A stretch of DNA of 64,000 nucleotides. Origin: Candidatus Poribacteria bacterium (lineage in GTDB: Bacteria; Poribacteria; WGA-4E; WGA-3G). The notes beneath the pieces were generated by a model. That model ran no database searches, was not told the origin of the DNA, and worked only from the letters and a program-made list of their open reading frames with translations. Of this stretch, positions 1 through 64,000 are shown piece by piece. The stretch is from positions 5,184,001 to 5,248,000 of the forward strand of contig OZ242029.1 in assembly GCA_965205015.1 (NCBI GenBank). Reading direction: 5' to 3'. Position 1 is the stretch's first letter. Each line of letters starts with the position of its first letter. A program made the position numbers and the translations under genes.

Positions 1-49
1 GTGTTATCATCGTTTCTGGATTTACCCGTTTTGGGTATCTCTTTTTCAT
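1..49 (-). CDS. 5' end of an unknown gene running off the window (MKKRYPKRVNPETMIT...)
   Basis: ATG at 49-47 preceded by a strong SD (TAAGGAGG) on the minus strand; frame open to the window edge. Confidence 0.6.
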   Translation of the reverse strand, partial: MKKRYPKRVNPETMIT

Positions 50-114
50 AAAATACCTCCTTACATGTTTTGTAAAATGCGTTTACAAACAGTTGCTGTA
101 AGGAGGTATTTTAT
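48..114. promoter_or_regulatory. 18-bp perfect inverted repeat covering the SD and start of the minus-strand gene
   Basis: ataaaatacctccttaca (48-65) / tgtaaggaggtattttat (97-114); inner tgttttgtaaa/tttacaaaca extends the stem. Confidence 0.8.
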
Positions 115-210
115 CATAAACCCACTGAGTTTCTCACACTTTTTACAACTAAAACCTTTCACCACAAACCTTCAGAAAAAAATGGGGGTAAGTGACTCGC
201 ATAAAAAAAC

Positions 211-239
211 TTGATTTCAATTTTCATTTTAAGTATAAT
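211..239 (+). promoter_or_regulatory. sigma70-type promoter for fpr
   Basis: TTGATT-17 bp-TATAAT. Confidence 0.65.
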
Positions 240-424
240 AACCGAAGTTGCTACCTTAGGAAACAGTCCTGTTTTCTCCATGTATTCATCCCCAGTGGGG
301 CGACATCTATGTAGAAACGGTGTTTAAACCAAAGAATAAGCCCCAGCGGGGCGACATCTTTCTAAAATAGTACAAAGCATTTACAGAAAATTTCACATGA
401 ACTCGTCCAGTGGCAACTTGGATT
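240..424. mobile_element. MITE-like element containing two REP-like units
   Basis: Imperfect TIR aaccgaagttgctac (240-254) / gtggcaacttggatt (410-424), 12/15 match; direct repeats ccccag(t/c)ggggcgacatct at 290-308 and 341-359. Confidence 0.55.
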
Positions 425-514
425 GTAATATGCTGAAAAAGAATCAATAATCTATTACTTTTCGGCGTGGTTTACGAGTCGAAACCTATCATAGAAAATT
501 TGAAGGGAACAATT

Positions 515-1291
515 ATGGGAAGAAGAAGACGCTCCAGAGCGCAATATTTAAAGGGTGAATTGATTGAACGTGAAGACTTTTCTGAAGATTTAGCCGCGTT
601 CAGATTCCGTGTTGATAAACAGTTGCCGTTCATACCCGGGCAATACGCTACGATCGGTTTTCAGGTTGGCGAAAAGATCGTCCAACGTCCGTATTCGATC
701 GTCTCCTCACCGCACGAGCCGTTTATGGAGGTTTTCGTGGAGTTGGTGCCGGAGGGTGCGACGACTCCCCTGTTTTGGGAACTGAAATTGGGGGACAGCG
801 TGTTTATTCGGGACCGTCTCGTTGGCAGGTTCGTCTTGGACACGGAAAGCGGGATGACACGCCACGTGATGGCGGGAACTGTCACGGGAGCTGCGCCGTA
901 TATTAGTATTGCGCGGACGCAAAAGATTGAGCAGGAACAGGGTAAAGCGAGTCCGCATCAGATTTTAGCGATCGTCGGTGCGAGCCGTTCGTGGGAGCTT
1001 GGGTATTACATGGAGGAACTCAACGAACTCGCCGCGCAGGAAGAGTGGTTCACATTCGTTCCGACGGTGAGTCGTCCGTGGGAGGATCCGGAATGGCAAG
1101 GTGAGAGCGGACGTGCCGAAGATGTGGTTCGGAAGTATGGCGATCAACTCGGTTACGATCACACGAATGCGGTCGTCTATGCGTGTGGACACCCACAGAT
1201 GATCGAGAATGCGAAGGCGATCTGGGCGCGTGCGCGGTTCCCTGAAGAACGGATTAAAGAGGAAAAATTCTTCGTGATTAAAGAAGAGTAG
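515..1291 (+). CDS. fpr: Ferredoxin/flavodoxin-NADP+ reductase
   Basis: PGQY, RPYSIVS FAD motif, ACGHPQM, terminal EEKF; start moved to ATG 515. Confidence 0.85.
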   Translation: MGRRRRSRAQYLKGELIEREDFSEDLAAFRFRVDKQLPFIPGQYATIGFQVGEKIVQRPYSIVSSPHEPFMEVFVELVPEGATTPLFWELKLGDSVFIRDRLVGRFVLDTESGMTRHVMAGTVTGAAPYISIARTQKIEQEQGKASPHQILAIVGASRSWELGYYMEELNELAAQEEWFTFVPTVSRPWEDPEWQGESGRAEDVVRKYGDQLGYDHTNAVVYACGHPQMIENAKAIWARARFPEERIKEEKFFVIKEE

Positions 1292-1401
1292 GTGCCACGT
1301 GAAGCGGCTCGTAATCTAACAGATTGCGCTACAGTCAAACTGCGTAAGTCCTGCTAAAATCAACCTCTTACCGAGAGTTGGATAGTTTCGGAAGATTTTG
1401 T

Positions 1402-1430
1402 TTGATTTCGTGTGTGCTTTGGGGTATAAT
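1402..1430 (+). promoter_or_regulatory. sigma70-type promoter, probably giving a leaderless rpn mRNA
   Basis: TTGATT-17-TATAAT; ATG at 1437, 6 nt after the -10; no SD. Confidence 0.6.
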
Positions 1431-1717
1431 TGCCACATGCCGTATTATGATGAGGTTTTCAAGCATGTTACGGGTAAGTTTCCGTATGAGTTGGCAGCGT
1501 TAGCGTTGAATACGTCGGAGGTTGAAGTCGGGGAGCGCCTCGGTACCGAACACACCACGGTTCAGAGTCATCATAGCGATATGACGTTTCATATCCGCTT
1601 GCCAGATGAAGAGGCGATCCTCCATATAGAAGCGCAAACCGACGACTCTACACATAGACCGATGCCGTTACGGATGTTGGCGTATTCGAGTTTCCTCGCC
1701 CTATATGGGAGGCAATC

Positions 1718-1975
1718 ATGCAAGAATCTCCTTTTTACCAACAAGCGAAGCAACATTGGATTGAACAAGGAATTGAACAAGGAATTGAACAAGGGATTGA
1801 ACAAGGGGCTACACGCGCCACGCGCGAAGCTGTTCTCAAACTCTTGCAGCACCGATTTGGCGAAGTCCCCGAATCCATCACGAACCACATGATCGAACTC
1901 CGTCATATCTCACAGTTGGAAGCGTTCTTTGAAAAGGTGATGCAAGCAGAAACACTTGATGATATTCAATGGTGA
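1718..1975 (+). CDS. RpnS-like / DUF4351-like C-terminal small protein
   Basis: Own SD GGGAGG upstream of ATG 1718; intact 85-aa ORF. Confidence 0.65.
   Translation: MQESPFYQQAKQHWIEQGIEQGIEQGIEQGATRATREAVLKLLQHRFGEVPESITNHMIELRHISQLEAFFEKVMQAETLDDIQW
1760..1807 (+). repeat. 12-bp tandem repeat x4 encoding IEQG
   Basis: attgaacaagg(a/g) repeated four times. Confidence 0.9.
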
Positions 1976-2025
1976 AACAGCGGCACCGCGCGGATATAAT
2001 CAGTTTCGCGTAGTGCCGCTGTTTC
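1974..2025. terminator. Hairpin between convergent genes
   Basis: 13-bp perfect stem gaaacagcggcac/gtgccgctgtttc. Confidence 0.55.
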
Positions 2026-2051
2026 GCGTGGTAAGATGTTATTTCACGAAG

Positions 2052-3836
2052 TTAATTGTTGTTAGTTGTTTGTGATGTTATTTGGTCTATATCCCAAAGA
2101 AGAACGGTGCCATCTTCACTACCGCTAACAAGGGTTCCACTATCCTCGGAGAAGATAAGGGCGGTTATCTTGCGGGTATGCCGTGTATATATGCGGATCT
2201 CCCGGTTTTCCTCTGCTGCGTCAAAATCGAATAACCTAATTTTTCCTATCTTATCCCCAATTGCGAGAAAACGTCCAGTCTGAGAAAATGCTAATGCCGT
2301 AATGGCACTGAACGAACCTCTGTAATCCGATATCTCTCTGCCAGTAGAATCCCAACGTCGGATAGTTCCATTTTCTTCGCCGCTGAAAAGGTGGTTGCCA
2401 TCGGCGAAGAATGTCAATGCCGTAACCGTCCCTTGGGGACCTCTAAATCTGTTTAGCTCCGTGCTGTGCCGAACATCAAATAAATGGATCCTGCCATCTG
2501 CCCCGCCACTGGCAAGTGTGGTGTCTGCTGGTGAGAGTGCGAGTGCGGTGATACCGAGTGTATTCCCTGTCAGTGTTGCTATTAGGTTGTCTTCGTCGGA
2601 TTCGGAAATATTCGATACGAAAATGGTGCCGTCTTGGCTTCCGCCGCTCGCAAGGATTTTGCCATTCTTTGAGAAAGCGACTGCTTGTGCTAATCCTCTA
2701 TGGTCTTGGAGTTTAGAGAGCTGCTTACCTGTGCTGGCATCCCACAACCGAAGTTTGTTATCAAATCCAGTACCGCATGCGAGAATGCGGTTATCTTCTG
2801 TGTATGTCAATGCTTTAATTCCACCGGTATGTCCCGTGAGTGCTAACCGCTCTCGAAAGAGGCGCATGTCCCATAAGCGGACTGTTCCATCTAAACTGCC
2901 ACTGGCGAGAATAGTACCATCTGGCGATAATTCGATAGTTGGAACTATGTCGTTATGCCCTTCAAGGGTAGATGTAAGTTCGCGGGTGTGGGCGTTCCAT
3001 ACTCGAACTTTCTCATCTGCTCCACTGGTGGCGAAGTTGTGTCCATCCGGTGAGAAGTTAACTGCATAGAAGGGTGTGTTATGTTGTGTCGGTTCGGTAA
3101 GCCGACCTCCAGGGGCAACGAGGTCCCATAGTTGAATTGTGCCGTCCAAACTCGCGCTGATAAGAATTCTACTGTCCGGTGAGAAGTCAACTTCCCAGAC
3201 TGCGTCTGTATGTCCGTCAAACTCGTAGATTCGATCTCCGGTTCCAGCATCCCAAACCTGAATTGAACCGTCCTCACTTCCACCAGCTATCATCTGACTA
3301 TCTGACGAGAAGGCGACTGTGTTAATAGTGTCTCTATATGGCAAGATTGAGGTAAGTTCTTCAGTCTGAACATTCCACACTCGAATCGTGTTGTCAGTAC
3401 TGCCGCTGGCAAGCATGCTGCTGTCCGGTGAGAATGTGACAGCGTGGATTTCGCCTCTATGTCCTGTGAAAGTGGATCGTGGTCGACGGTTACCAGTGTT
3501 AACGTCCCATAACCTAACTGTCTGATCCCAGTGTGCTGCTGCGAGTATGGATCCCCTTGGGGAATATGATACGGCGTTAGCACCCCCCATAATTCCCGAT
3601 AATAGAACTTGTTCTTCTCCTGTCCGGACGTTATAAATCCAAACGCCAATAGTAGTTGCTACGGCTAACTGATCGCTGAAAGGAGAAAACTCTATATCAC
3701 GAACCCAACCTTTGCCAAAGCGGGCTTTCGCACCTGGCGGTAATTCCCATTGCGTAGAATTTTGTGCGAAAGTATCGGATAGGAATAGATTCGTGATTAA
3801 TAGGTATACGACGATTGATAAATAAATTTTTTTCAT
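2052..3836 (-). CDS. Secreted WD40-repeat protein (about 13-14 repeats, probably two propellers)
   Basis: Signal peptide MKKIYLSIVV...FA; many GH...FSPD...SGS.D..VRLWD units; SD AAGGAG before ATG 3836. Confidence 0.9.
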   Translation of the reverse strand: MKKIYLSIVVYLLITNLFLSDTFAQNSTQWELPPGAKARFGKGWVRDIEFSPFSDQLAVATTIGVWIYNVRTGEEQVLLSGIMGGANAVSYSPRGSILAAAHWDQTVRLWDVNTGNRRPRSTFTGHRGEIHAVTFSPDSSMLASGSTDNTIRVWNVQTEELTSILPYRDTINTVAFSSDSQMIAGGSEDGSIQVWDAGTGDRIYEFDGHTDAVWEVDFSPDSRILISASLDGTIQLWDLVAPGGRLTEPTQHNTPFYAVNFSPDGHNFATSGADEKVRVWNAHTRELTSTLEGHNDIVPTIELSPDGTILASGSLDGTVRLWDMRLFRERLALTGHTGGIKALTYTEDNRILACGTGFDNKLRLWDASTGKQLSKLQDHRGLAQAVAFSKNGKILASGGSQDGTIFVSNISESDEDNLIATLTGNTLGITALALSPADTTLASGGADGRIHLFDVRHSTELNRFRGPQGTVTALTFFADGNHLFSGEENGTIRRWDSTGREISDYRGSFSAITALAFSQTGRFLAIGDKIGKIRLFDFDAAEENREIRIYTRHTRKITALIFSEDSGTLVSGSEDGTVLLWDIDQITSQTTNNN

Positions 3837-3860
3837 ATAGCTCACTCCTTTTAAGATGAT

Positions 3861-4193
3861 TGGTGCATGGGATAGAGGCTCCATAGGTGTCAATTTAGGA
3901 TTCCTTGTAGGTTGGGTTGAACGCTTCTGTGAGGTCTGATGCAGGCGACACAAATACAGGTCAAATCCAAGGTGTCTCATAGACACCCAAAAGCTGCGTG
4001 AAACCCAACTTCATATAAATATAGGGTGTGTCTTGAGGTGTTGGGTTTCGCTGTGGTATTAGGATGCTGACGCGTCTTGGGAACTTCGATTTTTTTTTCG
4101 AGTATAGGTACTTTGTTTTCATACTTCGCTCAACCCAACCTACGATGCAGCTTTTCCTAAAATTGACGGTTATGGTGTATGGGATAGAGGCTC
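3861..4193. mobile_element. MITE/REP composite flanked by 21-bp direct repeats
   Basis: DR tggtg(c/t)atgggatagaggctc at 3861-3881 and 4173-4193; IR gtcaatttagga/tcctaaaattgac; GTAG-type REP arms gtaggttgggttga (3908) / tcaacccaacctac (to 4143). Confidence 0.7.
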
Positions 4194-4201
4194 GCGTTGG
4201 G

Positions 4202-4408
4202 TTATGAAACGAGATTATTAATGGCATGACGGAGCCATTGGAAAAATCTATTGATGCCTCTCGGAAAACCCTCAGTAATTTCAGAGGATCCCTCCGGTGT
4301 CTCAGTTTGTAATTCCCCCCAACGTTTATGCGCGAGCCTTGAAATTTCCTCAAACGTGCCTTTCTCTTTGAGGTATTCCTCAAACTTGCTGCCATGATAT
4401 TTATTCAT
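4202..4408 (-). CDS. Truncated antitoxin (N-terminus of the XRE/HigA-like type that pairs with Gp49/RelE-like toxins)
   Basis: MNKYHGSKFEEYLKEKG matches the family N-terminus; no HTH visible in the remainder. Confidence 0.55.
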   Translation of the reverse strand: MNKYHGSKFEEYLKEKGTFEEISRLAHKRWGELQTETPEGSSEITEGFPRGINRFFQWLRHAINNLVS

Positions 4409-4571
4409 TATGACACACTCCCACTTCTTGATAGGTCTCTTCGTCTTCGAGCCAAACGTAAATCCTTTCGCGGTGTCCTTCTCGACTCCTTCCTTCTTCG
4501 CCCAAGTTGCTTAGCCATACTCGCACAGGTTCATTGCCTCGAGGGGTGCGAAAAAAAATAACATCAAGCAT
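4409..4571 (-). pseudogene. RelE/Gp49 (DUF891)-like toxin with its centre deleted
   Basis: MLDVIFFRTPRGNEPVRVWLSNLGEEGR, then in another frame KESRRTPRKDLRLARRRRD...stop; both ends typical of the family. Confidence 0.75.
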
Positions 4572-4699
4572 GAAATCCTCGTATAAAAAAAGGAGACGAA
4601 CAGATATTTTCGAGTATAAAGATTATAACACAACCTGGGATACTGAATCAAGGAAGCGGCGGGTCTGCAGGTATGGATACTCCTGATCCTTGATCGGAG

Positions 4700-6592
4700 T
4701 TAGTCAGTTATAAACTCTAAAAGTATGCGTGCAGGTTCATAATTCGGATATATTCTTAAAGCCTCATTGGTGGCTTTTCTCGCACATTCAAATTCGCCAA
4801 GTTCTAAACACGCGAGAGCGAGGTTGAAGTATGCCTCCTTAAACCGTTCATCAATATTTATTGCTTTTTTAAGTGCGTGTATCGCTTCAGTGTATTTTTC
4901 CTGTTTAATATAAACTACTCCTAAGTGGTTGTGTGCTTTTTTAAACTCTGGGTCAATATTTATGGCACTTCTGAATTCAATAATTGCTCTGTTGTATTGT
5001 TCTTCGTCAAAAAAAGTCCAACCGAGGCCGTAGTATCTCTGTTTTATTTTTAACAGAAGTGTGTGAGCGGATTCATAATTTGGATCGAGATTTAGGGCAT
5101 GTCTTGCCATTTCCGTTGCTTCTTCAAGTTCTCCACTTCCAAGATGGACGTAACCTTGGTCGACTAAGGGACCGGGATCTGAAACAGGTGGTGGCGGAGG
5201 GAGCGGAGGGAGTTCTAACTTTGGCATAACTATCTTTTTAATTTCCTGCATACGACTCAGCCATCCACGGTTCTTGACCTCATCACTGTCGGTATATTTC
5301 TCATTGGCTTCCTCTACTGTGTTGATGGCTAACTGACATTTGGATGTGTTACCAGGTGTTTTTGCCCAATCCACATATACTGAACTCAAGTGATAATAGG
5401 CTTCAATTGTGTACTCTCCGCTGCTATAATTTCCAATAAGTCTTTTGAAAGCACTCACCGATTTGTTGAATAGGCTTGAGTTCGTGAGAGCTGCTTCATG
5501 ATAGCAGCGACCCGCCCAATAGAGCGCGTAAACTATATCTTCGGCAGAGAGATTGTTATTGGTAAGCTTTTCATATATCTCGGCTGCCTCCAAGAATCGC
5601 TTTTCCTTCCGAAGAAGTCGGGCCTTTACAAAAAGTTCATCACTGGAACCGTGTTGTCTTTTTGGGTCTGCATATTCAGGGACGAGGTAAGTGCGATGGT
5701 ATGCCTCATGAAGTTCTATTGTTCGTTCTGCGTTGGTCGTGCTATACATGGCTGCTTCGTAGTACTCACGTGCCTTCACGTAATCCTCTGCCTCGAGGTA
5801 AATTTCTGCTTTTCCAATATAGGCATCAGTGATATATTCGCTTTCAGGGCACCGTGCGATAAGATCTGTATAACCTTGGTCTGCATCGTGGACTTTGCCT
5901 TGTCGTTGTAAATTAGAAGCGGCTTCATACATCGATTGGCACGAATCCGGCACAGGTAGGCGGGATTCATTACACAACAGAGTTAGTTCGGCAATGCGTC
6001 GTTCTGCTTCTGCTTTAAGTTCAGAGTGTGGAAATTCAGCAATAAGTTTTTGAAAAGTCTTACATGCTGTGTCATAATTTTGTTGTTCATAGTTAATTGC
6101 CCCAATAACATAAAGGGCATTCGGTGCCCACTGGCTGTTTGGAAATTGTTCTATTAGCCAAGAGAATTTGGAGTTCGCCTGATCGAGTTTCCCGATTTCG
6201 TAGAGGGTTTCTGCCCAAAGATACGTGAGTTCTTCTTGGTGTTTGACAACTTGTGCATCTAACACGACCTCTTCGATATACATGAGCGCGCTTTGATAAT
6301 GTCTCACGTCACTGCTATTCTCAGCGAGTTCATAGTAACATCGCGCGATTCTAAGATTAACGAGGGTGGTGAAGTCCTTGTCGATTTGTTCTGTTTTCGC
6401 ACCGAACTTTTTTGATTCCTTTAGTGCCTCCTTATATTTTACGATCGCGCCTTTATGATCTGAGCGTTCATATAATGCTTCGGCGGCTTCAAAAAGTCGT
6501 TCTACCTTTTGGGCACTTCCTAATACAAGCGGTGATAAGAGGGCAAGGACCAAGGCGACTCCACCGATGATACCCCAAATTCTGGTATTCAT
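4700..6592 (-). CDS. Membrane-anchored or secreted TPR protein (BamD/YbgF-like TPRs)
   Basis: N-terminal hydrophobic segment; repeated TPR motifs; poly-Pro linker. Confidence 0.85.
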   Translation of the reverse strand: MNTRIWGIIGGVALVLALLSPLVLGSAQKVERLFEAAEALYERSDHKGAIVKYKEALKESKKFGAKTEQIDKDFTTLVNLRIARCYYELAENSSDVRHYQSALMYIEEVVLDAQVVKHQEELTYLWAETLYEIGKLDQANSKFSWLIEQFPNSQWAPNALYVIGAINYEQQNYDTACKTFQKLIAEFPHSELKAEAERRIAELTLLCNESRLPVPDSCQSMYEAASNLQRQGKVHDADQGYTDLIARCPESEYITDAYIGKAEIYLEAEDYVKAREYYEAAMYSTTNAERTIELHEAYHRTYLVPEYADPKRQHGSSDELFVKARLLRKEKRFLEAAEIYEKLTNNNLSAEDIVYALYWAGRCYHEAALTNSSLFNKSVSAFKRLIGNYSSGEYTIEAYYHLSSVYVDWAKTPGNTSKCQLAINTVEEANEKYTDSDEVKNRGWLSRMQEIKKIVMPKLELPPLPPPPPVSDPGPLVDQGYVHLGSGELEEATEMARHALNLDPNYESAHTLLLKIKQRYYGLGWTFFDEEQYNRAIIEFRSAINIDPEFKKAHNHLGVVYIKQEKYTEAIHALKKAINIDERFKEAYFNLALACLELGEFECARKATNEALRIYPNYEPARILLEFITD

Positions 6593-6607
6593 TACTATCT
6601 CCTTGTT

Positions 6608-8800
6608 CTACCGTTCTGTGTCAAAAATCCTGAGGAGCAAATTTTGGGTTACTGGTCTCGTTCCATTCTGCGCGAGTAATTTGATTGTTAAGGATACTTC
6701 TTGGGTTCCTGCATTCCTATCTGCTGCAATAGGAATTGTAATCTTTTCTTCGCCGTTTTCGCTTACTTGCGGAATAGGTGCGGGGAGTTCATAGTTTATT
6801 CTGTCTCCAGACTGTGGTTGAAGTTGGATTTTGACATTATGTGCCGTGCCACCGCTGTTTTTGATTGTCAATGTGAGTTTTATTGTTTTACCTGCCAAGA
6901 GATGGGCGCTACTTAAAGATGCATCTATTGAGAGATTTGGAGGCGTAAGAGGGTGATCCGTAGTCCTTGATTCCCTCTTTGATTTTGCTGTTGAATCATC
7001 TCTGCCTCCGTCTGTATTGATAATTTCAAAAATAAAAAAGACAACTATAGCAACGATGCCTAAGACAATGGCATAGGATAGTCCTTTTTTCCAAAATCTC
7101 CGGCGGCGCAGACTTCTTTCAGCAACCTTTATTGCTGTGAGCAGTTCGTGTATCAGTTGGCGATCGGCTTTGAGTCTGGACGCTTCTTCCGCTGACGTTT
7201 TTGCGTCATCAAGTGCACCCATTTCCAGATAAGCGACCCCTAAACCGTAGTGGGCATCTGCAAAGTTCGGATCTGTCTTTATCACTCTTTTGAATGCAGC
7301 AGCGGCTTCGTTATACTGCTTATTATTGAGGAACGCCTCTCCCCGTTCGTAGTATTTTTTTACATCGGATGCGTTTGCGGAAGGAACAGTTGACTGCGTA
7401 GTTTGAGATGGCCTCGCCTGTTTAATATCGTCCAGAAGTTGGCGCGCAGGTTGGGAGTTCGCATCAATCCTTAACGCTGCGTTCACTGCATTTTCTGCGT
7501 CATCGAGTTGTCCCATTTCGAGATAGACTTCGCCTGAACTTGTGTGCGCCGCTACGAAATCTGGATCCAGGTCTACCACTTTTTGGAACTCCGCGAGTGC
7601 CTCCGTATACATTTTCGAGTCTCGGTAAGCGATACCGAGTTCATAGTGCGTTTCCTGTCTCGGTTTTGCAGCGGGTTGTTGCTGTATAGGTTGTTCCGGT
7701 TCTGGAGGCGTAACAACCTGTGTCTCAGAAGGTGTGAAACTCGGATCGATGGCTTCCAGAAGCGAACGTGCGGGTTGATAGTTTGGGTCCAGTTTCAACG
7801 CTTCTCTTGCGGCATCCCGCGCTTTTCCGAGTTCCTGCTGTCCGAGGTAGGCAAGCGCAAGCGAGTGGTACGCAACTTTGTAGCTACCATCTAAGGCGAT
7901 CGTCCTCTCGAGCGCATCTACGGCGCGGGAGTAGGTTTCCATTTTGAGATAGGTTAACCCCAAGTTGTAGTGTGCAGTGGTGAAATCGGGGTCGAGGGTG
8001 GTAGCGTTCTGAAAAGCTGTAACGGCTTCGCTATAGCGTTCATCGTTGAGGTAGGTGATGCCTCTGTTGTAGTGCGCTTGTTTTATCGCGTTTGCGAGTT
8101 CCTGCGCGCGTTGATAATTGGGGTCGAGCCTTAAGGTCTCTGTGAGGGCATGTGTTGCGGCTTCCAAATTGCCTAATTCTCGGTGGGCGTGGGCGAGGTG
8201 ATAGTGGGCGCGTTTGAGATTCGGGGCACTCGCTATGGCACGCTCAAGATGTGGTAGTGCTTGGTCGTAGGATCCCTGTTCGACGTAAGCATAGCCGAGG
8301 TTATAGTGTGCATCAACGAGATCGGCATCTAAAGCGATCGCGTTTTGTAGGGCGTTGATCGCCTCCTGATACGCCTTTAGTCTAATGTAAGCGGCACCGA
8401 GGTGTACATAGATATGCTTATTTTCAACATCGGAGACTTGTGAACCGCGCGCCAAGTCTGCATTAAGGGTTAACCCTTTCTGGAATATAGAGGCGGCTTC
8501 AACGTAGCGTTCGGTGTTGAGATATTCTTTGCCTCTGTCGTAGTGTGCTTGTATTAAAGTGTCACACAACAGCAGCGCGGGTTGGTAAGTGGCATCCAGT
8601 TTTAACGCCGCTCTGACTGAGGTGCTGGCTTTCTCTAATTCGTTCTGTTCGAGATACGCGCGGCAGAGCGCGCAGTGTGCACCAATGAAATCCGCATCCA
8701 ACTTTATGGCTGCTTCAAACTCAGGAACGGCTCTGTCGTATTGCCCCGCCTCCAGATAAGCGATACCGAGATTATAGTGTGCCTCTTTTATAGCGTCCAT
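6608..8800 (-). CDS. TPR-repeat protein with one TM helix and a C-terminal Ig/CARDB-like domain
   Basis: Many AHYNLG.AY TPRs; RRRR then hydrophobic stretch; LTLTIKNSGGTAHNV. Confidence 0.85.
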   Translation of the reverse strand: MDAIKEAHYNLGIAYLEAGQYDRAVPEFEAAIKLDADFIGAHCALCRAYLEQNELEKASTSVRAALKLDATYQPALLLCDTLIQAHYDRGKEYLNTERYVEAASIFQKGLTLNADLARGSQVSDVENKHIYVHLGAAYIRLKAYQEAINALQNAIALDADLVDAHYNLGYAYVEQGSYDQALPHLERAIASAPNLKRAHYHLAHAHRELGNLEAATHALTETLRLDPNYQRAQELANAIKQAHYNRGITYLNDERYSEAVTAFQNATTLDPDFTTAHYNLGLTYLKMETYSRAVDALERTIALDGSYKVAYHSLALAYLGQQELGKARDAAREALKLDPNYQPARSLLEAIDPSFTPSETQVVTPPEPEQPIQQQPAAKPRQETHYELGIAYRDSKMYTEALAEFQKVVDLDPDFVAAHTSSGEVYLEMGQLDDAENAVNAALRIDANSQPARQLLDDIKQARPSQTTQSTVPSANASDVKKYYERGEAFLNNKQYNEAAAAFKRVIKTDPNFADAHYGLGVAYLEMGALDDAKTSAEEASRLKADRQLIHELLTAIKVAERSLRRRRFWKKGLSYAIVLGIVAIVVFFIFEIINTDGGRDDSTAKSKRESRTTDHPLTPPNLSIDASLSSAHLLAGKTIKLTLTIKNSGGTAHNVKIQLQPQSGDRINYELPAPIPQVSENGEEKITIPIAADRNAGTQEVSLTIKLLAQNGTRPVTQNLLLRIFDTER

Positions 8801-8962
8801 TTGCTTGAGAAAGAAGAAGGTTGTTTTCAGGTTAATTTTAGTCGTATTTTATCAGATATGCTTTAATGTTGCAAACAAAAATCTTGAGCGCAGTTCAATT
8901 TTGCGGTATAATGGCGTTGTGGTTCTACGGGTAAACGACACGCACCTTGACTGGGGCTCTCT

Positions 8963-10870
8963 ATGCAGCAACACTCGCCTGCCCTCTCTACGTCTCCACG
9001 CCAGAAGATCCGTTGGCGGATTATCTGGCTTGGGCTCGCGCTGATTCCCTTCAATAATTATTGGGTCTTCGCATCGCTGCGTTGGGATCAGGGGTTCCCG
9101 ACGACGATGTCCCTCTTTTTCAATACCATCTTCGCACTCGCTATCCTGGTTGCTATCAATGCAATTCTTCACCGGTTCGCACCGCGCGCTACGCTCACCC
9201 AAGGCGAATTGCTGACGCTCTACGCCATGCTCTCTATAGCCTCGGCTATCTGTGGACACGACCTGTTTGAGGTAATCATCACGAATATCGCCACGGTCGG
9301 TTGGTTGGCGACGGAGGAGAATGAATGGGCGACGCTTTTCCACCGTTATCTCCCAGATTGGCTCGCCTTGACGGATAAGAACCGTTTGACCGTCTATTTT
9401 ACAGGAGAATCCAGTCTTTATCTGCGTCCCCACCTTGAGATGTGGTGGCGGCCTGTGCTGGCGTGGAGTGGGTTTATCATCGTCCTGCTGTTCACAACGT
9501 TTTGCATCAACGTGATGCTACGCAGACAGTGGATTGAAATAGAACGGCTCAGTTACCCGATCATTGAATTACCGTATCAGATGACAACCGTGCGTTTCTT
9601 CCGCTCAAAACCGTTGTGGATCGGCATCATCCTCGCAGGTGGGATAGATGTCGTTAACGGGCTGCATTTTCTATATCCAAATTTTCCGGGACTCGGGGGT
9701 GAGTTCTATGATTTACGTCCCCTGTTTACGACGAAACCGTGGAACGCGATTGGCTGGACGCCGATCGTTTTCTTTCCCTTCGTTATCGGAATGGCGTATT
9801 TTATTCCACTTGACCTTTCATTTACGTTCTGGTTCTTCTATATCTTCTGGAAGTTTGAGATGATCTTCGGGAGTATCGCTGGTTTGCAACGGATTCCCGG
9901 GTTCCCGTTCATCTTCGATCAGTCGTTCGGGGTTTGCGTCGGTGTCCTGTGTATGGCGTTGTGGAGTGCGAGGGACCATTTGCGAGATGTCCTTAGACAG
10001 GCGTGGTACGGAATCAGAAGAACAGGGGCAAACGAACCGATGTCTTATCGTATCGCTGTGTTAGGGCTTATCTGTGGATTTCTACTGCTCGCCGGTTTTT
10101 GGTGGGTGGCGGGCATGTCGTTCTGGGTAGCAGTCCTCGTCTTTGCTATCCATCTGACGACGGTGACGGTGATTACGCGCGTCCGTGCTGAACTGGGTCC
10201 ACCGATCCACGACTTACGCTCCATGGGACCCGATGTCTTACTCCCCAAAATGTTTGGGATGCGACGGCTCGGCGGACAAAATCTGGCACTCTTTTCGCTG
10301 ATATTCTGCTTTAATCGTGCCTACCGAGGCAATACAATGCCGCATCAGTTAGAAGGGTTTAAATTGGCGGAACGGTCGCGTAGTTCTTCGCGACGAATTG
10401 CCGTTGCGATGCTCCTCGCGATGGTACTAAGTCCCTTCGCAGCGTTTTGGGGCGCGCTCCATCTCGGTTATGAGAGTGGCGCGATTGAAGTCTGGTCGGG
10501 GTCTGTGTTCAACCGCACCCAGAGTTGGTTGACGAACCCGATGCCTGTGGACGTTCCGTCTTTGATCGCCATGGTTTGTGGACTGCTGTTCGCGTTCGGT
10601 CTGACGTTGGTTCGACTCCGCTTTTTCTGGTGGCCCCTGTACCCGATTGGCTACGCCATCTCTGGGACGTGGGCAGTGAACTTTTTTTGGTTTTCAGTTT
10701 TTATCAGTTATTTCATCAAATTGGCGATTCTGCGTTTCGGCGGTGTGCGGACGTTTCGGCGGGTCGCCCCATTCTTTCTGGGACTGATTGTGGGCGAATT
10801 CTTGGTAGGCAGTGTCTGGGGACTGCTGGGCATCTTCCTCGAAAAGCCGATGTATCGATTTATATGGTGA
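8963..10870 (+). CDS. Polytopic membrane protein, DUF6785/DUF6784-like (putative transporter)
   Basis: RRQWIEIERLSYPI, RVRAELG, WWPLYPIGY motifs; many TM helices. Confidence 0.75.
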   Translation: MQQHSPALSTSPRQKIRWRIIWLGLALIPFNNYWVFASLRWDQGFPTTMSLFFNTIFALAILVAINAILHRFAPRATLTQGELLTLYAMLSIASAICGHDLFEVIITNIATVGWLATEENEWATLFHRYLPDWLALTDKNRLTVYFTGESSLYLRPHLEMWWRPVLAWSGFIIVLLFTTFCINVMLRRQWIEIERLSYPIIELPYQMTTVRFFRSKPLWIGIILAGGIDVVNGLHFLYPNFPGLGGEFYDLRPLFTTKPWNAIGWTPIVFFPFVIGMAYFIPLDLSFTFWFFYIFWKFEMIFGSIAGLQRIPGFPFIFDQSFGVCVGVLCMALWSARDHLRDVLRQAWYGIRRTGANEPMSYRIAVLGLICGFLLLAGFWWVAGMSFWVAVLVFAIHLTTVTVITRVRAELGPPIHDLRSMGPDVLLPKMFGMRRLGGQNLALFSLIFCFNRAYRGNTMPHQLEGFKLAERSRSSSRRIAVAMLLAMVLSPFAAFWGALHLGYESGAIEVWSGSVFNRTQSWLTNPMPVDVPSLIAMVCGLLFAFGLTLVRLRFFWWPLYPIGYAISGTWAVNFFWFSVFISYFIKLAILRFGGVRTFRRVAPFFLGLIVGEFLVGSVWGLLGIFLEKPMYRFIW

Positions 10871-10894
10871 GGGACCGCCTCTACCGTTTTTCGC

Positions 10895-10924
10895 TTGACA
10901 AAGCGTCGTGGATTCCCATAGAAT
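10895..10924 (+). promoter_or_regulatory. sigma70-type promoter for tyrA-cmk-plsC
   Basis: TTGACA-18-TAGAAT. Confidence 0.55.
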
Positions 10925-10993
10925 ATAATAAGATTTCTGCCTATTCGGTATACCGTAATATGTTCGCAAATTGAGGGGTTCCGAGACTTAACG

Positions 10994-11899
10994 ATGGGAC
11001 ACATACAACAACTTCGTCGAATTACAATATGGGGTGTCGGTTTAATCGGGGGATCGCTTGGACTCGCACTGAAAAAGAACGGATTTCAAGGGCAACGCGT
11101 CGGGTTGGGACGCAACATCGGCAGGCTTGAAAAGGCACTCCAACACGATGCGGTTGATGTGGTTACGACAGATATGGTGGAAGGCCTGCACGAAAGCGAT
11201 CTTGTCGTTCTATGCCCTCCTGTTGAGTTGGTGCCAGTGTTGGTCCAGCATATTGTTGAAGTTGTTGGTTCGCAACAGTCTATGGTGCTGACGGATGTCG
11301 GTAGTACGAAATCGGTGTTAGTGCAGCGGGTCGAGGCGCAGCTGAGGGAACAGGGGTCGGAGACCCTTTCCTTTGTCGGTGGACATCCAATGGCAGGTTC
11401 ACACGAAACCGGCGTCGACGCGGCGCGGGCAACGCTTTTTGAAAACGCCACGTGTATTGTGACACCCACAGAAAGTACGCAGTCGGATTCCCTACAGTTG
11501 GTCAGAAATCTATGGGAATTTGTCGGTGGTGTCCCGTGTTTCCTCACGCCTGAAACCCACGATCTCCTCATCGGTGCCGCAAGCCACCTCCCACATCTCA
11601 TTGCCAGTTTGCTCACCAATACCGTTGCGAATGTAGAAACGGAACAGCAGAAAGCGTTGGACTTTACAGCGACCGGCTTTCGGGATTCCACGCGTATTGC
11701 AGCGGGTTCGCCCGACTTGTGGACCGGCATTTTCTCCCAAAACAGAGATGTCCTTTTATCCCTCATAGATGACATCGTTAACAACTTAACTGAATTCAAA
11801 ACCTTGCTTCAGACGGATGACCTTGCTGAGATGGAACGTGTACTTCTGGAGGCGCAAGGTATCGTCGAGAAGCGTAGGAAAGCCTTAGGAGGCGTATGA
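10994..11899 (+). CDS. tyrA: Prephenate dehydrogenase
   Basis: GVGLIGGS, DVGSTK, GGHPMAG, SHLPH, GFRDSTRIA. Confidence 0.93.
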   Translation: MGHIQQLRRITIWGVGLIGGSLGLALKKNGFQGQRVGLGRNIGRLEKALQHDAVDVVTTDMVEGLHESDLVVLCPPVELVPVLVQHIVEVVGSQQSMVLTDVGSTKSVLVQRVEAQLREQGSETLSFVGGHPMAGSHETGVDAARATLFENATCIVTPTESTQSDSLQLVRNLWEFVGGVPCFLTPETHDLLIGAASHLPHLIASLLTNTVANVETEQQKALDFTATGFRDSTRIAAGSPDLWTGIFSQNRDVLLSLIDDIVNNLTEFKTLLQTDDLAEMERVLLEAQGIVEKRRKALGGV

Positions 11900-12570
11900 A
11901 AAAAACGGAATCTCAGGTGACGATTGCGATAGATGGACCCGCCGGGTCTGGGAAAAGCACAGTGGCTCGGCGTGTCGCGGAAAAACTCAGACTGCTGTAT
12001 CTCGATTCCGGGGCGATGTACCGAGCGGTGACCCTGTTGGCATTACAGGAAGGACTTGCAGCGGATAGCCCGAAATTGATTGACCGTGTGAAAGCGTGTC
12101 ATATTGAATTCACGGATAACGGTAGAACCATTCTGCTGAATACGGAGGATGTTTCTGTCCAGATCCGAACGCCAGCCGTCAACAGAGTGGTCGCAGATGT
12201 CGCGAAGATCCCAGAGATTCGCCGTGAAATTGTGAAACACCAACAGCGGATCGGTGCTGAAGGGAGCATCATCGCTGAGGGTAGGGATTTAACGACGATC
12301 GTTTTCCCGAACGCCGATTTTAAATTCTATCTTGATGCTTCTGTGACGGAGCGGGCAAAACGGAGACTCGCTGAACTCCAAGCGCAAGATGAAGAGGCAA
12401 CATTAGCAGTGGTTGAAGCAGAGATTCGCGAGCGGGATGAAAAAGATACGACGCGGGAACACAGTCCTTTGCGTGCGGCTCATGACGCGATTGTCGTGGA
12501 TACGACTGATAAAACGATTGAAGAAGTGGTTGATTTTATTATTACACGTGTGTGTGCAAACGAACGATGA
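11896..12570 (+). CDS. cmk: Cytidylate kinase
   Basis: IDGPAGSGKST, DSGAMYR, EGRD. Confidence 0.95.
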   Translation: MKKTESQVTIAIDGPAGSGKSTVARRVAEKLRLLYLDSGAMYRAVTLLALQEGLAADSPKLIDRVKACHIEFTDNGRTILLNTEDVSVQIRTPAVNRVVADVAKIPEIRREIVKHQQRIGAEGSIIAEGRDLTTIVFPNADFKFYLDASVTERAKRRLAELQAQDEEATLAVVEAEIRERDEKDTTREHSPLRAAHDAIVVDTTDKTIEEVVDFIITRVCANER

Positions 12571-12603
12571 GAATAGGAGGGGTTTGTAACCCCGATATTT
12601 TTT

Positions 12604-13275
12604 ATGTGGTATACCAATAATCAGTTCTGGACATCTCGTGCGGTCTATCGGTGGGGGCATCGGCTCACAAACCTTTTCTGTAAAACTTTCGGGCGGCTTG
12701 AAGCACAAGGCGTTCACCATATTCCGAGAGAAGGTGGGGTGCTCCTCGTTTCGAATCACGTCAGTTTTCTGGACCCCGTTATCGTCGGTTCCGCCGCCAA
12801 CCGTGAGGTCCATTATATGGCGCGAAGTAATGCCTTCGACATTCCCGGCTTAGGGAAACTCATCTCCGCCTATAATGCTTATCCGGTGAATAGAGGGGCA
12901 CCGGACTTAGGGGCGTTACGAAACACGATCTCTCTCTTGAAAAATGGCAACGCTGTGCTTATATTTCCCGAAGGCACTCGTAGTGTTGATGGCACGTTAG
13001 GGAAGGCGCGGGACGGTGCCTGCTTTATTGCACACCGGGCAGGCGTGCCGACGATTCCTGTTTTCCATAGTGGTGCGGAACGGATGTTACCGCGCCACAG
13101 TAAACGGCTGCGTCGGTCAAAGTTGACTGTCGTCTTCGGTCCGCCGCTTGAACTCACTGTCGAAAAGTTTGAGACGAAGCGCGAGATGTATCAACAGATG
13201 GGCAATCAGATGATGGAAGCAATCGCTAATTTGCGGGAGAGTCTGTTAGGAAGTCGGATTCGCCAGAATGAGTAA
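12604..13275 (+). CDS. plsC: 1-acyl-sn-glycerol-3-phosphate acyltransferase
   Basis: NHVSFLD and FPEGTRS motifs. Confidence 0.9.
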   Translation: MWYTNNQFWTSRAVYRWGHRLTNLFCKTFGRLEAQGVHHIPREGGVLLVSNHVSFLDPVIVGSAANREVHYMARSNAFDIPGLGKLISAYNAYPVNRGAPDLGALRNTISLLKNGNAVLIFPEGTRSVDGTLGKARDGACFIAHRAGVPTIPVFHSGAERMLPRHSKRLRRSKLTVVFGPPLELTVEKFETKREMYQQMGNQMMEAIANLRESLLGSRIRQNE

Positions 13276-14340
13276 AACATCCCCCTCTTGAACCTGATAG
13301 GTCTTGCCCTCGGCTCGCAATAGACCTTTACTTCGGGCTTGTGGGTAACTGCCGCACGCGACTAAGTCAGCCCAGTTAATTGTTTCAGAACGGATGAACC
13401 CTTTTGCGAAATCGGTATGGACACGTCCCGCTGCATCGACAGCAGTCTGTCCCTTCTGCAGCGTCCAGGCGCGTGTCTCGACGGGACCCGTCGTAAAGAA
13501 CGTTAGCAGTCCTAATAACTGATACGATGTCTGGATGAACCGCTCTAAAGCGGATTCGCGCAGTCCCATTTCCTCCATGAAAATTTCGGTATCCGTTTCA
13601 TCGAGTTGCGACAACTCCATTTCCAGTTGTGCGGCGAGGACAATGACTTCCGTTTGGGGTTCTGTCTTATATTGCGTAAAGCGTTCGAGAATTTCATCAG
13701 CGGCGTCGAGTTGGGTTTCACCGATGTTGCAGACTAACAACAACGGTTTCTGGGTCAAGAACCCATAGCCGCGTATCACTTTCTCTTCATTGGCAGAGAG
13801 GTCGAGCCTCCGGAGCGGTTTGCCGGCTTCAAGCGTTTTCTGACACGCCTCTAAAAGTCTAATTTCACTTTGCTGTTCCGCAAGTTTCTGATTCTGAAAT
13901 TGCTTACGGAGCCGCGTCAGTCTGCCTTCAACGATCTGCAAATCTGCCAATGCGAACTCAAGGGCGACGCTTTCAATATCGCGTGCGCCGTCAACGCTGC
14001 CGTCAACGTGTGGAACCGCGTCGTCTTCAAAGAGTCTGACGACATGTGCAAGGGCATCGACTGTGCGGAGTTCTGCGAGCATTCCAGAATCTAATTCTGC
14101 TTGTTCCATGTCCGATTTTGTTACCCCAGCAACGTCCACGTAGTCGATTGTCGCCGGTGTTGTTTTGTTAGATTCGGATATCTTTGCTATCGGGTCCAAG
14201 CGTTCGTCTGGGACGTTGGCGGTACTCAGGTTTATCTGCCCGCGACTGGTATAGCCCCCAATTTCTGCGTTGGATTGGGCTAAGGTATTGAACACTGTCG
14301 TTTTTCCGACTTGGGGTCTGCCGACAATTCCTATTTTCAT
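13246..14340 (-). CDS. ychF: Redox-regulated ATPase YchF
   Basis: P-loop GRPQVGKTT, VPDERL, DVAG, TGS tail HTDFAKGFIR; 30-bp convergent overlap with plsC. Confidence 0.92.
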   Translation of the reverse strand: MKIGIVGRPQVGKTTVFNTLAQSNAEIGGYTSRGQINLSTANVPDERLDPIAKISESNKTTPATIDYVDVAGVTKSDMEQAELDSGMLAELRTVDALAHVVRLFEDDAVPHVDGSVDGARDIESVALEFALADLQIVEGRLTRLRKQFQNQKLAEQQSEIRLLEACQKTLEAGKPLRRLDLSANEEKVIRGYGFLTQKPLLLVCNIGETQLDAADEILERFTQYKTEPQTEVIVLAAQLEMELSQLDETDTEIFMEEMGLRESALERFIQTSYQLLGLLTFFTTGPVETRAWTLQKGQTAVDAAGRVHTDFAKGFIRSETINWADLVACGSYPQARSKGLLRAEGKTYQVQEGDVLLILANPTS

Positions 14341-14358
14341 TTTTTTTCTAAAAATCTA

Positions 14359-14387
14359 TTGACAACATCCGTCTAAAGTATTAAGAT
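14359..14387 (+). promoter_or_regulatory. sigma70-type promoter
   Basis: TTGACA-17-TAAGAT. Confidence 0.6.
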
Positions 14388-14398
14388 AAGGGGTGAAT

Positions 14399-14518
14399 GG
14401 TAGCCTTCAACAACGGCACAGGGTTTTTGCTTGGGTATTTCTGCGAATTTCTTCAGATTTAAGGGACGCATTTGATAGTTCTAACGGACGTTGTTTAACC
14501 ACAAGGAATAACTAAAAA
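14399..14518 (+). repeat. Start-codon-abutting leader element, copy 1 (diverged)
   Basis: ggtagccttcaacaa...aaccacaaggaataactaaaaa-ATG aligns with the copies at 28300 and 31207. Confidence 0.65.
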
Positions 14519-14908
14519 ATGGCAGCAGAAAAAGGAACATGGAGACGGCACATCGTCAAAGGTTTAACAGTGCTCTTAATCCTCACGATATGTCTTGCCG
14601 TTTTGCAATGGTTTATCATCAAAGAATTATTTGGTTTCGGTGCCGATATGGTGAAGGATGCCCTGGTGCGGCAAGCCCCTGAAGGGGTGGATCGATATAA
14701 CATTGAGGCGACATTTGATCGGGTCAAAACAGCGGGTATGCAGCTGCCGTTCAGTTTCCTTACGGGAAAAATCAGTCTTCGCAAAATCAGAGCCGTTGGT
14801 AGATATGCGATAGAAGCGAATGCTGATGAATCTTGGGACGCCGAGGAGGTTAATACACTCCTGCGAATGATGAACGCCTCTGTCGGGGTTAAAGGAGGAA
14901 CCGAGTAA
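14519..14908 (+). CDS. Hypothetical membrane-anchored protein
   Basis: 129-aa ORF with N-terminal TM, downstream of a promoter. Confidence 0.7.
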   Translation: MAAEKGTWRRHIVKGLTVLLILTICLAVLQWFIIKELFGFGADMVKDALVRQAPEGVDRYNIEATFDRVKTAGMQLPFSFLTGKISLRKIRAVGRYAIEANADESWDAEEVNTLLRMMNASVGVKGGTE

Positions 14909-14942
14909 CTGACAGTATCGGTTTGCAAGCGACGCTTAAACA

Positions 14943-15701
14943 ATGCGAACACAACTAACTCCCCCTTATGAGAAGTTCGCCTATGCCTATGATAGGATGA
15001 TGACGAACGTCAACTATACGCGTTGGACCCATTATATTGAGTCGCTTTTCGACAAATATGATGCCAAACCGCGCACGGTTCTTGATGTAGCCTGTGGTAC
15101 CTGTGCCTTGACGATAGAACTCGCATTGAGAGACTATGAGATGACTGGCGTGGACCGGGCAGTGGGTATGCTGGACATCGCGAAGGAAAAAGCCGCGGCG
15201 CACGATGTAAATATCGAACTCCATTCCGGTGACATGCGCGAATTTCAACTGAACCAACGGTTTGACGCCGTCCTCTGCACTTACGATAGCATTAACTATG
15301 CTTACGATGAAACCGAATTAAGCAACGTCTTTCAGTGTGTCGCCGAGCATCTCGAACCGGATGGCTTATTTATCTTTGATGTGACGACGGAACGGAACAT
15401 CGTTGAGCATTTTCACAACAGAACGTTCGCGTCAAACCATGAGGATTATACCTACATCTGGAAAAACAACTACCTCCATCACTCCAAGATGTGCCGCACC
15501 GTCCTAACCTTTTTTATTCGAGAGGGCGACCTGTTTCGCCGTTATGAAGAGATTCACCAACAGCGAATCTTTGAAGTTAGCACCGTCAATGACTTGCTCA
15601 AAGCCGCCGGTTACAAGCCGCTGAGTGCTTACGACATGTACACCTTCAATCGTTGGAACCGCTATTCAGATCGGATTAATTTTACAGCGCGTTTACTCTG
15701 A
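14943..15701 (+). CDS. Class I SAM-dependent methyltransferase
   Basis: VLDVACGTC, GDMR, DSINY, LFIFDV. Confidence 0.9.
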   Translation: MRTQLTPPYEKFAYAYDRMMTNVNYTRWTHYIESLFDKYDAKPRTVLDVACGTCALTIELALRDYEMTGVDRAVGMLDIAKEKAAAHDVNIELHSGDMREFQLNQRFDAVLCTYDSINYAYDETELSNVFQCVAEHLEPDGLFIFDVTTERNIVEHFHNRTFASNHEDYTYIWKNNYLHHSKMCRTVLTFFIREGDLFRRYEEIHQQRIFEVSTVNDLLKAAGYKPLSAYDMYTFNRWNRYSDRINFTARLL

Positions 15702-15742
15702 AGGTTCGCCGGGCTTGCCGTTGAAAAAAACGATCCCACGTA

Positions 15743-16795
15743 TTACAATCCCTCTACAACAAGATCGCCAACCTCTTCAGTCGTGTAGCCCATTCGTCCG
15801 GCACCGAGGTCTTTAATTTTCCCACTTGCCAACAGGTCACTGATAGATTTCTCCACTTTTGTTGCCGCTTCTGCGTGTCCGAGATGGTCGAGCATCATTC
15901 CGGCAGCCCCTATCGCTGCGATCGGATTAATCTGATTTTTGCCGGTGTAACGCGGCGCGGAGCCGTGAATCGGTTCAAACATGGCGACGCTTTCTGGGTT
16001 CAGGTTGCCAGACGCTGCCACCCCCATGCCCCCTTGAATCATCGCACCAAGATCGGTGATAATGTCTCCAAACATGTTGCATGTCACAATGACATCGAAC
16101 CACTCTGGGTTTTTCACCATCCACATTGTTGTCGCATCGACAAAGGCATATTCCTTCTTGATGTCGGGATAATCTTCGCCTACCTCGTCAAAGACCCGCC
16201 GCCACAAATCGTGTGCGTAAGTGAGGACGTTGGCTTTGTCGCAGAGCGTCAGCGTATTTTCCCTGTTGCGCTTTTTGGTGAGTTCGTAGGCATAGCGCAC
16301 GCAGCGTTCTACACCTTTGTAGGTGTTAATCATTTCCTGAATTGCCACTTCATCGCGTGTGCCGCGTTTCAGGAAACCTCCGATACCGGCGTATAAACCT
16401 TCGGTGTTCTCGCGAACAATGATGAAGTCGATTTCTTCCGGTCCCTTGTCTTTCACGGGGGTTGGGACACCGGGATAGAGTTTGACGGGACGGAGGTTGA
16501 TGTAGAGATCGAGTTCAAACCGGACCTTGAGCAGGATGCCTTTCTCTAAAATACCGGGTTTGACATCGGGATGCCCGATGGCACCAAGGTAGATAGCGTC
16601 TAATCCCCGGAGCTCCTCTAAAACTGAATCCGGTAAGACTTCTCCCGTTGCCAGGTACCGGTCGCCGCCGACATCGTATTCGACTGTCTCGTATTGAATT
16701 CCTGCTTGTTTCGCTGCTGCCCCGAAGACCTTCATCGCTTCGCGCGTTACTTCGGGGCCGATTCCATCGCCAGGGATAAGCCCGATTTTGTACAT
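15743..16795 (-). CDS. leuB: 3-isopropylmalate dehydrogenase
   Basis: [36 protein letters not shown]; start moved to MYKIG. Confidence 0.88.
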
Positions 16796-16904
16796 AGATA
16801 TTCTCCAAGATGTTATAGTTTGCAAGTCAAGACTTGCTTTAGAAAAGTAGACTCCTTATATTTTACTACATTCGGGACGATATTGCAAATTGGGTAGGAC
16901 GTAC

Positions 16905-18050
16905 TCATCTCGCTTTCAAAATAGTGTATTGCTGCGGTTGACCCTCAACAATTTTCAACACACGGATACCGGCAGCAGGTTTGATAGGATGACGGTTCTT
17001 ATCAAAGCTGGAAATAGTTGTCGCCCCTTGGTAGTCAGTGATAGCGGCAACTGCATCCCGAATCATAACAGGGTCTGTGGATTGCGCGTTTTCAATCGCT
17101 ATTACCAATAACTTCATGGCATCGTAACCTAATGGCGCAATACCGATAGGCTGAGCTTTAAACATTGTTTCATAAGCACCCGTAAAATCTGCAGCAAGTT
17201 CATCCGAGATACTACAATAGTAGGAATTTTCGAGAGGGGTGTTATCCTCTAAAATGTCTAACATTAACGGATCATCCCAACCATCGCTGCCGATAAAGAT
17301 GGACTTAAGGCGCATCTCCCGCGCTTGTTTCACGATGCGCGGGTTCTCTGGCGGAAAACTCGCGAGCAGCAGAACATCAGGGCTTGACTCTTTGATGATC
17401 GCCAGTTGTGCATGAAACGTTGTATCGCCTTGTTCATACGTTTGACTGGCAACAATGCGACCGCCAAGTTCTTGGAAATTCGCATCAAATGCGTTAACGA
17501 AACCTTTAGAGTAAACATCCCCGTTCTGCCAAAGCATCGCTGCAGTTTTCTTGCCGAGGTCGTTCACTACAAAACCTGCCATGACTTTCGCTTGCAAGGC
17601 GTTTGAATTCGCCACGAGAAAGAGAAAATCTCTGGGATCATTCCCAGTATTCGTCACGTCGGCACCAGTTGCCCCGACAATGACGGGGATATTGATGATC
17701 GGTCCAACTTTAACGGCACTACTTGAAAACATCGGACCTAATATAGCGACAACGTTTTCCATTTTAGCTAATTCTATTGCAGAATCAGCAATGGATTCCG
17801 CTTCCACTTTATAGATAAGCTCTACCTGCCTCCCAAGAACACCGCCTGCCTTGTTGATTTCGGCTAAGGCGAGTCTTGCCCCGTCGCCAAAAGTGGCGTA
17901 ATTTAGCAACGGATGAATCAAACCCACTTTAAGGGTAGGCGTTGACTCTCCAATTATTTCGACATCTTCCGTTCTCTCCCCCGCAGACAGGTAAGCGACT
18001 GAGAGTCCGATTAATACGCATACTGTTAACCTAAAAATTTTCGGATTCAT
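16905..18050 (-). CDS. Branched-chain amino acid-type ABC substrate-binding protein (LivJ/K-like)
   Basis: EINKAGGVLGRQVEL, GSDGWD, GYDAM; signal peptide. Confidence 0.88.
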   Translation of the reverse strand: MNPKIFRLTVCVLIGLSVAYLSAGERTEDVEIIGESTPTLKVGLIHPLLNYATFGDGARLALAEINKAGGVLGRQVELIYKVEAESIADSAIELAKMENVVAILGPMFSSSAVKVGPIINIPVIVGATGADVTNTGNDPRDFLFLVANSNALQAKVMAGFVVNDLGKKTAAMLWQNGDVYSKGFVNAFDANFQELGGRIVASQTYEQGDTTFHAQLAIIKESSPDVLLLASFPPENPRIVKQAREMRLKSIFIGSDGWDDPLMLDILEDNTPLENSYYCSISDELAADFTGAYETMFKAQPIGIAPLGYDAMKLLVIAIENAQSTDPVMIRDAVAAITDYQGATTISSFDKNRHPIKPAAGIRVLKIVEGQPQQYTILKAR

Positions 18051-18344
18051 GAACTGCTCCTATGTTTTTAGACCAAGGTACCCAGGGCAGGATAGTCTAA
18101 TATTCTGTTTGAGGGTTTTCGGTTAGATAATGATGGGCTTGCAATCCATCTGAATGCTGCTGTCCTATCATTATTCAATCTTCAAAAGTATAACAAATGT
18201 AAGAAAATAGTCAAGAAAAAACTGGTACTTCAAGTCATGACTGAATGCGGCTGCGATGAGCGGATTTGATGTTTCCGCAAAAAGTAGGGATGTGGTATAA
18301 TAGTTACCTACATTGCAGTGTATTTGAGACACTGGAGGAACACA

Positions 18345-19397
18345 TTGATTAGCGAAGCGCGCCTGAAGACAATTCTCAATCAATTTCGCGACCAACGTAT
18401 CCTTGTCGTTGGTGATTTTTATCTTGACGCCTATTGGTACATAGACAAGACCCGTTCAACGCTCTCCTTGGAAACGCCGTGGCATACCAATCCCGTTGTT
18501 GCGCAACGTTATAGTCCCGGGGCTGCTGGAACGGTTACAAATAACCTGAAGGCGTTAGGCGTAGGCACGGTCTATACATTGGGTGTTATTGGTGAAGACG
18601 GATTCGGGGGGACGCTGCTGGAGTGTTTACAGACGAGCGGATGCCTGACGGATTTTATGATACAGGTGCCGGGACGGGTAACGCCTACCTATCTTAAACC
18701 TATGCATCGTGGCTATGAAGGCGTGGAGACGGAGGGACCGCGGTTCGATATTGAGAACCGATCGGCGATGGATGGAGCGGTTGAAACTGCGGTTATTAAT
18801 GCCCTTCGGAATTGTATACCACTGGTTGATGGTGTAATTGTCGGGGATCAGATGCCGATTGAGAACTTGGGTGTTGTTACTAACCGAGTGAGAGAAGCGT
18901 TATGTGAGTTGGGCGTGGCGTTTCCTGATAAAGTCTTTTTCGCCGACGCTCGCACGCGGATTGGTCAGTATCGAAACGTCATTATTAAACCGAATCGGTT
19001 TGAAGCGAAACGTGCGCTTCAACCAGAGTGGCATGGACGGGAAGTTGACATCGAGGACGCGAGACAATGTGCCGTTGCCCTCGGAGAACAGACCCAAAGA
19101 ACGGTATACGTCACCCTCGGCGAAAACGGTATTCTCGTCTACAATAGCGGTGAGTTTACGCACATCCCCGGTGTCTCCCTTAACGATGAGATTGATCCAG
19201 TTGGCGCGGGGGATAGTGTTTCGGCGGGACTTGTTGCAACGCTCTGTAGTCTACGCGCTTCACAAGTAGAGGCATCTGTTGAGGCGGCTTATGTTGGGAA
19301 TCTGGTGGCTTCAATTACCGTCACTAAAATCGGTACGACGGGTACCGCGTCACCCGCAGAAATCCTACAACGTCATCGGAACTATGAGAATCTATGA
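18345..19397 (+). CDS. PfkB-family kinase, HldE/RfaE kinase-domain-like
   Basis: LVVGDFYLD, PGAAG, KPNRFE, DPVGAGD; TTG start after GGAGG. Confidence 0.85.
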   Translation: MISEARLKTILNQFRDQRILVVGDFYLDAYWYIDKTRSTLSLETPWHTNPVVAQRYSPGAAGTVTNNLKALGVGTVYTLGVIGEDGFGGTLLECLQTSGCLTDFMIQVPGRVTPTYLKPMHRGYEGVETEGPRFDIENRSAMDGAVETAVINALRNCIPLVDGVIVGDQMPIENLGVVTNRVREALCELGVAFPDKVFFADARTRIGQYRNVIIKPNRFEAKRALQPEWHGREVDIEDARQCAVALGEQTQRTVYVTLGENGILVYNSGEFTHIPGVSLNDEIDPVGAGDSVSAGLVATLCSLRASQVEASVEAAYVGNLVASITVTKIGTTGTASPAEILQRHRNYENL

Positions 19398-20164
19398 ATA
19401 TTTTCGACGCGATAACACAGCGACGCAGCCATCGTGGGACGTTTCAGAACCGCGCAATTGATGCGGCAGACCTTGAAAAACTTATTGAGGCTGCGCGGTG
19501 GACGCCGTCACCGTTCAATGTTCAACCGTGGGAACTTGTGCTCATCCAGGAAGCAGCGGGCAAGGTTGCCCTCGCCGAGGTAACGGAGCACGCTATCGTT
19601 GAACAATTCAAAGATGCCAAGTTTCTTGATGACAACAGCCGGTGGATGCGTCTTACAGAGGCGGACTTGAAGACGTTCGGTGATGGTGTACTCCTGACGG
19701 ACCACGTGACGCTGCCGAAAGTGCTTCAGGACGCGCCGAATGGGGTATTGGAAGGGATGTTGAAAAACGCGAAGGCGTTCACACTTTTGGGGCATCTGGG
19801 GGCAGGGAAGATACCCGCGAAGGAGATCGCCGCGCAGGTCCGTGAGGCGCCCCTCCTCATGTTGGTTACAATGAATTGCAAGAGATATCCGCCTGGTGAC
19901 GGGGGAACGCGATGGATGTGGTTGAGTATGGGAATGTTAATTCAGAATGTGCTTCTGGCTGCAACTGCTTTAGACATCGGTGTGCAATTTGTCAGTGCGC
20001 CTCTGGAACGCACTGCGGATCGTGAACGGGTTCGTCAACTTTTCAATATTCCGACTTCTCATGAAGTAATTACGCTGCTCAGGATGGGATATATTGAAAA
20101 GAGTCGTGGGAGCTCCGTCCGGTTGCAGCCATCAGCGTTTGTTCACCTTGAAAAGCGAGAGTAG
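19394..20164 (+). CDS. Nitroreductase family protein
   Basis: RRSHR, AARWTPSPFNVQPW, QNVLLAA. Confidence 0.88.
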   Translation: MNIFDAITQRRSHRGTFQNRAIDAADLEKLIEAARWTPSPFNVQPWELVLIQEAAGKVALAEVTEHAIVEQFKDAKFLDDNSRWMRLTEADLKTFGDGVLLTDHVTLPKVLQDAPNGVLEGMLKNAKAFTLLGHLGAGKIPAKEIAAQVREAPLLMLVTMNCKRYPPGDGGTRWMWLSMGMLIQNVLLAATALDIGVQFVSAPLERTADRERVRQLFNIPTSHEVITLLRMGYIEKSRGSSVRLQPSAFVHLEKRE

Positions 20165-20203
20165 GCGGGCAACAGCGACCCGCCGCTATTGAAATGTGGT
20201 ATA

Positions 20204-20323
20204 TTATGTACCGCTGTTCTGTAAAAGTTCTTTCAATGCTGCTTTCTTTTTTTTCAGTCGTCGTTGTTGGCGTTGGCGGATTTGTGTCCTACGTCGGACC
20301 TGTCCGCTTTTACTTCGTGGCAT
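20204..20323 (-). CDS. Small basic protein (39 aa), not in the ORF track
   Basis: MPRSKSGQVRRRTQIRQRQQRRLKKKKAALKELLQNSGT; starts 4 nt after the upstream stop, with an AAGGGGG SD-like sequence. Confidence 0.6.
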   Translation of the reverse strand: MPRSKSGQVRRRTQIRQRQQRRLKKKKAALKELLQNSGT

Positions 20324-20327
20324 GACA

Positions 20328-21581
20328 TTACCCCCTTTCTTCGATTGTTTTGGCGAGATACATGACTGCCGATCGGCACTGTGCTTCTACCTCTGCCATT
20401 GCAAGCGTCAATTCTGCGCCTGAACGTGCGTGTAACTGCAACCGCTCTTCGGTAACCGTAATATAGCGTTCGTTTTCCACATCAACAAATTCAACCTTTT
20501 CTTCACTTTCATTCACCAAAGCGTAATTGGTAAGTCCGCCTTGTAGGGATGCGTCGCCTGTCCCCTCCTCAAAACGCTTCTGTATTGCCAAGCCGTTGAA
20601 GTTTTTATAAAGTGCCCGAGCGGGGAGTTCGTCAGGTGACACGACCGATTCCACTATTGCTGAGGCAAGTGTGCCGGGACGCGTGGCTGGATCTAAAGGT
20701 AATGCAGAAGTCTCCTCAGGAAGCGGTACAGCATTTTCCGGGTCGGGTATTTTGATATGTGCTGGGTCGAAATCGGACGCAACCGATTCTGTTAAGCCGA
20801 CTTCGGCGTCCTCTCCGTTGTGGGGTTCCGGGGTTTGTCCAGTATCTGAAAAGACAGGAATCGCTTGAGACTCATACGCTTCTGAGTCTTCGTATTCCAG
20901 GACGTTAGAAAGAATCTCTTTAACCTCTTCATGCCTATCAATAATCAGATCCGGTTCTTCCACGAGTATCCGTAGGGTTTCAATACCGATACTTTGGATC
21001 AGCGGGTGGAACGTTAGTATGTCCGGCGGCGCTGCCTCAAAGAGCGAACGGGTAACATAAGCGACCTCGGCGAGGTCGCGGTTCCCTATTAGTTTTAGGC
21101 GTTTTTCACATGCCGTGAGTGCTTGTACTAATTGTTGCATGAAATCGGGTGTAACGAGGTGTGGGAGCACTTCAACCCGAAAATGCTCACATGCACGTTC
21201 CGCTTCCGGTAAAGGATTCGGTGCCTCTTCACTCGCGACGTCTTCATCCATTACAATCGTTAGATGCGTGAGGTCTTCTTCAAATTCATCTACGTCTGTT
21301 TCATCTACGTCTGTTTCATCTGCTTGGTAATTATCGAGGACTTCCGTCACGCGTGTATACATCAGTTCAAAGTCGAAAAGAATGCCTTCAAGTTCAGGTT
21401 CATTGAGAAGTTTTCGACTCTGTGAGATACAGGCGTGCAAATGCGCTTCTTCTGACTTTGCGTAGGGGAGTCTACGTTGTTTTTCGAGAGCAAGTTGTTT
21501 TTGCCTAAATTTCCGGTCGCGGTTTCGTTTTTCGCGCTTCCGTGCCACATTTATGGAGCGGCGTCCCTTTTTCTTTGCCAT
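20328..21581 (-). CDS. Hypothetical protein (basic N-terminus, acidic body)
   Basis: 417-aa ORF with its own promoter. Confidence 0.8.
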   Translation of the reverse strand: MAKKKGRRSINVARKREKRNRDRKFRQKQLALEKQRRLPYAKSEEAHLHACISQSRKLLNEPELEGILFDFELMYTRVTEVLDNYQADETDVDETDVDEFEEDLTHLTIVMDEDVASEEAPNPLPEAERACEHFRVEVLPHLVTPDFMQQLVQALTACEKRLKLIGNRDLAEVAYVTRSLFEAAPPDILTFHPLIQSIGIETLRILVEEPDLIIDRHEEVKEILSNVLEYEDSEAYESQAIPVFSDTGQTPEPHNGEDAEVGLTESVASDFDPAHIKIPDPENAVPLPEETSALPLDPATRPGTLASAIVESVVSPDELPARALYKNFNGLAIQKRFEEGTGDASLQGGLTNYALVNESEEKVEFVDVENERYITVTEERLQLHARSGAELTLAMAEVEAQCRSAVMYLAKTIEERG

Positions 21582-21690
21582 GATAATCTTTTTCGTTATT
21601 TTAAGGTAGCTACTGAGTGAACTTTTTCGGGCTTTTTAGATTCCGAACGTAGGTTAACACCAAGTTTAGCGTGCTATGCGTCATTAAACA

Positions 21691-21719
21691 AGTATATACC
21701 ATTACCAATTTATTGTCAA
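21691..21719 (-). promoter_or_regulatory. sigma70-type promoter
   Basis: TTGACA-17-TATACT on the minus strand. Confidence 0.7.
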
Positions 21720-21751
21720 GTTTTAAATTTTTAACGCCTCTCGCTTAAAAC

Positions 21752-21780
21752 TTGACTCAATAGAAGTTTTGTGGTATTAT
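21752..21780 (+). promoter_or_regulatory. sigma70-type promoter for the TonB-dependent receptor
   Basis: TTGACT-17-TATTAT with extended TG. Confidence 0.65.
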
Positions 21781-21957
21781 ATTATATATTGTTAATTAAT
21801 TCCAGATTGCCACTTACCAAATTTTAGGGAAGATGGCAGTTTCGGTTGTTAATTAAGGTTATATTTTTTTAACGTGAAGTGTGGGGTGTCCCATTCTACG
21901 TTTTTGTGTTTATTATATTAAGAGTAGGTTTATAGTAAAACCAAGAGGAGGAATTCT

Positions 21958-24660
21958 ATGTATTGTCGTAAATACATTAAACCTATCGTCTTAGCCCTCA
22001 GCATTTTTGTAGGCGTTTTGATGTGTGCGTTTACGGCGGTTATAGCGGACGAACATGCTGAAGAAGCAGCGGCAGCGGAGGCCACGGACGAGGCTGAAGC
22101 GTCTGAGGAAGCATCTGAGGCGGCGTCTGAAAGTGCGGCTCCTGTGAGGCTTGAGAGTCTTGTTGTTGTGGGTAGCCGTGCGCAGCCACGTTCTGTCTTG
22201 GATTCGGCAGTCCCGATTGATATTGTGTCAAATGAAGCTTTTGAGAAGCAGGGCGGCGCGGATCTACCGGATCTACTGAGAACTTTGGTGCCATCTTATA
22301 ACGTCAATACGCAACCGATTAGCGATGCGTCAACAGTCGTACGTCCGGCGAATTTACGGGGACTTGCCCCAGACCATACGCTGGTACTGGTTAACGGTAA
22401 ACGGCGACACCGTGCCGCAGTGATTCACTGGCTCGGAAACGGTTTGTCTGATGGTTCACAGGGACCTGACCTGGCACCTATTCCCGCAATTGCTCTGCAA
22501 CAGGTAGAGGTCCTCCGTGATGGCGCCTCCGCACAATATGGGTCGGACGCTATTGCGGGTGTGATGAATTTTCGATTGAAAGACAACTACGAAGGCGGTT
22601 CGATTGAATTTAAACCCGGTATCTACCAATACGGCGACGGTCGACAGTTTGCTGTCGCAGGGAATATCGGTTTAGGGAATCCAGACGCCTGGAGTAACCT
22701 CAGTTTTGAATACGGTGGCGCAGATCCGACCATCCGGTCTATCCAACGTAATGATGCCATATCCTTGATTAACGCAGGCAATTTCAGTGTGAAAGACCCG
22801 GCGCAAATTTGGGGACAGCCGATTATAGAGAATGACATCAAACTCTTCGCCAACTACGGTGCCTCCATCACGGATAGCATCGACTTCTATGGACATGCCA
22901 ACTACGCACGTAAGCGGGTTGAAGGTGGGTTCTATTTCCGTAACCCGAATACCCGCGGCGGTGTGTTTAGTACGACGGGTGGCAAGACGTTGCTCGTTGG
23001 GGATATGCGGGGTTTGACAGCTGAGATGACGGCGTGGGAAGCCCGAAAGCAGGCAGCGGAGGCTGCCGGGCAGGAGTTTACCGAACTGTCGCCTCACGAT
23101 GCTGACGATATCCCGATAACCAATCACGTTCCTGATTCCACACGGTTGCAAGCCGTCAAGAATGACCCGAATCTATTCACATTCCAAGAGATGTTCCCAG
23201 GCGGATTCACACCCAGATTTGGTGCATTCATGTGGGATAGTTCCGTCGTCGTTGGCGTTAAAGGCACTGCTCTGGAAGAGGCATTAGGCAAACCCTTAAC
23301 GTGGGATGTGAGTGGTTCTTTTGGACGGAATCATGCTGATTTCTTTATCTTCAACACTGTTAATGCTTCACTCGGACCCGATACACCGACATATTTTGAT
23401 CCGGGTGACTATATCCAGACGGATTATAACCTCAACTTCGATGTAGCGTATCCGTTGCACGATATGGTGTTCCTCGCTTCGGGTTTGGAATATCGGGACG
23501 AAGGCTTTGAAATTATAGAGGGCGAACGCGAGTCGCATCAGATCGGGCCCCTCGCAGCGCAAGGCTTCACGGCTGCCTCCAACGGATTTTCGGGGTTCAG
23601 CCCAGTTGCGGCAGGCACGTGGCACCGTTACAACGTTGCGGCGTATCTGGAAACTGAAATCAGACCGATTGATCCGCTCCTGATCGCGCTGGCTGTGCGC
23701 GGTGAACAATTTGAGATTTTCGGTGGCACCCTGAACTACAAAGCCGCTGTAAACTACAAGGTTACAGAAACGATGCGGTTACGGGGAAGTTATAGTACCG
23801 GGTTCCGCGCACCGACGCCCGGGCAGCAAAATACGTTCAACATTACCACTGAATACGATTTTGCGAAGGGTGATCTCGTGAATAAGGGAACAATTCCTTC
23901 CACCAACCCTGCTGTCGGTGTTGTGACAGGTAAGGAAGATAACTCGCTTGACCCGGAAACATCAAATAACTTCACAGGTGGATTTACCGTTGATATTTTG
24001 GGTGTAAATTTCACGATGGACTTTTTTGATATTCGGCTGAAAAACCGGTTATCGGTGTCCCAACACTTTACATTGACCGATTCGCAGAAGGCGCAGCTCA
24101 TCGCCGCAGGTGTAACCAGTGCGGCGAATCTGGAAACATTCCAGTTCTTTATCAATGACTTCGCTACGACAACCAATGGTATTGACTTTGTCATTACAGC
24201 ACCAATACCCAACGGAAACCTCATCGCCGTGTATAACTTCACGAACACCACAGTTACCGATCACAATCCGGACACGCTGGACGATCATCGAATCAGGGAA
24301 CTGCAAGAGAATTTACCCGCACACCGCGCCAGTTTGACTGCCGTTCAATCCATAACGGATGCCTGGGGAGTCCTCGGGCGCGCCAGTTATTTCAGCGGTT
24401 GGTTCGATTCTGAAGATTACTTACAGAATCCAGATGTGCCAGGCACTGGAGAATACACTGGAAGGGTTATTTTCGACTTGGAAACTACTTACACCGTGGG
24501 CGGCGGATTGGCGCTCACGCTCGGTGGAAGAAATATCCTGAATACCTATCCCGATGAAAATCCGAATGGTGCTGATTCTGTTGGCAACAAATACGGGCAG
24601 TTCAGTCCGTTTGGGTTTGATGGGGCATACTGGTATGCCAAAGTCGGATACAGTTTCTAA
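21958..24660 (+). CDS. TonB-dependent receptor
   Basis: TonB box ESLVVVGSR; plug LVLVNGKRR...VEVLRDGASAQYGSDAIAGV; terminal YSF. Confidence 0.95.
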   Translation: MYCRKYIKPIVLALSIFVGVLMCAFTAVIADEHAEEAAAAEATDEAEASEEASEAASESAAPVRLESLVVVGSRAQPRSVLDSAVPIDIVSNEAFEKQGGADLPDLLRTLVPSYNVNTQPISDASTVVRPANLRGLAPDHTLVLVNGKRRHRAAVIHWLGNGLSDGSQGPDLAPIPAIALQQVEVLRDGASAQYGSDAIAGVMNFRLKDNYEGGSIEFKPGIYQYGDGRQFAVAGNIGLGNPDAWSNLSFEYGGADPTIRSIQRNDAISLINAGNFSVKDPAQIWGQPIIENDIKLFANYGASITDSIDFYGHANYARKRVEGGFYFRNPNTRGGVFSTTGGKTLLVGDMRGLTAEMTAWEARKQAAEAAGQEFTELSPHDADDIPITNHVPDSTRLQAVKNDPNLFTFQEMFPGGFTPRFGAFMWDSSVVVGVKGTALEEALGKPLTWDVSGSFGRNHADFFIFNTVNASLGPDTPTYFDPGDYIQTDYNLNFDVAYPLHDMVFLASGLEYRDEGFEIIEGERESHQIGPLAAQGFTAASNGFSGFSPVAAGTWHRYNVAAYLETEIRPIDPLLIALAVRGEQFEIFGGTLNYKAAVNYKVTETMRLRGSYSTGFRAPTPGQQNTFNITTEYDFAKGDLVNKGTIPSTNPAVGVVTGKEDNSLDPETSNNFTGGFTVDILGVNFTMDFFDIRLKNRLSVSQHFTLTDSQKAQLIAAGVTSAANLETFQFFINDFATTTNGIDFVITAPIPNGNLIAVYNFTNTTVTDHNPDTLDDHRIRELQENLPAHRASLTAVQSITDAWGVLGRASYFSGWFDSEDYLQNPDVPGTGEYTGRVIFDLETTYTVGGGLALTLGGRNILNTYPDENPNGADSVGNKYGQFSPFGFDGAYWYAKVGYSF

Positions 24661-24699
24661 ACCTATCTCCTGAAAAGTACTGAATATGCTTTTCACAAT

Positions 24700-24725
24700 A
24701 GGCGCGGTTTCCTACCGCGCCTTTT
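24700..24725 (+). terminator. Intrinsic terminator / REP-like hairpin
   Basis: aggcgcggt-ttcct-accgcgcct followed by a T run. Confidence 0.6.
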
Positions 24726-24947
24726 CACTATTATATAACCTACAGTTGCCACCTTGGCATGACAGGCACCTATCGCATTTTGATGAAAATCGGCATGCAA
24801 TTAAAAGCCCTGTTATCAGCACTGTCAAAGATGGAAAGACACAGTTCCATCAATTTATTTTTCCGTAATACTTGCAATTATAGGTCTATTGTACGTATAC
24901 GACTCCCGCTCCAGCGGAGCGGTATATCTATAGAGGGGTAAATTGAC

Positions 24948-25784
24948 ATGAGTAATCAGAACCGAGACGCAGAATATACAATGGGCCGCAGCCAAGAGGA
25001 AACGGAACGCTTAATCGAGCAATCACAACTCTATGACGATGTGACACGACGTTTTTTCCTCAGAAGCGGTATCGCCAACGGAATGAAAGTCCTTGATGTT
25101 GGGAGTGGCGCTGGCGATGTGGCACTCACACTCGCCGAATTTGTCGGACCTGAAGGCGCAGTTGTTGGCGTAGATGTCAATCCTGATGTTCTCAAAACAG
25201 CACAAGACCGAGCGGATGCCGCAGGTTTTTCAAACGTTGAATTCATCGCGGGTGATGCCCGAACCCTTGAGCTTCCAAACGATTTTGATGCAGTCGTCGG
25301 TAGACTCGTCCTGCTGTATATGGCAGACCCGGCGGAGGCACTTAAAAAGTTGGTTACCCATCTTCGCCGTGGCGGGATTATCGCCTTTCAGGATACTGAA
25401 CTCGCGCTCTACCAGACAGTGATACATCCGGATACACCTTTGATAAACCAGTTGGTTGAATGGGGGCTCACGGTGTTTGAACGTTCAGGGGCGCATCTCA
25501 ACATGGGGATGGAACTTTACCGGGTCTTCGTTGATGCAGGTTTGCCTGAACCGACTTTACACTTTGAAGCCCCCATGGGCGGTCCTGAGGGCTGGCCCGG
25601 ATTTGAATATCTCGCCAATAGTTTCCGAAGCCTCATTCCGCTCATGGAGGCGTATGGCATCGCCACAGCTGAAGATGTAGATATTGACACACTCGCAGAA
25701 CGAATACAGGCGGAGGTCACTACATCAAAACGCCCGCTTTTGTTGCCACCCCACATCACGGCGTATGCATCTCTACCGGCATAG
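24948..25784 (+). CDS. Class I SAM-dependent methyltransferase
   Basis: VLDVGSGAGD, FDAVVGRLVL. Confidence 0.9.
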   Translation: MSNQNRDAEYTMGRSQEETERLIEQSQLYDDVTRRFFLRSGIANGMKVLDVGSGAGDVALTLAEFVGPEGAVVGVDVNPDVLKTAQDRADAAGFSNVEFIAGDARTLELPNDFDAVVGRLVLLYMADPAEALKKLVTHLRRGGIIAFQDTELALYQTVIHPDTPLINQLVEWGLTVFERSGAHLNMGMELYRVFVDAGLPEPTLHFEAPMGGPEGWPGFEYLANSFRSLIPLMEAYGIATAEDVDIDTLAERIQAEVTTSKRPLLLPPHITAYASLPA

Positions 25785-25796
25785 ATGGTTCCACGC

Positions 25797-26657
25797 ATGG
25801 CGAAAAATAATTCAGAGACTTCACACACACCACATCGCGATGCCACCTATACATTAGGACGCACCTCACACGAAACAACGCGTCTCATGGAACAATCAAG
25901 AATCTATGGGGCGTCGACGCAACGTCTCTGTAGGCGAGCCGGTATAACGGAAGGGATGCGAATCCTTGAGATCGGTAGTGGGGCTGGTGATGTCGCCTTT
26001 ATGCTTGCTGAACTTGTCGGACCCACGGGACATGTCATTGGTGTAGATGTCAATGCCACAATTCTGGACACCGCACGCCAACGAGCAACCGATGCAGGCA
26101 TGCGGAACGTGGAATTTATTGCCGGCGATGCGCGGATGCTGACTTTCGCCGACCAATTTGATGCGATTGTTGGACGGTTTGTGTTGATGTATATGGCGGA
26201 TCCGAGGGAGGCATTCGCGACGCTCATAACCCATTTAAAGCCGGGCGGTATTGCCGCGTTTCAAGAGCCAGAATACACGCTCTATCCTGCGGTTTTACAT
26301 CCCGATACGCCGCTCATGAACCAACTGATTCAATGGATTTTGGAGGTGTTTGAACATTCAGGTGCACATCTTGACATGGGCTTTGGGCTGTATCGTGCTT
26401 TTGTTGATGCAGGTTTGCCGCCACCAATGATGCATCTTGAATCGCCTATCGGTGCCGCCGAAACTTGGGCAGGTTACCGTTATATGGCAACTATCTTTCA
26501 GAGTCTTCTGCCGCTCTTAGAGAAATACGGGCTTGCGACTGCAGAGCAGGTCGATGTGGAGACATTAGCCGCGCGGATCCGAGAAGAGGTTCTCGTATCG
26601 AAACGGCCGTTTTTCTTGCCGTTGCATATAACCGCACATGCGATACTTCCAACCTGA
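25797..26657 (+). CDS. Class I SAM-dependent methyltransferase (paralog of the upstream gene)
   Basis: ILEIGSGAGD, FDAIVGRFVL; colinear with the previous ORF. Confidence 0.9.
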   Translation: MAKNNSETSHTPHRDATYTLGRTSHETTRLMEQSRIYGASTQRLCRRAGITEGMRILEIGSGAGDVAFMLAELVGPTGHVIGVDVNATILDTARQRATDAGMRNVEFIAGDARMLTFADQFDAIVGRFVLMYMADPREAFATLITHLKPGGIAAFQEPEYTLYPAVLHPDTPLMNQLIQWILEVFEHSGAHLDMGFGLYRAFVDAGLPPPMMHLESPIGAAETWAGYRYMATIFQSLLPLLEKYGLATAEQVDVETLAARIREEVLVSKRPFFLPLHITAHAILPT

Positions 26658-26707
26658 AATTAAGGAACAGGTTGCGGGTTAAAGCCTCAAAAAATTGTGA
26701 TTTTGGG

Positions 26708-26736
26708 TTGATATACATATTGGAATGTGATATAAT
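26708..26736 (+). promoter_or_regulatory. sigma70-type promoter of the rpsF operon
   Basis: TTGATA-17-TATAAT. Confidence 0.7.
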
Positions 26737-26835
26737 TGTATTAACTAAAATTAAAGAATGGAATTCCATCTAATCTGTAATCATCCTTTTGATTCAATGG
26801 CGATTCACAGGTATCAGGTGGGGTTTACGTAATTA

Positions 26836-26892
26836 ATCTCTGCTCCCTGTTTTTGTTTCAAAAGCGGTGGAGCCATTAGTCCGAAGAGAGGC
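26836..26892 (+). promoter_or_regulatory. S6:S18 ribosomal leader (autoregulatory RNA) candidate
   Basis: tctct/agaga stem over the RBS, gctcc...ggagc upper stem, unpaired CCG at 26881; directly 5' of rpsF. Confidence 0.65.
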
Positions 26893-26900
26893 ATAAAAAT

Positions 26901-27335
26901 TTGAATCCTTACGAATTGTTGCTGATCATTACGCCCGACCACGATGAAAACGAAGCAGAGGCTCTTACGAATCAAGTAAGGGGCATTATTGAAGGTGGCG
27001 GGACTCTCCTGAAGGTTGATCCTTGGGGAAAAAAACGACTCGCTTATCCCATCCGGAAACGGAATGAAGGCTATTATGTGCTCTACATTTTTGAGTGCGT
27101 CCCGAGTTTCGTTGCCGAGTTAAATCAATCCTTGCATGTTATTGAAGCGATTTTGCGGTATATGATCGTTCAATGCGAGGATGATATTGAGAAGTTGAAA
27201 GCTGAACTCACCCCTGAGGCGGCCAAGGTCGAAGAATCAACGCCGGATACGGAATCAGCGTCGGGTGATAAGGCAGCGGCTGAAAATACAATAGATGATG
27301 ACGCAGCGGCTGAAGATACAACAGCGTCTGCCTGA
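26901..27335 (+). CDS. rpsF: 30S ribosomal protein S6
   Basis: YELLLI, WGKKRLAYPI; acidic tail. Confidence 0.95.
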   Translation: MNPYELLLIITPDHDENEAEALTNQVRGIIEGGGTLLKVDPWGKKRLAYPIRKRNEGYYVLYIFECVPSFVAELNQSLHVIEAILRYMIVQCEDDIEKLKAELTPEAAKVEESTPDTESASGDKAAAENTIDDDAAAEDTTASA

Positions 27336-27420
27336 AAGAAGCGTCATCCAAATTTTAAACCAACTTTTGGCGTGTAGGCTCCCTCAAAAGGTCTGAGCCT
27401 ACGCATAAAAAGGAGCAACC

Positions 27421-27891
27421 ATGGCAAGTTACAACAAGGTTATCCTGATGGGAAATCTCACTCGGGATCCTGAAGTGAAATTCCTGCCGAGTGGAACAGC
27501 CATCGCGAATTTTGGATTGGCTATGAATGAAAGTTACACCGATCAGCAGACGGGTGAACGAAAAGACATTCCCTGTTTTGTTGATATAGAAGCATGGGGT
27601 AGGCAGGCGGAAATAGTGGGTGAATATTTCAGTAAGGGCAGACCGATTCTGATTGAAGGTTCCCTCAGATATGATTCCTGGGAAGCTGAAGATGGCACGA
27701 AGCGGAACCGTCTGAAAGTCCGCCTGCAGCGGTTTCAATTTGTTGGGAGACGTGAGGACAACGAGGCGGGCGGCGGCTACACCGATGCCCAACCCGCAGC
27801 TGCATCAGGACAGGCGGCATCTTATCAGGAGGCACCTGCTCCCACTGTGAGTGACGCGTCTTCCACAACAGAGGACGATATTCCGTTTTAA
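27421..27891 (+). CDS. ssb: Single-stranded DNA-binding protein
   Basis: NKVILMGNLTRDPE; C-terminal DDIPF. Confidence 0.97.
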   Translation: MASYNKVILMGNLTRDPEVKFLPSGTAIANFGLAMNESYTDQQTGERKDIPCFVDIEAWGRQAEIVGEYFSKGRPILIEGSLRYDSWEAEDGTKRNRLKVRLQRFQFVGRREDNEAGGGYTDAQPAAASGQAASYQEAPAPTVSDASSTTEDDIPF

Positions 27892-27900
27892 GTAAGCAAT

Positions 27901-27994
27901 AGCGGTCGGTGATCAGCAGTCGGCAGTCAGTAAGAGAGGTTTGTTAGATGAAAATCTCCCTTCTGATAGCCGAAGGCTGACAGCCGAATGCCGC
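27901..27994. repeat. Heptamer-tandem palindromic element
   Basis: tcagcag tcggcag tcag ... ctgatag ccgaagg ctgacag ccga. Confidence 0.75.
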
Positions 27995-28016
27995 AAAAAA
28001 AAGGAACAGAATTGAT

Positions 28017-28217
28017 ATGGCATTCCGTCGCAGGCAGCGCTATCATAAAATAGAATCTTTCGATTACAAAGATGTTGATATGCTGCGAAAGTTTATTAAT
28101 GAACGTGGCAAGATTGTGAGTCGCCGAGTCACTGGACTATCGGCGAAGCAACAACGTATGGTAACACGGGCAGTCAAGCGTGCCCGTAGTATGGCACTAT
28201 TGCCGTTTACGCGATAG
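28017..28217 (+). CDS. rpsR: 30S ribosomal protein S18 (no Zn ligands)
   Basis: DYKDV...ERGKI...RRVTG...KRAR..ALLPF. Confidence 0.95.
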
Positions 28218-28299
28218 CGGTAGGGATTCAGACACGGACAATGGGTGTCCCTATGAAGGATGGATTTTTTTTCGAAAAATCCAAACTGAAAACTTTTCT

Positions 28300-28391
28300 A
28301 CCGTAGCCCGTAATGAAATGGAGGGCGGATCTCAGGAACGCACGTAAAATATCCAAATTCACGTCGTTTCTCCGCAAGGTATAATTAAAAA
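28300..28391 (+). repeat. Start-codon-abutting leader element, copy 2 (no cassette)
   Basis: accgtagcccgtaatgaaatggagggcggat...tctccgcaaggtataattaaaaa-ATG. Confidence 0.8.
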
Positions 28392-28838
28392 ATGGAAGTC
28401 ATTCTAAAAGAAAGTGTTGAAGGTCTCGGGCTACCGGGCGATGTACTGAAGGTTGCAGATGGCTACGCACGTAACTATCTGCTTCCCATGCAGTTAGCCG
28501 TGCATGCCACGGAACGAAACCGTCGACACTTAGAGCACCAGAAACGGGTCATTGATCATCAAGAGACGAAGAATAAAGAACGGGCACGTGAAATCGCCGG
28601 ACAGATGGCGGGGGTCACATGTACACTGAGCAGACGTGCTGGTGAAAATGATCGTCTCTTCGGGTCAGTTACCTCTATGGATATCGCAGAAAATTTACGA
28701 ACGCAGGGGTTCGATTTGGAACGACGGTTTTTTGAACTCGCAGAGCCGATTCGTGAACTCGGTGTCTTCATGGTACCTATCAAATTGTATACAGACGTTG
28801 TCGTCGAACTCCGCGTTGTCGTTGAGCGTGAAGCGTAA
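28392..28838 (+). CDS. rplI: 50S ribosomal protein L9
   Basis: MEVIL, GYARNYL, LFGSVT. Confidence 0.96.
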   Translation: MEVILKESVEGLGLPGDVLKVADGYARNYLLPMQLAVHATERNRRHLEHQKRVIDHQETKNKERAREIAGQMAGVTCTLSRRAGENDRLFGSVTSMDIAENLRTQGFDLERRFFELAEPIRELGVFMVPIKLYTDVVVELRVVVEREA

Positions 28839-28840
28839 TT

Positions 28841-30172
28841 ATGCAGGCACAACTGGTTGACTCCCTCTCTGACAAGGAAGCTGAACAAGCCGTCTTGGGC
28901 GCGATGATGACCGAGAAATCAGTTATTCCGCCAGTAATCACCAAGCTCGGCCAGACCGCTGATGTGTTTTTCACTGTAGACCATCAGTTGATCTATTCAG
29001 TGATCCTTGCTGTATATGACCGGGTTAGCAGTGCGGATCCCCTTCTTGTTGCTGATGAATTGAAACGGAGGGACCAGTTGAATCGCGCAGGGGGAACGGA
29101 GTACTTATACGAACTACAGGCGCCAATTGTAGAGACCGAGAGTACGGAGTTTTACGCAGATATCCTATATGAAAAGGCGACGCGCCGTCGATTAATTCGA
29201 GCGACCGCTGAGATTCGCGAGATGGCGTACGACGAAAGTGTAGAAATCGTTGAAGTGCTGAATCAATCACAGGAAGCGGTTTTTGATCTGAGTCAGTCAG
29301 ATACCCAACGCGGGTTTGTCGCTATCCACTCCTTACTCACAGAGAGTCTGAGTGCGGTTGAACGTTTGTATCACAAAAAGAGTAGATATTTAGGCGTGCC
29401 AACCGGTTTTATGGATTTTGACCATCTGACATCCGGGCTGCAACCCGGTAATCTTATTATCATTGCTGCTCGACCGAGCATGGGAAAAACGACCTTGGTG
29501 CTGAACATCGCACAAAACATCTCCCTTGAACAAAAGCGTCCCGTCGCCATTTTTAGTCTTGAGATGCCGTCCCAGGATATCGCTATGCGAATGTTAGCCA
29601 CCGAATCCCGAATTGATTTTAAACGGCTCCGAACCGGTAACTTCGGTGAAGAGCATTGGAGACCTTTGACCGAAAGCGCAAGTCGATTGGCAGAAGCCCC
29701 GGTCCTCATTAACGATAATCGGGGTCTTACCGTTCAAAGTTTACGCGCCGAGGGCCGACGCTTAAAAGGCGAACACAGCAATCTGGCACTCATTATCGTT
29801 GATTACCTGCAACTCTTGAGAGGGACGGGTAGATATCATTCGCGTGAACAGGAGATTTCTGAAATTTCACGCGCTTTGAAAATCCTTGCTTGGGAACTGA
29901 ATGTTCCGATTATCGCGTGTTCGCAATTGAGTCGTGAGATTGAGCGGCGTCCTGATAAACGTCCGCAACTTTCAGATTTACGGGAGTCCGGGGCAATCGA
30001 ACAGGATGCCGATCTCGTCGCCTTTTTACACCGGGATGATTATTACGAAGATGAAGATATCGCAGAGAGGGTTGAAGCCTTCATCATGATTAAGAAACAA
30101 CGGAATGGACCGACTGGCGTCGTCCCTCTCTTTTTTACAAAAAATCAGATGCGGTTTGAGAACCCCAGTTAG
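28841..30172 (+). CDS. dnaB: Replicative DNA helicase
   Basis: AARPSMGKT, DYLQL, SQLSR, LRESGAIEQDAD, KQRNG. Confidence 0.97.
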   Translation: MQAQLVDSLSDKEAEQAVLGAMMTEKSVIPPVITKLGQTADVFFTVDHQLIYSVILAVYDRVSSADPLLVADELKRRDQLNRAGGTEYLYELQAPIVETESTEFYADILYEKATRRRLIRATAEIREMAYDESVEIVEVLNQSQEAVFDLSQSDTQRGFVAIHSLLTESLSAVERLYHKKSRYLGVPTGFMDFDHLTSGLQPGNLIIIAARPSMGKTTLVLNIAQNISLEQKRPVAIFSLEMPSQDIAMRMLATESRIDFKRLRTGNFGEEHWRPLTESASRLAEAPVLINDNRGLTVQSLRAEGRRLKGEHSNLALIIVDYLQLLRGTGRYHSREQEISEISRALKILAWELNVPIIACSQLSREIERRPDKRPQLSDLRESGAIEQDADLVAFLHRDDYYEDEDIAERVEAFIMIKKQRNGPTGVVPLFFTKNQMRFENPS

Positions 30173-30174
30173 AT

Positions 30175-30278
30175 GGCTGTCAGCACGCGACGCTTTCAGT
30201 TCGGTTTTCAGTTAAGAGGTATTTTGCCGAAATCAGAACCCTCTTTTAACCGATAACTGACAACTGACAACTGGTAAC
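30175..30278. repeat. Heptamer-tandem palindromic element
   Basis: ttcagtt cggtttt cagttaagagg ... cctcttttaaccgataa ctgacaa ctgacaa ctg. Confidence 0.75.
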
Positions 30279-30293
30279 GATTACACTAAAAAT

Positions 30294-31118
30294 ATGGAGC
30301 AGCAGCCCACTATATACGAAGCCCCGGGTGGTTTCCGTGATTTGGTTAAGATCCGGTTGCACAACGTGCTTTCCGAGATAGGACACGCCTTTACGCTCTT
30401 TTTTCAAACCCTTATCCAAATTTTTCGTCCTCCCTTTCAGTTTGATCTGTTAGTTAAGCAGTTGTTGTTGATCGGCTTCAATTCTTTAGCGGTTGTTATT
30501 GTCTCTGGGTTTTTCACGGGAATGGTGTTGGGCGTTCAGGGATATATTCAACTCAAACCTTATGCGGTGGAAGGCTCGGTGGCGAGATTTGTCTGTGTCT
30601 CAGTCGTGAAGGAACTCGGGCCAATGATTACTGCGTTTGTGCTTGCCGGACGTATCGGTGCCTCAATTACTGCTGAACTTTCAACGATGAAGGTTACGGA
30701 GCAAATTGACGCACTTGAAGTGATGGGCACAAATCCTGTCAAATATCTGGTTGTGCCGCGGTTTCTCGCCTGTTCTATGATGTTGCCGACGCTTACGATC
30801 TATTCGACGTTTGCGGGCATTGCTGGCGGTTTCGTCGCTGTTGTTACGCTATTTGATGTAAATGGTTCCTTCTTTCTCTTGGAAGTACAGAAGAATCTTT
30901 TTGTCGGAAGTGTTCTGATTAGTTTGATTAAAGCGACTTCCTTCGGAATGGCGATTGCTGCGGTCGGTTGCTACAAGGGCTTTAGTATCTCGACGGCGGG
31001 TGGAGCAGAGGGGGTTGGAATTGCTACAACTGGCTCTGCTGTAATCTCTCTTATTGCAATTCTCGTTTTAGATTTTGTCTTGAATCATATACTCTTTAAC
31101 ATTTTGGGGTTGGTATAA
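30294..31118 (+). CDS. mlaE: MlaE-family ABC permease
   Basis: KELGP, AGRIGA..TAELSTMKVTEQIDAL. Confidence 0.93.
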   Translation: MEQQPTIYEAPGGFRDLVKIRLHNVLSEIGHAFTLFFQTLIQIFRPPFQFDLLVKQLLLIGFNSLAVVIVSGFFTGMVLGVQGYIQLKPYAVEGSVARFVCVSVVKELGPMITAFVLAGRIGASITAELSTMKVTEQIDALEVMGTNPVKYLVVPRFLACSMMLPTLTIYSTFAGIAGGFVAVVTLFDVNGSFFLLEVQKNLFVGSVLISLIKATSFGMAIAAVGCYKGFSISTAGGAEGVGIATTGSAVISLIAILVLDFVLNHILFNILGLV

Positions 31119-31206
31119 TTAGCCGTCAGGCATCAGCCGTCGGTAAAGAGGTTTTCGCCTTATAAAGGTATAAAGGTTTCCTCAATGTATAATAAGAATA
31201 ATAAGA

Positions 31207-31356
31207 ACCGTAGCCTGCAACAATACGCAGAAATACCCAAGCAATACGCAGAAATGCCCAAGCAAAAACACCCCAAGCAAAAACACGCAGGCGGATATGA
31301 GCAACGCCCGTCAAAGTCCAAACGCACGCTGTGTCTCCGCAAGGTAAAATTAAAAG
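31207..31356 (+). repeat. Start-codon-abutting leader element, copy 3 (with duplicated internal cassette)
   Basis: accgtagcctgcaacaat[...]gcaggcggat...tctccgcaaggtaaaattaaaag-ATG; 21-bp and 15-bp tandem duplications inside. Confidence 0.8.
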
Positions 31357-32136
31357 ATGATTTCAATTAGGAATATCACAAAAAATTTTGGGGGCAAAAG
31401 CGTTTTAAATGGGTTAAGCCTCGAAATTCCGAGCGGTGAGACGCTTGTGATTATGGGACAGAGTGGGTGTGGTAAGAGTGTACTCCTCAAGATTATTACT
31501 GGATTAATGTCTGCGGATTCCGGTGAAATTTGGTTTGATGGAACGGAAATATCAAGCCTAAAAGGCAAAAAAATAAATAACCTCCGCCGAAGGATTGGAA
31601 TGTTATTTCAATCTGCTGCGCTTTTTGATTCGATGACCGTCGCGGAGAACGTCGCTTTTATGCTCGATCAGCATACAGATCTCAACAAGCGAGAGGTGCG
31701 TAAGGTTGTTGACGAGAAGCTCGGTCTTGTGGATTTAGAAGGGGTCCAAGACTTGCGTCCTGCTGAATTGAGTGGCGGGATGCGAAAACGGGTGGGACTC
31801 GCACGCGCCTTGGCGTTTGATCCAGAGGTTATTCTCTACGATGAACCCACGACCGGGCTTGACCCGGTTACCTGTACCGAAATCAATCAACTTATTCGAG
31901 ATCTCCATGAGAGGTTGCAAGTCACCTCCGTTGTGGTTACACATGATATGCACAGTGCCTTCAGTGTCGCGACCCGAATGGCGATGATTCACGAAGGTCG
32001 GCAGGTCGCATACGGCAGGCCAGATGAAATTATCAACATCGACGATCCCATTTTGCAACAGTTCATTCTATTTGGAGCACCAGATCAGATTCTCAACATG
32101 GAAAATCCCATTTTGAAAAGGTATTTGGGGAGGTAG
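31357..32136 (+). CDS. mlaF: MlaF-family ABC ATPase
   Basis: GQSGCGKS, FQSAALFDS, LSGGMRKRV, YDEPTTGLDP. Confidence 0.93.
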   Translation: MISIRNITKNFGGKSVLNGLSLEIPSGETLVIMGQSGCGKSVLLKIITGLMSADSGEIWFDGTEISSLKGKKINNLRRRIGMLFQSAALFDSMTVAENVAFMLDQHTDLNKREVRKVVDEKLGLVDLEGVQDLRPAELSGGMRKRVGLARALAFDPEVILYDEPTTGLDPVTCTEINQLIRDLHERLQVTSVVVTHDMHSAFSVATRMAMIHEGRQVAYGRPDEIINIDDPILQQFILFGAPDQILNMENPILKRYLGR

Positions 32137-32137
32137 T

Positions 32138-33694
32138 ATGAACTTTTGGACGGCTTCCGTAAAAGTCGGTGTTATGGTTCTTATCGCAATCGTATTTCTG
32201 ACAATTCTGCTGACGAATGCTGAGAATTGGCCCTGGGCAACTGCTGGTGATGAACTGACGTTTCAGTTTCGTTCTGTCAACGGGCTTTATGTCGGAGCAG
32301 GTGTTTACCTATATGGGGTCCCAATTGGCAAAGTAACGGCGATCGACCTCCGTCCTGATACGGATAATGTGCACATCAAAGCGAAAGTCAAAAACGCATT
32401 TGAGTGGTTGAGGGAGGGGTGTAGTGCCAGAATTTCTATGAATGGGTTTGTTGGAGAAATTTATATCGCACTTGACAATGGACCGGTGGAGAACCCGATA
32501 TTAAAGCCAGTGAACTTGCCGATTGTTGGAAAAGATCCTGTCAATGCCTTGGAGCTCCTTGAACAGACAAGTGCTGGTATGACACAGGCTATTGAACTGA
32601 CAACGGCTGCCAATGAAGTGCTACAAGCCAACCAAGAGGCGATTCAGCTCGCCATCAAAGAGATTCGAGAGGTTGTCGCACTCACTGGCAAAACCATTGA
32701 GAAGTTAAGCGTTGACTCTGAAGAAACGGTACAAACTTTAACGCAACTCGCCTTAGAAAACGATAGACGGTTTCAGGGAACCCTCGTAAAGGTAAATAAC
32801 CTTATCGCACAGTTGGAAGGCGATTCCCTGATGGTGAGCAGTCAAATAAGTGACATTACGCGTGAACTTTTGAGACTGCTGAATCAGAATTCACCGAAAC
32901 TCAACACTATTTTTACCGATATTCGCGCAACAACATCAGAATTTCGACAGATAACACAGGATTTTCGCTCAGATTTCGAGGCATTAGCGACACAGGTGTC
33001 TGCCCTCGTTTCCCAAAGTAGTCGTGCTATCGAATCGGGGGAAGCGAATATCGAACCAATATTAGAAAATCTAAAGGCGACGACTGCTTCGGTCGCTGTG
33101 CTGGAAGCGAGCGTCAATCGTTTCCTGACGACGCTTAGCGAAGGGGAGGGGACCGTTGCCCAGTTGTTGAATACACCGGAACCCCTTGAAGATGTCCGCC
33201 GAACCTTGCAAAACGTTGACGAAACGATGAATGCCGTGACGGAACTTTCTCAACGCACTGAGGCGCAGCTGCAACGATTTGATTTACCGCAGTTTGGCTG
33301 GGATTATGAACTCCGTTATCTCAGTCTCGAAGAGCGACTCTACAACGAATTAGCATTTTCACTGTCTCAAAGACCCAATGCCCGCTATAGATTCGGAGTC
33401 GGTGTTCAAGATGAAAAGATTCGGTTTGAGTTTCAGTATGCACATGATGTAACAGACTTTCTCCGCGCACGTGCCGGATTCATGCGTTCCAAGATCGGCG
33501 CAGGCCTCGATGTGTGGGTGTGGTCCCGGCGTTTCGGCGTCAGCGTTGAAGGTGTAGGGTTGACAAGTGCGGAACCGGAGTTGAACGCTGAAGTCGCGTT
33601 TCGGTTCTTCCGATATGGACAATTTCTACTTGGAGCAGAGAATTTGACCCGTGAGAGACGTTGGACGACAGGATTTCGCTTTTTTGATTTTTAA
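32138..33694 (+). CDS. mlaD: Long MlaD/MCE protein with helical stalk and C-terminal beta-rich domain
   Basis: N-terminal TM; MCE motif VNGLYVGAGVYLYGVPIGKV; long helical region; amphipathic strands ending in Phe. Confidence 0.85.
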   Translation: MNFWTASVKVGVMVLIAIVFLTILLTNAENWPWATAGDELTFQFRSVNGLYVGAGVYLYGVPIGKVTAIDLRPDTDNVHIKAKVKNAFEWLREGCSARISMNGFVGEIYIALDNGPVENPILKPVNLPIVGKDPVNALELLEQTSAGMTQAIELTTAANEVLQANQEAIQLAIKEIREVVALTGKTIEKLSVDSEETVQTLTQLALENDRRFQGTLVKVNNLIAQLEGDSLMVSSQISDITRELLRLLNQNSPKLNTIFTDIRATTSEFRQITQDFRSDFEALATQVSALVSQSSRAIESGEANIEPILENLKATTASVAVLEASVNRFLTTLSEGEGTVAQLLNTPEPLEDVRRTLQNVDETMNAVTELSQRTEAQLQRFDLPQFGWDYELRYLSLEERLYNELAFSLSQRPNARYRFGVGVQDEKIRFEFQYAHDVTDFLRARAGFMRSKIGAGLDVWVWSRRFGVSVEGVGLTSAEPELNAEVAFRFFRYGQFLLGAENLTRERRWTTGFRFFDF

Positions 33695-33703
33695 TTTTTC
33701 GGC

Positions 33704-33724
33704 ACCGCAAGGTAAAATTAAAGA
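33704..33724 (+). repeat. Start-codon-abutting leader element, copy 4 (3' end only)
   Basis: accgcaaggtaaaattaaaga-ATG. Confidence 0.7.
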
Positions 33725-35086
33725 ATGGCACGAGAGAGACGCAAATTTGTCTGTCAAGAATGTGGATATACAACGCCAAAGACGCTCGGGCGGTGTCCGA
33801 GTTGTAGGAGTTGGCAGAGTTTCGCCGAGGAGGTAGAAACCCTCACGACCCAATCAAAACATCGTGATATCGGACAAGTGTCTCGTGAACCCGAACCCAT
33901 TTCGCAGGTTACAGCAAACGAAGTCGAGCGACATCTAACGGGAATGTTGGAGTTTGACAGAGTCCTGGGCGGTGGGATTGTGCCGGGGTCTGTTGTCCTT
34001 ATCGGTGGCGATCCCGGGATAGGCAAGTCTACGTTGTTACTACAAGCCGGTGATGCATTGAGTCGGAGTTATGGGGATGTGTTGTACGTTTCCGGCGAAG
34101 AATCTGTGAGCCAGACGAAACTCCGTGCAACTCGACTCGGTGTTGCGTCTGATACGCTCTATGTGCTGTGTGAAAACAATTTGGAGCAGATTGAGAAGTA
34201 TATTGAGGCGCGAGCACCGAAGGTCGTCATCGTCGATTCGATACAGACGGTTTATTTGTCGAGCATCCCATCTGCGCCTGGGAGTGTCACTCAGATTCGT
34301 GAATGTGCAGGGCATCTCCTAATTTGTGCAAAGAATCGGAATATTCCAGTATTTCTCGTTGGGCATGTGACAAAGGAAGGGGCACTCGCGGGACCGCGCG
34401 TATTAGAGCACATGGTGGATACTGTCCTCTATTTTGAAGGTGAACAACACCACATTTACCGCATTCTTCGAGCGATCAAAAATCGGTTCGGTTCCACGAA
34501 TGAGATCGGAATCTTTGAAATGCAAAGCACGGGTCTCGTGGATGTGATGAACCCGTCAGAACTCTTTTTAAGCAACAGAGAGGCAGCGGTTTCAGGGTCC
34601 GTTGTCGTTTCAAGTATAGAGGGGACCCGACCCTTGCTCATGGAAGTGCAGGCACTCGTCGTACCAACGCATTACGGAAACCCTCGCAATACGGCAGCTG
34701 GGGTGGACCGACACCGGATCGCTTTACTCATTGCGGTACTAAATAAAAGGGTAGGGATTAACGTCGGAGATTCTGATGTTTTTGTTAACGTTACGGGAGG
34801 ATTGCGCATTGATGAACCTGGGATAGACCTCGGCGTAATGATGGCAATATCCTCAAGTCATCGCGATCTCCCTGTAGATCGGAAGACTGTTGTGATCGGT
34901 GAGGTGGGGCTTGGTGGTGAAATTCGTCCGGTGACGCATGTTGAAAGACGAATCCGGGAAGCCGCAAAGTTAGGCTTCAGACGAGTGATCTTCCCGGAAT
35001 ATAACCGCAAAGGCTTGGAAATTGATGAGGACATTGAACTTATAGGTGTTAGTGACGTATATGACAGTCTCGGAACTTTGCTGTAA
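33725..35086 (+). CDS. radA: DNA repair protein RadA/Sms
   Basis: C4 Zn finger, GDPGIGKST, KNRFG. Confidence 0.97.
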   Translation: MARERRKFVCQECGYTTPKTLGRCPSCRSWQSFAEEVETLTTQSKHRDIGQVSREPEPISQVTANEVERHLTGMLEFDRVLGGGIVPGSVVLIGGDPGIGKSTLLLQAGDALSRSYGDVLYVSGEESVSQTKLRATRLGVASDTLYVLCENNLEQIEKYIEARAPKVVIVDSIQTVYLSSIPSAPGSVTQIRECAGHLLICAKNRNIPVFLVGHVTKEGALAGPRVLEHMVDTVLYFEGEQHHIYRILRAIKNRFGSTNEIGIFEMQSTGLVDVMNPSELFLSNREAAVSGSVVVSSIEGTRPLLMEVQALVVPTHYGNPRNTAAGVDRHRIALLIAVLNKRVGINVGDSDVFVNVTGGLRIDEPGIDLGVMMAISSSHRDLPVDRKTVVIGEVGLGGEIRPVTHVERRIREAAKLGFRRVIFPEYNRKGLEIDEDIELIGVSDVYDSLGTLL

Positions 35087-35144
35087 TACAATTCGTAATT
35101 TGTTGATAGTTATAAAATCTAAGTTGGATTGATGGAGCAAAAAA

Positions 35145-36173
35145 ATGAAAGTTTGGGGTATCCGTCTCTTTTTTATTCTTGCAAGTGCGACAGGCTGCTA
35201 TGTCATTTACAGGGACCTGACTGCAGCGGGTGTCGGCCTTGTGATTGCCCTTCTCCTTATTGGGGCAGAAATTTGTCTGCGTACCCCCAGTGTACGTAGT
35301 ATCATTGCGAGTCTGATAGGGCTTGCTGTAGGTCTGTTAGTTGCTCTTACCATACTACCTCTGCTTTCGCAACTTGATGGTCATCTAAAGATAGTAATGG
35401 TTCTCAGTCTGGGTTACGTGGGCATGATGGGGGGGTATCATCTTTCTACAAACTTGGATTTCATCCAGCTTCCCCGAGCAAATACGTCCGCCCGCCCTGG
35501 CGAGTCACGTTCGATTCAAGCTGCAAGTAACTTCAAAATTTTAGACACAAGTGTTATTATTGATGGTAGAATCCTTGAGATCTGTCAAACGAGATTTATT
35601 GAAGGCACGCTTGTCATTCCACGGTTTGTTCTCAATGAGTTGCAACATATTGCGGATTCAACGGAACCATTGCGGCGAAATAAAGGACGGCGCGGTTTCG
35701 ATATTCTCCGAGCGCTTCAGAACAACCCAGCGATTGATGTTGAGATCTCAGAGGAGGAAGTGCCGCATTTGCCGGAGGTGGATGCAAAGTTAGTTCATCT
35801 CGCGCAAAAGCAAGGCGCAACGATTATCACAAATGATTTAAATCTCAACAAGGTTGCTGAATTGCAGAGTGTGAAGGTCCTGAATATCAATGAATTGTCA
35901 AACGCTGTCCGGCCTGTCGTCATTGCCGGGGAGGTCATTCAAGTACTGCTCCTCAAGGAAGGCAAGGAACCGAATCAGGGAGTTGGCTATCTTGATGATG
36001 GAACGATGGTGATTGTTGAAGATGGCAAGCCCTATATCGGAAGTACGCTTAACGTTGAAGTTACACAGATGTTACGGACGAGTGCAGGTCAGATGATTTT
36101 CACGCGAATAAAAGAACATGAAGTGGACACTGATGAACAGCAAAGTCTGCGCGCTTATCCCCGCAGCTGGTAA
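35145..36173 (+). CDS. Membrane PIN/TRAM-domain protein (YacL-like)
   Basis: ILDTSVIIDGRI, GVGYLDDGTMVIVE; position between radA and ispD. Confidence 0.92.
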   Translation: MKVWGIRLFFILASATGCYVIYRDLTAAGVGLVIALLLIGAEICLRTPSVRSIIASLIGLAVGLLVALTILPLLSQLDGHLKIVMVLSLGYVGMMGGYHLSTNLDFIQLPRANTSARPGESRSIQAASNFKILDTSVIIDGRILEICQTRFIEGTLVIPRFVLNELQHIADSTEPLRRNKGRRGFDILRALQNNPAIDVEISEEEVPHLPEVDAKLVHLAQKQGATIITNDLNLNKVAELQSVKVLNINELSNAVRPVVIAGEVIQVLLLKEGKEPNQGVGYLDDGTMVIVEDGKPYIGSTLNVEVTQMLRTSAGQMIFTRIKEHEVDTDEQQSLRAYPRSW

Positions 36174-36834
36174 GGGAAGTCGGATGGCGCATTCGGTGAA
36201 AAAGCCTTACTTAAAATTGGCACAAAAGCCGATTTTGGCACATACGATTCAGCGGTTTGAGCAAAATAGTGCTGTAGACGCCATTTTCGTCATTGTTGAC
36301 CGAGATGATTTTAGGGACTGTCACACTGCTGTGCTACATCCTTACCGATTTACAAAGGTACAGGAACTGGTTGCGGGAGGAGAAACCCGCCAGATGTCCG
36401 TCTATAACGGGGTACGTGCCTTGTCGGCAGATGTTGATTTCGTGATCGTCCATGATGGCGTGCGGCCTTTTGTGAAGGATGAGATCATTTTCGAGTGCCT
36501 CACCGCCGCAGACGAGTGTGGCGCGGCTGTTGCAGCCGTGCCAGTCAAGGATACAATTAAAATCGTCAACGAAGACGGTTTCATCGTTGAAACACCAGGG
36601 CGTGATCAGCTGTGGGCGGTGCAAACCCCGCAAGTTTTTCGGAAATCTCTTTTAGAGGAGGCACATCAAGCCGCACAAGCACGCCAACTTACAGTGACTG
36701 ATGATGCCTCTCTTGTTGAACAACTCGGTTTTCCTGTTAAGCTCGTGAAGGGAAGTTACGCGAATCTAAAGATAACGACACCTATTGATTTACGAGTCGC
36801 TGAAGTGTTGATCTCAGATGCTACCCTTTGGTAA
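36133..36834 (+). CDS. ispD: 2-C-methyl-D-erythritol 4-phosphate cytidylyltransferase
   Basis: PAAGKGSRM, HDGVRP, QTPQ, NLKITT. Confidence 0.95.
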   Translation: MNSKVCALIPAAGKGSRMAHSVKKPYLKLAQKPILAHTIQRFEQNSAVDAIFVIVDRDDFRDCHTAVLHPYRFTKVQELVAGGETRQMSVYNGVRALSADVDFVIVHDGVRPFVKDEIIFECLTAADECGAAVAAVPVKDTIKIVNEDGFIVETPGRDQLWAVQTPQVFRKSLLEEAHQAAQARQLTVTDDASLVEQLGFPVKLVKGSYANLKITTPIDLRVAEVLISDATLW

Positions 36835-36835
36835 A

Positions 36836-36932
36836 TGGTTTTCGGTTCGGATTTTCTGCGAAGATCCTTTCAGTTTTCGGTTTTCAGTAAAGAGTTTTCA
36901 TCTCTTAACCGACAACTGATAACTGGCAACTA
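36836..36932. repeat. Heptamer-tandem palindromic element
   Basis: tcagttt tcggttt tcag taaagag ... ctcttaaccgacaa ctgataa ctggcaa. Confidence 0.75.
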
Positions 36933-36945
36933 TGTATGAGAAAAA

Positions 36946-37419
36946 ATGCGAGTAGGTATTGGTTACGACGTCCATCGATTGGTCTCTGATAGAAAATTAA
37001 TTCTCGGTGGCGTTGAGATCTCACATCATTTGGGATTGTTAGGGCATTCGGATGCGGATGTTCTGACCCACGCGATCGTAGATGCAATTTTAGGAGCAGC
37101 CGCACTCGGTGATATTGGCACACATTTTCCCGATACGGATGATCGTTATCAAGGGATGGACAGCCTTATTTTTCTGGCATCGGCGGCAGCAAAGGTGAGA
37201 CAATGTGGCTACCAGATTGAAAATGTGGATAGCACAGTTATCGCACAGCGTCCGAAATTGGCACCCTACATTTCGGAAATGCGCGCACGACTTGCCAAAA
37301 CGCTTGATATTACTGTCGCACAGGTGAACGTGAAGGCTACCACAGCGGAAGAATTGGGCGTTGTCGGCGAAGGGAAAGCAATTGTCGCACACGCTACCGC
37401 CTGTCTTTCTCGGATATAG
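36946..37419 (+). CDS. ispF: 2-C-methyl-D-erythritol 2,4-cyclodiphosphate synthase
   Basis: [22 protein letters not shown]. Confidence 0.97.
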
Positions 37420-37452
37420 ATGTTTTTCCTACAGGAGCCCATAATTAAAAAT

Positions 37453-38883
37453 ATGAAGATCTATAACTCGCTGAGTCGACAATTGGAGGATTTTGTCCCG
37501 CTAAATCCCGAACAGGTATCTATCTACAGTTGTGGTCCAACTGTTTACGATTACATTCACATGGGTAACGCACGCACTGCTTTAGTGACGGATATTGTTC
37601 GGCGTTATTTAGTATATAAAGGGTACAAAGTCAAACTGGTTCAAAATTTGACGGATATTGATGATAAGATTATTAATCGTGCGGCAGAATTAGGAGTCAG
37701 TGCAAAGCATCTCGCGCATGAGAAAGGCGAAGCCTTCTTTGAAGATTCCCAACGCCTCGGTATCCATTGTGCGGATGTTCATCCGAAAGCAACCGAACAC
37801 ATTCCGGAGATGATAAGTCTAATTCAGACCCTGATTGATAAAGGGGCGGCTTATGTTATTGATGGGAGTGTTTATTACCGCGTGAATCAATTTGCTGAAT
37901 ATGGGAAACTTTCTGGTCGAAAGCCCGAGGATCTCCTCGCGGGTGCCCGGGTTGAAGTTGATGAACGGAAGGAGGACCCGCGGGATTTTGATATGTGGAA
38001 AGCCGCGAAACCGGGGGAACCTGCTTGGGACAGCCCGTGGGGTAAAGGCAGACCCGGATGGCATATAGAATGTTCTGCCATGGCGATGAAACATCTCGGT
38101 GAGACGATTGATATTCACGCAGGTGGCGAAGATTTACTGTTCCCGCACCACGAAAATGAGATAGCACAGAGCGAAATGGCGACGGGGTGCACCTTCGCAC
38201 GTTACTGGATACACATCGCTTTTTTGAAAATTGACGGCAAACGAATGGGCAAATCGGAACATAATTTTATCCTGCTACGAGACGCTCTCGACCATTATCC
38301 GACCGAAGTGATTCGTCATTTCCTGATTTCGGCACATTACCGGCACCCACTTGACTACAATCCGGAGAGTTTGGCGAAATCCGAAGGGGCACTCAGGCGT
38401 TTGAACAACTGTTTGGACGCGTTGAAAAAATATGAGGGGTATAGGGACGAGGGACCCGCGTCCGATCGGGACAGGGAAACCCTGCCCCTACAGGATGCCA
38501 TCCAAACGATGAAATCGCGGTTTGTCGAGGCGATGGATACAGACTTCAACACCGCACAAGCACTTGGGGCTATTTTCACGCTTGTAGGTGAAGTCAACAG
38601 ATCGCTTGCCGCTTCTGATGGCGCAGCTGCCCCTGTTTTCGCGCACGCCTATCAGGCGTTGACTGAAACCTGTGAGGTGCTCGGAATTTACGATATGGAT
38701 GCCGAGGATGGCAACAACGTGGAACAACGCGACCAGCTCATTGCCCTACTATTGGACGTTCGACAGGAGGCGCGAAGCCGCAAAGACTGGGATACATCCG
38801 ATAAAATTCGGGACAGGCTTAAAGAACTCAACATTGAAATCCAGGACACCCGCGAGGGGGCTACTTGGAAAATTATATCATAA
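37453..38883 (+). CDS. cysS: Cysteine-tRNA ligase
   Basis: CGPTVY, HMGN, PGWHIECSAM, RMGKS, DFNT. Confidence 0.97.
   Translation: MKIYNSLSRQLEDFVPLNPEQVSIYSCGPTVYDYIHMGNARTALVTDIVRRYLVYKGYKVKLVQNLTDIDDKIINRAAELGVSAKHLAHEKGEAFFEDSQRLGIHCADVHPKATEHIPEMISLIQTLIDKGAAYVIDGSVYYRVNQFAEYGKLSGRKPEDLLAGARVEVDERKEDPRDFDMWKAAKPGEPAWDSPWGKGRPGWHIECSAMAMKHLGETIDIHAGGEDLLFPHHENEIAQSEMATGCTFARYWIHIAFLKIDGKRMGKSEHNFILLRDALDHYPTEVIRHFLISAHYRHPLDYNPESLAKSEGALRRLNNCLDALKKYEGYRDEGPASDRDRETLPLQDAIQTMKSRFVEAMDTDFNTAQALGAIFTLVGEVNRSLAASDGAAAPVFAHAYQALTETCEVLGIYDMDAEDGNNVEQRDQLIALLLDVRQEARSRKDWDTSDKIRDRLKELNIEIQDTREGATWKIIS
38440..38492. repeat. REP-like palindrome inside cysS
   Basis: tatagggacg...cgtcc...gggacagggaaaccctgcccctaca. 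Confidence 0.6.
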
Positions 38884-38894
38884 GGAGTAAGAAG

Positions 38895-39536
38895 ATGATT
38901 TATCGATTCACCGCGTTATTTTCACTGTTCTGCTTGGTTTCCGTTATTTTCATAGGGTGCGCCGCACTCTTCTCGGAACAGGAGTGGAGCGAAAATTATG
39001 CCCTCATGGAAGGGGTATCGGCGACAAGCCCACAGATGATTGATGGGAAATTGAACACTATTGGTGAAACCACTTTCCCTGCTGGTTCGCAGGGATTCAT
39101 TGGGGCAAACCCGGCTTCACAGGTGGTGATTACGTTGCCGGAGAAAAAGACGATCCGTCGGATTATCGTACATTCGGATAATTTATCGGAATTTGATATT
39201 TACGCCGATAAAGGGAGCATCGCCGTTGATGCGGACTGGCAGTTAATTAAGGACGTAAGGGCTGTCAAAGAGAATCCGATTAGAATTTCACTGCTGATTC
39301 CGTTTCCGACAGATCGGATTCGGTTGCGCGTTTTAGGCACGAAAGATGATGCCCTCTTGAGCCGACAGGAACGAGCCCGTTCGGGCGGCAGAGGGTGGAA
39401 TATCGGGAGTCGGCGCGCCGTTGGAAAAATTCGAGAAATTGAACTTTACGGCTATAAAACCGCTGAACAGGTTGAAGAGGAACAGGCGACTGATAAGCGT
39501 GAAAAAGAACTTGATGAATTGCTCGACTTAGAGTAA
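38895..39536 (+). CDS. Putative lipoprotein, discoidin/galactose-binding-like fold
   Basis: Lipobox FIGC; IRRIIVH...RIRLRV...IREIELYG; SD AAGGAG. Confidence 0.7.
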   Translation: MIYRFTALFSLFCLVSVIFIGCAALFSEQEWSENYALMEGVSATSPQMIDGKLNTIGETTFPAGSQGFIGANPASQVVITLPEKKTIRRIIVHSDNLSEFDIYADKGSIAVDADWQLIKDVRAVKENPIRISLLIPFPTDRIRLRVLGTKDDALLSRQERARSGGRGWNIGSRRAVGKIREIELYGYKTAEQVEEEQATDKREKELDELLDLE

Positions 39537-39636
39537 CATAGCACTGGACAACAAGGTGGTTGTTTCTACAATACCGCCTCAATTTTATCTACAGGAAACG
39601 GCATCTGTGCCGTTCTATGCAACAAGGAGGCAAGAC

Positions 39637-40227
39637 ATGCGTTTTGGATTATTGATACTAACCCTCTGCGTGGTGGTTGGGATGTCGGGTTGTATTCTCG
39701 CGTCCAATCCATCCCTGAACTTGAGCAAGAACATCGCACTTGACGCATCAAGCGAGGATACAAAGTACCATGACGACAATATCTATTCAGTAGGAGAGAC
39801 AGGTCCTATTCTCGAAGATGGGAAGGATGAGGCATCCCAAATGGAGTCGGATAAATACACGGAGGCTGTTCTCAAATGGCGGCAACCCCAGACGATTCAG
39901 CAGGTCGTGGTGAAAGCCGAACCGGGTCAACTGGAGTTCTTCGCCGTTCAGTACATGAATGATGCGGAAGAGTGGGTTACGATAAAAGAGGTCCGGGACA
40001 ACATGCGTCCGGTGTACAAATTCACCTTGAAGAATCCGATTGTGACGACGAGGTTTCGTCTCAAAGTGCCGCGCCGTTGGGACTCGCGTCGCGTCGGTGG
40101 GGCGAAACGTTCAACCCGTGGTGAAACCGGGGCACCCACTGCCCAAGAATATAAAAAGATTCAGGAAATAGAAATCTATTACGCCCTCCCACCCGATCCA
40201 GTGGAAGCAGGCACAGCGGAACAGTAG
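39637..40227 (+). CDS. Putative lipoprotein, distant paralog of the upstream gene
   Basis: Lipobox MSGC; IQQVVV...RFRLKV...IQEIEIY; SD AAGGAGG. Confidence 0.7.
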   Translation: MRFGLLILTLCVVVGMSGCILASNPSLNLSKNIALDASSEDTKYHDDNIYSVGETGPILEDGKDEASQMESDKYTEAVLKWRQPQTIQQVVVKAEPGQLEFFAVQYMNDAEEWVTIKEVRDNMRPVYKFTLKNPIVTTRFRLKVPRRWDSRRVGGAKRSTRGETGAPTAQEYKKIQEIEIYYALPPDPVEAGTAEQ

Positions 40228-40342
40228 TTATTGGCTTTCGGCTATCAGCCATCAGCGGTCGTAGTGTGCGTGACAGTTCCTATCGTTTTTGACTGCCACA
40301 AAATTCTCTTGCTGACTGCCGATGGCTGACGGCTGACGGCTA
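40225..40342. repeat. Heptamer-tandem palindromic element
   Basis: tcggcta tcagcca tcagcgg ... ctgactg ccgatgg ctgacgg ctgacgg cta. Confidence 0.8.
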
Positions 40343-40356
40343 TTAAAAGGCAAGAT

Positions 40357-41571
40357 ATGCTGTCTAACGAGACAATCAGTCTAATTCATTTAAATCTAAT
40401 CCAAGGCATCGGACTCAAAACTGTCCAAATCTTGCGGGATGTTTTTGGGAGTATAGAGCGGGCACTTCAAGCAACACCCGACGCACTCAGAAAAACAGAT
40501 CAACTTTCACCGGCGGTCTGTGATCTCTTAATTTACAAGCCCGTTTTGTATCCAATCGAACGTGAGCTTGAATTGATACACAAATACGGTTGTAAAGTTA
40601 TAACACTCTATGACCCCGTATATCCATCCCACTTGAAGGAGATTGAGACTCCCCCATTTGTGCTGTATGTGAAAGGAGAACTTATTCCGGAGGACGCCTT
40701 GAGCGTTTCCGTCGTAGGTTCTCGAAACGCGAAGGATTACGGGCGAAAGGTCAGTTACCGCTTGAGTTACCAGATCGCACAGCGCGGCTTAACAGTCGTG
40801 AGTGGGTTCGCCAAAGGGATTGATACCGCAGCCCATCGCGGTGCCGTTGAAGCAGGAGGGCGGACAATTGCGGTGATGGGAAATGGATTAAGCCTTATCT
40901 ATCCCGCTGCGAACAAGGACCTCGCTGAGAAAATTGAAGCCTCCGGTGCGTTAATTTCCGAATTCCCAATGGCAGCCCGACCAAAGCCGAGAAACTTCCC
41001 GCGTCGTAACCGTATCATTAGCGGTTTGACACTTGGAACTGTTATCGTAGAGGCATCAAACCGTAGTGGGGCATTGATTACCGCCCGTCTCGCGGCTGAA
41101 CAGAACAGAGAGGTATTCGCTGTACCCGGTGAGATTTTTTCTGAACTTTCAGCGGGTACCCATAGGTTAATTAATGACGGTGCGAAACTCATTAACACTG
41201 TAGACGATCTGCTCAACGAACTGCCGCCGCACGTACTAAACCAAATTCAGCCCCAAGCATCACCATCGCCGGTGCCGGATACGGAGGCAGCGCCTGTCCA
41301 AGCATCCCCTGCTGAGCAGAATGATACGGGACCAGTCCTCCCGGAACCTATTCCTGAAACACTGTCACCTGTCTCTATACCACCTCCACCCGATTTAACG
41401 CCAGATGAGAAGACAATTTTTGATGCGATTGAAGTGCCGTCATCGCATATTGATACCATTGTTCGGGCGACACAACTCCCGATCAGTCAGGTGTCCAGTG
41501 TGCTTCTAATGTTGGAACTCAAGGGGATTGTTCAGCAATTACCGGGAAAACAATTCGCTAAAACTATCTGA
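40357..41571 (+). CDS. dprA: DNA-processing protein DprA
   Basis: VVGSR, SGFAKGID, FPRRNRIISGL, SGALITA. Confidence 0.96.
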   Translation: MLSNETISLIHLNLIQGIGLKTVQILRDVFGSIERALQATPDALRKTDQLSPAVCDLLIYKPVLYPIERELELIHKYGCKVITLYDPVYPSHLKEIETPPFVLYVKGELIPEDALSVSVVGSRNAKDYGRKVSYRLSYQIAQRGLTVVSGFAKGIDTAAHRGAVEAGGRTIAVMGNGLSLIYPAANKDLAEKIEASGALISEFPMAARPKPRNFPRRNRIISGLTLGTVIVEASNRSGALITARLAAEQNREVFAVPGEIFSELSAGTHRLINDGAKLINTVDDLLNELPPHVLNQIQPQASPSPVPDTEAAPVQASPAEQNDTGPVLPEPIPETLSPVSIPPPPDLTPDEKTIFDAIEVPSSHIDTIVRATQLPISQVSSVLLMLELKGIVQQLPGKQFAKTI

Positions 41572-41590
41572 TTTGACACACCAAAGAGAT

Positions 41591-42679
41591 ATGAAAATAC
41601 TTGGTATTGATACTTCATGTGATGAAACCGCTGCTGCGGTTGTTGCTGATGGGAGAGAAGTTCTTTCTAACGTTGTTGCTTCACAGATTGAAGTGCACCA
41701 AAAATACGGTGGCGTTGTCCCGGAACTCGCATCGCGCAAACATATTGAAGCGATCAACTACATCGTGAGTCGGTCGTTGGCAGAAGCAGATGTCACATTC
41801 AAGGACTTAGAAGCGATAGCAGTGACGAACCGTCCCGGCTTAATTGGGGCATTGCTTGTTGGGGTCGCCGCGGCGAAAAGTCTCGCCTATTGCCACAATT
41901 TGCCACTGCTCGGTATTAATCACATTGAGGGACACATTTACGCGCCCTTTTTGGCGCAGCTTGCAAGCCAAAACTTGCTGTCAAAAGGCATGGTGCATGA
42001 TGCCTTGCCATTTCCCCATATCTGTCTTACGGTTTCTGGCGGGCATACGCTGCTCGTTGAAGTTCACGAAGGATGGCAATACAAGGTATTAGGTGGTACA
42101 CAAGATGATGCCGCGGGTGAAGTATACGACAAAGTTGCGAAGTATCTCGGACTTGGTTTCCCTGGCGGAAAAATAATCGATGACCTCGCCCAGAAAGGTG
42201 ACCCGTCGGCGATAAAATTTCCGAGACCGATGCGAAATACGGATGATTATCAATTCAGTTTTAGCGGTATCAAGACCTCGGTGCGTTATTTTGTGGAGAA
42301 GGCGCGACGGGCAGGTCTAATTGCGGAGAATGGACAAAAAGAAGTGGAGCCCACAAACCCTGATAGGATAACTGTTGAGGATATTGCTGCCAGTTTTCAA
42401 GCCGCTGTCGTGGATGTGCTTGTTTACAAGTCGCTTCGCGCTGCGAAAACCACTGGCGCCAAGGCGATAACTTTGACGGGTGGCGTTGCCGCAAATAGCC
42501 AGCTGCGTGCTTCACTAAAGGCTGCCGCTGCAGAGATCGGTGCAGAAGTCTACTATCCGCCGATGCGCCTCTGTACAGATAACGGTGCAATGATCGCCGG
42601 AATCGCTTACCAGAAATATCGGCAGGGACTCCGAGATGAACTCTCTCTGAATGCGACGCCGAACGGAGCCCTTGTCTGA
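41591..42679 (+). CDS. tsaD: tRNA N6-adenosine threonylcarbamoyltransferase
   Basis: TSCDET, HIEGH, SGGHT, SFSGIKT, TDNGAMIA. Confidence 0.97.
   Translation: MKILGIDTSCDETAAAVVADGREVLSNVVASQIEVHQKYGGVVPELASRKHIEAINYIVSRSLAEADVTFKDLEAIAVTNRPGLIGALLVGVAAAKSLAYCHNLPLLGINHIEGHIYAPFLAQLASQNLLSKGMVHDALPFPHICLTVSGGHTLLVEVHEGWQYKVLGGTQDDAAGEVYDKVAKYLGLGFPGGKIIDDLAQKGDPSAIKFPRPMRNTDDYQFSFSGIKTSVRYFVEKARRAGLIAENGQKEVEPTNPDRITVEDIAASFQAAVVDVLVYKSLRAAKTTGAKAITLTGGVAANSQLRASLKAAAAEIGAEVYYPPMRLCTDNGAMIAGIAYQKYRQGLRDELSLNATPNGALV
41944..41989. repeat. Imperfect palindrome forming an apparent in-frame insertion in tsaD
   Basis: cctttttggcgcagc...gctgtcaaaagg encoding PFLAQLASQNLLSKG after HIEGHIYA. Confidence 0.55.
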
Positions 42680-42690
42680 TCCGCCACAAG

Positions 42691-42825
42691 ACGTAAGCCC
42701 GTAATGAAATTAGGTTCTCCTTAAATGGCATACTTTATCTTTGCTTTACATTTGGAGGGCGGTTCTACGTGAAGAGACATCAACCTACAAATCACCTGAC
42801 CGAACCGCAAGGAAACATTAAAAAA
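42691..42825 (+). repeat. Leader element, copy 5, overlapping the tsaC 5' end
   Basis: gcccgtaatgaaat[42-bp insert]tggagggcgg...ccgcaaggaaacattaaaaaa. Confidence 0.7.
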
Positions 42826-43413
42826 GCCGTCCGATGTCTAAAGTCAGGCGGTATTGTCGCTATCCCCACCGATACGGTCTATGGGTTAGGTGCCGATCCA
42901 TTTAATCCAGCTGCCGTGCAAAAACTCTACACGGTGAAGGGACGACCGGATGGAAATCCGATTCCGCTCGTTCTCAGTTCTGTTTCGGATATCCACCGCT
43001 TCTCTCGAAACCTACCGGATTTCTTCTTCTATCTCACAGATCGATTTTGGCCCGGTGGTTTGACCATCGTTATTGAAAGCAAAGGTTTGCTGCCAGTGTT
43101 AACTGCTGGAGGGAATACTGTCGGGGTTCGGATTCCAGACAATCCACTGCTTTTGAAAATCCTCCAAGCGTTTGGTGGACCGATGGCAATAACAAGCGCG
43201 AATCTCTCTGGAGAACCGCCAGCCACCTCTATTGAAGAAATTGGTAGGGAACTCACCTCACGAATTGATATGATCGTCGATGGAGGGAAGACCCCAGGTC
43301 CCATCCCCTCTACCGTTTACGACATTTCCGTTTCGCCGCCACTTGTTCGACGACACGGCGTAATTTCAGAAGAAACACTCGCCAAGGAGTTCGCGTGCTA
43401 CAACAAGCATTAA
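42769..43413 (+). CDS. tsaC: L-threonylcarbamoyladenylate synthase (YrdC/Sua5 domain)
   Basis: PTDTVYGL, KGRP, FWPG, TSANLSG. Confidence 0.92.
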   Translation: MKRHQPTNHLTEPQGNIKKAVRCLKSGGIVAIPTDTVYGLGADPFNPAAVQKLYTVKGRPDGNPIPLVLSSVSDIHRFSRNLPDFFFYLTDRFWPGGLTIVIESKGLLPVLTAGGNTVGVRIPDNPLLLKILQAFGGPMAITSANLSGEPPATSIEEIGRELTSRIDMIVDGGKTPGPIPSTVYDISVSPPLVRRHGVISEETLAKEFACYNKH

Positions 43414-43979
43414 AACAACTGCTCCAATTCTTAGCCACCCCCACAGGACAGTGGGTGCTTCTCGGCTGCGTCAGTTTTGTAGCATTAGGAATCGTCTATA
43501 ACAGGAAAAAGCAGATTCCGGGGTTGACGGTAGAGGTTATCCCAGAGGATACATGGTTTATCAACCGGGACGACAATCATCGTCTCGCCATCGTTGTCTC
43601 GTTACACCTGATTAACAAATCAAGCGCACCTATCCGGATTCAGAAATGTAAACTGAGTGGATATTCACCCAGACCACCGCCTGAAAAGTTGTTCTTACAG
43701 GGACATGATACGAGTGTTGAGTTGACGTATCCGAAGCACGACCTCTTTGTTGACGTAGGCGCACATCCTTCAGAACATACTTCAGAGTACGTGCTGAACC
43801 CTTACACCGAGCAACGGATGTGGGCTTTTTATCACTCCGGCATTGTTACGATGACCAATATGCTTCGCGCCCCTATTGTACTCCGAGATGTGAATCGGAA
43901 GCGCAAGTCTATACAGATAGCTGTGCCTCGCAATATGGAACAGATTCAACTCTATCGCGAGGCAGCAATGCGGTGGTAA
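43395..43979 (+). CDS. Hypothetical membrane-anchored protein
   Basis: 194-aa ORF with N-terminal TM, overlapping the tsaC end. Confidence 0.7.
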   Translation: MLQQALKQLLQFLATPTGQWVLLGCVSFVALGIVYNRKKQIPGLTVEVIPEDTWFINRDDNHRLAIVVSLHLINKSSAPIRIQKCKLSGYSPRPPPEKLFLQGHDTSVELTYPKHDLFVDVGAHPSEHTSEYVLNPYTEQRMWAFYHSGIVTMTNMLRAPIVLRDVNRKRKSIQIAVPRNMEQIQLYREAAMRW

Positions 43980-45023
43980 TTAATCGAGATCAGACAGTTT
44001 AACAGTGCTGCCACCCGCTTCTGCTGACATGTCAGAGGCAAAGACAACGCGATGTGTTTCAAATGCCGTGTCAAAGTCGGTCAGAGGCATCGGTTCATTT
44101 CGTCTGATGCTGTCTATGAACGCTTGGAATTGCGGTTCATATGGATGGTCGCTGACGTCGCCAGAATCAATGAGCGAGGTCTCAAGCGTACTCCATCTAC
44201 TCTTATCCATACCTTGTAATTTCGCGGAATAGATGCGATTGTCAAGCAGGCTTCCCTCACTTCCAACGAGGTGGATATGGAAATAATAAGGCTGTAAGCA
44301 ATCGACACAGGAAGTGACTTTCCCGATTTTTCCGCCACCTTCAAACTTAAGGAGGCTGACGCTCGTCGTTTTATATTCGTAGGGTTGAAAATACGCCCCT
44401 GTAGATTGCGTGTGGTAACTCGTTACTTCCTCAACGTTTCCATCCATGAAAAAGAGGAGGGCATCGAGTGCATGACACCCAGCGGTGAGTAGGGTGCTAC
44501 CGCCAAAGTCCTTTTTGATGTTCCATTCGTATTGTCCGTACCAGGGTCCGATGCCGTGGTAATAATCGACTTCGGCATAGTGGAGGTCCCCGAGCAATCC
44601 GTTGTCAATGACGGAGCGAATCATCGTAAAATGTGCGCTGTATCGACACTCAAAGCAGACACAGACGTTGACCCTTGTGCTTTTAACAGCATCACGGATA
44701 GCTTTTGCGTCTTCGTAGGTAAGGCAGATCGGTTTCTCTATGATGAGATGTTTCCCGGCTTGCGCAGCAGCGATGGCTTGTTCGGCGTGAAACGGATGTG
44801 GCGTGCAAATATCGATGATGTGGACATCCGGATCCGCAAGCATTTTTTCAAAATCGGTATACGCTTTAAGAGGGGTGCCGTATGTTTCTGCCAATACAGA
44901 TTCATCGTGTTCTCGACGCGAACAGATCGCAGTAACATCCGAACCTGTAACGGCTTTGAAGGCTTCGATGTGAGCACCGGCTACCCAGCCAAGCCCGACA
45001 ATTCCAACGTTTAAATTATCCAT
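43980..45023 (-). CDS. Gfo/Idh/MocA oxidoreductase
   Basis: [20 protein letters not shown]; start at MDNLNVG with SD AAGGAG. Confidence 0.92.
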
Positions 45024-45216
45024 TTTACAGCTCCTTTGATGACTCATAACTGATAACTGACGACTATTATAGCATGGATATGGATTTTTGGAGTGAAAAA
45101 TTGCGGGTCCCTTTAGTTCTTCTATAGAGGCATCCCTTGTGGGTGCCCACAAATCCGTCAATCTATCTCATGCAACCGATGGAAATCTGGGAGTTAAATG
45201 GATCTGAAAAAATAGG

Positions 45217-45245
45217 TTGCTATAATTTTCATTTTCCTATATAAT
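45217..45245 (+). promoter_or_regulatory. Distal sigma70-type promoter upstream of guaB
   Basis: TTGCTA-17-TATAAT. Confidence 0.55.
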
Positions 45246-45364
45246 TAATGACGAAGGAATATTGGCTTCATTTCACAAATTCGTTATTAGATGTCTAAGT
45301 GCGTTTGGTAAGTGCTGGTCTGGGAGCGAATCGGAACCCACTTCGTATCGGCACGATAAATGTT

Positions 45365-45393
45365 TTGACGTGAGAGAGAAAGTATACTATAAT
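45365..45393 (+). promoter_or_regulatory. Proximal sigma70-type promoter upstream of guaB
   Basis: TTGACG-17-TATAAT. Confidence 0.75.
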
Positions 45394-45480
45394 ATGTAGG
45401 AATTGGAGAATAGTGCTTTTTTTCAGGTAAGCGTGTGCTGTGGGAGCCCCGCGAACACTGCTGCTCGGCACCGTTTCTGA

Positions 45481-47025
<1,545 letters not shown>

Positions 47026-47071
47026 CGATTATAGGGTTGTCAGTAAACCACAGGAGGCACTAATTATAAAA

Positions 47072-47620
47072 ATGAAAGTTAACGAAGAAATGTCTTTTTG
47101 GGATAGACTCTATATCCCTGCGTTGATTAAGGGAATGTTTACTACCCTGAAACATATCCCGAAGAAAAAGTTGACCTATCAGTACCCTGAAGATCCTCGG
47201 AGTGTGGATGAACGCAATGATAGATACCGCGGCATTCACAAACTGACGGTGACAGAAAAAGACGAAATTAAATGCGTCGCCTGTTTCTTGTGCGCAACTG
47301 CCTGTCCTGCGGATTGCATTACAATTCAAGCAGCACCTGCCCCGGAAGGTTGGCAAACCAAGGAAGGCTATCAGCGCGAGAAATACCCGGATGTCTTTGA
47401 AATCAATATGCTCCGTTGCATATTTTGTGGGTATTGCATCGAGGCTTGCCCTGAAGATGCGATCCGGATGACAGGGTTAACGCTCCCTCAGTACTTTCGT
47501 GAGCGTCAAAAAGAGGGAGAAAGTCTCGGAAGTGCCCGCAGTGACTTCATCTTTGATCGAGACATGCTCGTTGCAAACAATAACATCCCGCAAGAAGGGC
47601 TTAGCGTTGAAGCGAAGTAG
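47072..47620 (+). CDS. nuoI: NADH-quinone oxidoreductase subunit I
   Basis: QYPE, RYRGIH, two CxxCxxCxxxCP motifs. Confidence 0.9.
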   Translation: MKVNEEMSFWDRLYIPALIKGMFTTLKHIPKKKLTYQYPEDPRSVDERNDRYRGIHKLTVTEKDEIKCVACFLCATACPADCITIQAAPAPEGWQTKEGYQREKYPDVFEINMLRCIFCGYCIEACPEDAIRMTGLTLPQYFRERQKEGESLGSARSDFIFDRDMLVANNNIPQEGLSVEAK

Positions 47621-47641
47621 GTGGACCGATCGAGACGATTG

Positions 47642-48193
47642 ATGGCATCATACGCTCCCTTCCCGAATAAGAAGTACAGCATCATATACGCCGATCCGCC
47701 ATGGGATTACAAGGGACAACTCCAGCACACAGGAAGTGGCGGCAAGGATAGTGGCGGCGCGATTCGACACTATCCCACTGTTCCGGTATCAGAAATGAAG
47801 ACTTGGGATGTTGCCGCAATTAGCGAAGAGAATTGTCTGCTTTTTATGTGGAGTTCTTCTCCACACCTGGATCAGGCGATTCAGCTTGGCAAGGCGTGGG
47901 GATTTCGGTGGGCAACAGTCGCTTTTGTCTGGGATAAGCAACGCCTGAACCCCGGTTTCTACACAATGAGTCAATGTGAGTTATGCCTTGTTTTCAGACG
48001 TGGGAACATTCCACAACCACGAGGCGTAAGGAATATGAGGCAACTCGTTCAGGTTAAACGGACACGTCACTCTGAAAAACCGGATGTCGTGCGTGAACGG
48101 ATTGAGAAAATGTTTCCACAGCAGTGTAAGATTGAACTGTTTGCACGAAAGCGGTACCAAGGTTGGGATGCATGGGGCCTCGAAATTCACTAA
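47642..48193 (+). CDS. MT-A70 family N6-adenine methyltransferase
   Basis: IIYADPPW, AWGF, HSEKP, ELFAR, GWDAWG. Confidence 0.92.
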   Translation: MASYAPFPNKKYSIIYADPPWDYKGQLQHTGSGGKDSGGAIRHYPTVPVSEMKTWDVAAISEENCLLFMWSSSPHLDQAIQLGKAWGFRWATVAFVWDKQRLNPGFYTMSQCELCLVFRRGNIPQPRGVRNMRQLVQVKRTRHSEKPDVVRERIEKMFPQQCKIELFARKRYQGWDAWGLEIH

Positions 48194-48384
48194 CTTCGTA
48201 AACGTCTGTTGTGCCGTTGGCACATGAGTTTAGCCAATAAGGCGGGAGCGGAAATATTAATTTTTAGTTATTAACAGACCGGGTATGACGGTCGTGGTTA
48301 ACATTCAACCGTTGTGTTTCCACCGGTCATTCACACATTTATTCGCCTAAATTTATTTGAAAGGCATACAATCGAATCGACCCA

Positions 48385-51171
48385 ATGCAAGGATTATCAC
48401 TTAATTTTCGTTCAGAAACGCTTTTAGCGATAACTGATAAAATCAAATCCAGTATTGAGGGACGGATGAGTTGGGGAGATACCTTTGGCTTAGGGCTTGG
48501 TGTGAAGTCAGATAAACATCTGATCGTTTGGACACCAAAAGAGAGCTCAGAGGGGGCTATTCTACCCGGTTTTGACTCAGAAGATGGCAAGCTTACAGTA
48601 AAGATGCGACCGCGCCCAGGGGCATGGGTTTCCTGGATTGACGAGGCGAAGATCACAGCTGAGACACAGGACGACTATGACCGAGTCCACAAAAGCATAC
48701 AAGAATTGGAGCGCAATGCGCGCCAAATCACGGATTTCGCCGATGGTATTGTCTCGGACATCACTGTTCAAAACTTGGGGAAATCCCTAACGCTTTCCGA
48801 ACTCGCTCAGGATGTTTTAAAAACACGTTTGACAATACCCAGTACCGTCAAAACGGGTGGATACGTACTCGCGAATATTGAGGGTACTGATACGGAGGTG
48901 ATGCACCCGGCTACTGTTATCATTCCGGAGCAAACCCACATTCATCGCGTTCATCTCAACGAAGATGCGCTTTTTGATCAAATACTCGCGCGGGACTTTA
49001 ATGTGCTCCTTGTCGCCATCAGGACCCATATTAAGCAGTACCCCGACCTGATCGATTTGGGGTACGGTTTAACACTTTATACTCGACTGTCTAATGTATT
49101 TGATGATCAGGGTGCGGAGACGTCTGATCCGATTCAGGTGCTTGCCACAGCAGTGGTTTACGATCCTCTTGAACCGGAGACGCTGCAGTTCGTGCCTATT
49201 GCGTTCAACGCACCCGCCGAGGAAATTGAGACCGCAATTAGCGAGAGTTCAAAGAAAATCGAAACGTACACGGTGAAAGCCAATCAGAACGCCTATCAAC
49301 TCATGGCGCAATTTCAACAGGGCGTTGAAACCCGTTTGAGAGCCCTTGTCCTTGGACCTGGGCAACGCGTCCATAATAAGGTATGGGACGATTTGGTGAT
49401 TCGTGAATTGCGGAGCAGTATGCTTGCTTTCGTCGAATTCTATGCGGAATATCTCGCCGAGCATTTTGAGGCATCAATTGCAGCAGCAAAAACCGAGGTG
49501 CTCGAAGAGAATATTGAACCCATGATAGAATTTTGGCAATTACAGGACAATCAGCAGTTAACGCTGAATCACCTCATTCAATCCTCCTACAAACTGGCGA
49601 ATCAGGTGCTCGATCGAGCTGCTGGGTTGTTTCATGATCTGGTGTTTGAACAGGATTTTATTGAGACTGGGCTTGTCAAACAGATGGATCTCTCAATTTT
49701 TGAGAATAACGAACGCTTAGACGAAATTTATTTGCCACAATGGACGCGCGGAACGGTGCGTGAGAAGATGGCAGGTTTTACCCTTCGCTCAACTTTACAT
49801 CCGACGCAAGTTGAACGGTTGACGACTATCTGGTTGGAATTGTTGGAACTCGCGAACTTCGCGAGTCAGCACAAGCAGGATTTTGAAACTGTTATTCAAC
49901 CGTTAGTTAATCTCCTATTAGCTCCTAAGACAGGGAAGCCAACACAGCGCCGAAGTCAGCAGGCACAGCATCGAGGTGGGGCTCCCAATTTTGTTGGTTT
50001 TGAGATTCCTGATAAAACTGTCGAGCAGTTACTGGATCATGTAAAGCTGCATTTACCAACAGTAAAACAGTGGTTGCAGAATATGCCTTCAGCAGTGGAG
50101 AAGCAACAGCATTACGCAACTTTGTGGGCGTTGGTGCTTGATGGTAGGCTCCGTGAGCAACTTCTTGCCGATATTCAACCGACCTGTGATATTAATCTGA
50201 GTGTGCCGGACCAGACCAAAAGGTTAATCAACCTCATGCTGGAAAGCGCGCTCATTATTCAGGCTGAGAAAGACCGTAAGTCAATAGAGCGTAACCTCAA
50301 CCGAGCGATTATCTCAAAGACTGGACACGAATTGGCAAATGTCACAACAGCGGCGATGCTTGCTATCCATGGAGATACCCTACTTGCTATACTTTACGAG
50401 GAATTGCTGGGGTATCATGATACTTTGGCAAAACGGGCAGGTCGGCTCGCGAATACCCCTCAGAAAGGGAAAAAGCGGAAGCGGGGGCAATCACGAAATA
50501 ACGGTGCCGCGAACGCTGAGGCGATTGAGGCGGAACAGCAAAAAGTTGAGGAACTTATGGCGTTCCTTAGACCCTACCGCCAAGAAGAAGTTATCACCAC
50601 TTTGGCGACAGCCGGTATGGATCCGCGTGCCATTAACCTTGAAGAGATTCGGAAACAGCAGGTACTCAGTTTCGATGTAGGTGATTTACCTGCCATAGAT
50701 GAAACATGGCTCGGTGATAGTAAGAGTGTTGAGGATTATCCAAATTTGCGGGTGTTCCTCCTGCAAAATCAGCTGCCAATATCGACGACCGGCAGATTGC
50801 TTATGGAATTGCGGCAGCAATTTCCGGATGAACTTTTCAATCACGTGTTGGGACTCATCCAAGAAGTTAAAGCACTCCAAAGCAACGATTTTAAGGGGGA
50901 CCTACTCAATCAGTTTGTCACCTATATCTCCGAAAAGGTGTGGCGATGGGAGTTGACACAAATTACGGAATCTGAACTGCCGCTCTTGTTAAAGGAGAAG
51001 GTCCTGGCATCGGCGATCTGCTATGAAAAAGAGGTTGATACCTTGCTCGAATACGTTGAGCGTTACGATGAACTGGTAGCTACAAAACTATCAGCAGATT
51101 CAGAAATGGACAACCACCGTCAATATATTGAGGACCAATTTCAGGCAATCGTTGAAACCCTTTTGGTGTAA
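48385..51171 (+). CDS. Large hypothetical protein (928 aa)
   Basis: Long uninterrupted ORF; no motif recognised. Confidence 0.85.
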   Translation: MQGLSLNFRSETLLAITDKIKSSIEGRMSWGDTFGLGLGVKSDKHLIVWTPKESSEGAILPGFDSEDGKLTVKMRPRPGAWVSWIDEAKITAETQDDYDRVHKSIQELERNARQITDFADGIVSDITVQNLGKSLTLSELAQDVLKTRLTIPSTVKTGGYVLANIEGTDTEVMHPATVIIPEQTHIHRVHLNEDALFDQILARDFNVLLVAIRTHIKQYPDLIDLGYGLTLYTRLSNVFDDQGAETSDPIQVLATAVVYDPLEPETLQFVPIAFNAPAEEIETAISESSKKIETYTVKANQNAYQLMAQFQQGVETRLRALVLGPGQRVHNKVWDDLVIRELRSSMLAFVEFYAEYLAEHFEASIAAAKTEVLEENIEPMIEFWQLQDNQQLTLNHLIQSSYKLANQVLDRAAGLFHDLVFEQDFIETGLVKQMDLSIFENNERLDEIYLPQWTRGTVREKMAGFTLRSTLHPTQVERLTTIWLELLELANFASQHKQDFETVIQPLVNLLLAPKTGKPTQRRSQQAQHRGGAPNFVGFEIPDKTVEQLLDHVKLHLPTVKQWLQNMPSAVEKQQHYATLWALVLDGRLREQLLADIQPTCDINLSVPDQTKRLINLMLESALIIQAEKDRKSIERNLNRAIISKTGHELANVTTAAMLAIHGDTLLAILYEELLGYHDTLAKRAGRLANTPQKGKKRKRGQSRNNGAANAEAIEAEQQKVEELMAFLRPYRQEEVITTLATAGMDPRAINLEEIRKQQVLSFDVGDLPAIDETWLGDSKSVEDYPNLRVFLLQNQLPISTTGRLLMELRQQFPDELFNHVLGLIQEVKALQSNDFKGDLLNQFVTYISEKVWRWELTQITESELPLLLKEKVLASAICYEKEVDTLLEYVERYDELVATKLSADSEMDNHRQYIEDQFQAIVETLLV

Positions 51172-51290
51172 TTTTCAGGTTTCCAACGCATATGGGTGTC
51201 GCAGGGGTGTTTTGTCATCGCGCTTCCTTCACAACAAGCGCGGTTGTAGATCGTGCTTATACATAAATGGATTTTTTGTAAGGGTGATAG

Positions 51291-52202
51291 ATGAAAGTAG
51301 TTTTGTTGGGCAACAGTCAGTTAGCCGTCTCAACTGCCTGGGGCTTGTGTCAAGCAGAGGTGGCGCGTGAAGTGGTCTTTGTGTCGGACGCTGCATCAAA
51401 TAAGAATAGGTTTGTTCATCCAAAAGAGGGCACACCGGGAAATCTCCGAGATCTCGTAGAAGCAAACGCTTTAAGTCTAAGTGACACCGCGGTTTCGACT
51501 TTCGATTCATTAGAGGGGTTGGCGAACGCAGACGTCGTTGTCCTGTTGCCACCGGTGGGGCAATCCGCTTTTCGGTCTTCTCAAGCCTCAAAGACAACAG
51601 GGATCGCGCTTGCTCGGAGATTTGTAACCGGCATCCAACACTATGCCGCGGAAGCAAAGGTTCTGGTAGCAATATCACCCTCGAATTACATCGCTGCCTG
51701 GATACATCAGGCACTCGGCGGCGGGCAAATTATCGGGCTCGGAAACGGGACTGCTACAGCACACTTAGCCTCTGAAATTGCGAAACGTGTTGATGTGTCT
51801 GTGAAAGACGTAACGGCTCTGGCGATCGGGAGTGATCAAGAGACGTATCCACTCCCGCAATACTGCCGCGTGAACGGTATTCCGCTTGCACAACTCATTT
51901 CCGAAGCTGACATTGAAGAGCTCTGTGAAGCCGTTGTGCAGCGTTGCCCGTATGCCGTGAGTGGCGAATGGACGTTGGTAAGTCATATTTTGCAGGTTGT
52001 TTCGGCGATTGCCCTTGATAAAAGACGAGTTATGAGTGTCGGCACACATATCTCAGCGGGGACAACATCCGTTTATCTGAATGTTCCCGCACAGGTCGGA
52101 TACGATGGTGTCGCTGCTATTGTCCCGCTTGAGTTGACCGATCAACAACGCGAACGATTTAGAAAATTAGTAGGGCAGAGTGCTGAAGACCAAATTCTAT
52201 AG
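51291..52202 (+). CDS. Lactate/malate dehydrogenase-fold protein with degenerate active site
   Basis: Overall LDH/MDH layout (ADVVVL, CRVNGIPL, NVPAQVGYDGV); catalytic motifs altered. Confidence 0.8.
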   Translation: MKVVLLGNSQLAVSTAWGLCQAEVAREVVFVSDAASNKNRFVHPKEGTPGNLRDLVEANALSLSDTAVSTFDSLEGLANADVVVLLPPVGQSAFRSSQASKTTGIALARRFVTGIQHYAAEAKVLVAISPSNYIAAWIHQALGGGQIIGLGNGTATAHLASEIAKRVDVSVKDVTALAIGSDQETYPLPQYCRVNGIPLAQLISEADIEELCEAVVQRCPYAVSGEWTLVSHILQVVSAIALDKRRVMSVGTHISAGTTSVYLNVPAQVGYDGVAAIVPLELTDQQRERFRKLVGQSAEDQIL

Positions 52203-52220
52203 AAGTTTTATTCATGAAAC

Positions 52221-52300
52221 GGCTATTAGCCGTCAGCGGTCGGAAAGTAGACTCTGGTTTATCACGAAACCACTTTACTGACGACTGAAAACCGATAGCG
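52221..52300. repeat. Heptamer-tandem palindromic element
   Basis: ttagccg tcagcgg tcgg aaagt ... acttta ctgacga ctgaaaa ccgatag. Confidence 0.7.
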
Positions 52301-52308
52301 ATTAAAAG

Positions 52309-53415
52309 ATGAGAGAAATATACCAAAAAATTCCAGAACTCATTGAATCCTCGCAGGTTGGGGCATACTGCACTGTTGTAGAAACGAAAGGCTCAACCCC
52401 GCAAAAACCCGGCTCGAAGCTTTTGATTCTCCCAGATTTGCGGAACATTGGGACGCTCGGGGGTGGTTGTGTTGAAGCCGAAGCGCGACGACAGGCGATC
52501 GGGCTCATGCAAGACGGTGTACCGCGGCTGCTTGAGTTTCAATTGGATAGCGATTACGGTTGGGACGATGGTCTCATTTGCGGCGGGAATATGAAAATTT
52601 TTATCGATCTTCCGAAGACACCCGCCGAAGCCGAGATGTTTGAGAGGCTTCAAACCTTGAATGCCGAAAAAATTCCACTCGTCTGTGCGACGGTTGTAGC
52701 GAGTGAAAAGCAGGGCGTTGATGTTGGTATGAAGATGATCTTCGCTAACACGGGTGAGCATATCGGCACGTTAGGCGATCCGACCTTGGAAGCGGCAGTG
52801 GAAGCGGAGACGGCGACAGTGCTTGCGCGCAACAGTGCGGGTTTGTTTCAGGAGAACCAAACGGCTTCGGTCTTCTTAGAACCCCTACAGCCAAGACCGA
52901 CGTTGCTCATTGCGGGAGCAGGACATGTCGGTCAAGCCCTCTGTCATCTTGGGAGTTGGTTGGATTTCGACATTGCTATTGTCGACGACCGCGCCGACTT
53001 TGCCTCTGCTGAACGGTTGCCGGAGGCGAACGAAATTATCATCGGTGATATCGCAACGGAACTCCGAAGATACCCGATTACCCGACTGACGTATGTCGTG
53101 ATTGTCACGCGTGGACATCAACACGATGAATCTGCACTCCACAGTGTTGTTGAATCGGATGCCGGTTACATCGGCTTAATCGGCAGTCGTCGTAAGATTA
53201 AACTGATATTTGACGATTTGCTGGAGGCAGGGATTTCCAAGGAGAGACTTCAGCGGGTTTACGCACCCATCGGACTCGATATTAACTCGAAAACAGTACC
53301 GGAGATCGCAGTGAGTATCGTCTCGCAGCTCATCCAGATTCGCAACGCTGCTGACACTATTGGCACCTTTGACGCACAACCGGCGCGAATGCCTACCGTT
53401 AAAATAGCGGGGTGA
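52309..53415 (+). CDS. xdhC: XdhC/CoxI-family Moco insertion chaperone
   Basis: GSTP, GTLGGGCVE, CGG, GAGHV, TRGH, APIGLDI. Confidence 0.92.
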   Translation: MREIYQKIPELIESSQVGAYCTVVETKGSTPQKPGSKLLILPDLRNIGTLGGGCVEAEARRQAIGLMQDGVPRLLEFQLDSDYGWDDGLICGGNMKIFIDLPKTPAEAEMFERLQTLNAEKIPLVCATVVASEKQGVDVGMKMIFANTGEHIGTLGDPTLEAAVEAETATVLARNSAGLFQENQTASVFLEPLQPRPTLLIAGAGHVGQALCHLGSWLDFDIAIVDDRADFASAERLPEANEIIIGDIATELRRYPITRLTYVVIVTRGHQHDESALHSVVESDAGYIGLIGSRRKIKLIFDDLLEAGISKERLQRVYAPIGLDINSKTVPEIAVSIVSQLIQIRNAADTIGTFDAQPARMPTVKIAG

Positions 53416-53420
53416 AAACA

Positions 53421-53771
53421 ATGAAGAAGATTCAGATAAAAGAGGACACAGTCTATACGCTGCCCGAAGTGGTTGACCTTGTAAAACAGACGTTAGACCG
53501 CGTGAGCGCAAAGTCTACTCGGGACCCACAGCGATATTCGTCCACCGATGTCTATTGGCTCCTGTTTGACATGCTCCAGTATGTGAACAGGAATGTCTCG
53601 GGTGAATTTATCCTGCTCCAGACCGAAAAAGACACTTACCGAGTAACTTATGCAGAGGAGGAGGTTGTGAAACAGAAGTCGGATAACAAACTCAAGGCGG
53701 AGATAAACCGAACCGCTCGTTATCTTGAAGAATTGACCGGTAAGAAACCATCATGGGGCGACAGAGAGTGA
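53421..53771 (+). CDS. Hypothetical protein
   Basis: ORF tightly packed between its neighbours. Confidence 0.7.
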   Translation: MKKIQIKEDTVYTLPEVVDLVKQTLDRVSAKSTRDPQRYSSTDVYWLLFDMLQYVNRNVSGEFILLQTEKDTYRVTYAEEEVVKQKSDNKLKAEINRTARYLEELTGKKPSWGDRE

Positions 53772-53772
53772 A

Positions 53773-54534
53773 ATGGAAGTTATAAATTGGCTAAATGCAA
53801 ATGATGGTGCTATAATTGGCATGGCTACTGTTGTGCTTGTGGGCATCACAGGTTATTATGCCTATCTGACCCGGCAACTGCTAAAAGCCTCTGATACGCC
53901 AGAAATTGCTATCTCCCTCCGTCCTCATGACATATCGGTTAATCTTGTAATGTTATGCATAGAGAATGTGGGGACAGGAGCAGCACGTGATGTGACGTTT
54001 ATAACAGACCCGCCTTCTATTCCTAATCTTGACATACCGTTTGAAAAGATTGGTTTTCTTAAAAGTGGAATTCGCTATTTTGAATCTGGACGGAAGATCG
54101 AACAGTTTCTCGTAAGTGTAATAGGCAAGTTTGATGAACTAAAACAAACGCGACTTAAGATCACTGTTACATATAAAGATTCAACGAACTACAAACGTGA
54201 ACGGATTTTTCACCTTGATTTTAGCGAAGGTGTAGGGTTTTCACAAATTGGCAGGCCCCCACTTTACGAGATAGCTAAAGCTACAAAAGAAATTCAAAAA
54301 GATTTAAACCGTATTATCACTGGCGTTCATAAACCTATAATTCTTACAGAACCGCTGTCTAAGCATCGCCTGGGGCGGCATGCTGGTTCTCTGGAGAGTC
54401 GAATAGAGCAATTCCCAATGGAAGTTCAACAAGAAATTTTACAAGAAGTGAACGGTTTCCTCAGCAAACGGGAGCAAGAGATTCAGAAAAAAGAGCGAGA
54501 TGAGAAAACGGACACGGACGCAGATTTATCATGA
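53773..54534 (+). CDS. Hypothetical protein with N-terminal TM
   Basis: ATVVLVGITGYYAYLT anchor; IENVGTGAA. Confidence 0.75.
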   Translation: MEVINWLNANDGAIIGMATVVLVGITGYYAYLTRQLLKASDTPEIAISLRPHDISVNLVMLCIENVGTGAARDVTFITDPPSIPNLDIPFEKIGFLKSGIRYFESGRKIEQFLVSVIGKFDELKQTRLKITVTYKDSTNYKRERIFHLDFSEGVGFSQIGRPPLYEIAKATKEIQKDLNRIITGVHKPIILTEPLSKHRLGRHAGSLESRIEQFPMEVQQEILQEVNGFLSKREQEIQKKERDEKTDTDADLS

Positions 54535-54550
54535 GAAGGAGATAAAATAA

Positions 54551-54775
54551 GTGATAGTTCCAGTTCATATCTACCCAAATGAGCGTTTGATTCTGGAAAT
54601 TCCTGACGATGTGGATGAGACCTTAGCAGATAATAATTCGCAGCTATCTGTTGAAGAACGTATGGCTCTATTAGACGAATTCACAGATAAATTTATGGAA
54701 TTTGTCGGTCCTGATTTCCAAATGTTATCAGATTATGCCATGAGCCGCGAGGGAATATACGAAGATCATCCATAG
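54551..54775 (+). CDS. Putative antitoxin
   Basis: Small acidic ORF ending LSDYAMSREGIYEDHP, 2 nt before the PIN gene. Confidence 0.7.
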   Translation: MIVPVHIYPNERLILEIPDDVDETLADNNSQLSVEERMALLDEFTDKFMEFVGPDFQMLSDYAMSREGIYEDHP

Positions 54776-54777
54776 TT

Positions 54778-55221
54778 ATGATTTATTTGGCCGATACCAA
54801 TATTTTGTTGGGAGTTGCGCATCGTGCTGACGCACGTTATCCAATTGTTCAAGCGGCTGTTCATAAACTGTGGGCAAATGGTCATGACCTACAGACAACA
54901 TCACAAAATTTCGCGGAATTCTGGAACGTATCAACTCGGCCCGCTGACCGAAACGGTTTTGGACTCACACCTTACGAGGCATATGAACTCTTGCAAGGCC
55001 TAGAACAGTCTTTCCCTTTGCTGCCCGATTCACCAGATGTTTATCCCGAATGGAGACAACTTGTTATGAAGTATGATGTGTCAGGCGTTCAGGTTCACGA
55101 TGCCCGGTTAGTTACCACGATACTTGTCCATGACGTAAAACATATCTTGACTTTCAACACGCAAGATTTTACCCGCTATGTTCCTGAGGGGATTGTAGCT
55201 ATTGATCCAACAACGATTTAG
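54778..55221 (+). CDS. vapC: PIN-domain (VapC-like) toxin
   Basis: YLADTNIL, AEFWN, HDARL, TFNTQDF. Confidence 0.88.
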   Translation: MIYLADTNILLGVAHRADARYPIVQAAVHKLWANGHDLQTTSQNFAEFWNVSTRPADRNGFGLTPYEAYELLQGLEQSFPLLPDSPDVYPEWRQLVMKYDVSGVQVHDARLVTTILVHDVKHILTFNTQDFTRYVPEGIVAIDPTTI

Positions 55222-55300
55222 CAATATTTTTCCAGCAAATGTGGAATATGTTGGAATTACAGATAAGCTGAGTAAGAAATAAATTTAGGAAGGGTGTTTT

Positions 55301-56197
55301 ATGAACCAGGAACCGAAGGTAACAGTTGAAGATATTGAGGTATCCGTGGATGCGTTAGATGTCCAAAAAGCGGCAGACATCTTTGAGGCGCATGGGTGTC
55401 TTGTCGTGCGCGGTCTGATGGGACCTTATATTCAGGCGATCCATCAGGACATCGAAGCTGCCGCGGCGGAATCCATATCCTTGCTTGACAAGGCAGAACG
55501 GATTGTCGAAGGATGGCGCACCCCCAACGGCACGCTATTCCTTCCAGCACCAGAAGGCTACGAACGCGACAAACAGATTATGGTCTTGGCGATAGGCTAT
55601 CAGACGAGTGCTGCATTTTTTCAATCCGCTTTAGATGAAACGACAGTCAATATCGTGGAGGCGATCTTAGGACCGAATGTGGAGATCTTTGGTAACGGGC
55701 AGTGTCTCTATAAGGAACCCGTTGGTGGACATCCGAAGCACCTCCATCAGGATTCTGCCTATTTTGAACACCGCTATCAGGGACCCGTCGGCATTCTGAA
55801 CTATGTTGTGGATACCGATTTGATAAATGGGGCGTTACACGTCGTACCCGGTTCACACCGACTCGGACAACTCAAGCATATTGATACCTTCTCACACCTG
55901 GGTCTCGCCGAGGATGAGTGGCCCTGGGAGAGCGCACTTCCCATTTCTGGCAAAGCGGGGGATTCGATCTTCTTTAACGTCAAGACGGTACACGGTTCCA
56001 AACAGAATATGTCGGATAAACCGCGTCCGATTTTCATCAACCGCTATCGTCGAACAGACGATTTCGTGATCATTGGTGGGACAACCACGACGAACCGGGC
56101 AGAAGCAGAGAAACGTGCAGCAGCCGCTGAGGAAGCGAAAAAATCTAATAGCGATCGGGGTTTGATGTTGCGCGGGTTCCGTCCATTTAAGGCATAG
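55301..56197 (+). CDS. Phytanoyl-CoA dioxygenase (PhyH) family
   Basis: HQD, NGALHVVPGSH, HGS..N, R. Confidence 0.9.
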   Translation: MNQEPKVTVEDIEVSVDALDVQKAADIFEAHGCLVVRGLMGPYIQAIHQDIEAAAAESISLLDKAERIVEGWRTPNGTLFLPAPEGYERDKQIMVLAIGYQTSAAFFQSALDETTVNIVEAILGPNVEIFGNGQCLYKEPVGGHPKHLHQDSAYFEHRYQGPVGILNYVVDTDLINGALHVVPGSHRLGQLKHIDTFSHLGLAEDEWPWESALPISGKAGDSIFFNVKTVHGSKQNMSDKPRPIFINRYRRTDDFVIIGGTTTTNRAEAEKRAAAAEEAKKSNSDRGLMLRGFRPFKA

Positions 56198-56303
56198 GGA
56201 CAATATGTCCGTTTGTCGTAGCGCAATTTATTGCACGTCGGGACGGATGATGAATCACCGGGCTGCGAACCTGAGTGATTCTTGTCGGACAATTCGTTCA
56301 CCT

Positions 56304-56720
56304 CTACATTTGATACAACATCAGATAGATAATCACACCTGTTACCGAAACGTATAACCATATCGGAAAAGTAATCTTTGCGATGCGTCGGTGTTTCTCA
56401 AACCGCTCTCGCCACGCCAAATAGAGCGTCCGCAACGCCAACGGCACTATCACAAATGCCAGAATAATGTGTGAAATTAGGATAGTGAAGTAGACTGGAC
56501 GAATCCACCCTTGCTTTGTAAACGGCTTCGACCCGGCGTGGTAGTGATAGATAACATAGCAAACCAGAAAAAGCACGGACACACTGAAAGCCGCAAGCAT
56601 GCAGTTTTTATGTGCCGTAATTTTCTGTTGTCGGATTTGTACATATCCGATCGCTAACAGGATACCGCTGATTGTATTCAGCGTCGCATTCACCGTTGGC
56701 AAGTCTGAGATCTCAAGCAC
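56304..56720 (-). CDS. DUF420 membrane protein
   Basis: NATLN, HKNCM, ILISHI, WLYVSVTGV. Confidence 0.88.
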   Translation of the reverse strand: MLEISDLPTVNATLNTISGILLAIGYVQIRQQKITAHKNCMLAAFSVSVLFLVCYVIYHYHAGSKPFTKQGWIRPVYFTILISHIILAFVIVPLALRTLYLAWRERFEKHRRIAKITFPIWLYVSVTGVIIYLMLYQM

Positions 56721-56771
56721 ATTTCCCTCCTATGTCCTTGCTTGGGCACAACGGGGTGTACCCACTATTTT

Positions 56772-57650
56772 CTACCGGGGCCACCGGTAGGCTTGCGCAC
56801 CCTTGGAATTCTCTAACGCAAATTCCCACCGGTGACACCACGTTTCATACTTCGTGTTACCGGCTTCCGGTCGCAGACGGCTCCGCATGAGGAACGCTGG
56901 ATAGAAAGGTCTTCCTGTCGGTTGATAGACATCGTGATACCGCAGATCGAAACTCCATCGGATGCTCTGCGATTCATTCGGTTTCGCGCTGTGGAGTGTG
57001 TAGTTGTGGAACAGAATAACACCGCCAGCCCGGATCGGCAACGGTTTCGGTGTGAGGTTATCGGGTTGATGTTCCGATGGAACCGCCAATCCAGCCGAGC
57101 TCCAATCGTGCGTGAAGAGCCCCATCTTATGGCTACCCGGTAGCACCTGTAGGCACCCGTTTTCCAACGTCGCATCCACAATCGGAACCCAAACCGTTAG
57201 CATAAAGTAGGGATCGGTGTCGGGCCAGCACACGCCTGCGTCCTGATGCCAAGGGGTCGGTTCCCGTTGTGAACTCCGTTTCGGCAGAACGGCACGGATA
57301 TGTTGGATCGGATTGCAGATGATTTCAGAGCCAACAAAAGACTCGGCGATGTCAAGGATTTTCGGGTTCTTGAGGAAGTTGAAAGTCGCTTCCCCGCGCG
57401 CCTGCATGATGTCCAAATTCGCCGTTATCTCTGGTGCCTCCTTTGAGAGGTGGAGCAACCGTTCTGTGAAAGATTTATCGGCGTGCGTATCTGTAACCTT
57501 CCCTTCGGCGTGCAATTTCTCGGCACGTTCGGCGATAATTCCCTTATATTCATCAATCACAGGACCCAGGTCGTTTTCATCAAGCGCATCTTCAAGCAGT
57601 AGATATCCGTTGTCGTGAAAGAAGGAAACTTGAGATTCAGTTAAACGCAT
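56772..57650 (-). CDS. PhyH family dioxygenase
   Basis: WHQD, NGCLQVLPGSH, RWSFDLRY. Confidence 0.9.
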   Translation of the reverse strand: MRLTESQVSFFHDNGYLLLEDALDENDLGPVIDEYKGIIAERAEKLHAEGKVTDTHADKSFTERLLHLSKEAPEITANLDIMQARGEATFNFLKNPKILDIAESFVGSEIICNPIQHIRAVLPKRSSQREPTPWHQDAGVCWPDTDPYFMLTVWVPIVDATLENGCLQVLPGSHKMGLFTHDWSSAGLAVPSEHQPDNLTPKPLPIRAGGVILFHNYTLHSAKPNESQSIRWSFDLRYHDVYQPTGRPFYPAFLMRSRLRPEAGNTKYETWCHRWEFALENSKGAQAYRWPR

Positions 57651-57703
57651 AATTGCGTCCTCCTTGCGTTATGTTGTAGAGCGTGGCTTACAAACCCCTT
57701 CTG

Positions 57704-58507
57704 CTATCCCCATCGCTGTTCAGGTGGATTGAAGACAAATCCGTGGAAGAATTTCCGCTGTTCCAATGAGAGTTGCTTATTGTAGAAGTCTTTCGGATAT
57801 CCCCAATGTTCCTGTGAGGCGATCATCCACGGATGCTCATAGGCGTAATAGAGCATTTCGCGAGACCCCTCCGGCTTTGTGAAGATACCAGCGGAATGCC
57901 AAACCGCGTTATGAAAGAGAATCGCGCTCCCGGGTGGAGCGCATACCTCAAGGGCACCCGGATATTCGTAAGGATGCCGCAGGTCTTCATGGTTTGGATC
58001 ATACAGTGCTGTGTGGCTGCCCGGTAGGAGCCATAGGTTTCCCTGTCCCCCTTCTGTCATATCCGTCAGATAATAACCGATTTTGAGTTGCAAAAACGGG
58101 ATCGGACGTAGGTTACGATAGCCTTCATCATGTCCATCGATGTGCCACCCCATCGAACGTTCCATGAGATCCGAAGCGTGCTCGATAATGGCATCCGAAG
58201 CGTGATGGTGCGGCATTTTATTCAACAATCCCGTGACATACGGCAAGATGGGTTGCCAATCCAAGAGTTCCAAAAACGCTGGATGATCTCCGAGGATATA
58301 GAAGATACGGGTACTTTTCTCGCCGTGAATGTGTGTCATTCCGGTTTCGGTTACCCCTTTCTCCTCATGTTCCCGCCGCTTCTCAATGACTTCAGCGAGC
58401 GCACTCCTGAGTGTTTCAACGTGTGAAGGCACAAGAAAGTTTTCCAAAACGAGATAGCCGTTGTTTTCAAAGAAGAACTTTTCAGCATCAGTCAATTCGT
58501 ATGACAT
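57704..58507 (-). CDS. PhyH family dioxygenase
   Basis: WHID, LLPGSH, FHNAVWH. Confidence 0.88.
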   Translation of the reverse strand: MSYELTDAEKFFFENNGYLVLENFLVPSHVETLRSALAEVIEKRREHEEKGVTETGMTHIHGEKSTRIFYILGDHPAFLELLDWQPILPYVTGLLNKMPHHHASDAIIEHASDLMERSMGWHIDGHDEGYRNLRPIPFLQLKIGYYLTDMTEGGQGNLWLLPGSHTALYDPNHEDLRHPYEYPGALEVCAPPGSAILFHNAVWHSAGIFTKPEGSREMLYYAYEHPWMIASQEHWGYPKDFYNKQLSLEQRKFFHGFVFNPPEQRWG

Positions 58508-58581
58508 GTCGTAAACCCTCTTCTCTTTCGCGCACTCCGTAGGAGTGCTATGTCAAACAGGTGGCAACTTGCGTTATTTTA

Positions 58582-59550
58582 CTATAAATTGAACAATTTT
58601 ATGGCGTTTTCACTGAAAATTCGCGCTTTATCTGTTTCAGGGATCGGCATCTCCTCAATTAAACCGACAAATCGCGGCATATCCACCCACGGATGGTCTG
58701 TTCCGAACAGCAAGCGGTCTGCGCCGGAATACGCATAAGCATATTGCAGTGATTGCACCGATGGTGACACAGTGTCCAGATAGATACGTCGCAGATACGC
58801 GCTCGGCGGTTGTGTTATATTTTCTCTGGCTCTCCCTAAAACTTCCGTCTGATGGTCAATTCTACCGCTCATATAGGGAAGGATACCGCCAATGTGCGGC
58901 ATCACGATTTGCAGATCAGGGTGACGTTCGAGAATCCCGCTCAGAATCAATCGCAACAACGCGAAACTGTTGTCCACCTGTAATCCCATCATACCGATCA
59001 TCCAGTGGTCTTTGATCGCTTCACCCCACGTCGGGACCGTCGGATGCATCACAATCGGCATCTGCAGTGTTTCGGCGTGTGTATAGACGGGTTCAAATTG
59101 CGGGGCATCAACAGGTTTCCCGCCGATATGGGAATAGAGCATGATCCCCCGAAAACCGAGTCCCTTCACCCGATCCATTTCTGTGATCGCTTCATCTATG
59201 TTTTGCCACGGCAAGCATGCCAATCCTGCGAATCGCTGTGGATGCGCGTCCACAAGTTCAGCGATGGCATTGTTGATCGCTTGCGCGCCCTTGTCCCCTA
59301 ATTCAGGTGCGAGCATGCAGGGCGGCGGTATATTGGTACTGAGCAGTGCCATGTCGACCCCCGCCTCATCCATATCTTTAAGTTTTCGCTTCGGATCGTA
59401 GGCTTCATCTTGTAGCCGGAATGTTTGGACATCGCCGTACGTAACGACAGCCTCGTTCCCACGGCGAATCACTTGCGGTGGGTGTGGGTTCTGCGCGAGG
59501 ATTTCGGTATAAGCGTTTGGAAATATGTGGCTCTGACAATCGATTCGCAT
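58582..59550 (-). CDS. Amidohydrolase_2 family (ACMSD-like)
   Basis: IDCQSH, MHP, PHIGG, LLFGTDHP. Confidence 0.88.
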   Translation of the reverse strand: MRIDCQSHIFPNAYTEILAQNPHPPQVIRRGNEAVVTYGDVQTFRLQDEAYDPKRKLKDMDEAGVDMALLSTNIPPPCMLAPELGDKGAQAINNAIAELVDAHPQRFAGLACLPWQNIDEAITEMDRVKGLGFRGIMLYSHIGGKPVDAPQFEPVYTHAETLQMPIVMHPTVPTWGEAIKDHWMIGMMGLQVDNSFALLRLILSGILERHPDLQIVMPHIGGILPYMSGRIDHQTEVLGRARENITQPPSAYLRRIYLDTVSPSVQSLQYAYAYSGADRLLFGTDHPWVDMPRFVGLIEEMPIPETDKARIFSENAIKLFNL

Positions 59551-59683
59551 TTTTTCAGTTAAAGATGTTTTATTTTTCTCAGGACTTACGCGGTTTCCTT
59601 GCTGGCGAGGTTTCCGAACCTCGCCTCTTTAGCATAGTATGCCATGTCTGACGCTTTTTTATCAAGCAATCTTTTTTAAATTA

Positions 59684-59712
59684 TTGCGATTCGAGACCTC
59701 TTGTGCTATCAT
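59684..59712 (+). promoter_or_regulatory. sigma70-type promoter
   Basis: TTGCGA-17-TATCAT with extended TG. Confidence 0.5.
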
Positions 59713-59776
59713 CTAAGATATAAAAACCACTTGCCAATCAAACCTATGATGTGAGGAAGCGAGGAGCGGAAAGTCC

Positions 59777-62700
59777 ATGAAAGACTGGAAAATCTTTATT
59801 ATCTTTACCTGTCTATTGATACCTATTTTCGGAAGTTATCAAAGTGCCGATGCACAGGAAAATCTCGCCCAACAGGTGTATGCAATCTTTGAGCGAAACT
59901 GCCTCAACTGCCATGGAGAACACGGCGCGTTTACTGAAGAAATCATTATTGAGCACACAGCACTCATCGAAACAGGCGCAGTTGTTCCGGGAAGACCGAT
60001 TGAATCTGAACTCTATAAGCGACTCCGCACAAACGATCCAGCGAAACGGATGCCGTTGGGTCAACCGAAACTTCCCACCGCTGCGATTCTGACGATTGGC
60101 AACTGGATTCAAGCCGGTGCGCCGGATTGGCAGACCCCAGAACGAGACACCGCCTTCATCACACCCACCGAAATGCTTGAGACGATTGAGACGCATATCA
60201 CCTCGTTGGCACCGTTTGACCGCACCTTCGCCCGCTATTTTACAATGACACATCTCTATAACGCAGGTGAGAGTGGGGAAGCACTCCACGCCTATCAACG
60301 GGCACTCTCGAAACTCGTCAATAGTCTTTCGTGGGGACGCGAGGTTATCAGACCTCAGCCTATTGATCCAGAAGAAACGATCTTCTATATTGACCTCCGA
60401 GATTATGAATGGGAGATCGGAACCAATCGATGGACGCAGATTGAACAGGTGTATCTGTATAGTATTGAGTTTGATGCACCGACACAAACGACTCTCCGTG
60501 AAAAATTAACAAACCTGCGCGAAGCGATGAATTGTGAGGTGCCGTTCGTTCATGTGGATTGGTTTATCGCCACTGCCTCCTTGCCACCCCTCTATCACGA
60601 CATCTTGGACCTTCCACAGACGGATCGGGAGTTAGAGGCAAGACTTGAAGTGAATGTGGTCGAAAATATTCGCAACGCTCCAGGGAAGCGCGTCTGGCGA
60701 GCCGGTTTCAATGATTCTGGCGTGTCGGCAAACAACCGTGTTGTTGAACGGCATAGGTCTCGGTATGGAGCATATTGGAAAAGTTACGACTTTGCTGGAA
60801 GTGTAGGAACGCAGCATATCTTTACGCATCCGCTCTCTTTTGAACACGATGGTGGTGAGATCATCTTCAACCTTCCCAACGGGTTACAGGCATACTATTT
60901 AGTAGATGCTGGTGGTAATCGTCTGAATGCAGCACCGATAAACATTGTTTCCAACCCCGCTGCAAGCGATCCGACTGTCCGCAATGGACTTTCTTGCATC
61001 GGATGTCATACAGAGGGTATGAAGGTATTTGAAGATGAGGTGCGGGGTGTTGTTGAACAGAATCCGAACCCGCCTTATGACAAAGCGCGGGCATTGCGTC
61101 TTTACACGGAACAAGGGACAATGAAGGCACTTGTGGCGGAGGATACGCAACGTTATCGTCAGGCACTTGAAGCAGCAGGCGATATATTTGGTGGGATTGA
61201 ACCCATTCAGCGATTCCACGAAGCATTCCAAGGTCCGGTAGATGCAACACATGCAGCAGCAGCAGTAGGTTTAGAAACAGAAGACTTTCTCGAAAAGGTT
61301 CGCGAGAATGTGAGTCTAAAGAACTTAGGGTTAGCGGTGCTGACGGGGGCGAGTGGGAGTGTGAAACGGGATACTTGGACATCGAATTTCGGTGAAATAG
61401 TTACAATGCTGAACTCTCCTGACAATAATGTAGTGAAACCTGTTGTGCCTCGGACAGAACGTATCCCTGGTGCTTCTGTTCATATCCCGGACCCGAATCT
61501 TCGCGATGCAATTGCAGAGGCACTCGGTAAAGCACCGAGGTCCCCCATTACAGTTGCGGAGATGGCAACATTAGAACGTCTTTACGCAAGCGAGATGGGC
61601 ATTAGGGATTTGACGGGACTTGAATTTGCAACAAGTCTGAGAGTTTTACTTATTAATCATAATTTGATGCCCGACCTCTCTCCGCTTGCCGGATTAACCC
61701 AACTGCGTCAGTTACGGATGGCAGAGAATAAGATTTCGGATATTTCACCACTTACAGAACTAAAAAATTTAGGGGCACTCGAAATATATGAGAATGAAAT
61801 ATCGGACATCTCACCACTGGCAGGATTGACAAACTTACATTGGTTATCTATGTATAAGAACCCAGTCTCAGACATCTCACCACTGGCAAGTTTAAAAGGT
61901 CTCCGTGGGATAAGGGTGAGTGTTAAAGAGGGAGGCAACCTATCACCTCTCGCAGAATTAATCAACTTGGAGAATATTTACTACTGGGGTTCGGGCGATC
62001 CTGTTCCTGATTTATCCCCTCTAACGAACTTACCAAAACTAATAAAGATAGATATTCGGGGTGGTGGTAAAGTGGACGTATCACCTTTAGCAGGATTGAC
62101 AGCTGTGAAAGAACTATGGCTACACGAATGCGGAATCTCGGACCTCTCATTTTTAGAGAAACTAACCGGCTTGGAACAATTACATCTGACACGCAACAAC
62201 ATCTCAGATGTATCACCTTTAGCAACATTAACCCATCTGAAATCGATAGATCTTAGGGAAAACCAGATATCCGACTTTTCACCTTTGTCAGGGTTAGCCG
62301 AGACTGCCGCTATCTCTCGGGTATTTAACCCAGGATCCCCAAAAGGTGGACCTAAAATAGAAGGACCTTGGTTATGGGTGACGGTGCCAGGGGAACGCCT
62401 TACAGACAGTCCGGATTTGTTGGCAGAAGCCAGTGGCGGTATTGTAACAGAAGATCGTCTTGCCACTTTCGGGGCATCGGAAGGAATATTTGTCGGAAAC
62501 AATGTATGGACACAGCACAGGATACCTCCCGATGGACGTAATAATATCAATCAAATGTTGGAATCCAGTGGTATCGAGCCAAATGAGAACAATCGGGTTG
62601 TCTATGGTTCTATTATGTTGAATTCACCGCGCAAACAGGACACGAATATGTTTGTCGGGAGTGATGATGCTGTCAAAATCTGGCTTAATAGCGATTTGGT

Positions 62701-63922
62701 TCACAAGGAACTTGTTTGGTTTGACGGTATTCACGATTATCAGGATTTTTTACCTGTGAGCCTAAAGAAAGGTGCAAATGTTCTGTTAGTCGCGATTGAC
62801 AACCGCAGCGGTAATGAGTGGAGCGGATTTTTCGGTTTTGAAGAGGGCACGGCGTATACGGTGTTACCTTTTAATAACAGACTTTTTCTTTCTACAGATA
62901 CTACGCGCGTCCACATTGACGATACTTTCATCCTTCATATCAACCCCCAAGATGTCACCGATTTAGCGGGATGGCAATCCGATATTGTCTTCGATCCAAC
63001 TGTGCTTGAAGTGATTTCGGTGAACGAAGGTGATTTCCTAAAGCAAGAAGGTGAAACAACCTTCTTCCAGAAAGGAACTATTGACAATGAAGTTGGTAAA
63101 ATCAGAGGTATTAGTTCAATAAGGCTCAATGGAGAGGGAGTCAGTGGCACAGGGACGCTGCTTTCGGTGGCCTTCTCAGCCAAGGCGATTGGTGAAAGTC
63201 GGTTGACGCTAAATAACTTCCAGTTCGGTTCCAGTACCGGAGAGATTATCCCTATTCAACTGTTGGAAATTGCTATCAATGTAAAGGGGCAACGCGCAGT
63301 TGGTGATGTGAATCAAGATGGACAGGTAAGTATCTTGGATATGATCTTAATTGCCCAACAGTTAGGAAAAAAGGTGCCTCCCCATTCTGCAGTTGATGTG
63401 AATGGTGATGGAACCATCAGTATCTTGGACCTCATCCTCGTAGCGCAGCATCTCGGTGAGTCAACTGCCGCAGCTGTGCCTTCCATGTTTGCTATGGAGG
63501 ACATAGAAGGATTGAATCCCATGATGATCCAGGCATGGATAGAACAAGCACAAATTGAAAATGACGGTTCCATTGTCTTCCAACAAGGCATTGCTTACCT
63601 TCAAAGTCTTTTAGCCTCGCTAATTCCAGAAGAGACAGCACTGCTGCCGAACTATCCCAACCCGTTCAACCCAGAGACATGGATACCCTATCAACTCTCT
63701 GAACCTGCGGAGGTCACGTTGCGTATTTATACTGTAAATGGTATCTTAGTTCGGACGTTGGCGTTGGGACATACACCTGTCGGTATCTATCAGAGCCGCA
63801 GCCGTGCGGCGTATTGGGATGGCAAAAATGATGTCGGTGAACCTGTGGCGAGCGGTCTCTATTTCTACACCCTCACCGCAGGCGATTTCACCGCAACGCG
63901 GAAACTGCTAATCCGGAAATAG
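59777..63922 (+). CDS. Secreted multidomain protein: c-type heme domains, internalin-like LRR, beta domain, cohesin-like, dockerin/EF-hand, C-terminal FlgD-Ig-like domain
   Basis: Signal peptide; CLNCH and CIGCH; ISDISPL repeats; DLAGWQSDI...GTLL; DVNQDG/DVNGDG; NYPNPFNPETWIPYQL. Confidence 0.9.
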   Translation: MKDWKIFIIFTCLLIPIFGSYQSADAQENLAQQVYAIFERNCLNCHGEHGAFTEEIIIEHTALIETGAVVPGRPIESELYKRLRTNDPAKRMPLGQPKLPTAAILTIGNWIQAGAPDWQTPERDTAFITPTEMLETIETHITSLAPFDRTFARYFTMTHLYNAGESGEALHAYQRALSKLVNSLSWGREVIRPQPIDPEETIFYIDLRDYEWEIGTNRWTQIEQVYLYSIEFDAPTQTTLREKLTNLREAMNCEVPFVHVDWFIATASLPPLYHDILDLPQTDRELEARLEVNVVENIRNAPGKRVWRAGFNDSGVSANNRVVERHRSRYGAYWKSYDFAGSVGTQHIFTHPLSFEHDGGEIIFNLPNGLQAYYLVDAGGNRLNAAPINIVSNPAASDPTVRNGLSCIGCHTEGMKVFEDEVRGVVEQNPNPPYDKARALRLYTEQGTMKALVAEDTQRYRQALEAAGDIFGGIEPIQRFHEAFQGPVDATHAAAAVGLETEDFLEKVRENVSLKNLGLAVLTGASGSVKRDTWTSNFGEIVTMLNSPDNNVVKPVVPRTERIPGASVHIPDPNLRDAIAEALGKAPRSPITVAEMATLERLYASEMGIRDLTGLEFATSLRVLLINHNLMPDLSPLAGLTQLRQLRMAENKISDISPLTELKNLGALEIYENEISDISPLAGLTNLHWLSMYKNPVSDISPLASLKGLRGIRVSVKEGGNLSPLAELINLENIYYWGSGDPVPDLSPLTNLPKLIKIDIRGGGKVDVSPLAGLTAVKELWLHECGISDLSFLEKLTGLEQLHLTRNNISDVSPLATLTHLKSIDLRENQISDFSPLSGLAETAAISRVFNPGSPKGGPKIEGPWLWVTVPGERLTDSPDLLAEASGGIVTEDRLATFGASEGIFVGNNVWTQHRIPPDGRNNINQMLESSGIEPNENNRVVYGSIMLNSPRKQDTNMFVGSDDAVKIWLNSDLVHKELVWFDGIHDYQDFLPVSLKKGANVLLVAIDNRSGNEWSGFFGFEEGTAYTVLPFNNRLFLSTDTTRVHIDDTFILHINPQDVTDLAGWQSDIVFDPTVLEVISVNEGDFLKQEGETTFFQKGTIDNEVGKIRGISSIRLNGEGVSGTGTLLSVAFSAKAIGESRLTLNNFQFGSSTGEIIPIQLLEIAINVKGQRAVGDVNQDGQVSILDMILIAQQLGKKVPPHSAVDVNGDGTISILDLILVAQHLGESTAAAVPSMFAMEDIEGLNPMMIQAWIEQAQIENDGSIVFQQGIAYLQSLLASLIPEETALLPNYPNPFNPETWIPYQLSEPAEVTLRIYTVNGILVRTLALGHTPVGIYQSRSRAAYWDGKNDVGEPVASGLYFYTLTAGDFTATRKLLIRK

Positions 63923-64000
63923 TATCAAATGGTGTGCTCTATCAAGTAATGTTAGAATATCGGTTTGATTCCGATTCGGTGAGACACACACCGTCCCATA

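Follow-up and report, generated by a model that had tools for sequence, protein, structure and literature searches.

A high-copy, strand-specific intergenic repeat of sponge-associated Poribacteria with a covarying 5′ hairpin and a 3′ end often at start codons

The 64-kb stretch of DNA analysed here (the window) comprises positions 5,184,001-5,248,000 of the forward strand of contig OZ242029.1 from Candidatus Poribacteria bacterium (assembly GCA_965205015.1). A cluster of rpsF, ssb, rpsR, rplI and dnaB lies within it, and the gap between rpsR and rplI (with S18 and S6 encoded upstream) holds a repeated element that runs directly up to the rplI start codon. Re-reading of the window sequence confirms five copies of this element, A through E, at the positions given in an earlier note on this DNA, and places all of them on the + strand (Table 1). 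Specifically, a search for the 3′ motif CCGCAAGGWAWAATTAAA with at most three mismatches yields five matches in the window, every one on the + strand, against a mean of 0.13 in shuffled sequences; none of 100 shuffles reaches five. A covariance model derived from the element as it occurs in other genomes recovers the same five copies at E ≤ 2.3e-4, again all on the + strand, and its next match has E = 1.

Four of the five copies directly abut an ATG that opens a long frame, as had been claimed. No GGAG-type word lies between the module at the 3′ end of the element and the ATG in any of these four genes, which agrees with the earlier statement that they lack a canonical Shine-Dalgarno sequence apart from the AAGG of the element. 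Copy E differs in that the Sua5/YrdC-type frame has no in-frame ATG 3′ of the element.

Table 1. Copies of the element, promoter-like sites and associated genes in the window (positions count from the first nucleotide of the window).
Feature	Positions	Strand	Description
Promoter-like TTGACA-17-TAAGAT	14359..14387	+	12 nt 5′ of the copy A GTAG; 10/12 consensus matches, a consensus match only
Copy A	14399..14518	+	Divergent, extra sequence in 5′ hairpin; abuts ATG 14519
Copy A, model match	14445-14516	+	37.2 bits, E 5.4e-7
Copy A, 3′ module	14499-14516	+	Motif match with 2 mismatches
129-aa ORF docked by copy A	14519..14908	+	No Pfam family
rpsR	28017-28217		Upstream of copy B
Copy B	28303..28391	+	Full-length simple copy in rpsR-rplI gap; model match 84.9 bits, E 6.9e-19
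Copy B, hairpin H1	28306..28326	+	21-nt hairpin; last letter of the GTAG tag is the first G of the hairpin
Promoter-like TTCACG-16-TATAAT	28358-28385		Inside copy B; consensus scan
Copy B, 3′ module CCGCAAGGTATAATTAAA	28372..28389	+	Followed by AA, then ATG 28392
rplI (ribosomal protein L9), docked	28392..28838	+	Domain match
Copy C	31210..31356	+	Full copy, about 60 nt extra within H1 loop; abuts ATG 31357
Copy C, H1 arms	31213-31218 and 31287-31292	+	
Copy C, model match	31274-31354	+	51.6 bits
ABC-transporter ATPase gene, docked	31357..32136	+	Domain match; 'mlaF' in the earlier note
Copy D	33705..33724	+	5′-truncated, 3′ module only; abuts ATG 33725; 26.7 bits
radA-type gene, docked	33725..35086	+	RadA-type domains
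Copy E	42693..42828	+	Full copy, about 43-nt insert in H1 loop; no ATG docking
Copy E, model match	42740-42822	+	43.6 bits
Sua5/YrdC-type ORF	42769..43413	+	Sole in-frame start GTG 42769, within copy E

From 5′ to 3′, a unit of about 90 nucleotides consists of a weakly conserved AAAC(C) flank, a 21-nucleotide hairpin with a GTAG tag (H1), then about 45 nucleotides of variable core, and a near-invariant 3′ module, CCGCAAGGWAWAATTAAAAA, whose conservation is about 2 bits per position except at two W positions and which is followed by AA. The tag reads GTAG, or else ATAG, GCAG or CAAG, and its last G is the first paired base of H1. Two main types of H1 loop exist, the AACGNAGTGGA type and the AACAACGG type, the latter in about 40% of copies. 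The apical loop frequently carries nested inserts of 40-70 nucleotides, as in copies A, C and E. The 3′ module also occurs in tandem duplication with a period of 21 nucleotides, and whole units likewise form tandem arrays.

Covariation in H1 was evaluated in two sets of copies. The first comprises 63 simple copies, namely copy B and 62 of the 63 loci copies that pass a perfect 4-bp stem filter (L007 was dropped by eye); owing to this filter, its outer four pairs are partly paired by construction. The second comprises 53 model matches from 764 kb of three genomes, taken with no stem filter but aligned by a model that leans towards structure. Compensatory changes are present in both sets, in accordance with the earlier observation that the 5′ stem varies and yet stays paired. 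In the 53-match set, the four outer pairs are formed in 50-52 of 51-52 cells, with exchanges among CG, UA and AU. Pair 4, for example, is CG in 27 copies and UA in 24, and the apical pair is CG in 26 and UA in 15. The covariation score of this set is reached by none of 500 shuffles, and pairing falls from 76% to 26-47% when the partner is slid by 1-3 columns. At one pair, U.G occurs in 22 of 51 copies of the 53-match set and in 29 of 63 copies of the 63-copy set. Because a U.G pair becomes a C.A mismatch on the opposite strand, H1 matters on the sense strand, either as RNA or as single-stranded DNA.

Structure elsewhere in the element is less evident. Pairing energies hint weakly at a second stem in the core, formed between the segment that follows H1 and the segment that precedes the module: own pairs reach -5.9 kcal/mol versus -5.3 kcal/mol for swapped partners, and 7 of 2000 permutations are as good. 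A column-pair scan of the alignment yields no conserved second helix, and sense-strand folding energies are ordinary, with z between -1.4 and +1.2. The putative CC-GCAA-GG tetraloop, which the same note had placed at the 3′ end, leaves no room for a covariation signal, because the 8-mer is invariant. An extended form of this hairpin was rejected: the bases on either side of CCGCAAGG are anti-correlated with pairing (A..A 74 and T..T 71 versus A..T 48 and T..A 17).

A TANNNT box resembling a -10 element lies 15-25 nucleotides 5′ of H1 in 41 of 106 copies (39%), compared with a mean of 18 in nine control windows (about 17%). We rejected the upstream flanks as a repeated promoter module, given that only 3 of 67 pairs in an all-against-all BLAST of 97-nucleotide flanks abut the element, all of them at tandem or orthologous loci; only short -10-like words recur there. 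A promoter consensus scan of three copies reports sites for copies A and B but not for copy C. In the alignment, a CAC near the -35 position of the promoter-like call in copy B is conserved.

Motif scans and the covariance model both find the element well beyond the window, and it is truly a dispersed family, as had been supposed. In a scan of one genome per species, the exact 3′ motif occurs at no fewer than 136 loci, and Poribacteria are named in 75 of 80 titles among the matches listed. The few matches outside Poribacteria, for example L010 and L076, have no element upstream. In each of three complete chromosomes, all 150 of the 150 candidates scored are element matches. When 400 kb of contiguous DNA from one complete chromosome is examined with the model, 49 matches are found at E ≤ 0.01, of which 7 fall inside crudely called ORFs. 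The resulting density of about 120 per Mb extrapolates from this 400-kb sample to about 700 copies per 5.8-Mb genome, or about 15 per 100 genes. Among 61 sampled genomes of the phylum, in a survey that included incomplete genomes and used stricter filters, 10 are saturated with matches, 6 have one to four, and 45 have none. Thus, the element marks one clade of Poribacteria: among sponge-associated members of the phylum it is an intergenic repeat of high copy number, strand-specific and restricted to that clade.

The docking of the element onto start codons likewise extends beyond the window. The start of a long ORF lies 1-4 nucleotides past the 18-mer in 67 of 153 motif instances, with offsets of +1, +2, +3 and +4 in 6, 49, 10 and 2 instances, respectively. 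These starts are 61 ATG, 4 GTG and 2 TTG codons, and another 40 of the 153 instances have no start within 60 nucleotides. The same pattern is observed when copies are chosen independently of the exact motif. Among the 49 model matches of the 400-kb sample, 19 are followed at +1 to +3 by an ATG whose frame runs for 80 codons or more, compared with a background of 0.94% of all positions on both strands (p about 5e-26). Another 4 precede a GGAG-type Shine-Dalgarno sequence that has its start codon at 12-15 nucleotides. About 60% of copies are not docked, and several undocked matches of this sample are upstream members of tandem arrays. With 19 docked copies per roughly 320 called genes, about 6% of genes are docked.

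By crude ORF calls, 43 of the 49 matches are co-oriented with the next called gene and 6 point away; a binomial test run with 42 of 49 gives p 3.6e-7. Back-to-back pairs occur only in some divergent intergenic regions. No replication strand bias is evident in two 200-kb blocks (11 + and 11 -, 12 + and 15 -), so orientation follows genes rather than replication. Both the sense orientation and the start-codon docking that were first noticed in the window are therefore far above chance. The genes downstream of the element are unrelated to one another.

Gene starts orthologous to those in the window were compared in five complete genomes, G001 through G005, whose RadA is 95-97% identical to that of the window. 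At the rplI start, the element is present in the window and in G001, G003 and G004, with an additional nested H1 insert in G001 and G003. In G002 and G005 it is absent, and a 66-nucleotide spacer instead carries AGGA 8 nucleotides before the same ATG. More generally, empty orthologous sites (rplI in G002 and G005, and the loci x17 and x18) typically have AGGA or AAGGA 7-10 nucleotides before the same ATG. The last few bases before the ATG are A-rich at such sites, with an A run in two of four examined. Before the ABC ATPase gene lies a single copy, a tandem pair, a copy that has another insert along with an extra module, or a different repeat (family 2). At the radA start, the window has the module alone, three genomes combine two tandem copies with modules, and two others bear family 2.

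Family 2 is a short repeat in which a covarying hairpin with the H1 loop motif of the element is followed by CCCAGGAGCCCATAGTTAAAA. The five genomes hold 0, 3, 0, 2 and 10 exact copies, and no member is found in the window or the 400-kb sample. It is docked at +2 in 8 of 12 loci, with its AGGAG 15-16 nucleotides and its CATAGT 7 nucleotides before the ATG.

These comparisons bear on the earlier proposal of a mobile element, which stands in part. At orthologous starts the element may be missing, single, tandemly repeated or truncated, or another family may stand there, and one syntenic block in G001, G003 and G005 contains 27, 24 and 9 matches. There is also one clean filled/empty pair, in which an undocked element lies between two copies of the last 23 nucleotides of the upstream gene; in most other filled/empty comparisons, genomes at about 90% identity differ over the entire spacer. 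On the other side, dispersed copies are old, there is neither a general target duplication nor a link to a RAYT gene, and active targeting of start codons does not follow from these data. Among 16 copies in one genome, identity has a median of 0.63 and rises to 0.85 in the best dispersed pair, whereas only tandem neighbours reach 0.99. Locally, the element multiplies in tandem, both as whole units and as the 21-nucleotide module. Copies truncated at the 5′ end that retain the 3′ end make up 16 of the 49 model matches.

Among 113 copies, no target duplication of at least 8 nucleotides is found besides tandem arrays, and outside such arrays the longest repeat shared by the flanks equals that of the shuffled control, in a comparison that covers lengths of 6 nucleotides and above; one locus has a 23-nucleotide duplication. 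By inspection, the element has no terminal inverted repeats: its consensus ends, GTAGCC... and ...AATTAAA, show no complementarity. We rejected an IS-derived MITE on these two grounds. Retroposition, for which the A-rich 3′ end, the 5′-truncated copies and the one long flanking duplication would speak, was likewise rejected: no RVT_1 match is found in any of three complete genomes searched, although control genomes responded, and there is no general duplication.

Y1_Tnp (HUH) matches number 13 in three genomes (6, 3 and 4). Of these transposase genes, seven were classed, four as IS200-type and three as RAYT-type (NF047646 above cut-off). The surroundings of 10 examined Y1_Tnp loci, 33.4 kb in total, contain one model match, which is not above background, and one H1-pattern match; among the examined loci, IS200-type genes have no element in their flanks. 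Each of the three RAYT-class genes has inverted REPs of other sequence on its flanks, with a GTAG tag in two cases. A linked HUH/RAYT transposase, which the earlier note had envisaged, was therefore not found: RAYT genes are present, but other REPs flank them and the element is not enriched at the 10 Y1 loci. H1 has the format of a GTAG REP with no cognate enzyme at the loci examined, and an enzyme might possibly act in trans.

One conceivable route of spread is a mobile cassette. The element and family 2 would each insert an initiation region just before start codons, replace the native ribosome-binding site, and be mobilised as single-stranded DNA through the GTAG-tagged hairpin by a trans-acting enzyme of the HUH/RAYT type. 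We regard this mode of spread as unlikely.

What, then, does the element do for the genes whose starts it occupies? Occupied gene starts carry the module where empty orthologous sites carry an ordinary Shine-Dalgarno sequence, and in docked copies the 3′ end of the element is the only candidate initiation region. The module is therefore either the ribosome-binding region of a leadered mRNA or the -10 box of a leaderless mRNA. We propose, giving the idea an even chance, that the element is a portable leader bearing the translation-initiation region of the docked gene. Such a leader would be transcribed as a 5′ UTR or as an intercistronic spacer, and its 3′ module would serve as the initiation region. 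The module would pair AAGG or AAGGA with the complementary tail of 16S rRNA, ...CCUCCUUUCU, and provide an unstructured, A/U-rich spacer of 11-12 nucleotides. The complementarity of AAGG(A) to the 16S 3′ end holds for the tail as read from the genome. Minimum-energy folds of four sense-strand copies leave the stretch from AAGG to AUG mostly or wholly unpaired, with short pairing of the AAGG end in two. Copies with AAGGA are also docked more often than copies whose hexamer is closer to a -10 box, in a comparison confounded by subfamily, and family 2, which has the loop motif in common with the element, is docked in like manner. H1 might act in propagation, as a single-stranded hairpin, or shield the 5′ end of the RNA, or do both. 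Hairpins at the 5′ terminus protect bacterial mRNAs, and a transcription start at the -10-like box upstream of H1, or at the promoter-like site that precedes copy A, would place H1 near the RNA 5′ end.

RNA libraries bear on this question. One contig joins the 3′ end of rpsR to at least 80 nucleotides of an element (likeness set to 90; the library may contain DNA), which weakly suggests transcription through this junction. The assemblies of two RNA runs cover the region at shares of 0.13 and 0.05. Their contigs are interrupted at the repeat, and element bins show peaks of depth in DNA runs as well.

Several observations count against a portable leader. The AAGG lies 12 nucleotides from the ATG (11 from the end of AGGA), whereas in 195 element-free genes the last GGAG, GAGG or AGGA most frequently ends 6-8 nucleotides before the ATG. 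Given this spacing, the module is at best a weak, distant Shine-Dalgarno sequence. No such word is found in 92 of the 195 genes, and initiation at the module, as in these genes, may depend on an open A/U tract. The AGGAG of family 2 lies still farther from the ATG, folding energies are ordinary, copy B contains a promoter-like site, and the majority of copies are undocked.

Alternatively, the element could act as DNA, as a portable promoter for leaderless mRNAs. The WAWAAT of the module would be a -10 box, with the A of the docked ATG, or an adjacent base, as the transcription start. We consider this unlikely, and equally so its corollary that H1 would matter for propagation only. The explanation is compatible with a portable leader, and features of the hexamer speak for it: positions 2 (A) and 6 (T) are invariant while positions 1 and 3 vary, it ends 6 nucleotides before the ATG at modal spacing, and docking offsets are tight, with +2 prevailing. 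The promoter-like call inside copy B has its conserved CAC at about the -35 place, the CATAGT of family 2 is similarly close to the ATG, and copies with GGAG and a start at 12-15 nucleotides would yield short leaders. However, A occupies position 1 in 87 of the 213 copies counted (about 40%), the TG extension is absent, and of the three copies scanned only copy B has a -35 site inside the element. The words most like a -10 box are also those docked least often (TATAAT 16 of 51 and TAAAAT 25 of 75, versus AATAAT 23 of 40 and AAAAAT 22 of 47 among AAGGA copies; Fisher p 0.007), in a test that is confounded by subfamily. Furthermore, copy B sits within a ribosomal-protein cluster, an RNA-library contig runs from rpsR into an element, the enrichment of -10-like boxes upstream of H1 fits a start before the element, and the sense-strand-specific U.G pairs of H1 require a single-stranded form.

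Docking could instead be the by-product of selfish DNA of a REP- or MITE-like kind that inserts into, or is tolerated in, the A-rich stretch before starts and is neutral as long as the gene stays expressible. The uneven densities in one syntenic block of related genomes, the tandem arrays, the differences in copy number, the nested H1 inserts and the 5′-truncated copies are all in keeping with this explanation, as are the single clean filled/empty pair and the A run at half of the empty sites examined. Native sites are indeed A-rich, with A at 0.41-0.51 at positions -5 to -2 and AAAA within the last 9 nucleotides in 39 of 195 genes. We nevertheless judge it quite unlikely that nothing more is involved, given that the module is near-invariant despite the low overall identity of copies, even if detection depends partly on the module. 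At genes like rplI, moreover, a docked copy takes the place of the only ribosome-binding site, which requires the module to be functional. Target duplications of at least 8 nucleotides, terminal inverted repeats, a linked transposase and near-identical dispersed copies are also missing. A final alternative is a multi-copy cis-regulatory RNA, in which a single protein or RNA would bind the conserved H1 loop (AACGNAGTGGA type), the module, or both, and thereby co-regulate hundreds of genes at the post-transcriptional level. A loop motif common to two otherwise different families with covarying stems, a sense-strand-specific structure, and placement on the initiation region would suit such an RNA, but the genes downstream are unrelated, the other loop type occupies a large minority of copies, Rfam gives no match, and folding energies are ordinary. 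Of the earlier suggestion to this effect, covariation backs the 5′ hairpin only, and we consider the explanation very unlikely. Regulation of the CsrA type through GGA motifs was rejected, as a CsrA gene was found in none of the three genomes searched.

How does the element compare with described repeats and RNAs? Rfam returns no match at gathering score over the whole window, in line with the earlier remark that the element was not recognised as a described family, and the sole match at E ≤ 10 on 28250-28420 is irrelevant and outside the element. At the level of layout, a described counterpart exists: the Neisseria REP2 and Borrelia IR repeats, in the account of one review, share the arrangement (PMC3184786). 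By description only, these appear to be the closest described kind. Like the element, they are portrayed there as intergenic, without terminal inverted repeats, and in sense orientation directly upstream of unrelated ORFs, and as containing 5′ UTR sequence, one or more internal stem-loops in their 5′ part, and an end at the ATG that resembles a ribosome-binding site (PMC3184786). Their two internal stem-loops compare with a strongly supported H1 and a weakly supported second stem in the Poribacteria element, and their promoter within the repeat compares with the -10-like boxes 5′ of H1 (39% versus about 17%) and the consensus sites at copies A and B (PMC3184786). REP2 repeats are 120-150 bp long and number 23-26, and the review treats them as a unique class whose origin and proliferation are an open question (PMC3184786). 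Against that description, the Poribacteria element is shorter, about 25 times more numerous per genome, and found in another phylum; it has a GTAG-tagged REP-like head, modular variants and nested inserts, occurs also within operons, and leaves the ATG outside the repeated unit in about 60% of copies (PMC3184786).

The head of the element resembles GTAG-tagged REPs and REPINs, as one paper describes them, in having GTAG beside a short G+C-rich palindrome, hundreds of extragenic copies, a hairpin specific to one single strand, small elements inserted in the hairpin, and RAYT genes in the same genomes (PMC3733652). GTAG-tagged REPs, however, are mostly downstream of ORFs, often form inverted pairs and flank their RAYT, whereas this hairpin heads a 90-nucleotide oriented unit upstream of ORFs and the examined RAYTs are flanked by other REPs (PMC3733652). 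A classical REP-RAYT system was consequently rejected on position, on the pairing of units, and on the cognate RAYT. The abstract of that paper and a term search of its text give no mention of Poribacteria, start codons or ribosome-binding sites (PMC3733652). Elements of the IS200/IS605 type have subterminal hairpins at both ends, no target duplication and a short conserved flank; the Poribacteria element has a 5′ hairpin, a semi-conserved AAAC(C) flank, no duplication and no supported 3′ hairpin.

Correia elements and promoter-bearing MITEs are, in the same review, short and numerous repeats close to the 5′ ends of genes whose expression they can alter, as this element may be (PMC3184786). 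Correia elements have terminal inverted repeats and a target duplication, unlike the Poribacteria element, which has neither and docks 1-3 nucleotides from the ATG, a placement for which the review's passages on them give no counterpart (PMC3184786). Putative mobile promoters, in a further account, are highly similar upstream regions before unrelated genes (PMC3575422). In place of such general upstream similarity, the element has a defined hairpin, a 3′ end fixed at the start codon, and far more copies per genome (PMC3575422). In the open-access literature on Poribacteria repeats or intergenic elements, titles and the beginnings of abstracts contain nothing on this element.

If the module is a working initiation region, then in an uncultivated symbiont of sponges one repeat family sets the translation, and perhaps the transcription, of hundreds of unrelated genes, housekeeping genes such as rplI and radA among them. 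Measured against the review's figures for Neisseria, this would be by far the largest known case of a rare kind of gene-start repeat (PMC3184786), and a natural experiment on the wholesale exchange of ribosome-binding sites. Should the element and family 2 prove to be mobile cassettes, about 6% of the genes of these symbionts would start translation on sequence of mobile origin, with different elements competing for the same starts. The element also has a practical side. Short-read assemblies break at it, the module could aid gene calling and start-codon prediction in Poribacteria genomes, and the covariance model serves as a marker of one Poribacteria clade.

A single clean filled/empty pair is available for the main repeat, the roughly 90-nt element that often ends just before an ATG. 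It comes from comparing locus L190 of G001 with G003 and G005 (comparison h8), all three being among the five complete related genomes, G001 through G005. The gene upstream of the element ends in a 23-nt stretch, including the stop codon, that is present on both sides of the element, the two copies differing at 2 positions. Such a flanking duplication was not seen at any other locus.

A second, shorter docking element, family 2, spans 55 nt and consists of a covarying hairpin, whose loop motif is the same as that of the main family, followed by CCCAGGAGCCCATAGTTAAAA. At 8 of its 12 loci (L213-L224) the start codon lies at offset +2 after the 3′ motif. Family 2 is present in only three of the five related genomes (exact copies 0, 3, 0, 2 and 10), namely G002, G004 and G005, where it was seen at mlaF-like and radA loci. 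G005, where family 2 is most frequent, is sparser in the main family: its syntenic block holds 9 copies versus 27 in G001 and 24 in G003, an approximately threefold lower density.

Copy E of the main repeat would overlap coding sequence. Because the sole in-frame start of the Sua5/YrdC-type gene is a GTG within copy E, the core and 3′ module of this copy would be translated, and are predicted to encode approximately 22 N-terminal residues of the protein. The ATG at 42834 is not in this reading frame. The frame through the element is open in four of the five other genomes examined. In G005, the gene has a GTG start immediately 3′ of the module, and about 8 codons are missing at the same place in the window lineage.

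Features and their locations
Feature	Location	Remark
Nested inserts in H1, the GTAG-tagged 5′ hairpin of the element	31219-31286; 42701-42756	
Nested inserts in H1, other genomes	L207/L210; G003 vs G001 (x30)	L207/L210: rplI locus
Tandem heptamer repeats	upstream of 30294, 36946, 40357 and 52309	
Copy E and Sua5/YrdC-type gene	42769-42836	sole in-frame start, GTG, within element
A/T-rich hairpin, GGATTTTTTTT CG AAAAATCC	28266-28299	between rpsR and copy B
G005 block compared with G001 and G003	292-486 kb	

The apical loop of H1 holds small nested inserts of approximately 43-68 nt, of at least three sequence types. Their presence or absence differs among orthologous copies of the element, which suggests that a second small element targets this hairpin. 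The A/T-rich hairpin beside copy B gives a weak, sub-threshold Rfam match (E 2.8) to an unrelated family, and is missing in genomes without the element at that site.

Three loci of G001 and G002 (L172, L174 and L175) contain RAYT-class transposase genes with their own inverted REPs on both sides, and the REPs of two of these loci bear a GTAG tag. This is a classical REP-RAYT arrangement, distinct from the gene-start element. REP words resembling those flanking the RAYT genes occur in G005 spacers near radA. Tandem heptamers of the AACTGAC and GGCTGAC types lie immediately upstream of start codons in the window, and their repeat number differs across orthologous loci of the five related genomes.
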